Shown: in pieces, positions 1 through 40,947 of the stretch | Layout: each line of letters opens with the position of its first letter | Numbering within the stretch: the first letter of the stretch is position 1 | NCBI GenBank assembly: GCA_041746575.1 | Contig: JBGTGT010000117.1 | Span: 1 to 40,947, forward strand | Length of the DNA stretch: 40,947 bases | Direction: 5' to 3' | DNA from: Microcystaceae cyanobacterium | GTDB taxonomy: Bacteria > Cyanobacteriota > Cyanobacteriia > Cyanobacteriales > Microcystaceae | Notes under the pieces: generated by a model | Seen by the model: the letters and a program-made list of their open reading frames with translations, nothing else | What the model was told of the DNA's origin: nothing | The model's database searches: none | Made by a program: the position numbers and the translations under genes

Positions 1-32
1 ACGAGGGCAATTATCTCAATTTTTTTGTCCAT
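1..32 (-). CDS. Possible 5' end of a gene running off the left edge (MDKKIEIIAL...)
   Basis: ATG at 32-30 on the minus strand, open to the window edge. Only 10 codons are visible. Confidence 0.3.
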   Translation of the reverse strand, partial: MDKKIEIIAL

Positions 33-69
33 TCTCGTTGGGATTAGGAAAAGAAAAACAAATTCTTGA

Positions 70-130
70 TTGGGGGACTAGCCCCCCAAACCCCCCAGCG
101 GGGGACGGAGTGCCTCCCCCGCACCCCCTG
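70..130. repeat. G/C-run double hairpin element (cyanobacterial intergenic repeat-like)
   Basis: TTGGGGG-ACTAGC-CCCCCAA (70-89) and GCGGGGGA-N9-TCCCCCGC (98-122), set in an AT-rich spacer. Confidence 0.55.
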
Positions 131-196
131 CACAAAAAAAAATTAAATAAAGAATTCTCGTAGATTTTCTGATGGTCGAACTCACGTATTGTTAAG

Positions 197-220
197 CTCC
201 TATCCTCACTGTGATAGGAG
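197..220. terminator. Stem-loop, possible terminator of the pentapeptide gene
   Basis: CTCCTATC-N8-GATAGGAG perfect 8-bp inverted repeat downstream of the minus-strand ORF 377..2122. Confidence 0.4.
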
Positions 221-299
221 TTCTCTGTTGATTCGTTAAGAGAAAGAACGCGAACCTACAGCGTTTTGCGACTTGATGAGGTGAGGTACATGATTGATG

Positions 300-353
300 G
301 TAGGGATGCAAGGTTTGCGCCCAAAAATGTATGATATTAAATCGCAATTTTCT
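300..353 (+). repeat. REP-like dispersed repeat, copy A (GTAG + hairpin + conserved tail)
   Basis: 45/54 ungapped identity, counted by hand, to the reverse complement of 6981..7034. Confidence 0.7.
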
Positions 354-376
354 ATGACATTTTTTAAAACGTCAGG

Positions 377-2122
377 TTATATTGTGTTATTTTCAGTTTG
401 GTTACCCCCAATAATATCCCCTTTACCCGAATGACTTTGATTGATATTCGTTCGATTATCTTCTACACTTTGATTCACCTGAAAGGTACTCGGTTGCGGG
501 GCTAAGGTTTGAATGATTTCTTTGAGATCAGTCCGATAAACGTCTTGATAGGCTTCAAGTTTTGCTTGAGCTTTTGCCGCCTCTAATCGGGCTTGATAAA
601 TTTCATTAAATTGTTGTTCGAGTTTTCCTTTATCTTTATCTTCGGGAACTTCAACGCTCACTAAGACATCTTTATCTTTTTTCTCAATCGTTTGAATTGA
701 ATCATAGGTAATTTCTGGATTTTCCTCAATAATTTTATCAAATGCTTGTCGAAATGCTTGAGGATTCATGCCATTTCTTAAGAATAACTGTAGTGTATTT
801 AAGGCTTTTTGATATAAACGGACAAAATCTCCTGCTTTAAAGGTCGCATCAGGATCATGGGGACGGCGTTCTCGATTTCCTTTTTGGTCAGGCTTTTCTA
901 ATAAGAAAACATAGTCACATTCGACACTTTCTAACTTGGTATTAGGGTCAATATTCCATGCTTCTAAACACGCACCCGTCAAATGAGCATAGCTCAAATT
1001 GGTTTTAATCGCGTTGACTTCAGTTAAATTAGCATCTTTTAAATTGGCATATTGTAAACTCGCTTCGCTTAAATCGGCTTGCTTTAAGTTGGCTTCTTGT
1101 AAGTTCGCACCGTTAAAATTTGCTCCTCTTAAATCTGCTTTGAATAAGTTAATAAAAGAACCCCCACTCGGGTTAATTAATAAGTCTCTGATAGTTGGAT
1201 TGGCTAAGAGGGTTTTTCCGGCTCTAGCAAGGTTTAATTTAACCGTATCCTTAAAGCAAGTACGGGTTAAAATCGCTTGATTAAAATTTGTATTGTTGAG
1301 AATTGCCCCCGTAAAGTCAGTATCGGTAAGGGTTGCCCGATAAAAAGCTGTGCCACCGATCGCCGCAAACGCCACCGCAATCTTGCGTAACCAAGGATCT
1401 CTGAATTCGTCTTTGAGGGTACGATAACCGATAAAACAGGCAAATAAGGCTAGCACTCCCCCAAAGATTGCCGTTTTGAAAATAACTTCAACTAAGATAA
1501 AAGCGACAACAAAGACGACGAATACAGCGATAATTCCAGCCACGGCAAAGGCGATGGTAAAAGTAATCGCAGAAATAACGATAGAGGCTACAGCAACAGC
1601 CAAAGCAACAGTTGCCGCACCGACAACGGTTATGGTGAAGGAATCAGCAGAAGACACAGTAGAAGCGATTACTAAAGTGATTGTCACCGCTAAGGCGACA
1701 GTTGTAGCGATAATAACGGCGGCGGCAATGACTCCCCCCCTCAAGTTTCGATAATAACTAACGAGGGCAAAAGTAATCACAAAAATTAAACTAACCCATC
1801 CAACCCGTTGAGTCTGGCTGTTAGTATCACCCAAAAAAGAGACTAAATGTCCCACAAAAGTTGATAACGAACCAGAAAGAACAATCAACAGTAACGCCAT
1901 CAACAATAACGCAATCATCCATCGCTTTTGTAACCCTGCCTTTGCCCCGCTGAATTTTACCCCTGTCAGGTTGGCTTTCTTAAAGTTTGCCCCTCGGATG
2001 TCACAATAACTGAAATCTGCCCCTGATAAATCTTTCCCTACGAAATTTGCTCCCCGTAAATTTTTCCCTTGGAAGTTGTACTGTCCTTTTTGGTATTGTT
2101 GGAGAACTTCGGATGCTTTCAT
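377..2122 (-). CDS. Pentapeptide-repeat membrane protein (pentapeptide - multi-TM Ala/Val-rich region - pentapeptide - helical domain - N/Q-rich tail)
   Basis: A(D/N)(L/F)xx repeats at the N-terminus and centre, with a long hydrophobic stretch between them. C-terminus is NINQSHSGKGDIIGGNQ. Confidence 0.9.
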   Translation of the reverse strand: MKASEVLQQYQKGQYNFQGKNLRGANFVGKDLSGADFSYCDIRGANFKKANLTGVKFSGAKAGLQKRWMIALLLMALLLIVLSGSLSTFVGHLVSFLGDTNSQTQRVGWVSLIFVITFALVSYYRNLRGGVIAAAVIIATTVALAVTITLVIASTVSSADSFTITVVGAATVALAVAVASIVISAITFTIAFAVAGIIAVFVVFVVAFILVEVIFKTAIFGGVLALFACFIGYRTLKDEFRDPWLRKIAVAFAAIGGTAFYRATLTDTDFTGAILNNTNFNQAILTRTCFKDTVKLNLARAGKTLLANPTIRDLLINPSGGSFINLFKADLRGANFNGANLQEANLKQADLSEASLQYANLKDANLTEVNAIKTNLSYAHLTGACLEAWNIDPNTKLESVECDYVFLLEKPDQKGNRERRPHDPDATFKAGDFVRLYQKALNTLQLFLRNGMNPQAFRQAFDKIIEENPEITYDSIQTIEKKDKDVLVSVEVPEDKDKGKLEQQFNEIYQARLEAAKAQAKLEAYQDVYRTDLKEIIQTLAPQPSTFQVNQSVEDNRTNINQSHSGKGDIIGGNQTENNTI

Positions 2123-2180
2123 CGCTCAATCTTGTCGGCGTAACGGCGGCTGACTCAGTGCCTAGATATCATTATAGTAA

Positions 2181-2393
2181 ACCTATTTTCACGACAAGAC
2201 GTATTATTTCTTAGGAGTCAACGCTCTTCTAATCGGCAATCCATCCGAGTTCAAACTTACATTAGGTGTAAACTTTCAATTAGAAGAATTTAAATCGGAA
2301 ACTCAGGATGAGAATTTGCGAGAAAATAGGCAAAAGTTTGCGGCAAGATTAATTATTATGAGTCGTTCTTTAGATCAGGATGAATCCCCCTAA
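2181..2393 (+). pseudogene. Start-less 70-codon open frame, possible 3' gene remnant
   Basis: Stop-to-stop frame TYFHDKTYYFLGVNALLIGNPSEFKL...DQDESP*. No ATG until the last 11 codons. Family not recognised. Confidence 0.25.
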
Positions 2394-2400
2394 CTCGTCA

Positions 2401-3384
2401 TCAATTCAAACACAGAAAAAATAAAAAAGAAATGATACTCAAAAGACTCAGCCACACTAAACAAACCATACGGGTTAAATTGAGTGCCTGATTGATAATG
2501 TCAGGTGTAATCGAACGTAGTGAGTCGCCTAAAAGGGGTTTCGCTTTAACCACCCCTTGATAAGTATTTTCCCCCCCTAATTGTACACCTAAAATAGCGG
2601 CATAAACGCTTTCACTCCAGCCAGAATTGGGACTGGGATCTTGCGCCGCATCCCGATAACATAGGGCTAAAATTTGCCGAAGTTTCCCCGATAATAGGGC
2701 AAGAGTAATCACGGTTAACCGACAAGGAAGCCACGTTAATCTATCTTCTAATTGTGCGCTAAACCAACCAATTTCGGTGTAAGGTTCTCGTCGATAACCC
2801 ACCATTGAGTCTAATGTACTAGCGGCTTTATAACCTAACGCCAGTGGCACACTTCCCATCGGCAAAAAGAGTCCAAAGATAGCATAAAAGAGGGGAGCCG
2901 TCACCCCATCGACCGCATTTTCTGCGATCGTTTCCAATAAAGCCCGTTGAATTTCTGCGGCTGAAAGATGAGCAGTATCCCGTCCAACATATTGACTGAG
3001 TTTGCCTCTAGCAAGGTCAATATTTTCTGCCGTTAAAGGTAAGATAACGGTTTGTGCGGCTAATCGTAAACCCTTCCCAGCAAAACAACTAGCCAAGAGA
3101 ATTATTTCTAATAATAACCCCAATAAAGGATCAAGGCGAGAGGCAAGGTTAATGATCAACCAACCGATAATTCCACTTCCAATAATTATTGTTAAGCCAA
3201 GGAGAATTCCCCCTAGACGACGCGGCCATTTATGAGGACAATAAGTTAAGATCCATTGCGTTAGGTGAGTGATGCCCCAACCCATCACCTGCACAGGATG
3301 AATCCAATGCCGAGGGTCAGCGATCAAATAATCCAGTAAAGCCGCCCCCAAAAGCGCAATGATGCCTCGATTAAAGTTTATCAT
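2401..3384 (-). CDS. cbiB: Adenosylcobinamide-phosphate synthase CbiB/CobD
   Basis: LDYLIADP..HPV, VGRDT, AENAVDGVTAPLFY, YKAASTLDSMVGY and SPNSGWSE motifs. Confidence 0.95.
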   Translation of the reverse strand: MINFNRGIIALLGAALLDYLIADPRHWIHPVQVMGWGITHLTQWILTYCPHKWPRRLGGILLGLTIIIGSGIIGWLIINLASRLDPLLGLLLEIILLASCFAGKGLRLAAQTVILPLTAENIDLARGKLSQYVGRDTAHLSAAEIQRALLETIAENAVDGVTAPLFYAIFGLFLPMGSVPLALGYKAASTLDSMVGYRREPYTEIGWFSAQLEDRLTWLPCRLTVITLALLSGKLRQILALCYRDAAQDPSPNSGWSESVYAAILGVQLGGENTYQGVVKAKPLLGDSLRSITPDIINQALNLTRMVCLVWLSLLSIISFLFFLCLN

Positions 3385-3387
3385 TAT

Positions 3388-3783
3388 CTAAGTGTCTTCA
3401 ACAATTTGAGTCACATTTTTTTCCCAGTTTTCTCCATCAAAGAGGATCACTTTAAGCTGAGAAAGGAGATTTTGATCGAGACAGCGCACATTGACATCTA
3501 TATGATTTGGGTGGGAGCGAGGACGATAGAAGGGATGAATCCCACAAATTTGACAAAAATAATGGGTAGCAGTTTGGGTATTAAAACGATAGGTTGTCAA
3601 AACATCTTCTCCTTGTAATAAGGTGAATTGTTCTGGGGGAACAATGAGATGCAAGAACCCTTTTTTGCGACAGATAGAACAATTACAGTCAATGACTTCC
3701 TCTGTAGAGATCACCACCTGAAAACGCACTGCGCCGCAGTGACAACCCCCTTGATATAGGGTAGGGTTCGGGGAATTTTCCAT
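3388..3783 (-). CDS. GFA/CENP-V family Zn-binding protein
   Basis: GGCHCGAVRF, CNCSICRK and FCQICGIHPF motifs. Start moved to ATG 3783 (MENSPN) to avoid overlapping Rrf2. Confidence 0.9.
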   Translation of the reverse strand: MENSPNPTLYQGGCHCGAVRFQVVISTEEVIDCNCSICRKKGFLHLIVPPEQFTLLQGEDVLTTYRFNTQTATHYFCQICGIHPFYRPRSHPNHIDVNVRCLDQNLLSQLKVILFDGENWEKNVTQIVEDT

Positions 3784-3797
3784 AAAAAATTGCTCCC

Positions 3798-4241
3798 TTA
3801 AACAATAAAACTGGCTTTTTCTCCCAAGGAAGCTTGCCAACTTCTAGCATCATAATAAAGATCTGCTAAAGTAATCTGATAGAGCGCATCTTTCAACTTA
3901 TCATGAAGCCGCTTCCAGACACTAAAGGTCACCCAATCTTCGGGGAGATCCGCATCAGGTTGATGATGAGGAAGAGGTTGGATCGTTTCACCGACTGATT
4001 CTAAGATTTGTCCTAAGGAAATGCAACGAGGAGGGGATGCCAATTGATAGCCCCCTTGAACCCCGCGCAGAGAATTTACTAAACCCGCACGACGCATTTC
4101 TATCAGTAGTTTTTCGAGATAAGGGGCGGGAATTTCTTGTCGAGTTGCGATCGCTTTTACCGATGCCGGCCCATAGTTCGGTTGTAAACTAAGATCAAGC
4201 AATGCTTTAACACTATAATGACTGCGAGTTGTTAACTTCAT
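3798..4241 (-). CDS. Rrf2-family transcriptional regulator lacking Fe-S cysteines (Slr0846-like)
   Basis: MKLTTRSHYSVKALLDL, YLEKLL and SLRGVQGGYQL motifs. The three conserved Cys are absent. Divergent from cyAbrB2. Confidence 0.9.
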   Translation of the reverse strand: MKLTTRSHYSVKALLDLSLQPNYGPASVKAIATRQEIPAPYLEKLLIEMRRAGLVNSLRGVQGGYQLASPPRCISLGQILESVGETIQPLPHHQPDADLPEDWVTFSVWKRLHDKLKDALYQITLADLYYDARSWQASLGEKASFIV

Positions 4242-4450
4242 GGGTGAATTGATTAACGAGAATCTTCAGGCTTGAGATCGATCATAAATGAATTATTATT
4301 GATTGGGATCTAAAGTTGAAATTTTTTTCCTTTTTGTGTGTAAGATAAAGAAAGAGACCAATGCTAACCAAAATATTTTTCCTCTTGTGAATTATTTTTG
4401 CAGTTTTGTATCTCTATCGTTCATTGATTGTTAAGTTATTACCTAAATAA

Positions 4451-4837
4451 ATGGCTACTACAGAACAACCCAAACCCCTAACGGGTGAAGCGTTAATCGA
4501 GAAAGTTAAATTGCTGGGAAACTTGCCCAAAGAAGAAAAAGCCAGAGCTTGTGGTTACTATACTTTAACCAAAAATGGTGTCGAACGCGTGAACATGATG
4601 AAGTTTCTTAATGCACTGATTGATGCTGAAGGAATCGACTTAGATAGTTCAGCAAATGGCCAAGGTAGAGGCGGACGCTCGGCGAGTTATCGTATTAGTG
4701 TTCAATCTAATGGCAATCTGTTAATTGGTTCTGCTTATACTTCTAAAATGGGTTTACAACCGGGTGATGAATTTGAAATCACCTTAGGACGAAAACATAT
4801 TCATCTCAAACAAATTACAGAAGAAGATGAAGAGTAA
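4451..4837 (+). CDS. cyabrB2: Cyanobacterial AbrB-like regulator, clade B (Sll0822/cyAbrB2-like)
   Basis: PLTGEAL..KARACGYY and YRISVQSNGNLLIGSAYT..GDEFEITLGRKHIHL; 128 aa. Confidence 0.88.
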   Translation: MATTEQPKPLTGEALIEKVKLLGNLPKEEKARACGYYTLTKNGVERVNMMKFLNALIDAEGIDLDSSANGQGRGGRSASYRISVQSNGNLLIGSAYTSKMGLQPGDEFEITLGRKHIHLKQITEEDEE

Positions 4838-4937
4838 TTCAACTGCTGACCATCAACCGCCGATAAAACAAGGGCAACGTTTAGCGAGTAACTAAACAAA
4901 GCCCCTGAATTCCTATCAATTTAGACAACATGAATGG

Positions 4938-4976
4938 AGAAGCAACTATTCTGGCTGAGGATAGTGGCTTCTTTTT
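4938..4976 (+). terminator. Rho-independent terminator downstream of cyabrB2
   Basis: AGAAGCAACTATTCT-GGCTG-AGGATAGTGGCTTCT hairpin followed by a T-run. Confidence 0.65.
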
Positions 4977-5126
4977 AATTTTATAATCTTTTTGAATAAT
5001 CGGTGAGATCGTTTATAAATGGATCAAGCTTAACCCGACGCTATCCTTGAGTTGTTCCTTGTCTGACAGGCTTAGGGACGGGATGAGATGACCTGTCCGA
5101 CTTCATTCTTCTGAACGTTTGCTGAT

Positions 5127-6035
5127 ATGTCCGACTTTCATTATCATCATCATGACCATACCCCCAATTTTAACCGCGCTTTTGCCCTTGGAACAGCCCT
5201 TAATATTGGTTTTGTAGTGATTGAGGCAACCTTTGGTTTTTTAAGCCATTCTTTAGCGTTATTAGCGGATGCCGGCCATAATCTGAGTGATGTGTTGGGA
5301 TTGTTATTAGCGTGGGGGGCTACTTGGTTAGTGCGTCGTCGTCCTACTCCCCGCTATACTTACGGTTGGCGGCGTTCTTCTATCTTTGCGGCACTGATAA
5401 ATTCCCTCATTCTTTTTCTCGCCCTCAGCCTAATTGCCCTCGAAGCCATACAACGCTTTCAACATCCAGTTGCTATTCCGAGTCAAACCCTGATTTGGGT
5501 AGCCTTAGTCGGTGTCATCATTAACGGCGTGACGGCATGGATGTTTATGAAAGGCAGTTCCCACGATTTGAATATTAAAGGGGCGTTTTTGCACATGGCA
5601 GCCGATGCCTTAATCTCCCTAGGGGTAGTCCTCGCAGGGGTAGTCATTTATTTTACACAATGGTTATGGGTTGATTCCTCAATGAGTTTGCTGATTGTGG
5701 CGGTGATTGCCGTAGGAACGTGGAATTTACTGCAAGAATCGGTTAATTTGGCTTTAGATGGTGTTCCTGTCACGATTAATCCCCAAGCCGTTCGCTTATA
5801 TCTCGAAGAACTGCCGGGAGTCGTAGCCGTTCATGATTTACATATTTGGGCAATGAGTACCACCGAACCCATTTTAACAGTTCACCTCGTCATGCCCGTC
5901 CAGAAGACAGGGGATGGACTTTTAGCCAGAGTTCAACAGGAATTACATCAAAATTTTGGCATCGAACATACAACCATTCAAGTCGAAACAGGTAATTCTT
6001 TGTTACCTTGTTCTCAATCGTCTTGTTGTGATTAA
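5127..6035 (+). CDS. czcD: Cation diffusion facilitator (CzcD/ZitB-like Zn/Co/Cd exporter)
   Basis: His-rich N-terminus, SLALLADAGHNLSD, AFLHMAAD, VHDLHIW and HTTIQVE. Confidence 0.9.
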   Translation: MSDFHYHHHDHTPNFNRAFALGTALNIGFVVIEATFGFLSHSLALLADAGHNLSDVLGLLLAWGATWLVRRRPTPRYTYGWRRSSIFAALINSLILFLALSLIALEAIQRFQHPVAIPSQTLIWVALVGVIINGVTAWMFMKGSSHDLNIKGAFLHMAADALISLGVVLAGVVIYFTQWLWVDSSMSLLIVAVIAVGTWNLLQESVNLALDGVPVTINPQAVRLYLEELPGVVAVHDLHIWAMSTTEPILTVHLVMPVQKTGDGLLARVQQELHQNFGIEHTTIQVETGNSLLPCSQSSCCD

Positions 6036-6119
6036 TAAAAAACAAAAGGATTTACTCAAGTTCTTTTAAACGGCTTAATTTTATTAAAAAGAGTATTCTT
6101 TATTATTCATTGAGATAGT

Positions 6120-6962
6120 ATGAATTTAGAAAATAACCTGAGATCAAAAATTATTGCGCAATGTCAATATGCGCTACAGACGGGAGCGTTACAAACGATT
6201 GAAACGAATTATGAATTGATTGAAGATCAGGGAATGCAATTTTTAGTACGAATTTTGACTAACTTAAGCCGAAAAGAAACTGCTCAGCCCAAAAAACCGC
6301 AAGGCGTTAATCCTTTTTTGCCTTACGAACCCGATTTATTTGTCAGTTATTTATCTGATACTCATCTTTGTTTATTGAACAAATATAATGTTGTTAATCA
6401 TCATATTTTAATTGTTACACGTCACTATGAAGAGCAAGAAAATGGGTTAAATTCAGCAGATTTTGAAGCGTTAGCCTTGACGTTAAAACAGATTAACGGT
6501 CTCGGATTTTATAACGGTGGAACGTTGGCAGGGGCGAGTCAAAAACACAAACATTTGCAGGTTGCCCCTTTTCCATTAATGCCGAATAATATGCCTTTGC
6601 CCCTTGAATCTGCCCTTAAACAAGCCCAATTTAAAGATGAGATTGGCAGAATTCCCCTTTACCCATTTCCCCATGCTATTGGTTTATTGAATCCCTCAAT
6701 GAGTGCTGAAGATTGGCTAAAAAGCTATTATATTTTACTCCAAAAAATTGGTTTAAACGTAGAAGGACTAAAGCAAACGGGCGCGTATAATCTATTAATC
6801 ACTCAAGATTGGATGATGGTGGTAAAGCGATCGCATGAACATTTTCAAGGGATCCCTGTTAATGCGTTGGGTTTTGCCGGAACTTTGCTGGTTAAAAATC
6901 AAGCCCAATTATTATTACTTAAACGCATAACTCCTCTTCAACTTTTGCAAAAAGTTTGCTAA
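6120..6962 (+). CDS. ATP adenylyltransferase / Ap4A phosphorylase II family
   Basis: NPFLPYE, LNKYNVV..HIL and FYNGG..AGASQKHKHLQ (HxHxQ) motifs. Confidence 0.88.
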   Translation: MNLENNLRSKIIAQCQYALQTGALQTIETNYELIEDQGMQFLVRILTNLSRKETAQPKKPQGVNPFLPYEPDLFVSYLSDTHLCLLNKYNVVNHHILIVTRHYEEQENGLNSADFEALALTLKQINGLGFYNGGTLAGASQKHKHLQVAPFPLMPNNMPLPLESALKQAQFKDEIGRIPLYPFPHAIGLLNPSMSAEDWLKSYYILLQKIGLNVEGLKQTGAYNLLITQDWMMVVKRSHEHFQGIPVNALGFAGTLLVKNQAQLLLLKRITPLQLLQKVC

Positions 6963-6980
6963 AGATATAGCTAAATTACG

Positions 6981-7034
6981 AGCAAATGGCGAGTTAATAT
7001 CATACACTTTTGGGTGCCAACCGTGCACCCCTAT
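6981..7034 (-). repeat. REP-like dispersed repeat, copy B
   Basis: Reverse complement matches 300..353 at 45/54. Contains the hairpin GGGTGC-N7-GCACCC. Confidence 0.7.
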
Positions 7035-7066
7035 AATAATAGGCGTTTTGAGAATACCATTACCCA

Positions 7067-7105
7067 AAGACCATCCCCTCTTGTATGGTTGAGAGAAATG
7101 GTCTT
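7067..7105 (-). terminator. Terminator hairpin after pstS
   Basis: AAGACCAT...ATGGTCTT inverted repeat. The stem extends via G-U pairs on the minus strand. Confidence 0.55.
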
Positions 7106-7128
7106 GAGGAAGGCTATTAAAATCAAAG

Positions 7129-8145
7129 TTAACTAATCGTATTAATCGCCGTTTTGACTTTACTAATCACATTACTGGGTAACTGAATGTACCCCAAGGA
7201 AGGCGCAATACTTTGTCCTTTATCCAAGCACCATGTTAAGGTCTGTTTTAAGGCTTTTGCTTTTGCGGGATCATCATACTTTTTGTAAGCTAAAATCCAA
7301 GTATAAGTGACAATGGGATAAGAATTTGCTCCGGTCGGCTCGGTGATAAAGGCGCGTAAATTAGCAGGAAGGGTAACCTGAGAAAGAGTAGCAGAAGAAT
7401 TTTGTGGGGTTGGTGCTACAAACTTACCGGCCTTATTTTGCAAGTCTGCTGTAGCTAAATTATTATTCTTAGCGTAGCCATATTCAACATAACCAATTGC
7501 CCCTTTCGTTTGCTGAATTTGTGCGGTTACCCCTTCGTTCCCTTTGGCCCCAATTCCAGTCGGCCACTGTACCGTTTTTCCGTCGCCGACTTTGCTTTTC
7601 CATTCGGGACTCATGGCACTTAAGCACTTAGTAAATACCCCCGTTGTGCCACTGCCGTCGGAACGATGAACAATCTGAATTTTTTGATTCGGTCCACCGA
7701 TTTTGTTCCAATTATTAATCTTACCTAAAAACACATCAACCAGTTGTTGACGGCTCAATTTTAACTTAACACCGGGCATATTATAAGCCATTACAATACT
7801 TCCGGCAGTCATGGGAAGCATAACAACATTTCCCCCCATTTTCGCTAATTCTTCATCGGTCATTGCCACATCACTTGCGCCAAAATCAACCGTTTTTTGC
7901 ATAAATTGCTGAACACCAGAACCACTACCGACGGATTGATAATTCACTTGGACATCGGAGTTTGCTTTATTATAATCTACAAACCAACGGGTATAAAGAG
8001 GTGCCGGAAAACTGGCCCCTGCCCCATTCAATCTAACGGCCGCAGACGCCGGCTGAATCGGTAATTGACCGGCTAATAAGCTACCCGAAAAACCTGCCGT
8101 CGCCCAAAGAAAATCCCGACGGCTAATCGAAAATTGATTTGTCAT
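7129..8145 (-). CDS. pstS: Phosphate ABC transporter substrate-binding protein PstS with a Tat-type signal peptide
   Basis: GAGASFPAPLY, YQSVGSGSG, DFGASD, HRSDGSGTT and YPIVTYTW. Likely start ATG 8145 (MTNQFSISRRDFL). Confidence 0.95.
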   Translation of the reverse strand: MTNQFSISRRDFLWATAGFSGSLLAGQLPIQPASAAVRLNGAGASFPAPLYTRWFVDYNKANSDVQVNYQSVGSGSGVQQFMQKTVDFGASDVAMTDEELAKMGGNVVMLPMTAGSIVMAYNMPGVKLKLSRQQLVDVFLGKINNWNKIGGPNQKIQIVHRSDGSGTTGVFTKCLSAMSPEWKSKVGDGKTVQWPTGIGAKGNEGVTAQIQQTKGAIGYVEYGYAKNNNLATADLQNKAGKFVAPTPQNSSATLSQVTLPANLRAFITEPTGANSYPIVTYTWILAYKKYDDPAKAKALKQTLTWCLDKGQSIAPSLGYIQLPSNVISKVKTAINTIS

Positions 8146-8264
8146 AATTGATTGTTTTCCCATACGAATGAATGTTGAATAAAGAAAAGAACTCATTGGT
8201 CTCTTCTAAAGTGCTATTTTATCTTGATTTTGCTTTATTTTGGGTTAAAAACTCTTTTAATTTT

Positions 8265-8328
8265 CTTAACCAATTCTTAGTATTTTGTTTGGGTTTACCT
8301 TATTGTTTCCTTAACCTTTTTTTAATTT
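8265..8328 (+). promoter_or_regulatory. Putative Pho-box (SphR) half-sites between pstS and arsR
   Basis: CTTAACCA (8265) and CTTAGTAT (8276); CTTATTGT (8299), CTTAACCT (8310) and TTTAATTT (8321). Spacing is 11 bp within each group. Confidence 0.5.
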
Positions 8329-8396
8329 TGATGTTCCTATCTTCTATGAACTGTGGTATAAAAAGAAAAGATGGATCCACTCAACAAAAAGAATCA

Positions 8397-8726
8397 ATGT
8401 CAGTTGCCAACCCGACGAAAAGAGATATCATTCAGGCAGGATTTCAGGCTTTGTCCGATACTTTACGCCTTCAAATCATTGAATTGTTGCAAAGCCAAGA
8501 ATTATGCGTCTGTGAATTATGTGAGAAGCTAGACGTAAAGCAGTCTAAGTTATCATTCCATCTTAAAATTTTGCGGGATGCTGAATTATTGTGCGCTCGG
8601 CAGGAAGGACGTTGGGTTTATTATCAGTTGAATTTAGCCAAATTTGTGATTCTTGAACAGTATTTAGCAGAATACCGCCGTTTCAGTCCGATTCTTCCCT
8701 CTCGTAACTGTTGTGATGCGTCTTAA
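8397..8726 (+). CDS. arsR: ArsR/SmtB-family regulator
   Basis: FQALSDTLRLQII, ELCVCEL metal site and SKLSFHLKILRDAEL..RQEGRWVYY. Start moved to ATG 8397. Confidence 0.88.
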   Translation: MSVANPTKRDIIQAGFQALSDTLRLQIIELLQSQELCVCELCEKLDVKQSKLSFHLKILRDAELLCARQEGRWVYYQLNLAKFVILEQYLAEYRRFSPILPSRNCCDAS

Positions 8727-8842
8727 TCCCTCCTCAGCGGCAGGGAAATTTTCCTCAAAAACGGTTCTAGCGTAACCCTTTTCTCAGAATTAATTTAGTA
8801 TTAATAAAAATTTAAAATGGATGTGATTAAGGAAGTCAACCC

Positions 8843-9271
8843 ATGAACGCCTCAGAACAAGCAAAAGGACTCGAATTAACCAGTAAAATTGCCACGATTG
8901 TCAATTTATTCAAATCTCAGTTTCCCGATGCCAAGGCTGATCTCAAACCGTGGTGCAACGATCCGGATACCATCGAATGGATAGATCCTGACTCCATCGA
9001 TATTGGATTTCACTTACCCGGATGGAGTCCCCGTTTTCAGAGTCGTAGTATTTTAGTACAGATTCGTTTTTATCAAGATCCGATTGAGCGATCGCAACGA
9101 TTAATTGGGGTAGAAACCGTTGGATTTAACCACCAAGGTCAAGCATGGAAGCTCTCTACCGTAGACAACTGGCAATTAGTGGGAAATTATCTTCCTGCAC
9201 AAGATATTAGTGAAAAATTAAAGTATTTTTGTCGTCAAGTTTTTGAAGTCTTCACTGGACAAAACCGCTGA
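8843..9271 (+). CDS. Conserved cyanobacterial hypothetical protein
   Basis: 142-aa ORF preceded by AAGGA. Contains DLKPWxNDPDT..DPDSIDIGFH.PGWS. Confidence 0.8.
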   Translation: MNASEQAKGLELTSKIATIVNLFKSQFPDAKADLKPWCNDPDTIEWIDPDSIDIGFHLPGWSPRFQSRSILVQIRFYQDPIERSQRLIGVETVGFNHQGQAWKLSTVDNWQLVGNYLPAQDISEKLKYFCRQVFEVFTGQNR

Positions 9272-9371
9272 AAACAAACGTTTTTGTTGGATTTGAAAAA
9301 GTTTTTTAATATTAAAATTTTCCTCAATTTTTTTGCTCTTTTCTGGCTAGAATCTCCAAAAGTCAGGCATC

Positions 9372-9393
9372 AATCTAGAGTGGACTCTGGATT
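9372..9393. promoter_or_regulatory. 10-2-10 palindrome, MerR-type operator-like, upstream of the porin
   Basis: AATCTAGAGT-GG-ACTCTGGATT (1 mismatch), followed immediately by TAATTT. Confidence 0.35.
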
Positions 9394-9512
9394 TAATTTG
9401 GTGATTTCGCCGAGAAATGTAATTAAATAAACAGTTTTTCTGAAAAAAACAGCTAATAATTTGGTTCTTAATCTTTGATTAACCCTCTATTTTGCAGTGT
9501 GGTGTGAGTGAC

Positions 9513-11327
9513 ATGAAAATGAATGCTTTTAAGTCCAAATTACTAACAGCATCGGTCTTGAGTGGAACAAGTTTGGTCATCGGAGCTACTGAACTGAAGT
9601 CGCAAAACTCACCTATAGGAGTAAATGTCCCTTTAGTTTCGGAAATGTCTCCTTCTTTTTCCTTCAACGAGCAAGAATCCGATATTTTGTCAGCAATCAA
9701 AAAAATTCAGCAAGGCAAAAAAATATCAACTTCCGTTTCTCAAGTGACCAATGTTTCAGCGTTACGGGATGTTGAACCCACATCGTGGGCGTACGAAGCC
9801 CTCAGAAGCCTTGTCGAGCGATATGGCTGTATTATCGGCTATCCTGACCGCACATTTCGGGGTAATCGGGCGTTAACGCGTTGGGAATTTGCCGCCGGGT
9901 TAAATGCTTGTTTAAATACGATAGAACGACTTTTGCAAGAAAACGTCGCCATCCTACAAGAAGATTTAGATAAACTGAAGCAACTAGCAGATGAATTTCA
10001 GCAAGAATTAGCGGCAATGGGCGCAAGAATTAATAATTTAGAATCCAGAGTTGCTTTTCTAGAAGATAATCAATTTTCTACCACCACTAAGCTCAGTAGT
10101 CTGACAACGGTTTATTTTAGTAACGCATGGCGCGATCGCAATATTCTGGCAGAGGGGGCAAATCCCTTTAGTCAGTTCAGCCCACCAAGGGATGAGAATA
10201 ATCGTCCTAGAACTCGCATCGTGGACTATAATCCCAGTGCAACCCTCAGTTACTACTCTTGGATTAACTTTAATACTTCTTTTTCGGGTAGAGATAACCT
10301 GACGGTTCAATTTGCGGCAGGAAATGGCAATGCACCGGCCAATCAATTTCTCTCGGCAGGATTTTATAACTCTTCTGGAACGCCTTTTCTGTTGCAATCG
10401 GGGGCAACTCGACCCAATTTTGTCACGATTCGGGAATTATTTTACAGTTTTCCCGTTAACGATAATTTACAAATTGCGGCAGGTCCTCGGCTCAACATTT
10501 ATCGTTATTTTGATAATAACCGTTTTACCTTTTTCCTCAATGGCGCAGAAAGCTTTAATAGTAGCGGCTCTACCCAATTTAGTCCGATCGACAGAGGGTC
10601 TGGTGCAGTGGCAACTTGGAAAATTAATGATATTTTTCAACTCAATGTCGGTTATATGGGCAATAGCACCGAATTTCTCCCCCCCGAACTGGGTGGCTCG
10701 GCGGCAGATCCTGCCTTGGGACTTTTTGGCGGAACGTATAATATTACGGCAGAATTAACCGTTTCTCCGTTCGATAATCTGAATTTGCGCTTTTTGTTTA
10801 ATCATTCTCGCCTTGAACCTAATCCCTTTAGTGGATTTGTGGGGGGTGCTGTGGGTGAACCAATTCCCTACGGCTTAGCAGATGATGGTTTTGGCGGTAC
10901 ATTGCATCATGCCTTGGCGAATGCTTATATTTTTAACTTCGATTGGCTGATTTTTGACAGATTTGGGGTATTCGGGCGATATAGTTGGGGAAGCACCCAT
11001 TTAACCCCCGTTAATCCCGACCGAGGCAGACCTCACATTAATTCTCAATCGGTGCAATTAGGCTTTGCTTTACCTGATTTAGGCAAAGAAGGCGCACGGG
11101 CAACCTTTTCTTATCTGATTCCTTTTTCGGTGGTCAGTGGACGGGATTTTCTGGTGTCTGGTGGTGGCAATGGCGGCGTACAGTATGAATTTGAGGCCAA
11201 TTATTTTTACCCTTTGAATCAGAATATTGCTCTTGTCCCTTCTTTTTATGTCATTGTTCGACCCAATAATTTCACTACCAATGGGCCGATTTATGTGGGT
11301 AACCTACGGACACAATTTTCTTTCTAA
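9513..11327 (+). CDS. Cyanobacterial outer-membrane porin (SLH + coiled coil + OprB-like barrel; SomA/B / iron-uptake porin family)
   Basis: LRDVEPTSWAYEALRSLVERYGCIIGYPDRTFRGNRALTRWEFAAGLN, QFSTTTKL and terminal LRTQFSF. Likely start ATG 9513. Confidence 0.93.
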   Translation: MKMNAFKSKLLTASVLSGTSLVIGATELKSQNSPIGVNVPLVSEMSPSFSFNEQESDILSAIKKIQQGKKISTSVSQVTNVSALRDVEPTSWAYEALRSLVERYGCIIGYPDRTFRGNRALTRWEFAAGLNACLNTIERLLQENVAILQEDLDKLKQLADEFQQELAAMGARINNLESRVAFLEDNQFSTTTKLSSLTTVYFSNAWRDRNILAEGANPFSQFSPPRDENNRPRTRIVDYNPSATLSYYSWINFNTSFSGRDNLTVQFAAGNGNAPANQFLSAGFYNSSGTPFLLQSGATRPNFVTIRELFYSFPVNDNLQIAAGPRLNIYRYFDNNRFTFFLNGAESFNSSGSTQFSPIDRGSGAVATWKINDIFQLNVGYMGNSTEFLPPELGGSAADPALGLFGGTYNITAELTVSPFDNLNLRFLFNHSRLEPNPFSGFVGGAVGEPIPYGLADDGFGGTLHHALANAYIFNFDWLIFDRFGVFGRYSWGSTHLTPVNPDRGRPHINSQSVQLGFALPDLGKEGARATFSYLIPFSVVSGRDFLVSGGGNGGVQYEFEANYFYPLNQNIALVPSFYVIVRPNNFTTNGPIYVGNLRTQFSF

Positions 11328-11424
11328 TGCCCGTTTTTAGGCTTTTTAGCAAGGATAGAAGGTGAAATTGGATTTTGGCAGTGGCGATGTCGGTTTGCCA
11401 TTCAATCAGCTAAAAATTAGCGTT

Positions 11425-12777
11425 TTATTGATACGTTTTTTCGTAGGCTAACTGTCCCATAATATACGTCGCATGGATGGCGCGATCATCTCCCATCATC
11501 ATTAAAGTAAAGACCGTATCCGCTAATTCCTCTAAATTGATGGGTTTCGGTGCAGGATTACGGAATGCCATTAAGGGCGTGGCACGGGGGTCTAAAACAA
11601 TAAAATCGGCTTCCTTTCCGCTGGCAAAGTTACCAATATAATCCTGTAACTCCAATGCTTTCGCCCCTCCTAACGTGGCTAAATAAAGGGCTTGGAAAGG
11701 GGTGGGGTTTTGTCGCCTCAGTTGGGAGACTTTATAAGCTTCATTGGCAGTCTGAAGAATCGAAAAACTCGTTCCTGCTCCTACATCCGTCCCTAATCCA
11801 ACTTTAACGGGATATTCTGTTGATTTCGCCTGTTCTAGCTTAAACAACCCACTGCCCAGAAACAGATTGGATGTAGGACAAAAAGCGATCGCGGATTTGG
11901 CTTCCGATAAGCGTTGAAATTCTTCGTCTGTAAGTTGAACGCCGTGGGCAAAAACTGAACGTTCTCCCACCAATCCTGCTTGATCGTAGGTATCTAGATA
12001 CCCTTTACAGTCAGGAAAAAGCGTTTTCACCCAAGCCACTTCAGCGATATTTTCTGATAGGTGAGTGTGCAGATAAACATCGGGATATTCTTTTAAAAGT
12101 TTACCGGCTAGTTTCAATTGGGCATTGGTTGAAGTAATAGAAAAACGGGGGGTAACTGCATAGCGCAACCGTCCTTTTTTGTGCCATTTTTCAATCAAGG
12201 CTTTGGTTTCGGTATAAGAAGATTCAGGCGTATCTAAAAGAAAGTCGGGTGCATTGCGATCCATCATGACTTTCCCTGCGATCATACACAGATTTCGCTG
12301 GTAAGCTTCCTCAAAGAAAGCATCGGCCGATTCGGGATAAACGGTGGCGAAGACGAGGGCTGTAGTTGTGCCATTTTTGAGTAATTCATCAAGGAAAAAA
12401 GAAGCGACTTTTTGGGCATATTTTTGATCTTTAAATTTGCCTTCTGTCGGAAAAGTATATTTTGTTAACCATTCTAAAAGTTGTTCCCCGTAAGCGGCGA
12501 TCATTTCCGTTTGAGGATAGTGAATATGAGTGTCGATAAACCCCGGCATAATTAACATTCCAGGATAGGATGTAACGGGAATATCTTGATAACGATCTTT
12601 GAGTTGTTCGTAAGGTCCAATTTCTTTAACTCGTCCCTTATCTAAGACTAACAGTCCATCGGCAATGAATCGTACACAATCCAATTCGGGAACGTAAAAA
12701 GGATCGTTTAGGAAGTCTAATAATGAACTGCGGTAAGCTTTAATTCCTTTTTCGGGAAAGATAGTTTCTTCGGTCAT
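11425..12777 (-). CDS. guaD: Guanine deaminase
   Basis: PGFIDTHIHYPQ, LLEWL..YTFPTE, YAVTPRF, HTHLSEN and GLGTDVGAG. Confidence 0.95.
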   Translation of the reverse strand: MTEETIFPEKGIKAYRSSLLDFLNDPFYVPELDCVRFIADGLLVLDKGRVKEIGPYEQLKDRYQDIPVTSYPGMLIMPGFIDTHIHYPQTEMIAAYGEQLLEWLTKYTFPTEGKFKDQKYAQKVASFFLDELLKNGTTTALVFATVYPESADAFFEEAYQRNLCMIAGKVMMDRNAPDFLLDTPESSYTETKALIEKWHKKGRLRYAVTPRFSITSTNAQLKLAGKLLKEYPDVYLHTHLSENIAEVAWVKTLFPDCKGYLDTYDQAGLVGERSVFAHGVQLTDEEFQRLSEAKSAIAFCPTSNLFLGSGLFKLEQAKSTEYPVKVGLGTDVGAGTSFSILQTANEAYKVSQLRRQNPTPFQALYLATLGGAKALELQDYIGNFASGKEADFIVLDPRATPLMAFRNPAPKPINLEELADTVFTLMMMGDDRAIHATYIMGQLAYEKTYQ

Positions 12778-12937
12778 GGTATATTTAACTTTTAACAGGA
12801 CAGGGAGAAGTTAGAGCTAATTATTAAATTTTTTCTCCTCAATAAAAATTGCTTTTGGGTTGTTTTCTTGAGAAAATCGAGTTCAAACTCATACTTATTG
12901 TGTTTAAATATTATTGTCAAGATTATTTCAAAAAAAC

Positions 12938-12953
12938 TGTAGTTATGGATACA
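12938..12953. promoter_or_regulatory. NtcA-binding site upstream of guaD
   Basis: TGTA-GTTATGGA-TACA matches the TGTA-N8-TACA consensus, ~160 bp before the guaD ATG. Confidence 0.65.
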
Positions 12954-13215
12954 TTATCTATCAATCTTTCTTGATTTAAAATTAGGCTAGAGCAACCGTT
13001 TAAATGCGTTGAACCTATTAAAATCGCGCTTTTTGCACGAAATCATTTCTAGTACCTTAGCATCCAGAAAAGATCTCTCAAAATCACCCCCTTAACTCGG
13101 TGGTGACGGGGAGCGGGGAAATGGGGTTGACCAAAACTCTTTTAAAGCATAACAGTTTATTGAGGTGTAAGGTTTTATAATATAAAAAAATCCTTCAACT
13201 TTCAATTATTCTGCC

Positions 13216-13803
13216 ATGGCTTTTGTTTCTTCTCAAGACTTAGTTTCTCATGTCTTAACAGGTAAGGTGGTTAGTTTTCCAACGGATACCATACCTGCCC
13301 TAGCCGTGCAACCTGAAGCCTCAGCGTTAATCTTTGCGCTAAAAAAACGTCCTTTGAGCAAGCCTTTAATCCTGATGGGGGCTTCTTGGACGGATTTGTT
13401 GCCTTATTTAAGTGGATCTCGTGAAGAATTCGTGATCTGGGAAGCGATCGCCCAACGCTATTTTCCGGGAGCGTTAACGTTAGTCCTTCCTGCTTCGTTT
13501 CAAGTGCCTAAAGCGACTAATCCCCAAGATTCGAGTAATATTGGTATTAGAGTCCCTAATCATCCTACTGTAAGCAAAATTCTTGCTCAAACTGGACCTT
13601 TGTCCACCACTAGCGTCAATCAATCAGGTGAACCGCCCTTAGAGACGTTAGAAGCTATCAATCAAAGATTTTCCTCTGTTTTTGTCTTAGATCCCAGTGA
13701 ATTGAATCCAGAAGAACAAGTCGGCAGTGGCAAGCCTTCAACGGTGACTAAATGGACAGGAAAGGATTGGTTTACCCTTCGACGGGGCAGTGTTTATCTA
13801 TAG
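13216..13803 (+). CDS. tsaC: L-threonylcarbamoyladenylate synthase (YrdC/Sua5)
   Basis: FPTDT, LKKRPLSKPLIL, PGALTLVL, IGIRVP, TTSVNQSGEP and PSTV. Confidence 0.9.
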   Translation: MAFVSSQDLVSHVLTGKVVSFPTDTIPALAVQPEASALIFALKKRPLSKPLILMGASWTDLLPYLSGSREEFVIWEAIAQRYFPGALTLVLPASFQVPKATNPQDSSNIGIRVPNHPTVSKILAQTGPLSTTSVNQSGEPPLETLEAINQRFSSVFVLDPSELNPEEQVGSGKPSTVTKWTGKDWFTLRRGSVYL

Positions 13804-13822
13804 TTAGAAGCAGAGAGCAAAG

Positions 13823-13925
13823 GTTTAAAAGTGATTATTCATTATCGACAATATGGGGCCAATTTTCGTTGCTGAAGATGAATGGATGGAGTTGTTTAAA
13901 AGTGATTATTCATTATCGACAATAT
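13823..13925. repeat. Perfect 32-bp direct repeat, two copies, 71-bp period
   Basis: GTTTAAAAGTGATTATTCATTATCGACAATAT at 13823-13854 and 13894-13925. Confidence 0.9.
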
Positions 13926-13936
13926 AGGGGTTAAAA

Positions 13937-14719
13937 ATGGACGAAATTGAATTTCTTAAACAAGAGTTAGAACAAACCCGTTTAGCCTATCAAATGGTTT
14001 CCCAAATCAATCAATTTAAAACAGGATTTTTAGGTCGTACGGCTCATGAAATTCGCTCACCTCTCAGTCAATTAATGAGTTTACATCAGTTAATTTTAGC
14101 GGATTTATGCGAAAGTCCAGCAGAAGAAAGGGAGTTTATCGACCAAGCTTATAAAGCGGCACACAAATTGGTTAAAATCATTGATCAAGTTATTTTAGTG
14201 TCTAAGTTAGAGTACGGAAGGATTAGTTTACAACAAAATAAAGTCAATCTTCAACAGGTGGTTAGGGATTTGGAACCCTTAATTTCTTTACAGGCGGCTA
14301 ATCGTAATTTAAAGTTAAATGTCGTCGAATCTTCTTCCCCTATTTATATTTTAGCTGATGAACAAAGGTTATTAATGAGCCTGATAAATTTGGTAGATAC
14401 AGCTATTAATTGGACAGAACAAGGGACGATCGAAATTCAATTAACCGTCTGCCCCAATTCTTCACGAGGAATCATCAATATTCGGACTCCTTGCTTTCCT
14501 TCAACTTGGCAAGAATCGACCGATTTATTACAACAGTCTCCCGAAATTTCCCCACAAGGATTAAAAGAATTTGCTCAAAAACTAGAGATGTCAGCAGGGG
14601 AAAAGTTTTTATTATCTTTTAATTTAATTGAAGCAATGGGAGGACAATTGATGCTTAATTCGACGGCTGATGATTCTACAACACAGCTAGGGATTGCTTT
14701 TCCGCTAGTTGAGAATTAA
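13937..14719 (+). CDS. Sensor-less histidine-kinase-like protein with a degenerate ATPase domain
   Basis: H-box FLGRTAHEIRSPL. The N-box is altered (NLVDTAINWT) and no DxGxG G-box is recognisable. Confidence 0.85.
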   Translation: MDEIEFLKQELEQTRLAYQMVSQINQFKTGFLGRTAHEIRSPLSQLMSLHQLILADLCESPAEEREFIDQAYKAAHKLVKIIDQVILVSKLEYGRISLQQNKVNLQQVVRDLEPLISLQAANRNLKLNVVESSSPIYILADEQRLLMSLINLVDTAINWTEQGTIEIQLTVCPNSSRGIINIRTPCFPSTWQESTDLLQQSPEISPQGLKEFAQKLEMSAGEKFLLSFNLIEAMGGQLMLNSTADDSTTQLGIAFPLVEN

Positions 14720-15155
14720 TGTGTGTTAAGCCTTGAGGGATACTTGTATTGTGAAGTATCATTGTGGTATTGCTATTTTCCTGAAAGCCAATTCGCTTAT
14801 AAAATTCGCTTTGATGGGTTGTCATTAAATAAATTCGTTCAACTCGGTTTAATAAGGGATGACTAACCACTGTTTCGACTAATTTACGCCCTAAACCATA
14901 CCCTTGGTAATCAGGATGAATCACTACATCCCAAATGGTTGCCCGATAAATCCCGTCAGAGGTTGCTCTGGCAAAACCAATCATTTGTTTTTGATCCCAA
15001 ACGGTCACCACCGGATTACTGTTTTTAATGGCTAGTTTTAAGTCTTGAAGATTTCTTTCTTTTGCCCAAAAGGCTACTCTTGTAAAAAGAGATTGGAGTT
15101 GATTAAAATCAACTTTGGATTTCTTCGCAGAGAACTCTATATGGCGAAAATCCAT
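14676..15155 (-). CDS. GNAT-family N-acetyltransferase
   Basis: IGFARATSDG..ATIWDVVIHPDYQGYGLGRKL and FYKRIGF. Confidence 0.9.
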   Translation of the reverse strand: MDFRHIEFSAKKSKVDFNQLQSLFTRVAFWAKERNLQDLKLAIKNSNPVVTVWDQKQMIGFARATSDGIYRATIWDVVIHPDYQGYGLGRKLVETVVSHPLLNRVERIYLMTTHQSEFYKRIGFQENSNTTMILHNTSIPQGLTHINSQLAEKQSLAVL

Positions 15156-15374
15156 AAGAAATAATATAAATTAATCAATGAACCTTACTGTTACTCAAAT
15201 TGTAGCGGAGAAGGAGCAGAAAACTCAATTTTGGCAGGTCTTTATGTTGCCGTTTCCTGACAAGATACCCTGTTTGAAGGGAAATAAAGTTAAGTTAACG
15301 GTAAGAAAAGAAAACAGGGAAAAAAATTAATCATTAATTATTAATTTTACACACCTATCTTCTAACCGCTGCCT

Positions 15375-16964
15375 CTATAAGGGACGATAAACCCGATAAT
15401 TAATGTTAGGAAAGATATTATCAATCGCATAGACTTTATCTAGCCAACCCGAATCGATTTTTTCCTGTTTGATATCCTCATAGAGCTTGGTAAAACGCAA
15501 CACATGGGAACGAGTCCGACGCACGGCATAGGGTACCATTGTCCCTGTCCGCATGATAAACGCCCAATCAGACGATTGTGCCAGCAATAACTCTCGTGCC
15601 GCCTGATTTAAGGCTTTTTCTTCTAGCTCATCGGTAGGGTTGCGATAGCTGAGTTCAATCATGCGTTCGGTGGCTTTATGGAGATGGGGATAAATCCAAG
15701 CATTGGTTTCATTTAACCAGTATTCATGGAAACCTTTATACCCCCAACTAGACTGGGAGGGGCGACACACTTGCTGAGTTGGATTATACTGTAGATAATC
15801 AGCTAAATGAGTCATTTCAAAGGTATTTTGGTCATACCGTGACTTACGAAACAGATAATCGATAAACCAAGGCCCTTCATACCACCAGTGACCAAAGAGT
15901 TCTGCGTCATAGGGAGAGACAATAATGGGGGGACGTTGCATGATTCCGGCTAAATGCTGAACTTGTCGTTCGCGGTTATACATAAAGTTTCCAGCGTGTT
16001 CAGCCGCTTTTTCCTTTGCCCAATAGGGGTCATAGAGACCCTTCTCTGATAATCCCCCATCCCGACTGGTAATCTTGTGATATTTAATGCCAATATTCTT
16101 GCGCTGACCATTGGGCATAATATAGGGCTTAATATATTCATAATCCGCTTCCCATCCCAAATCTTTGTAAAATTCTCGATAGACGACATCCCCTGGGTAA
16201 CCGACTTTAGATGACCAAACCTGTTGCGATGATTCGTGATCTCGACCAAAGGCCGCCACGCCATTTTCGGTGAAAATCGGTGCATAAGCCCCAAAACGAG
16301 GACGAGGACGAGCATAGAGAATCCCGTGACCATCTACCAAGAAATAGCGTAATCCTGCATCTGCCAGCATCCGTTCTACCCCTTCAAAATAGGCACATTC
16401 GGGTAACCATATTCCTTTGGGAGGACGACCAAAGGTTTCTTCATAATGTTCACACGCAACCTTAATTTGCGCCCATACTGCCTGAGGATACATTTTCATC
16501 AGGGGAAAATAGCCATGGGTTGCCCCACAGGTGATAATTTCAAGGTTATTGCTCTCTAAAAACGGCTTAAAGGCTTTAATAAGATTGCGATCGTATTTTT
16601 CCCATGTTTGACGCACTTTTTTAAATTCTTCGCCATAAAATTCGGCTAAGTAGCGAACATGTCCGTTAAACTCATTAAAATGGATTTCTTTTGCAATTAA
16701 TTCTTCTAATTTCGCTAAATGTTCATCATATCGCTCTTGCAACAGGGGATCTTGCAACATAGACACCAAAGGAGGTGTCATGCTCATTGTTATCTTAAAA
16801 TCAATACCATCTTGCTTTAGTCCTTCAAAAACGTGGATTAAGGGGATATAAGTTTCAGTAATCGCTTCGTAAAGCCATTCTTCTTCTAAAACATAGTCAC
16901 TTTCAGGGTGACGAACAAAAGGAAGGTGGGCGTGGAGAACGAGGGCAACGTAGCCAAAAGCCAT
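15375..16964 (-). CDS. GH57 glycoside hydrolase (branching-enzyme type, DUF1957)
   Basis: LVLHAHLPFVRHPE, EAITETYIP, GIWLPEC, PYDAELFGHWWYEG and ELLLAQSSDWAF. Confidence 0.93.
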   Translation of the reverse strand: MAFGYVALVLHAHLPFVRHPESDYVLEEEWLYEAITETYIPLIHVFEGLKQDGIDFKITMSMTPPLVSMLQDPLLQERYDEHLAKLEELIAKEIHFNEFNGHVRYLAEFYGEEFKKVRQTWEKYDRNLIKAFKPFLESNNLEIITCGATHGYFPLMKMYPQAVWAQIKVACEHYEETFGRPPKGIWLPECAYFEGVERMLADAGLRYFLVDGHGILYARPRPRFGAYAPIFTENGVAAFGRDHESSQQVWSSKVGYPGDVVYREFYKDLGWEADYEYIKPYIMPNGQRKNIGIKYHKITSRDGGLSEKGLYDPYWAKEKAAEHAGNFMYNRERQVQHLAGIMQRPPIIVSPYDAELFGHWWYEGPWFIDYLFRKSRYDQNTFEMTHLADYLQYNPTQQVCRPSQSSWGYKGFHEYWLNETNAWIYPHLHKATERMIELSYRNPTDELEEKALNQAARELLLAQSSDWAFIMRTGTMVPYAVRRTRSHVLRFTKLYEDIKQEKIDSGWLDKVYAIDNIFPNINYRVYRPL

Positions 16965-17178
16965 AACTGTTCCGAGATCCTAGATAGCTGTGAATAAACT
17001 TTCAACAATATGTTGATAATAAACCTAAGAGTGATTTAATTTAACACTATCTTTAGATTTTAGAATAGGGGTAGCGCAAAATCTCAACAAATTTTCTATC
17101 TTTTTGGAGAGTTGTTATCTATGCTACCATTTTGCCAAAATCTGAACTGAGAAAAATTCTTTTAAATTAGGAGCAGAC

Positions 17179-18384
17179 TTGAAAAATGACGAATTCTTTG
17201 CCATATTATCTCACAAGTCAATTTCATTGCCCATCACCCGTTCTCTCTGTTCAATGGACACTATAAAGATCGTGTCAATTCAACTTCTTCTCTTCGTCGA
17301 TGATCGCCCCAGTTCTCAAGCTCATATTGAGAAAGTAGCCGAACAGCTTCAAAAAGTGGCGGATGGAATGCCTTATGACTTACAAATTATTGAAATTGGC
17401 GAACAGCCTCATCTTGTTGAACATTTCCGGCTTATTGCGACACCTGCTTTAGTCAAAATTTTCCCAGAACCTCGTCAGACTTTAGCGGGGAGTAATATTG
17501 TTCAGCAGATTGATCGCTGTTGGCCTCGATGGGTACAGGCATTTGAGATTTATCGCCAGCAAGAACGAGACCACAAAACTTTAAAACTAAATAATCCTCA
17601 AGAAATCAGTTATTCATCTGAAATTGTGCGAATGTCTGATGAAATTTTTCGCTTAAAAAAGGACAAAGAGGCACTTCTTGATCAATTAAAGTTTAAAGAT
17701 CAAATTTTGGCCATGTTAGCCCATGATTTACGAAGTCCTTTAACAGCCGCTTCAATGGCGGTAGATACTTTAGAAATTGCAGATAATCAAGAAGAGTCTA
17801 CCCGAATTCAAAAGTTAAAAATTCAACTTTATCAGCAGGCAAAAAAGCAGTTTAAACTAATGAATCGTCTCATCACTGATATTTTGCAAGCCTCAAAAAC
17901 GATAAATTCTCAGTTAAACTTAAATCACTCTAAAGTATTGATGCAGGATCTCTGCGAAGATATTTTATATCAATTGACAGGTCAATTTAAAGCAAAGAAT
18001 TTAACGATAAATAGGGATATTCCCCAAGATTTACACTCCATTTATGCCGATGAAGAAATGATTCGTCAAGTGGTCGTTAATTTATTAGAAAATGCCATCA
18101 AATATACCCCTGAATCGGGGACAATTAGCTTGTCTATTCTCCATCGCACAACCCAAAAAATTCAAGTGAGTATCTGTGATACAGGACCGGGTATTCCAAA
18201 GGAAAAACAAGAGCGCATCTTTGAAGGACATTTTCGTTTACAACGGGATGAAAGCAAGGAAGGATATGGCTTAGGTTTATCTTTATGTCGTAAAATTGTT
18301 CAAGCCCATTATGGTCACATTTGGGTAGATAGTTTGATGAATAGGGGCAGTTGTTTTCATTTTACGTTGCCCGTTTATCGTTGA
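17179..18384 (+). CDS. sasA: Circadian output histidine kinase SasA
   Basis: N-terminal KaiB-like domain (QLLLFVD..PHLVEHFRLIATPALVKIFPEPRQTLAG), AHDLRSPL and intact N/G boxes. TTG start follows AGGAG; alternative ATG at 17254. Confidence 0.92.
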   Translation: MKNDEFFAILSHKSISLPITRSLCSMDTIKIVSIQLLLFVDDRPSSQAHIEKVAEQLQKVADGMPYDLQIIEIGEQPHLVEHFRLIATPALVKIFPEPRQTLAGSNIVQQIDRCWPRWVQAFEIYRQQERDHKTLKLNNPQEISYSSEIVRMSDEIFRLKKDKEALLDQLKFKDQILAMLAHDLRSPLTAASMAVDTLEIADNQEESTRIQKLKIQLYQQAKKQFKLMNRLITDILQASKTINSQLNLNHSKVLMQDLCEDILYQLTGQFKAKNLTINRDIPQDLHSIYADEEMIRQVVVNLLENAIKYTPESGTISLSILHRTTQKIQVSICDTGPGIPKEKQERIFEGHFRLQRDESKEGYGLGLSLCRKIVQAHYGHIWVDSLMNRGSCFHFTLPVYR

Positions 18385-18703
18385 GTGACACGGATATTTA
18401 AATTTCGGGGAAAGGTTACAATTTTTCTAACTGAAAGACAGCTATTGGTCAGGGAAAATCAGACTGTCGCTAGGGTTTAATTTTTGCTTTTTCTAAAGAT
18501 AAAATCGCCTTTTCAATTAGTCATTCATAAAAACGGAATTTTTGCTGTTTGAAATACTCCTTTAGGGGTAATTTTTAGACGTTTTTGGCTCATAGATGCA
18601 ACAAAACACACTTATTTCTTTAAATGTGTTTCACTTTACCATGTTGATCGTAAAAAATCTATTACAATAACAATGTTACAAAACTTAATTTTATTTCTCA
18701 AGA

Positions 18704-18997
18704 GTGACTATGGCGATTAATCTTCGCAAACAACGCATCTTAGACCATCTCAAGCAAAGTGCCGATGGCGTGCAATATGCGCCTAAAAAGACAACTCGCT
18801 CAACATCTTCCCCTGCTCCTGTTGTGATTCCTGAAGTTGCATCTTCGCCTGCCCCTGTATTTACGATGAGTCGCAAACAAAAGGTGATGAATCATGTTAA
18901 AACGAGCAGTTCTGAATTTGGGGACTTTACCCTAGAAACGCCAGATCGTCGTAAAAGACAGATTCACGCTCATTTAAAAAAAAGCTTAGGCGTTTAA
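18704..18997 (+). CDS. Small basic hypothetical protein with three RK-x2-(I/V)-x2-H-(L/V)K-x-S motifs
   Basis: RKQRILDHLKQS, RKQKVMNHVKTS and RKRQIHAHLKKS. Likely start GTG 18704 or ATG 18710. The stop codon lies inside CRISPR repeat 1. Confidence 0.75.
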   Translation: MTMAINLRKQRILDHLKQSADGVQYAPKKTTRSTSSPAPVVIPEVASSPAPVFTMSRKQKVMNHVKTSSSEFGDFTLETPDRRKRQIHAHLKKSLGV

Positions 18998-19178
18998 ATT
19001 CTCTATCCCCTTAATAGGAAATAGTCACAGTTAATAATTCAAAAAACCATGCTTCTGCTTCGGTTTAAATTCTCTATCTCCTTAATAGGAAATGGTCACT
19101 CTGGCGGTAGAAACCACCTTACCACCCTGTACTCATGGTGAGTGTAAATTCTCTATCCCCTTAATAGGAAATAGTCAC
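18992..19178 (-). CRISPR. CRISPR mini-array: three 37-bp repeats and two spacers (34 and 42 bp)
   Basis: GTTTAAATTCTCTATCCCCTTAATAGGAAATAGTCAC at 18992-19028, 19063-19099 (2 mismatches) and 19142-19178 (1 mismatch), with unique spacers. The minus-strand form ends TTTAAAC and folds CTATTTCCT/AGGGGATAG with G-U pairs. It abuts cas3. Confidence 0.9.
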
Positions 19179-19179
19179 A

Positions 19180-19392
19180 GCAATAAATCTGCCGAATGCG
19201 ATCGCTTATGTTATTGCTGGACATCATACCCAATTAAAAAGTCAAGATGAGTTATGGGATGAATATCCCGAAGATAGCGAAGACTGGGAAAATTGCCGAG
19301 AAATTGCCCAAACGGAAATTGATAACTTAATTCCAGACACCTTACCAAAAATTACTTTACCGAATAAACTACGCAGAGAATTTGCGATTAGA
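19180..19392 (+). pseudogene. cas3: Start-less in-frame remnant of the Cas3 HD-nuclease domain
   Basis: In frame with ATG 19393: AINLPNAIAYVIAGHHTQL...RREFAIR, then MLFSALVDAD. In-frame stops TAA-TAG at 19162-19167 lie inside repeat 3. Confidence 0.85.
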
Positions 19393-21030
19393 ATGTTATT
19401 TTCTGCCTTAGTGGATGCAGATCGCTTTAATGCAATGAAATTTGAAGCAGGACAGGAAGATCCTGCCCTTAATTTGCTAAACTATCAATTAGTTTCAATT
19501 CTCGATTCTAAATTCAAACCTACTAATTTACCAGAAAGTAAGACAAAGATAGATGAACTTAGAAACGTCTTCGCTCAACATTGTATCAACTTTGCTGAAA
19601 ATGCAAGAGGATTTTATCGGTTAACGGGGGTATGTGGTATTGGCAAAACTATGAGTAGTTTACGATTTGCCTATCTTCATGCTCAAAAACATCAAATGAA
19701 AGGAATTATTTATGTTGCATCTCTAAAAGTAATTATTGAACAAACAGCACAAATTTATAAACAGGAATTCGGGGAAGATCAAGTATTAGAACATCATAGC
19801 GATTATGAGCCAAAATTATCAGAATTTCTTAACTATAAACTCGATACAGAAAGATGGAATAAACCTTATATTGTCACAACTGCTGTTCAATTTTTTGAAT
19901 CATTATTTTCCAATAAACCCAGTCGTTGCCGTAAATTGCATAATATTATCAATCGAGTTATTTTAATTGATGAAGCGCAAAGTATTCCTCCTAAATTTGC
20001 CCGATGTATTCTCGATGCTTTAAATACCTTAGTTGAGGATTATGGTTGTACAGTCGTTTTAATGAGTGCAACCCAACCCGCCTTTGATCGTTTTAACTCT
20101 TCTGAAATTAAAAATATTAACTTTATTGATATTATCGAACAAAAAGAAGTCGTAAAGCAATTTAAAACTTTAAAACGAGTTACCTATAAACCTGTATTAG
20201 ATATAGAGTGGACATGGCAAGATTTAGCAGAAGATATTATAACTTCAGGCTTCCAACAGAGTTTAACGGTTGTTAATACGACTCAACTAGCAAGAGATGG
20301 CTACTATCAATTAAAAGAATTAGTCGGTAGAAACTGGTATCATTTATCTTCCAGAATGTGTCCAGCCCATCGTAGTAAAATTATTAATAATTTACCTAAT
20401 AATCCTAAACACTGGGGTCAATCTTGTCATTTGATTAGTACCTCTATTGTAGAAGCTGGTGTTGATTTAGACTTTCCTAGAGTATATCGTCAATTAACCT
20501 CCTTGGACTCGATTATTCAAACCGCAGGGAGGGGAAACCGCAATGGATTTTTAGAGGCTTTAGAAGCCATTGTTACTATTTTTAGAATGGCAGACAATAA
20601 TCCAAGAGATAATGATTTAAGAGAAAAAATAAATATTACGAAAAATATTATTAATCAAAATCCCCAAGCCCTTGAGCAAGATATGCTTGAATCGCTTGTT
20701 CAATATTTTAAAAAGATATATACCCACTGGCAAAATAAAGACATCATTCAACCCTTAAGAAAAGCCTATAATTATCCTAAAGTTGCTCAAGCATTTCAAC
20801 TCATTGATGATGATTATAATATATCAGTGCTTTGTCCTTGGGAAAAAGGAACTGACTATACTCAAGAATTACAAAACAAAGAGAATCTAACCTTAGCAGA
20901 CTATCGGAAAATTCAGCCTTATTCCGCCAAAGTTTCTCAACAACAGGCCAAATTCGTCACAGAATGTCAGAACGGACTTAACATTTGGCAAACAGATTAT
21001 GATAAACATACAGGATGCTCACAAACTTAG
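19393..21030 (+). CDS. cas3: CRISPR-associated helicase Cas3 (type I-C-like), N-terminally truncated, HD motif missing
   Basis: LFSALVDAD, GxGKT, IIEQTA, VLEHHS, VTTAVQFFESLFSNKPSRCRKLHNI, IDEAQS, LMSATQP, STSIVEAGVDLDF and IIQTAGRGNR. Confidence 0.9.
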   Translation: MLFSALVDADRFNAMKFEAGQEDPALNLLNYQLVSILDSKFKPTNLPESKTKIDELRNVFAQHCINFAENARGFYRLTGVCGIGKTMSSLRFAYLHAQKHQMKGIIYVASLKVIIEQTAQIYKQEFGEDQVLEHHSDYEPKLSEFLNYKLDTERWNKPYIVTTAVQFFESLFSNKPSRCRKLHNIINRVILIDEAQSIPPKFARCILDALNTLVEDYGCTVVLMSATQPAFDRFNSSEIKNINFIDIIEQKEVVKQFKTLKRVTYKPVLDIEWTWQDLAEDIITSGFQQSLTVVNTTQLARDGYYQLKELVGRNWYHLSSRMCPAHRSKIINNLPNNPKHWGQSCHLISTSIVEAGVDLDFPRVYRQLTSLDSIIQTAGRGNRNGFLEALEAIVTIFRMADNNPRDNDLREKINITKNIINQNPQALEQDMLESLVQYFKKIYTHWQNKDIIQPLRKAYNYPKVAQAFQLIDDDYNISVLCPWEKGTDYTQELQNKENLTLADYRKIQPYSAKVSQQQAKFVTECQNGLNIWQTDYDKHTGCSQT

Positions 21031-21075
21031 TCTTTCATCACTCAGTATTAATATTAAGATACGTCACTGAATTGA

Positions 21076-22761
21076 TCAACGCATGATAAAACGGGTTTTA
21101 GAAATTTGCAGACTGAGGAAAATAACAGGGATAATTCCCACCAAAACGATCGCTAAAGCGGGTGCAGACGCTTCTACTAAACGTTCATCTGAGGCATACT
21201 GAAAAACGCGTATCGCTAGGGTATCAAAATTAAAAGGACGAATCAACAATGTAGCTGGTAATTCTTTCATTACATCCACAAATACTAACATGATCGCCGT
21301 TAACATTCCCCCTGTCATCAAAGGCGCATGAACCTTTAATAGGGTGTTTAAAGGAGGATTACCCAGACTACGAGAGGCATCATCCAAACTGGGTTTAATT
21401 TTGCCTAAACTGGTTTCTACTGCCCCAAATCCAACGGCAAGAAATCGTACCAGATAAGCATAAATCAAAGCAATAATCGTGCCACTAAAGATTAATCCCG
21501 TGGAAATGCCAAACGTGCTTAAAAACCAACTATCTAGGGCATTATCAAGCTTTGCCATCTGAATATACGCTCCTACCGCAATCACAGAACCCGGTATCGC
21601 ATATCCCATTGAGGCAATTTTCACCCCTAAACCCATACTCCAATTAGGATACAAGCGATAGCCATAAGCCATAATTAAGCAGATAATTACAGCAATTCCC
21701 CCACTTAACAGGGCTAAAATTAGGCTATGGGAGGCTAAATCCCAAAAAGTATCATCGAGGGTGGTTTCTAAATTATTGAGGGTTAAATAAGCTAAATACA
21801 GGGCAGGCAAGATAAATCCTAAGACCACTACTGTCAGACAAAGTAGAAATGCCCCTATTCCTCGAAGTCCTTGTAAATAATAAGGATTTAAGACACTTTT
21901 GGGGCTACTGACTTGATAGTAACGAGCTTGTCGACGGGAGGCTAACTCTAAGCTAATGAGAAGAAAAATAAATCCCATTAACACCGCCGCTAATTGAGTT
22001 GCCGCCGCTAAATCCCCTAACCCAAACCATGTATTATAAATTCCTGTCGTGAAGGTGTTTACGCCAAAATACTGCACGGTGCCAAATTCATTCAGCGTTT
22101 CCATTAAAACTAAAGATAATCCTGCAATAATCGCTGGACGAGCCAAAGGAAGAGCAATTTTAAAGAAACTCCGCCAAGGATTACAACCTAATGAACGACT
22201 TGCCTCTAAGGTAGCCACGGACTGACCTAAAAAAGCCATTCTTGCCAATAAATAAACGTAGGGATAGAGAACAAGGGTCAGCATCAGAATAGCTCCCCAA
22301 AGGGTGCGAATATTAGGAAACCAGTAATCTTCTACGCTAGCCCAGCCAAAAATATACCGTAAGAAACGTTGAACAGGTCCAAAATAGTCCAACATATCAG
22401 TATAAGTGTAGGCGAGAAGATAGGCCGGTGCCGCTAACGGTAATAATAACCCCCATTCAAACCAGCGATCGCCCGGAAAACGGCAAAGGGTCACTAACCA
22501 AGCAGTGGATACCCCAATTAGGACGACACCGATTCCTACACAGAGCATTAGCAAGAAAGAATTGATCAAATAATCGCTGAGAACTGTTTCTGCTAAATGT
22601 TGCCAAACATCACCGACATTAACCCAGAAACTCGATAAAACAAATAAAATGGGGGCGGCAATTAACAGGGCAATCCCCATGACGAAAATTAACCAACCTT
22701 GATTGAGAAATCGGTTGAGGGAAAAAATGGGTTTCCCTTGATGAGTATAAGGTTCTATCAT
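21076..22761 (-). CDS. futB: Ferric iron ABC transporter permease (FutB/FbpB family)
   Basis: LLPLAAPAYLLAYTY, two EAA-like loops (EASRSLG, DASRSLG) and KELPATLLIRPFNFDTLA. Confidence 0.9.
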   Translation of the reverse strand: MIEPYTHQGKPIFSLNRFLNQGWLIFVMGIALLIAAPILFVLSSFWVNVGDVWQHLAETVLSDYLINSFLLMLCVGIGVVLIGVSTAWLVTLCRFPGDRWFEWGLLLPLAAPAYLLAYTYTDMLDYFGPVQRFLRYIFGWASVEDYWFPNIRTLWGAILMLTLVLYPYVYLLARMAFLGQSVATLEASRSLGCNPWRSFFKIALPLARPAIIAGLSLVLMETLNEFGTVQYFGVNTFTTGIYNTWFGLGDLAAATQLAAVLMGFIFLLISLELASRRQARYYQVSSPKSVLNPYYLQGLRGIGAFLLCLTVVVLGFILPALYLAYLTLNNLETTLDDTFWDLASHSLILALLSGGIAVIICLIMAYGYRLYPNWSMGLGVKIASMGYAIPGSVIAVGAYIQMAKLDNALDSWFLSTFGISTGLIFSGTIIALIYAYLVRFLAVGFGAVETSLGKIKPSLDDASRSLGNPPLNTLLKVHAPLMTGGMLTAIMLVFVDVMKELPATLLIRPFNFDTLAIRVFQYASDERLVEASAPALAIVLVGIIPVIFLSLQISKTRFIMR

Positions 22762-22846
22762 AATAATTTTGTTTCATCTATAGCGTTCACTTTATCTTAT
22801 TATTTACTTTATAAATATCATTCGTTCTACCACTAGGTATTTTATA

Positions 22847-24508
22847 ATGACGACGCAACTAACGGATACAGGCTGGAACGGAGATACTTCAGGGACTTGG
22901 ACATCTGGAGATGATGCGGTGATTGATCCAGACGATGGAATTAACGTTCCCCCAAATACCCTTGTCAATACCCAAGCAGGGGATGATGTGATCAACGGCA
23001 CGGATACCGATAACCAACCGAGCATAACCGATACTGGCCTTGCGAATCAAGGCATCATTGAGACCAAAGCAGGTGACGACACCGTAATCGGGAAAGCTGA
23101 GACAACTGCCAACGGTACTGACGTTCAAGCCTTTGCCAAAGGTATTGATAATACCCAAGGCATCATTGACACAGGGACAGGGGACGATATTGTAAAGGGA
23201 ACGGCTGAGGCTACGGCTGAAGGCACTGGATTTGTAGAGGCGATCGCCATTGGTATTGACAATGGGGGGGAAATTAAAACCGATGCGGGTGACGATAAGG
23301 TCATTGGTAAGGCTGAGGCTACCGTAGAAGGCACGGCAGATGTGGCTTTTCCTTTTGTTGTAGGAATCGATAATACGCGAGGGACAATTACAACCAAGGC
23401 GGGTGACGACACTGTTAAAGGAAACGCACAGGGGACAGCCAATAGCATTGAAAACGTTGTCTTTGCTATCGGCATTGATAATACTCAGGGTAGCATCAAA
23501 ACGGGTGCGGGCGATGATATCGTTAAAGGAAAAGCAACGGCGGTGGCAGAAGGCACGGAAGTCGATATTACGGCAACAGGCATCGACAATTTTCAAGGTC
23601 TCTTTGGCAGTAACGAAGTCATGATTAGAACAGGTGCAGGTAACGACACCGTAAAAGGGAAAGCGAAGGGTACGGCTCAGAGTCAAGAAAACGACGCCAG
23701 TGCCGCTGTTACAGGGATTATTAATTTTAGCGAGATGGCTCGGATTAAGACCAGTGCGCTCGATGATACTATCCAAGGGGTCGCTAAAGCAACAGTTGAA
23801 AGTAAAGGAGGTTTCGCCAGTGCTTCAGCCACGGGAATTCTTAATTTCGGAGATATTAGGACCGGCAAGAGCAATGATACTGTGATTGGGAAAGCAAAGA
23901 CAGTGGCTAAAGGCACTGAAGTTGAAAGTCTTGCCAGAGGAATTGACAACATTGGGGCAATTAAGACGAACGAAGGCAACGACATCGTAAGGGGAATCGC
24001 TGAAGCCACGGCAGAAGGTACTAAAGAGATTGAGATAGTTGCTATTGGTATCGACAATACGGGGAAGGCTGGAGAAATTATGACGGGGATAGGTGATGAT
24101 GCCGTCATTGGCAAGGCAAACGCCATTGGATTTAATGCCACTGCTACAGGAATTCGCAATACGCAGATTCGGTTAGGAGGAGGTGATGACACCCTGATTG
24201 CCAAAGCCACAGGTACAGGTGTTAATCTAGGGATTGACGATGTGCTGCTCGACGGGGGAGGGGGTAAAGATACCTTTGATATTCAAAATGGCAACGGCAC
24301 AATTATTGGGGGTTCGGGTCAAAAAGATTTGTTGATATTAGAAGGATTAAAGAGTGATTATACTTTTACTGAGCTTTCTTCCTTGTCTCTGGGTGTCTCG
24401 ATCACGAATGCTAAGAATTTCACGGATTTAATTGTCAGTGAGGTTGAGTTATTTCAGTTTTCGGGAGACCCGACTTTAACTTATACCTACGAAAATATTA
24501 GAGTGTAA
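22847..24508 (+). CDS. RTX/hemolysin-type Ca-binding-like repeat protein, probably secreted
   Basis: About ten ~40-aa repeats of GI(D/x)N..I.TG.G(D/N)D.V.GKA.AT..G. C-terminal DYTF..TDLIVSEVELFQFS. No signal peptide. Confidence 0.8.
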   Translation: MTTQLTDTGWNGDTSGTWTSGDDAVIDPDDGINVPPNTLVNTQAGDDVINGTDTDNQPSITDTGLANQGIIETKAGDDTVIGKAETTANGTDVQAFAKGIDNTQGIIDTGTGDDIVKGTAEATAEGTGFVEAIAIGIDNGGEIKTDAGDDKVIGKAEATVEGTADVAFPFVVGIDNTRGTITTKAGDDTVKGNAQGTANSIENVVFAIGIDNTQGSIKTGAGDDIVKGKATAVAEGTEVDITATGIDNFQGLFGSNEVMIRTGAGNDTVKGKAKGTAQSQENDASAAVTGIINFSEMARIKTSALDDTIQGVAKATVESKGGFASASATGILNFGDIRTGKSNDTVIGKAKTVAKGTEVESLARGIDNIGAIKTNEGNDIVRGIAEATAEGTKEIEIVAIGIDNTGKAGEIMTGIGDDAVIGKANAIGFNATATGIRNTQIRLGGGDDTLIAKATGTGVNLGIDDVLLDGGGGKDTFDIQNGNGTIIGGSGQKDLLILEGLKSDYTFTELSSLSLGVSITNAKNFTDLIVSEVELFQFSGDPTLTYTYENIRV

Positions 24509-24655
24509 CTTTCCCTGCTAACCTGCGCTCCTGCAAGCGTAATTAAATATTTGTGAAAAGGGTATCAGCCAGCGATGATGTCATGGACGGCACGAATACC
24601 GACTTCAATCTACGATACAATAAACAATTAAGTGAATTGTAGAGAGAGTCATTTC

Positions 24656-26065
24656 ATGAATCCAGAAGAAAATCTACCCCTTCACAGTGAATCCTCAGAA
24701 AAAAAACGACCAAAATCGGATAATCCCTCAAAAAATGCTGAAGATATCGTAGATATACCCGAAATAGAGGCTCAAATTGTCGAAAAATCTCCTAATTCAG
24801 AGGATGAGAGTAATTGGCAAGAAGATTCCCTTGATTGGTGGAAAAATGAACCTTTTCTGCCAATAAAAGAGGACAACACAGAAACCGTTGAGGCAGTGGT
24901 GATAACGTCTTTAGAAACGTTGGAAACTGAAAAAGCGGAAGCATTAAAGGAAGTACAGGGCAAAAAACAGGAACTGGAGTCAGAAATTGAACAATTAAAT
25001 CAACAAAAAGTAGATTTAATTAAGGAAATAGCTGATCTCAGCGATATTAATCAATTAAGCACCCTAAAAACAAAACTCGAAACAGAAGTCAATCAATTAA
25101 GAACAGTCATCGAACAAATGACAAGAGAAACCCAAGAATTAGAGGCCAAGCAAGTAGAGAAAATTGCTGAAATTTTGGCTAACCAAACCACACAAGGGAA
25201 ATTTACGGCAAAATTCGACCAAATTATTGACAATGGTTTACAGGATCTCGAACAACGTCGACAAGCGTTAGAAATCTCCGTTGAGCAACTGGAACGTCGC
25301 CGTGAACGCATCCGTGAAGAAATGCGAACGACTTTTGCCGGAGTTTCCCAAGATTTAGCCATTCGAGTACAGGGATTCAAGGAGTACCTTGTTGGCAGTT
25401 TACAGGATTTAGTGGCGGCGGCTGAACAACTAGAATTTACCCGTCTAGAAGATGATAATTGGGAATCAGCACCCCCTGTTTCTGCTTATAACACCCCATC
25501 TGAGCCATCTCAGCCCCAATTTGCTCAACAAAAATTTCAAGATCAAACCCGTCAAATTGAGCAACTTCTTGATCAATATCGCACTCGCCCCGACTATTAT
25601 GGGCCGCCTTGGCAACTGAGACGAACCTTTGAGCCGATACACGCCGATAGAGTCAAAAAATGGTTCTTTTCTCAAGGAGGGAGGGGCGCAATCCCTAGTA
25701 TGGGCAGTCGTTTGCAAAATATTTTGATTGCCTCGGCCGTTATTTCTACGTTACATCAAATGTACGGCGATCGCAGTCGTGTTTTAATTCTAGCAAATGT
25801 CCCTGAACGCTTAGGGGAGTGGCGACGAGGATTACAGGACTGTTTGGGCATTTCTCGCAGTGATTTCGCTCCAGAAAGGGGAATTGGCCTTCTAGAATCC
25901 CCAGAAGCGTTAATTCAACGGGCTGATCGCTTAATTGAAGATAAAAAGGTGCCTTTAGTGATTATTGACGAAGCAGAAAATGAAATTAGCCTTGCCCTGC
26001 TACAATTTCCTCTATGGTTAGCGTTTGCCCCTGATCCTCAGCAAACCTCCAGTTATCTTTATTAA
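24656..26065 (+). CDS. DUF3086-family coiled-coil protein
   Basis: LEQRRQAL..RRRERIREEMRTTFAGVSQDLAIRVQGFK and PDYYGPPWQLRRTFE. Likely start ATG 24656. Confidence 0.85.
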   Translation: MNPEENLPLHSESSEKKRPKSDNPSKNAEDIVDIPEIEAQIVEKSPNSEDESNWQEDSLDWWKNEPFLPIKEDNTETVEAVVITSLETLETEKAEALKEVQGKKQELESEIEQLNQQKVDLIKEIADLSDINQLSTLKTKLETEVNQLRTVIEQMTRETQELEAKQVEKIAEILANQTTQGKFTAKFDQIIDNGLQDLEQRRQALEISVEQLERRRERIREEMRTTFAGVSQDLAIRVQGFKEYLVGSLQDLVAAAEQLEFTRLEDDNWESAPPVSAYNTPSEPSQPQFAQQKFQDQTRQIEQLLDQYRTRPDYYGPPWQLRRTFEPIHADRVKKWFFSQGGRGAIPSMGSRLQNILIASAVISTLHQMYGDRSRVLILANVPERLGEWRRGLQDCLGISRSDFAPERGIGLLESPEALIQRADRLIEDKKVPLVIIDEAENEISLALLQFPLWLAFAPDPQQTSSYLY

Positions 26066-26187
26066 CGCGTCAGAAGTCCCTCACAATTTCCTTTTTAGAG
26101 CGGAAAGAAAAAAGATGGCACGTTCTAGTATCTCGTTATAAACTTTAATATTGACTTCTCGCTTTCTTAAGATCTAAATACTAGACT

Positions 26188-26727
26188 GTGGCTAACTCCT
26201 CTGTTGTATCATCTACCTTTTTCTTGACCCTTTTGATGGGAATTGGTTTATTCTTCTTTATTCGTGCCTCCGTCAAAGAACGAACGGAACAACTCGAATT
26301 CATTGCTGACGACTCAGATACCCATCTTCTAACCCAAATTCAGCAATATTTCCTGCAACGTGCTTATCAAGTCATCCATGTTAATCCCCAACACCAACAG
26401 ATGATCTTTCAGGGGTTAGTGCGCCCTAGTCGCTTTTTGGCGATTTTTCTGAGTGCTTTAGCGGGATTGGGGCTATTATGTTTAGGATTAGTTCTCTCGC
26501 TTCTGTATCCAGCCTCTCATCAGTGGTTTCTCGTTTTGGTTCTTTTATGCCCTTTAGCAGGATTATTTTATTGGCACAATGCCAAAAGAGTCGAAAAAAT
26601 TGCCCTAGAAGTTAAGTCTTCCCCTAAATTGAGTCAGGGAAATTTAATTACGATTACCGGTCACCGAGATGAATTAGCTCAATTACGCCAAGCTTTTGCT
26701 GAAAAAGCAAGAATTTACCCAGATTAA
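26188..26727 (+). CDS. ccb1: Cofactor assembly of complex C subunit B (CCB1/DUF3529)
   Basis: STFFLTLLMGIGLFFFIRASVKERT, FQGLVRPS and GHRDEL. Confidence 0.8.
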   Translation: MANSSVVSSTFFLTLLMGIGLFFFIRASVKERTEQLEFIADDSDTHLLTQIQQYFLQRAYQVIHVNPQHQQMIFQGLVRPSRFLAIFLSALAGLGLLCLGLVLSLLYPASHQWFLVLVLLCPLAGLFYWHNAKRVEKIALEVKSSPKLSQGNLITITGHRDELAQLRQAFAEKARIYPD

Positions 26728-26728
26728 G

Positions 26729-28711
26729 TCATTTTTGTCTTGAGTTTGTTACATAATAAATCCCCCGTAGTACTTCTGCGACACTCCAAGCTTGAGCAAA
26801 ACATCCCCGTGAGGAGAAAGGGGGATCTCCATCAAAAATCTCGCTAAGTGTACCTAGACAAGCTTCCTGTAAGTGATTGAGCATTGGCATTAAAAAAGAA
26901 AGAGATTGCTCTGGATTTTGATAAACTTTAAGATGTGCTTGCACGAAATGACCCATCAACCATCCCCATCCTGTTCCTTGATGATAAGCTCCATCCCGTA
27001 AAAAGCGATCGCCGCCATACTGACCCTGATAATCAGAATTATTAGGAGAAAGAGAGCGCAAACCATAGGAAGTTAATAGTTTCTGGCTTACGATATCCAC
27101 AATAGCTTTTTCTTGCTTTTTATTGAGTAAATCCTCTAAAGAAACGGCGAAAATCTGATTTGGCCGCAAAGTGGCATCATTTCCTGTTGGGGCGTCTAAT
27201 ACATCGTAGCAGTAGCCTAAATAATCATTCCAGAAGCGTTGAAACCCTTTTTTAGCATTTTTGCCTAAATTTTCGTATTCAGTAGCAGAATACCCCAAAA
27301 GATTAGCGAATTTAACCATAATTGCTAAGGCATTAACCCAAAGGGCATTAATTTCCACGGGTTTACCGATACGGGGGGTTACCACCCAGTTTTCCACTTT
27401 GGCATCCATCCATGTCAGTTGTACGCCTGTTTCTCCGGCGTAAATTAAGCCATCCCTGTCTAAATGAATGTGATAGCGAGTTCCTCGGCAATGCCAGTCG
27501 ATAACTTCTTTGAGAAGGGGAAATAGCTGAGAAATCAACTCAAGATCATTGGTAAAGTTAAAATACTGATTAATACTTTCAAAATACCAGAAAATAGCAT
27601 CTACAGTGTTATAAATAGGGGTTTCTCCGGCATCAGGAAAATAATTGGGCAACATTCCCTGATTTAAGTAACAGGAGAACGTTCGTAAAATCTGACGGGC
27701 AACCTCAAAGCGTCCTGTAACAAGGGTTAAACCACATAAACTAATCGCTGTATCTCGCCCCCAGTCGCTAAACCAAGGATAACCTGCAATAATCGTTTTT
27801 CCAGCAGTATTATCCTGAAAAGAGCGATTTACAATAAATTGATCAGCCGCTAAGATTAACTGCTCGATGCCTTGAAGGGGTGAGGAAAATTTAACATTAT
27901 TTTGCCAGAGGGAGATTAAGTCATCTTGATGATGATAGTATTGCGTTAATGCCTCGTTTCCGTCTAAATTCACGGTTGATTCTGTACTGGCAATCAAAGT
28001 AATAGATTGATTAACATCCAAAGGGGTGTTAAAAGTTGCAATGTGTAAATGATCGTCAGTGTGACTTAATCCTCGATATCTTTCAATCGCTAAATCAAAC
28101 CCGAAGTATCTATCATGACTGAGTTGAATATTACCCAGATCAGCAAAAAGATAAAAAGGAAGGGCATCAGGAAAAGCAATTATTTTTATGCCTTTTTCTG
28201 TTGGAGACGTTTGCATTTGCCAATTTGTATTTTGGGTATCATGATGATGATCTCGATAGTTAACTAAGGCTTTTAAGGAGAGTTGAAGAGGAGCAGAACC
28301 TCTTTTTAGGGTATAACGAATATAGGTAGTGTTTTCTTCTTGTTGCATCCAAATCTGTTTTTCAAGCAAAGCATCAGCAATGGCAAATATCCAAATGGGG
28401 GTATTTTTTTCGAGGCAGAATGATTCAAGATAAAGATACCCTTTAGGGGCTATGCTTCGATCTTGCCAAACGTTACTCGATAAATCATGAGATTGCGCTA
28501 AGTAATGAACGGTTTCTTCAACTTTTGCCAGTAACAAAGTTCGTTGTACGGGGGGATTTAAGGCTGCTATTAATAATCCATGATAGCGTCGAGTTAAAAT
28601 GCCTGAAAGTGTGCCACAAGCATAACCCCCTATGCCATTAGTTATTAACCATTCTTTAGCGGTTGCAGTCTCTACATGACCACAAATTTCTCTGCCAAAT
28701 TGAATGTTCAT
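26729..28711 (-). CDS. Glycogen debranching enzyme (amylo-alpha-1,6-glucosidase, archaeal/bacterial type)
   Basis: EWLITNGIGGYA, IAGYPWFSDWGRDT, QLTWMDAK, AYHQGT and CFAQAWSVAE. Confidence 0.92.
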   Translation of the reverse strand: MNIQFGREICGHVETATAKEWLITNGIGGYACGTLSGILTRRYHGLLIAALNPPVQRTLLLAKVEETVHYLAQSHDLSSNVWQDRSIAPKGYLYLESFCLEKNTPIWIFAIADALLEKQIWMQQEENTTYIRYTLKRGSAPLQLSLKALVNYRDHHHDTQNTNWQMQTSPTEKGIKIIAFPDALPFYLFADLGNIQLSHDRYFGFDLAIERYRGLSHTDDHLHIATFNTPLDVNQSITLIASTESTVNLDGNEALTQYYHHQDDLISLWQNNVKFSSPLQGIEQLILAADQFIVNRSFQDNTAGKTIIAGYPWFSDWGRDTAISLCGLTLVTGRFEVARQILRTFSCYLNQGMLPNYFPDAGETPIYNTVDAIFWYFESINQYFNFTNDLELISQLFPLLKEVIDWHCRGTRYHIHLDRDGLIYAGETGVQLTWMDAKVENWVVTPRIGKPVEINALWVNALAIMVKFANLLGYSATEYENLGKNAKKGFQRFWNDYLGYCYDVLDAPTGNDATLRPNQIFAVSLEDLLNKKQEKAIVDIVSQKLLTSYGLRSLSPNNSDYQGQYGGDRFLRDGAYHQGTGWGWLMGHFVQAHLKVYQNPEQSLSFLMPMLNHLQEACLGTLSEIFDGDPPFSSRGCFAQAWSVAEVLRGIYYVTNSRQK

Positions 28712-28813
28712 CGTTTTTTATGTCTGTAATAGGCTCTTTAAAAATTATGATAGTCAGTTTGAATGAAGGGCGGAAAGAGTAACGCAAACTTTCTCATTTA
28801 TGACCCCTTCGTA

Positions 28814-30148
28814 TTAAGAAACAGAAAGATCAATTAACCAGCGTACGGTTTGTGGAAAAATAATCACAATAAACAAAACAATTACTTGTAAAAGGATAAA
28901 AGGAATAGCACTTTTATGAATATCAATTGTTTTAACTTCTTTGGGAGCAACACTTTGGAGATAAAATAAAGAAAATCCAACAGGCGGTGAAATAAAAGCC
29001 GTTTGCAAGTTAATTGCTACCACCACACCAAACCAAACCATATCAATTCCTAATGCTTGAGCGGCAGGCACAAATAAGGGCATAGCAATAAAACAAATTT
29101 CGATGAATTCTAGAAACGCTCCTAACATAAAAATGGCGATATTACTAATTAATAAAAAGCCCCATTTTCCTCCCGGTAAACTGGTTAATAAATTCGTAAT
29201 TAACGTTTTACCGCCCAAGCCATCAAATACGAGACCAAAGAGGGAAGAACAGAATAAAATCATTAAGACTAAAGCCGTAATGACGGCGGTTGAGTGGGCG
29301 GCTTCTTTGACTAACTGAGGCGTTAATCTTCCTTTAAACAATGCCAGCAAACTCGCTCCTACTGCTCCTACTGCTCCTGCTTCTGTGGGTGTGGCTAAAC
29401 CAAAGAAAATACTTCCTAAAACCAAGAAAATTAGAGCAATGGGCGGAATTACAGCTTTTAATACTTTTATGTATAAATCTTTTTTTTCAATGTTGATGAC
29501 ATTGGGGGGAGGAAGCGGAACCTGTTGCGGTTTAGCAATAGCTAAAATAATAACATAAAGTAAATATGAGCCGGCTAACATCAAACCGGGAATCAGTGCG
29601 CCTAAAAATAAATCTCCTACAGAAACCCCCAATTGATCGCTTAAAATCACTAAAACCAAGCTAGGTGGGATTAATTGGGCAAGCGTACCGGATGCGATAA
29701 TTACCCCTGAAGCGAGTTTTTGATCGTAGCCATAGCGTAACATAATAGGTAAGGAAATCATGCCCATCACAATCACGGTAGCGGCGACAACGCCCGTGGT
29801 AGCGGCTAGGAGTGTCCCGACGATAATTACTGCTAGGGCAAGTCCACCCCTTACTTTGCTTAAAATAATGCCAATCGTTTCTAATAATTCCTCTGCTAAC
29901 CCCGATTTCTCCAGAATTGCCCCTAAAAAGATAAAATAAGGAACCGCTAACAGCGTAAAATTGGACATTGTACCGAACCAAATATTCGGCAATAATAACA
30001 ATCTGTTTAAGTCAAATGCCCCAAAATATAAGCCAATTAATCCAAAAATAATAGATGTTCCAGCAAAGGAAAATGCGACAGGATAACCACTAATTAAAAT
30101 CAAAAAAAAGCCGACAAACATTAAAATGGCTAACCATTCAAAACCCAT
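28814..30148 (-). CDS. dctM: TRAP transporter large permease
   Basis: [34 protein letters not shown] and [11 protein letters not shown]. Confidence 0.92.
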
Positions 30149-30168
30149 AATAATCTCCCTCTTTCGAT

Positions 30169-30789
30169 TTATTCAATATTAGTATAATCTGAGGCTTCTA
30201 AACGCATTTGTTCGGCAACCTTTTGATAATCCAGTACCACGGCTAAGTATTTAATGGCTTGGGAAATACTTTGCAATAATAATAAGAATAAAGCAATGGG
30301 AAGCATGGTTTTGATGGGAGCGCGAGGTAAGCCATCGGCATCTGCAGAAACTTCCCAAGTTCCCCACGTTCCATTCGGTAAATAGCCCCAAGATTGTAAG
30401 ACTGGATTGAAGGTTACCCACAGACTCATCAGACAGAAAGGAATTAAAAATAATACCGTTCCGATTAAATCGAGAAGGGCTTTTTGTTTGTCTGTCCAAC
30501 GGGTATATAGAAAATCAACTCGCACATTTTCACCGTGTTTAAGAATATAAGTAAAGCCCAGTAAAAAAGCAATTGAGAATAAATACCATTGCAATTCGAT
30601 AAATAAATTAGAAGAGAGAGAGCGTCCAATAAAACGACCAATATAACGGGCAATTACATTATAAAAACCAACCCCCACTGTCAGCAAAATAATCCAGTTA
30701 ATGAGAAATCCTAATCTTTCGGTAAATTGGTCAATTCGATGAGAAAATTTAAGAAGCGATCGCATCGGAACTCTAATAGCTAATGACAT
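30169..30789 (-). CDS. dctQ: TRAP transporter small permease
   Basis: Four TM segments and [19 protein letters not shown]. Directly upstream of dctM. Confidence 0.88.
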
Positions 30790-30935
30790 GGATGTTATCT
30801 GTTAATTAATCTGAGCTTTTATTCTACCTTATGAAGAGCCAAACTTAAATAAGTTCCCTATTATTGTAGATTTCCAATCTATGTTAAACAAGATATCATG
30901 AGATGAACGAATAAATTCAGGAGGTTAATTAAACG

Positions 30936-31247
30936 ATGGTTATTGAATGGCTAAAATTTCAAGTTGAGCCTCAACTGCGAGAAAAATTTATCCAAACTGA
31001 TCGAGAGATTTGGACACAATTTTTAGCCCAATACGACGGCTATGTAGGCAAAGAAATTTGGCTGGATGCTGACAACCTAGAACAAATTGTCATCACGATT
31101 TATTGGCAAACTAAAGAACAATGGAAAAGTATTCCAGCAGAACGTCTTCAAGAAAAAGAAGCTCAATTTGAGCAGAAGTTTGGTAAAGCGTCTTATCAAC
31201 TATTATCTGCAAAAGAATACCAAATTAGACAATTTTTAGCCCGTTAA
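30936..31247 (+). CDS. Cyanobacterial dimeric alpha-beta barrel protein (TIGR03792-like)
   Basis: MVIEWLKFQV..REKFIQ.D.EIWT..L...G..GKEIW and I.W.T.EQWKSIP. AGGAGG RBS. Confidence 0.8.
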   Translation: MVIEWLKFQVEPQLREKFIQTDREIWTQFLAQYDGYVGKEIWLDADNLEQIVITIYWQTKEQWKSIPAERLQEKEAQFEQKFGKASYQLLSAKEYQIRQFLAR

Positions 31248-31422
31248 GTAACCATAAATAAATCATCGAAAAATAACAGGGGGCGATCCCATAAACGATA
31301 AGGCGTATAGACGGATTGAGGGTAAAAGATTAAAAAGTCTAAATTCTGGTGATCGTCCCTTGATTCTTTTTAAATAATTGGATTACAATTTGAACGATTG
31401 TTAACTCTTTTTTCAGTATCCC

Positions 31423-31935
31423 GTGAACTCAGACACGAAAGAACAATTTAACTTATTATACCAAGCCGGCAATAATGCCCTCGAACGGGGACAATATCGC
31501 TTAAGTGTTGAAAATCTTGAAAAAGCGATTGAAATCTATCCCGTAACCACCAAGCAGGGGGCAGAGGCGAGCATTTTATTGATCACCGCCTATCAAGGGG
31601 TTGGGAATTCGACTGCCGCTATCCATTTATGCCGTCAACTTGCCCAACAGCCCAATGCCTCGATGCGTCAACAGGGAAAACGATTACTCTACATTCTAGA
31701 AGCCCCCCGTCTGAAACGCCCCCCCGAATGGGTGAATAATGTTCCGACGCTAAAAGCAGATAGTAATCAATCTCAATATGTTTCTGCTAAACCAGCCTCT
31801 CAACAAGTACCGAAGAAAATCGATAAAATTGAACCGATTGATCTTTCCCAAGTGAAGACAAAAGACAATGCGTTTATTGGGTTAGCATTGGTCATTATTT
31901 TATTAATGATGGGAGCATTTATTTGGTTGAATTAA
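31423..31935 (+). CDS. TPR-containing protein with a C-terminal membrane anchor
   Basis: YQAG..ALERGQYR.SV..LEKA, RLLYILEAP.L.RPPEW and a hydrophobic C-terminus. GTG start. Confidence 0.8.
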   Translation: MNSDTKEQFNLLYQAGNNALERGQYRLSVENLEKAIEIYPVTTKQGAEASILLITAYQGVGNSTAAIHLCRQLAQQPNASMRQQGKRLLYILEAPRLKRPPEWVNNVPTLKADSNQSQYVSAKPASQQVPKKIDKIEPIDLSQVKTKDNAFIGLALVIILLMMGAFIWLN

Positions 31936-31979
31936 AATTTAATAGTTACGCCGAAATTTAAAATAACAATTTATAAAAT

Positions 31980-34652
31980 ATGAAGTTATCCCTCAGAGAA
32001 CGATTAAATATTTCGCGGTTAGCAATTAGATATTCACGTCTTACCATCTGCTTTTGGCTAGCAGTGATTGTGGCCGGTTTATTCGCATTCAGTTCCCTAA
32101 AATATGCTCTTTTTCCTGATGTTGCTTTTCCCGTTGTCATTGTCCATACTCAGAATAATACCGATACGCTTGAAGCCACTGAAGCCAAAATAACCACTCC
32201 TTTAGAAAAAGCGTTACTTGTTTTAGATGAAGAGGCTAATATTTATTCATCGACTTATACGAATCAGTCAGTGATCAATGTAGTTTTTGAAGGTGGAATT
32301 AATCTAAGCACAGCCACTCAAAACGTCCAAAATATTGTTAATACTGTTCCTTTACCTAATAATCTCAAACCGAAAGTTACCCCCTTCAACCTCAATGAAT
32401 CATCTGCCGTTAGTTATATTATTAATAGTCAACAAAAAAACATAGGGGAATTAACAGAAATCGCCCAAAAAACAATTATACCTAAAATTAATTCAATTAA
32501 GGGCGTTTTGAGAGTTGATCTTTTAGGAGATGCCACCTATCGGGATTATGATTTGCAAACTCCTGATGCCAATCCACCTACTTTAGTACAGTTTAATGGC
32601 GAAGATGTTCTCTCATTTCAAGTGATCAAAAAAGCCAACGCTAATACCTTAGATATTGTCCGACAAGTCGAGCGACAAGTACAAGAATTGCAATCCCAAT
32701 TAGCCGATATTCAATTAACCCTAGCAGAAACTCAAGCGAATTATATTAGAGAAGCGACACAATCCACGATAGATGCTCTGATTGGAGCAATTGTTTTAGC
32801 TATTTTAGTCATATATCCTTTTTTACGCAACATAGCGGCAACTTTTATTACTGCCCTTGCAATTCCTATCTCTTTATTAGGAACATTTATTATTATGAAA
32901 TGGGCAGGGTTTAATTTTGAAACGCTGACTTTATTAGCGTTAGCATTAGTGATTGGGATTATTGTAGATGATGCGATCGTTGATGTTGAAAATATCGCTA
33001 GATACGTCGATGAAGGCGAAAATTCTCGGACAGCTGCCCTCAAAGGAACCGATGAAATCGGGTTAACGGTGTCGGTATCAACCTTAACGATTGCGGCGGT
33101 TTTTCTGCCTATTGCCTTAATGGGAGGTACATTAGGACAATTTTTTAAACCTTTCGCTTTAACCGTATCTTCTGCTGTCTTAATCTCCCTTTTAGTCGCT
33201 AGAACCTTATCCCCTGTCTTAGCCACCTATTGGCTAAAGCCTAAACGTCAAAATAGAGGTGAAAATGGGACTTTTTCCCCTTCCTTACCCTTTACAAATG
33301 CTTATCAAAATTTACTTAATTGGTCTTTAAATCACCGAAGAATTGTAATTATCATTGCCCTAGTCAGTTTTATGGCAGGTATTGCTTTAATTCCTTTTAT
33401 CCCTAAAGGATTTATTCCTAAATTAGATCGAGGACAATTTAATATTGTTTATACAATTCCCACGCCGAAAGTCGATAAACGATTAAAAAATATTGACCTT
33501 AATCAGTTATCTCAATCTAACCCATCGGAGGAAGGTTCATTTAATTGGACAGGTGATCTTAGAAACTCTCCCGATCGCATTATTTTACGAAAAACTCGAC
33601 GCATAGGTGAAAATTTAGAAACGACAGTTTTAGAGCAATCCGAAGTAGAATCAGTTTATTTAATTGCAGGATTAAGAGGAAAACCGACTCAAGGAAAATT
33701 ATATGTTACGCTCAAAAAAGACCGTCAACTTTCTACCAGTGAAATTCAAGAAAAAATCCGCAATAATTTACCTAAATCCTCAGGGCTAACCCTGAGCGTG
33801 GAAGATATTGTGTTTGTAGAGACAGGTAATGATACCCCTCTGAAAATGGGTTTATTGGGTCATAATATCACAACCTTAAATCAAGCAGGACAGACATTAA
33901 AGGCAAGGGTATCAGAATTATCGGGGTTAGAAGATGTGGAAGTCACAAAAAATGACCCCGAGCAGGTTATTCAACATTACAACGGAGAAAGAAGTGTATT
34001 TATCAGTGCAAATTTAGGTGAAACAGCCGCTTTAGGGAATGTAACTCAAGAAATTGTTCAATTATCACAATCCATTTTACCGCCTGGTGCTAAGCTGAAG
34101 GTGTTAGGAGATTCTGCCCGCTTAAATTTGATCTTTAGAGAGTTTGGTACTACTTTAATCTTATCAATTACCTGTATGTTAGTTGTATTGTATTTACCGT
34201 TTCAACGCTTATTAGAACCGATGGTGGTGGCGTTATCCGTTCCTCTGTCTATTGTGGGATCAATGTTAGCCTTATTATTGACGCAAAGTGAATTTGGCAT
34301 GATTTCTTTAATTGGCTTAATTTTCTTACTGGGATTATTAGATAAAAATGCGATTTTGTTAATGGATTATACCAACCAATTACGACAAAAAGGAATGACT
34401 CGTCGGGAGGCTATTTTAGAAACAGGAATTATCCGTTTACGCCCTATTTTAATGACGACGACTTCAACTATTTTAGGAATGTTACCCATTGCGTTAGGAT
34501 TCGGCGCAGGGGCAGAATTAAGACAACCGATGGCTGTTGCTATTATCGGCGGATTAATGACTTCTTCCTTACTCAGTTTAATTGTTGTTCCTGTTTTATA
34601 CACGCTCCTAGAAGATGGTTTTTTTAAAATTAACACTTCTGGTAATAATTAA
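31980..34652 (+). CDS. RND (AcrB/AcrD/AcrF family) efflux permease, short form
   Basis: LFPDVAFPVV, GIIVDDAIVDVENI, KNAILL, RLRPILMTT and PMAVAIIGGL. Confidence 0.93.
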   Translation: MKLSLRERLNISRLAIRYSRLTICFWLAVIVAGLFAFSSLKYALFPDVAFPVVIVHTQNNTDTLEATEAKITTPLEKALLVLDEEANIYSSTYTNQSVINVVFEGGINLSTATQNVQNIVNTVPLPNNLKPKVTPFNLNESSAVSYIINSQQKNIGELTEIAQKTIIPKINSIKGVLRVDLLGDATYRDYDLQTPDANPPTLVQFNGEDVLSFQVIKKANANTLDIVRQVERQVQELQSQLADIQLTLAETQANYIREATQSTIDALIGAIVLAILVIYPFLRNIAATFITALAIPISLLGTFIIMKWAGFNFETLTLLALALVIGIIVDDAIVDVENIARYVDEGENSRTAALKGTDEIGLTVSVSTLTIAAVFLPIALMGGTLGQFFKPFALTVSSAVLISLLVARTLSPVLATYWLKPKRQNRGENGTFSPSLPFTNAYQNLLNWSLNHRRIVIIIALVSFMAGIALIPFIPKGFIPKLDRGQFNIVYTIPTPKVDKRLKNIDLNQLSQSNPSEEGSFNWTGDLRNSPDRIILRKTRRIGENLETTVLEQSEVESVYLIAGLRGKPTQGKLYVTLKKDRQLSTSEIQEKIRNNLPKSSGLTLSVEDIVFVETGNDTPLKMGLLGHNITTLNQAGQTLKARVSELSGLEDVEVTKNDPEQVIQHYNGERSVFISANLGETAALGNVTQEIVQLSQSILPPGAKLKVLGDSARLNLIFREFGTTLILSITCMLVVLYLPFQRLLEPMVVALSVPLSIVGSMLALLLTQSEFGMISLIGLIFLLGLLDKNAILLMDYTNQLRQKGMTRREAILETGIIRLRPILMTTTSTILGMLPIALGFGAGAELRQPMAVAIIGGLMTSSLLSLIVVPVLYTLLEDGFFKINTSGNN

Positions 34653-34691
34653 TCAAAGAAAAAGACTGATTACCGTTTATCGTTTACGTCC

Positions 34692-35540
34692 ATGTTTTAT
34701 CATCTTTGCCATCAAACCCTTTATACTTATCCACAAGCGGTCAAGTTATCCCCCCATCTTCTAAGATTATGTCCTCGCTCTAATGGTTGGCAAAAATTGC
34801 TAGACTTTCAATTATTTATTGAACCCAAACCAACCCGTATCACGCCGATTTATGACTTAGATGGCAATCATTTACATCAAATCTGGTTTGACGATGAAAT
34901 TGAAACCTTGAACATTAAGACGGATTTTAAAATTGAAACCTTAATCGAAAATCCTTTTATTTTTCAACTCGAATCTTGGGCATTGAAATTACCCTTTGAC
35001 TACACGACTTCTTGGTGTCAGCAATTACAACCTTATTTGAACTCTTATTATCCTCATTTTGATCCCGTTGCCATTGAACTTGCTCAAGAAATTTGTCACG
35101 AAGTTCAACAAAATCCGCTTAATTTTCTCTTTTCTTTGAATCAAAAAATTTACCAAAATTGTCAATATCTAACCAGAGAAGAAGGGGATCCTTTGCCCCC
35201 TAGGGTAACATGGCAAAAAAAACAGGGATCCTGTCGCGATTTTAGTATCCTTTTTATAGAAGTTTGCCGCGCGATGGGGTTAGGCGCAAGATTCGTCAGT
35301 GGTTACCAAGAAGGCGACCCCGATCAAGTAGAATTGGATTTGCATGGATGGGTAGAAGTCTATTTGCCCGGTGCGGGTTGGAGAGGGTATGATCCCACTT
35401 ATGGGTTAGCAGTCAGCGATCGCCATATTGCCCTCGTCGCTAGTGCAATTCCTCAATATACTGTCCCTATAAGTGGTACAGTCACTACGGCAGGGACTAA
35501 GTCTAATATGGTCAGCAAAATAACGGTTTTAAGGAGTTAA
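34692..35540 (+). CDS. Transglutaminase-like family protein
   Basis: GSCRDF, RAMGLGARFVSGY and LHGWVEVYLPGAGWRGYDPT (Cys-His-Asp triad). Confidence 0.92.
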   Translation: MFYHLCHQTLYTYPQAVKLSPHLLRLCPRSNGWQKLLDFQLFIEPKPTRITPIYDLDGNHLHQIWFDDEIETLNIKTDFKIETLIENPFIFQLESWALKLPFDYTTSWCQQLQPYLNSYYPHFDPVAIELAQEICHEVQQNPLNFLFSLNQKIYQNCQYLTREEGDPLPPRVTWQKKQGSCRDFSILFIEVCRAMGLGARFVSGYQEGDPDQVELDLHGWVEVYLPGAGWRGYDPTYGLAVSDRHIALVASAIPQYTVPISGTVTTAGTKSNMVSKITVLRS

Positions 35541-35555
35541 GTGATTATTGGGTTA

Positions 35556-35696
35556 AATATCAGGTCTTAGGCTTCGGTTGTGATCGCACAACGCCTTGAA
35601 TTGAGATGTTTAGCAAATTGCCTGACATCAATCCTCATTAGGGATTTAATTCTGCATTCTGCAAATTCCTTCTTCCCCCACCTAAAACCTGATATT
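35556..35696. mobile_element. MITE-like 141-bp element with 16-bp terminal inverted repeats
   Basis: AATATCAGGTCTTAGG (35556-35571) and CCTAAAACCTGATATT (35681-35696) pair at 15/16. Internal hairpins are present. Confidence 0.55.
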
Positions 35697-35700
35697 GAGT

Positions 35701-36186
35701 TTATTCAGCGAAATAAATGAATTCCTGTTCAATGACAGGTTCATCTGCCTCCGCATACTCGCCCCCGATACCAATTCCCGTATAGAAAATTTGGGCATCA
35801 TTAAGGGTTAAAGCGACCATAGAAGCCCCTCTAACTTCTGTATCGTACAATTGAGCATGGGTGAAATTCACCCCGTCTAAGTTGGCATCTGCAAGGATGG
35901 CATTGGTAACCATTGCTTGGGTTAAATTTGCCCCTTCAAGGTTTGCCCCTGTCAAATCAGCCCCTTCTAGGTTGGCATTTGTAAGGTTTGCACCTTTTAG
36001 GTTCGCTTCACGTAAGTCTGCCCCAATTAAGTGCGCCCCCTCTAGATTTACACCCGATAAGTCGCAATGACGACATTGTTTGGTTTCTAGGAGTTGCTCA
36101 ACCTGTTGAGGGTTGGCGGCGTTAACTTGCGTGGATAGCAATAACACGGGAATTAAGCTAAAAAGTGCTAAGCGTTTGCGTTTCAT
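35701..36186 (-). CDS. Secreted/lumenal pentapeptide-repeat protein
   Basis: Signal peptide ending VNA-A, LLETKQCRHCDL and A(D/N)Lxx repeats. Confidence 0.9.
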   Translation of the reverse strand: MKRKRLALFSLIPVLLLSTQVNAANPQQVEQLLETKQCRHCDLSGVNLEGAHLIGADLREANLKGANLTNANLEGADLTGANLEGANLTQAMVTNAILADANLDGVNFTHAQLYDTEVRGASMVALTLNDAQIFYTGIGIGGEYAEADEPVIEQEFIYFAE

Positions 36187-36324
36187 GAAATCACTCGCTA
36201 TTACTCAGAGTTTTACCTTTCCCGACGCATTGACACCATGAGGGGTTTCGGGGATATCAAGAAAGATTAACGAACAGATACAATGAGAAATTAGAAAAGT
36301 CAGATGCTATTGGGGGATAAATCT

Positions 36325-36468
36325 ATGATGCGTAAGAAATGGGTGGCCGTTGTAACAGGGGCTGTTTCAGTAGCGATCGCCCTTGCTTATTTAATTTTAG
36401 TCACGATTCTCGATTCTCGTGGCGAAATGATTCCTGCCCCTGTTGTTGATCTTATTTTCTTTTTTTGA
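36325..36468 (+). CDS. 47-aa single-TM conserved cyanobacterial small protein (missed by the ORF track)
   Basis: MMRKKWVAVVTGAVSVAIALAYLILVTILDSRGEMIPAPVVDLIFFF*. GGGGGA upstream. Ends 1 bp before the hisA stop. Confidence 0.75.
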   Translation: MMRKKWVAVVTGAVSVAIALAYLILVTILDSRGEMIPAPVVDLIFFF

Positions 36469-36469
36469 G

Positions 36470-37243
36470 TCAAACCCAAGCAGAATGAGTGCTATTGGGG
36501 GGAATATCTTGCCATCTTCCTACACCAACCGCTTTGACTGCTTCAGAGAGGCTTAGATCTCCTGTATAAAGAGCGCGTCCGACAATAACACCGGATACTC
36601 CCAACGGTTCAACAGACAGTAAACTTAAAATATCACTTAAGGAACTCACCCCACCAGAGGCAATGACGGGAATCTCCACGATTGACGCTAATTCTCGTAA
36701 TGCTTCTTTATTAGGTCCGATTAACGTGCCATCTCGTTTAATATCAGTATAAATAATCTTTGCCACGCCTAATTTTGCCATGTCTTGCGCTAAATGGGTT
36801 GCTAACACTTCAGAGGTTTCTAGCCATCCTTTAGTGGCAACCTTGCCGTCTCTAGCGTCAATGCCAACAATAATCTTATGGGGGAAAGTTTGACAAAGTT
36901 CTTGAACTAAATTAGGGTTTTCAACTGCAATTGTCCCTAAAATGACTTGATTTACCCCAATCTCTAATAGCTGACTGACACTGTTTTCATCTCGTAATCC
37001 GCCTCCGACTTGTACAGGAATCTGAATGGCTTGAACAATTGCTTCAATTACCTCTAAATTGACAGGTTTTCCTTGTTTTGCACCATCTAAATCGACGACG
37101 TGTAATCTCGGTGCGCCTGCCACCTCCCATTGACGGGCCACCTCCACCGGATTTTCGTGATAGACTTGCGCTTGTTGATAGTCCCCTTGATAGAGACGAA
37201 CACAACGACCGTTTAAAAGATCGATAGCCGGAATGACATCCAT
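36470..37243 (-). CDS. hisA: ProFAR isomerase HisA
   Basis: [45 protein letters not shown] and VIASGGV. Confidence 0.97.
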
Positions 37244-37467
37244 AATTCTTAAAAATAAGCCAATTATTTATACTATACATTACGTTATTTACGCTGAGCA
37301 ATTAACTGAAGAGCAAAAGAGACAAGGAACAACTGGCTAGATAACATCAATCTTACTTTTTTTAACGATTTAATCATACAGTTTTACATGAAAACGGTTG
37401 CAAATTATTGATATTTTTCATAAAATAAATTAAATAAAAAATATTTTTTGCAATTATCGAGAAATGT

Positions 37468-38730
37468 ATGAAATCTGATTATAGATTGATAGCCATAGCG
37501 ATTGTTGTTATTTTATTAATTACCCTACCAGAAAAAGCACAGATTCATTCTGAGGATTTAGCCAAGATCAATCCGTCTATTTTTCAAGCCCAAAATACTT
37601 CAATCTCAAATACGAGTACAGAAGCTCTTCATTTCGGTTATACAAGAAATCTTTATCCTGTGAGTTCTTATACTAACGAACCTATCAAAGAATTAGATGG
37701 CTATTGTGGGGATTTGTTTAAGCATCTTAAGGCTGAAAAATTTAATGTTGAACCGATAGAAGTTTCTCTAACTGAGCGGTTTAAAAGCGTAGTGAATGGG
37801 AAAAAATTAGCAGTCGTTTGTGGGGCTAATACGATTACCTCCGAAAGAATTAAACAAGTTAACTCTCAGGGTGGCACTTTTTCTGAACCTTTTTTCTCGA
37901 CAGGAGCTAAGCTATTAATGAAAAAGAAAAATATTCATTATTTTTATCCTAGAAGTCCCTATGAAGAATTACCATTACAAAGTCAAAAAATAGGTGTGAT
38001 CAAAAATACGACAACGATTGAAGCAATACAAACTATATTTCGTACACGGTGTTTGAAGATAACAAAAGACTGTCCATCATCGGAGATAACAAAAGGATGG
38101 AATCCACCGGTTTTGCAAGGATTTGATGACAGAACTCAAGCCTTTGAAGCACTACAGAATGATCAAATCATTGCCTATGCCAGTGACGAACTTTACCTAA
38201 AAGGAATCTTACGCTATAAAAAGCAAAGCGGTGAATATTTACTAGGAAATCCTCAAGAATATATCATTGTACCCCATCACCTTTTAACTCATGAAAACAT
38301 AGCCTTAATTATTTATAATCAAGACTTAGTATTCCCCATTAATAGCTGGATTAAAAATGAAGGTATAAAATCCAAAAAATATTTAGAGAAAACCGTTAAT
38401 GGTAACTTGTTCAGTCAAGTTTCAAATTATCTTTATCAAGAAAATTCACTCTTTAGCTATCTCCAAAATTCAGTTTTATTATTAATCCCTTTAAGCATAA
38501 TTTTATTTAAAAATTTGATGAAATTTTTATGGAAAAGTGAGAAAATCAATCTTTCTATTTGGAATTTACTCATTAAACAAAGACAACCTTCTAAAAATAA
38601 TACCTTAGAAACTTCTAACAGTATAATTATTAACTTTTCTCCCGTTAACCATAACGAAAATACGAATCAAAGTCATTCTGGAAAGGGCGATAATGTCGGT
38701 GAGGATAAAAATACTACCAATGACAAATGA
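37468..38730 (+). CDS. Family-3 (amino-acid) solute-binding domain protein with a C-terminal TM helix and N/Q-rich tail
   Basis: GYCGDL, VCGANTITSER, FSEPFF, IGVIKNTTT and AYASDE. TM LLLIPLSIILF. Tail NTNQSHSGKGDNVG. Confidence 0.8.
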   Translation: MKSDYRLIAIAIVVILLITLPEKAQIHSEDLAKINPSIFQAQNTSISNTSTEALHFGYTRNLYPVSSYTNEPIKELDGYCGDLFKHLKAEKFNVEPIEVSLTERFKSVVNGKKLAVVCGANTITSERIKQVNSQGGTFSEPFFSTGAKLLMKKKNIHYFYPRSPYEELPLQSQKIGVIKNTTTIEAIQTIFRTRCLKITKDCPSSEITKGWNPPVLQGFDDRTQAFEALQNDQIIAYASDELYLKGILRYKKQSGEYLLGNPQEYIIVPHHLLTHENIALIIYNQDLVFPINSWIKNEGIKSKKYLEKTVNGNLFSQVSNYLYQENSLFSYLQNSVLLLIPLSIILFKNLMKFLWKSEKINLSIWNLLIKQRQPSKNNTLETSNSIIINFSPVNHNENTNQSHSGKGDNVGEDKNTTNDK

Positions 38731-39071
38731 CACAATTCACTAAAATGAACAAAAGATGGATGAACAAATTCTGCCGAACTCAAATAATCACCTTGAAAGA
38801 CAGGAGATATTAATTTAGTAAGGGCTTTCAGCATTGGGATTATCTTCTCCCTTGATCATGGTAGATTAAACTGATCTCATCCTCAACATTAAGAATTATG
38901 ACACTTAAACAACATGAAAGTTGCTAAACCCTAGACGTCGTAACCTCTTCACCCGATTTGCTGCAATGTAACGATATTTGAGCAGTCCCTCATCAGCGGG
39001 CAATAACTTTGAGACAATGAAACCTTAGAACTTATCGTCATCCTTATCATTCCAACCATCAGGAGAACTCT

Positions 39072-40598
39072 ATGAAATTAGCTTACTGGATGTATGCGGG
39101 ACCTGCACATATTGGAACGCTCAGAATTGCTAGTTCCTTTAAGAATGTCCACGCTATCATGCACGCACCGTTAGGAGATGATTATTTTAACGTCATGCGG
39201 TCTATGTTGGAACGAGAACGGGATTTTACGCCAGTGACTGCGAGTATTGTAGATCGAAATGTCCTCGCCAGAGGCTCACAAGAAAAGGTCGTAGATAATA
39301 TTGTACGGAAAGATAGCGAAGAAAACCCCGATTTAATCGTTTTAACTCCCACTTGTACCTCTAGTATCTTACAGGAAGATTTGCAAAATTTTGTTAATCG
39401 TGCGCAAATGGATGCTAAAGGGGATGTCATGTTAGCAGATGTCAATCACTATCGCTTTAATGAGCTACAAGCCGCAGATCGAACTCTTCACCAAGTTGTT
39501 CAGTTTTATCTCGAAAAAGCACGCAAAAAAGGCGAATTGCCTCAAAGTAAAACCGAAAAACCTTCGGTTAACCTCATTGGGATGACCACTTTAGGCTTCC
39601 ATAACCAACATGATTGCACAGAACTCAAACGCTTAATGGCGGATTTAGGCATTGAAGTAAATGAAGTAATTCCTGAAGGCGCATCCGTTCATAACTTAAA
39701 GAATTTAGCAAAAGCGTGGTTTAATCTTCTTCCTTATCGAGAAATCGGACTTAAAACAGCACAATATCTTGAATCCGAATTTGCTTTGCCTTATGTGGAT
39801 ATTACTCCGATGGGTGTAGTTGAAACCGCGCGCTGTATCCGTAAGATTCAACAACTATTGAATGAGCAAGGCGCAAACGTGAACTATGAAGACTATATCA
39901 ACGAACAAACTTTATATGTGTCTCAGGCGGCATGGTTTTCTCGTTCGATTGACTGTCAGAACTTAACAGGCAAAAAAGCAGTGGTTTTTGGAGATAACAC
40001 CCATGCTGCTGCCCTGACGAAAATTCTAGCACGGGAAATGGGAATTCATGTTGTCTTAGCGGGGACTTATTGCAAATATGATGCAGATTGGTTTAAAGAA
40101 CAAGTCAGTGAATATTGTGATGAGGTGCTGATCAGTGACGATAATGGAGAGATTGGCGATGCCATTGCCAGAATTGAACCCTCTGCTATTTTTGGTACAC
40201 AAATGGAGCGTCATGTTGGGAAGCGGTTAGACATTCCCTGTGGTGTTATTGCCTCTCCCATTCATATTCAAAACTTCCCGATTGGATATAAACCGTTTTG
40301 TGGCTATGAAGGAACCAACCAAATTACCGATTTGATCTATAATTCCTTTACGTTAGGGATGGAAGATCACTTATTAGAAATCTTTGGCGGCCATGATACC
40401 AAAGAAGTGATTACCAAGGGAATTTCGGCGAATTCTGATTTGAATTGGCATAAAGAAGCACAAACAGAATTAAATAAAGTTCCCGGTTTTGTGCGCGGCA
40501 AAGTGAAGCGAAATACCGAAAAATTCGCACGGGAAAGAGGGTTAACAGAAATTACCCTTGAGGTGATGTATGCGGCAAAAGAGGCTGTCGGTGCCTAA
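39072..40598 (+). CDS. chlB: Light-independent protochlorophyllide reductase subunit B
   Basis: [27 protein letters not shown] and C-terminal [23 protein letters not shown]. Confidence 0.98.
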
Positions 40599-40628
40599 TT
40601 AATTAACCTTGTTACAATTTAACCATTC

Positions 40629-40711
40629 GTGGGGGGCATAATACTATTATGCCCTTTAATTTTTGCGATTAACGTTTGTATCATCTAATCTGAGGGTTTA
40701 ACAACCCCTAC
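40629..40711. repeat. REP-like hairpin pair, possible chlB terminator
   Basis: GGGCATAATA-C-TATTATGCCC (40634-40654) preceded by GTGG. An inverted ...AACCCCTAC ends at 40711. Confidence 0.55.
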
Positions 40712-40894
40712 CATCCCTTAAAAGTTGGTAGAGTTAAATATGTAGTGATAAAAAATATTAGTTAGCTAGAGTTTCATTGTAATAATGAATAAAGTTCCAG
40801 ATAGCACCGATGTGATTTTCTAACTTCTTAGAAAAAGATAAGGCTTTTCTAACAAGCCTTTAAATCCGTTGTCTTAAGGTATTATTAAGCCTTT

Positions 40895-40945
40895 CTATCT
40901 GATTCGTTTGTCCACTTGATTTGCCAACAGCTCGATGTCTTTTTT
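40895..40945 (-). CDS. Possible 3' end of a gene entering from the right edge (...QKDIELLANQVDKRIR*)
   Basis: Open minus-strand frame from the edge to TAG at 40897-40895. Too short to identify. Confidence 0.3.
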   Translation of the reverse strand, partial: KKDIELLANQVDKRIR

Positions 40946-40947
40946 GA

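Follow-up and report, generated by a model that had tools for sequence, protein, structure and literature searches.

The window, the whole 40,947-nt stretch of DNA analysed here, contains a CRISPR mini-array joined directly to a cas3 gene without its beginning, and this locus is very probably the deletion scar of a compact, adaptation-gene-less type I-C cassette in ordinary decay, with no helicase-plus-guide device. In the ancestral cassette, cas3 would have stood divergent to cas5c-cas8c-cas7, with a leader and an array coming next. One deletion of at least ~3.9 kb would have taken any leader-proximal repeats, the leader, cas7, cas8c and cas5c, together with the promoter region between the divergent genes and cas3 up to codon ~88, and would have brought the interior of the cas3 HD domain up against a repeat at its first sense-strand base; we infer that the loss occurred in a single event. 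A collapsed type I-C-like locus was also the reading preferred when the sequence alone had been inspected, and this preference is borne out, as the nearest relative carries the full cassette with a near-identical repeat. The locus is homologous to intact cassettes, and neither the cognate genes nor further repeats are found elsewhere in the assembly.

Anatomy of the locus

The mini-array (18992-19178) consists of three 37-nt repeats with start-to-start spacings of 71 and 79. Its sense strand is the minus strand, opposite to that of cas3. The features are as follows:

18704..18997, plus strand: conserved 97-aa host ORF, with its TAA stop codon (18995-18997) inside the terminal repeat
18992..19028, minus strand (sense): repeat R1, the trailer-end repeat
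19029..19062, minus strand: spacer 1, 34 nt
19063..19099, minus strand: repeat R2, 90% identical to R1 over 39 nt, its hairpin weakened by two substitutions
19100..19141, minus strand: spacer 2, 42 nt (the spacers of the relative G003 are shorter, 33-37 nt)
19142..19178, minus strand: repeat R3, whose first sense-strand base abuts the cas3 remnant
19179..19392, plus strand: second-half remnant of the cas3 HD domain (IAGHH and the start of LVDAD), identified by translation, in frame and without an ATG, GTG or TTG start
19393..21030, plus strand: Cas3 SF2 helicase core and C-terminal domain as an open 545-codon frame, HD nuclease absent
21076..22761, minus strand: ABC transporter permease (Pfam BPD_transp_1), a host gene in convergent orientation to cas3, at the border of the remnant

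The sequence-only reading had described a three-repeat array that abuts cas3 in mid-HD domain, and this description is accurate: the frame carries AINLPNAIAYVIAGHH and LVDAD but lacks the WHDLGK motif. It is open from 19168, past the stop codons within repeat 3, and runs for 615 codons without a stop or frameshift to the stop codon at 21028-21030. The first ATG, GTG or TTG in this frame lies at 19393, from which the uninterrupted 545-codon (545-aa) helicase frame noted earlier was confirmed. The NCBIfam cas3_HD profile is matched only over positions 89-177 of 178, at 34.3 bits against a cut-off of 43.45, whereas Pfam PF22590 (Cas3-like_C_2) is matched at 53 bits, above its cut-off of 27. With TIGR01587 (cas3_core), the remnant scores 101.3 bits, just below the cut-off of 102.45, against 105.3 for the intact G003 protein.

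Helicase motifs I, II, III and VI are present in the remnant as GIGKT, DEAQ, SAT and QTAGRGNR, the last of which is common to the intact G003 protein, P0002. The Walker A sequence GVCGIGKT had been called atypical; it is present, but it is normal for the clade, where 12 of 15 homologues have CG[IV]GKT and three of the 15 have the very same octamer. What is missing is the N-terminus, i.e., ~85-95 residues that include the WHDLGK motif carried by all 15 full-length homologues in alignment A1. The H and HD metal-binding motifs, present in 15 of 15 aligned homologues, are missing. The closest relative of the window cas3 is P0002 (701 aa, full-length; 80% identity at the nucleotide level), and the amino acid identity of 77% to this full-length protein marks the window frame as Cas3 by descent. 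A search of genome contigs for related loci returned mostly distant Cas3 proteins, the best at 41%.

On its minus strand, R1 forms a hairpin of 9 bp followed by a tail of 11 nt (− 9.2 kcal/mol, z = − 2.8), whereas the plus strand reaches only − 4.5 kcal/mol. The fold of R2 is reduced to 7 bp (− 6.0 kcal/mol), and R3 has one substitution in the 11-nt handle, ..TTTACAC instead of ..TTTAAAC. The three repeats are thus three different sequences, two of which are changed in the hairpin or the handle. Since repeat 3 abuts cas3, the mini-array has no leader. The 26-nt repeat core occurs three times in the 4.2-Mb genome to which the window belongs, each time in the window (reversed control, 0), and among 89 family genomes the repeat is present in two, G000 and G003. 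The exact 26-nt core gave no match in metagenome_contigs, and a pattern degenerate at two positions gave none in either metagenome_contigs or viral_contigs. A self-targeting spacer surviving in the array was considered as the cause of the deletion and is unsupported, as no convincing self-target was found: in the own genome, spacer 1 has no full match (best 21/34 with an 18-nt exact core, on contig C111) and spacer 2 has no self match longer than 16 nt. An Rfam search over 18300-21300 returned no family at E values up to 1.

The locus sits between two host genes, as had been stated, namely the 97-aa ORF upstream and the ABC permease downstream; the upstream flank also holds a KaiB-domain histidine kinase. 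The 97-aa ORF has no Pfam or NCBIfam match. Its orthologue in G001, of the same genus, is 50% identical (E = 4e-30) and ends in ..KKSLG-stop, whereas the window ORF ends in ..KKSLGV-stop. The permease is 79% identical to its G001 orthologue, which has a different neighbourhood. In the two same-genus genomes (~75% DNA identity), no cas3 homologue was found, and the flank genes lie on other contigs with other neighbours; therefore, these genomes provide no empty-site or intact-site comparison. The cassette is AT-richer than its flanks, as claimed, with a GC content of 0.31-0.35 over 19250-20999 against 0.34-0.49. The claim that the window holds no other cas gene also stands, for the 34 ORFs scanned against Pfam.

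Intact relatives and the extent of the deletion

In G003 (contig C226), cas3 is divergent from cas5c-cas8c-cas7, after which come a leader of 235 bp and at least 18 identical repeats. Cas5c scores 103 bits (cut-off 85) and Cas7/Csd2 270 bits (cut-off 182); Cas8c/Csd1 scores 191.6 bits, under the cut-off of 218.65, yet the match runs end to end. The same cassette, directly flanked by housekeeping genes, is found in the complete genome G147 and in G210. All three intact loci examined are without cas1, cas2 and cas4, which documents a compact cyanobacterial I-C cassette without adaptation genes. By sequence, the nearest solved chains to intact P0002 are 8g9u_P and 8zns_A (E about 1e-73).

The G003 repeat is the reverse complement of the window repeat with two mismatches. 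In three of three relatives, the repeat strand that starts with GTGA and ends with AAAC is the cas5-8-7 strand; in the window, this strand is the minus strand, the only one that folds into the 9-bp hairpin with the 11-nt tail. The repeats of the relatives are nearly uniform (identical in 18/18 in G003, 20/20 in G210 and 7/8 in G147).

Because G003 and the two other intact relatives have the full cassette, the window is taken to carry a deletion of at least ~3.9 kb. What it lacks relative to G003 is exactly the sequence from the leader-side end of a repeat to cas3 codon ~88, comprising the leader, cas7, cas8c, cas5c and the cas3 sequence up to that codon. The junction is placed at 19178/19179, to within a few bases. 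From 19207 on, the nucleotide match to G003 cas3 is at 80%, and seven of the first ten post-repeat bases also agree by eye. The rest of the G003 locus gave no other match to window positions 17000-23000. The locus thus has the features of a repeat-anchored scar, with one end at the leader-side repeat boundary, the other inside cas3, and the effector genes not found. Microhomology at the junction, between the repeat end and G003 cas3 (GGAAATAG/GGAATAG), was considered and dropped, as the whole repeat end is retained.

CRISPR systems in the rest of the genome

The own genome is a metagenome-assembled draft (99.8% complete, 134 contigs), and the absence of a gene applies to these assembled pieces. 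The check proposed earlier, a search of the genome for Cascade genes and for arrays with this repeat, returned no I-C Cascade and the repeat only in the window, which favours collapse. With Cas5c, Cas8c and Cas7 of G003 as tblastn queries, the best E values in this genome were 0.027, 0.063 and 1.5, respectively, and TIGR01595 matched nothing. TIGR01863 found no Cas8c in the own genome, a weak negative given that its control matched in no genome. The G003 Cas3 matched contig C117 only, over residues 90-701, and no other cas3_HD match was better than E = 0.02.

The genome has two other CRISPR systems, a III-B locus and, next to TnsD, an I-B Cascade without Cas3. The latter, on contig C104, encodes Cas6/Cmx6, Cas8a1/Cmx1, Cas7/DevR and Cas5/DevS, and bears on the alternative raised by the sequence-only reading, in which crRNAs from the mini-array would load a Cascade elsewhere in the cell and the nuclease-dead Cas3 would act in silencing, priming or dominant-negative control. 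The presence of a Cas3-less type I Cascade speaks for such a helicase-plus-guide module. However, this Cascade, the only other one of type I, is part of a Tn7-like element: it has its own 4-repeat array with an unrelated repeat and adjoins a TnsD/TniQ gene, and it is therefore of the CRISPR-associated-transposon type, which works without Cas3. Moreover, neither an I-C Cascade nor the processing enzyme Cas5c was found in the genome, the array is leaderless, antisense to cas3 and altered in two of its three repeats, and for both spacers no target in the genome and no exact match in viral_contigs was found. We thus regard the module as highly improbable.

The remnant is incapable of CRISPR interference, because its array lacks both leader and promoter and is directed away from cas3, because no Cas5c is left for transcript processing and no Cascade as a carrier, and because any Cas3 product would be without the H and HD metal-binding motifs.

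Assembly of the junction

Short-read assemblies often break or are mis-joined at CRISPR repeats, and the contig that forms the window belongs to a metagenome-assembled genome, so that the join between repeat and cas3 might be an artefact at the repeat with the true locus intact. Contigs from all four sequencing runs, which come from one study and three of which may be the source of the assembly, align to 18300-21400, with no differences in three runs and one mismatched letter in the fourth (X4), confined to one contig. In each run, a contig starts 28 nt inside repeat 3 and continues into cas3, as far as 21400 in three of them and to 19501 in the fourth, which is of low depth; the 28 letters on the repeat side fall short of the 31-letter bridging rule. 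The misassembly named earlier as a possible refutation thus finds no support in these contigs, which reproduce the junction in four of four runs.

In the three runs where it is listed, the 36-nt piece common to R1 and R3 has a depth of 55 against 28-30 in the flanks, 17.4 against 11, and 60 against 33-34. This roughly twofold depth fits two copies rather than a hidden long array. No loose ends or alternative joins were reported, and the unitig graph permits only the assembled linear path, or the repeat joined directly to cas3. Finally, no cas5c, cas8c, cas7 or cas3 N-terminus appears anywhere in the assembly. The repeat/cas3 junction, present in independent contigs, is real, and we consider an artefact extremely unlikely.

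Selection or decay of the helicase frame

A further alternative is that an HD-less 545-aa helicase is expressed and kept by selection as a stand-alone SF2 helicase outside interference, the array being irrelevant. The 615-codon open frame and the intact motifs GIGKT, DEAQ, SAT and QTAGRGNR are in keeping with it. In a rough model which ignores indels, assumes that the three repeat substitutions arose after the deletion and lets cas3 decay at the same rate, the chance of finding no stop is ~0.07; with this value, there is scope for selection on the helicase; otherwise, the repeat variants may be older than the deletion. The dN/dS comparison with an intact homologue that had been proposed was performed pairwise between the window cas3 and P0002 and gave 0.167. 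This value indicates mostly purifying selection along the combined path, from which the time after the deletion is not separable. The terminal branch of the window is 1.36 times that of its sister (0.196 vs. 0.144), an asymmetry no greater than that seen between other sister pairs in the tree. The dN/dS value and the mildly longer branch fit a recent deletion.

Any transcription of the remnant would probably come by read-through from the upstream 97-aa ORF. This ORF is co-stranded with cas3, and past its stop the plus strand has only a weak, overlapping pair of terminator-like sites, located within cas3 at 19447-19466. Against the stand-alone helicase, no promoter signal exceeds chance (13 sites vs. 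10.3 ± 2.8 in shuffles). In addition, the window has five specific changes at 204 highly conserved columns, including P180S, D226N and G234A in the first RecA domain, against one in P0002.

The same truncated architecture, which had been named as something to look for in other strains, did not recur: this Cas3 clade was found in 14 of 401 phylum genomes, and the window alone has it cut at the N-terminus. The methionine of MLFSALVDAD was considered as a conserved internal start and rejected, given that the database proteins of 550 and 553 aa that begin there have members of 701 and 705 aa in their 90% clusters. One short database protein starting at this methionine shares its 2393-bp contig with a 92-aa N-terminal piece, and the other short database Cas3 proteins are breaks rather than a conserved short form, because full-length members occur in the same 90% clusters. 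A recent deletion without selection also fits the data. Selection on the helicase is neither shown nor excluded, and we judge the stand-alone helicase to be improbable. If the locus is a deletion scar, the helicase frame would still be open because the deletion is recent (at most ~2.5% neutral divergence), not because it was kept.

Comparison with known systems

Helicase-only Cas3 proteins exist as Cas3′ of the split Cas3′/Cas3″ systems and of type I-D; these are SF2 Cas3 helicases with no HD nuclease in the same polypeptide. Alongside a Cascade, such systems have the HD nuclease on a separate protein or on Cas10d. In contrast to natural Cas3′, the loss in the window is a mid-domain truncation, and the HD domain is fused in 12 of the 13 further clade members from the phylum sample. 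With type I-C systems (Cas3, Cas5c, Cas8c/Csd1, Cas7/Csd2), the window shares the Cas3 clade and a repeat (9-bp hairpin, 11-nt 3′ tail) near-identical to that of the G003 I-C system, whereas Cas5c, Cas8c, Cas7, the leader and the first half of the Cas3 HD domain are lost. A functional I-C system has effector genes, a complete HD-fused Cas3, and an array of uniform repeats whose leader is on the strand of the effector genes, none of which are found in the window.

Literature searches listed no report of this locus. A close parallel is the set of "deletions of the Cas machinery" described in Salmonella enterica by Fabre et al. (2012), in which the sequence from the leader-side repeat end into cas3 is deleted, all effector genes are removed, and a cas3 stump is joined to the array (structures C-E; PMC3356390). 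Rows delta-A1 to A7 of Table 3 of that report share the deletion start, with ends that vary within cas3. The Salmonella deletions described there, like that in the window, start exactly at the leader-side repeat end and end inside cas3. We note three differences. First, the Salmonella scars described there are of type I-E, whereas the window is of type I-C, in a cyanobacterial-type genome from a hot-spring metagenome. Second, the 5′ part of cas3 survives in the Salmonella scars described, because cas3 is co-oriented with the operon, whereas the 3′ helicase part survives in the window, because cas3 is divergent. Third, the window cassette, unlike that of Salmonella, has no Cas1-Cas2 of its own.

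By itself, the locus matters little, being one more example of the loss of bacterial CRISPR immunity. It does, however, call for caution, as an intact-looking "solo Cas3" beside a mini-array can be a young deletion scar. It also extends the set of cas deletions that stop precisely at repeat borders by one of type I-C from outside the enterobacteria, which supports the search for a shared mechanism. A bolder and rather doubtful proposal is that a general directional mechanism breaks DNA exactly at repeat borders and deletes outward, for which a nick from abortive Cas1-Cas2 integration would be a candidate; bolder still would be to add that the surviving HD-less helicase remains under selection. 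If true, the repeat-border mechanism would extend to a second subtype and phylum, in a cassette without its own integrase. The proposal draws on the join within a few bases of the repeat's first sense-strand base, as in the independent Salmonella I-E deletions, and on the other end of the array, which is also flush with coding sequence, both here, where the repeat supplies the stop codon of the 97-aa ORF, and in G003, where the array ends against a DUF29-like pseudogene stump.

A repeat array abutting a truncated cas3 gene

The window corresponds to the entire contig C117 (40,947 bp). Three CRISPR repeats in it are directly followed by the remains of a cas3 gene, the spacers between the repeats being 34 nt and 42 nt long:

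18992-19028, sense strand minus: 37-nt repeat R1
19063-19099, sense strand minus: 37-nt repeat R2
19142-19178, sense strand minus: 37-nt repeat R3
19168-21030, plus strand: open frame of the cas3 remnant

The cas3 frame opens at 19168, past two stops that lie within R3, and continues stop-free to 21030 (translation AINLPNAIAYVIAGHH...LVDAD); its earliest ATG, GTG or TTG codon, the ATG at 19393, gives a product of 545 aa. Residues 3-84 of the read-through align with positions 89-177 of the 178-position NCBIfam profile cas3_HD, NCBIfam cas3_core covers the remainder (101.3 bits, cut-off 102.45), and the Pfam domains are Cas3-like_C_2 and ResIII. All 15 aligned full-length homologues (the reference set, 666-739 aa) possess about 85-95 additional N-terminal residues, including the WHDLGK motif. 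The sequence-only reading of three repeats abutting a cas3 that begins mid-HD, with a 545-codon helicase frame free of stops, is thus confirmed. Its Walker A sequence GVCGIGKT, which had been called atypical, is instead the clade's own motif, CG[IV]GKT occurring in 12/15 of the homologues and the identical octamer in 3/15. The reported AT-richness is borne out (GC 0.31-0.35 in the remnant vs. 0.34-0.49 around it), as is the lack of further cas genes, none being found in a Pfam scan of 34 window ORFs.

Misassembly at the R3/cas3 join is unlikely. The join was checked in four publicly available runs from a single hot-spring metagenome study; three of these runs may underlie the assembly. Across 18300-21400, separately built contigs showed no differing letter in three of the four runs and one letter in one contig in run X4, and neither loose ends nor alternative joins at the locus were reported in the four runs. 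In every run, a contig begins 28 nt inside R3 and continues into cas3, ending at 21400 in three runs and at 19501 in the low-depth fourth; this repeat-side overlap is shorter than the 31-letter bridging rule, the expected behaviour of a k=31 unitig at a repeated word. Depth at the 36-nt piece common to R1 and R3 is roughly double that of the flanks in the three runs that list it (55 vs. 28-30, 17.4 vs. 11, and 60 vs. 33-34), which fits two copies and speaks against a hidden long array.

Intact relatives and the missing block

The closest relative of the remnant is a 701-aa Cas3 (P0002, 77% identity) encoded on G003 contig C226; G003 belongs to the same family but to a different genus. On C226, cas3 lies on one strand, and divergent from it are Cas5c (103 bits, cut-off 85), Cas8c/Csd1 (191.6 bits, below the cut-off of 218.65, yet with an alignment spanning 1-586 of 592) and Cas7/Csd2 (270 bits, cut-off 182), followed by a 235-bp leader and an array of 18 or more identical 37-nt repeats, the other end of which is found on a second G003 contig. 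Once reverse-complemented, the G003 repeat differs from the window repeat by two mismatches, and the hairpin is preserved. More distant intact cassettes (49% identity) with the same gene set sit directly between housekeeping genes in the closed genome G147 (phosphoribulokinase; hypB/A/E) and in G210 (transaldolase and pyruvate kinase; HlyD/ABC exporter), and cas1, cas2 and cas4 are absent from both. In 3/3 relatives the repeat strand GTGA...AAAC lies on the cas5-8-7 strand; in the window it is the minus strand, which alone gives a 9-bp hairpin and then an 11-nt tail. On the basis of the relatives' effector genes, the window system is assigned to type I-C. The nearest solved chains by sequence for the intact P0002 are 8g9u_P and 8zns_A. 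We also note that the compact I-C cassettes at G003:C226 (L092), G147:C1:381000-399000 (L131) and G210:C14:68000-81746 (L132) lack cas1, cas2 and cas4 in 3/3 cases and are inserted among different housekeeping genes.

Relative to G003, the window lacks exactly the stretch from a repeat to cas3 codon ~88, i.e., the leader, cas7, cas8c, cas5c and the divergent promoter region, amounting to ~3.9 kb as measured on G003 or 4.4 kb on G147, to which any lost repeat-spacer units must be added. Across 19207-21029 the nucleotide homology with G003 cas3 is 80%, and 7/10 of the first ten bases past R3 match when the sequences are read side by side. Since this homology begins directly after R3, the junction is placed at 19178/19179 to within a few bases, which would make it the first sense-strand base of R3. 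We read the remnant as an ordinary and probably young scar left by a deletion in a type I-C locus; the collapse preferred by the earlier reading is supported by the cassettes of G003, G147 and G210 and by a missing block that runs from a repeat into cas3.

Array state and possible partners in trans

The other option raised from the sequence was a helicase-plus-guide module acting with Cascade in trans, and the genome does encode further CRISPR systems:

C46:6169-18600 (L005): type III-B locus with Cas10/Cmr2, Cmr4, a weak Cmr3 match, Cas1 and Cas2
C104:1550-8522 (L096): Cas3-less Cascade locus, also encoding a four-helix-bundle protein
C104:6176-6438: mini-array of 4 repeats unrelated to the window repeat
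C126:9293-14423: TnsA-like gene and TniQ in two frames

The C46 locus has a 26-repeat array. The C104 Cascade is of the I-B/MYXAN kind (Cas6/Cmx6, Cas8a1/Cmx1, Cas7/DevR, Cas5/DevS) and is directly followed by a 627-aa TnsD/TniQ protein, and by gene content C104 and C126 probably represent a type I-B CRISPR-associated transposon spread across two contigs. CRISPR-associated transposons work without Cas3. Beside the putative transposon are genes for a reverse-transcriptase protein of 1016 aa and for a UvrD-like helicase carrying a DEDD exonuclease domain, together with a TnpB fragment. The Csm6-like gene of the III-B locus consists of two adjacent ORFs, one with the N-terminal and one with the C-terminal part of the profile, and may be split because each ORF matches one profile half only.

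The window mini-array has no leader and is oriented away from cas3. Its 3/3 repeats differ in sequence, one having its hairpin reduced to 7 bp by two changes and another carrying a change in the 11-nt handle, vs. 18/18, 20/20 and 7/8 identical repeats in the relatives. No further copy of the repeat was found in the genome (a 4.2-Mb draft in 134 contigs, rated 99.8% complete), and among 89 family genomes the repeat is present in two, this one and G003. In tblastn searches of the genome, G003 Cas5c, Cas8c and Cas7 gave no match (best E 0.027, 0.063 and 1.5), and G003 Cas3 matched the window only, over residues 90-701. Neither TIGR01595 nor TIGR01863 matched the genome, the Cas8c family-model negative (TIGR01863) being weak because its control found nothing in any genome; a second cas3_HD was sought in the genome with nothing better than E 0.02. 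Spacer targets in the genome reached at most an 18-nt core with 21/34 matching, and neither spacer had an exact match in the viral database viral_contigs. With partners, repeat copies and spacer targets not found and the other Cascade of transposon type, the module in trans is without footing.

Relic or retained helicase

The pairwise dN/dS of the remnant vs. G003 cas3 is 0.167 (dS 0.82, dN 0.137), a value that averages both lineages over mostly pre-deletion time. In a 19-sequence tree, the terminal branch of the window is 0.196 vs. 0.144 for its sister, and the ratio of 1.36 is not above that of other sister pairs. Where at least 85% of 14 outgroups agree (204 columns), the window has five lone deviations and P0002 one; P180S, D226N and G234A, which fall in the first RecA domain, are among those of the window. 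If wholly neutral, the excess branch length would be ~2.5% divergence, or ~46 substitutions; given that 5.7% of single changes make a stop, the chance of no stop would be ~0.07, and a clock from the three repeat substitutions also gives ~0.07, both being rough models that leave indels out of account and place the origin of the repeat variants after the deletion. The data agree with a recent deletion and no selection on the remnant.

On the same data, an HD-less helicase may still be kept by selection. A conserved short form is spoken against by a check for the truncated architecture elsewhere, which found the window alone to be N-terminally cut among the 14 clade-bearing genomes of 401 phylum genomes sampled; of the other 13, 12 have uninterrupted frames of 677-804 aa whose match begins no later than residue 38, and one is cut C-terminally. 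It is also spoken against by the shorter database proteins, each of which shares its 90% cluster with full-length members. Promoter-like sites are at chance level (13 vs. 10.3 ± 2.8); read-through transcription into the remnant is conceivable because an upstream 97-aa ORF shares its strand. Several members of this Cas3 clade are broken (P0023, P0014, P0016 and P0056); among these forms, an ORF of 501 aa in the closed Calothrix sp. PCC 7716 genome lacks the HD domain, and a Spirulina genome has an N-terminal piece of 393 aa. For P0023, P0014 and P0016, full-length versions of at least 90% identity exist elsewhere. Decay of this I-C cassette seems to be common.

Array borders and precedents

The last sense codon of the 97-aa ORF, GGC, directly precedes the repeat, and the GTT TAA of the repeat adds a valine and a stop (18989-18997); the orthologue in the same-genus genome G001 ends ..KKSLG-TAG, one codon earlier and with its own stop. 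Because the repeat supplies the stop codon, the array adjoins the ORF without an intergenic base. G003 shows a similar arrangement, its trailer-end repeat directly adjoining a coding remnant that has an upstream stop (L109, G003:C257 7280-7507), which we take to be a DUF29-like pseudogene stump. The mini-array of the window thus adjoins coding sequence at both ends, at the 97-aa ORF and at the R3/cas3 join. Together with the G003 border and the Salmonella case, this hints at breakage exactly at repeat borders as a candidate mechanism.

Salmonella cas deletions are a known scar type, and in Fabre et al. (2012, PMC3356390) the independent deletions delta-A1 to A7 have one common start coordinate and ends that vary within cas3. 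Compared with these Salmonella scars, the window scar is of subtype I-C in a cyanobacterial-type genome, its cassette lacks its own Cas1-Cas2, and it keeps the 3' helicase part of cas3, whereas Salmonella keeps a 5' stump; the 3' part survives in the window because cas3 is divergent. The window scar is a further case of this known type, not a new kind.

Elsewhere in the window, a plus-strand 553-aa ORF (22847-24508) matches neither Pfam nor NCBIfam and consists of about a dozen copies of a ~35-residue unit (..GIDNTxGxIxTGAGDDxVxGKAxATAEGT..) and a distinct C-terminal part, in a region of raised GC (0.45-0.49) and strong GC skew of up to 0.26.
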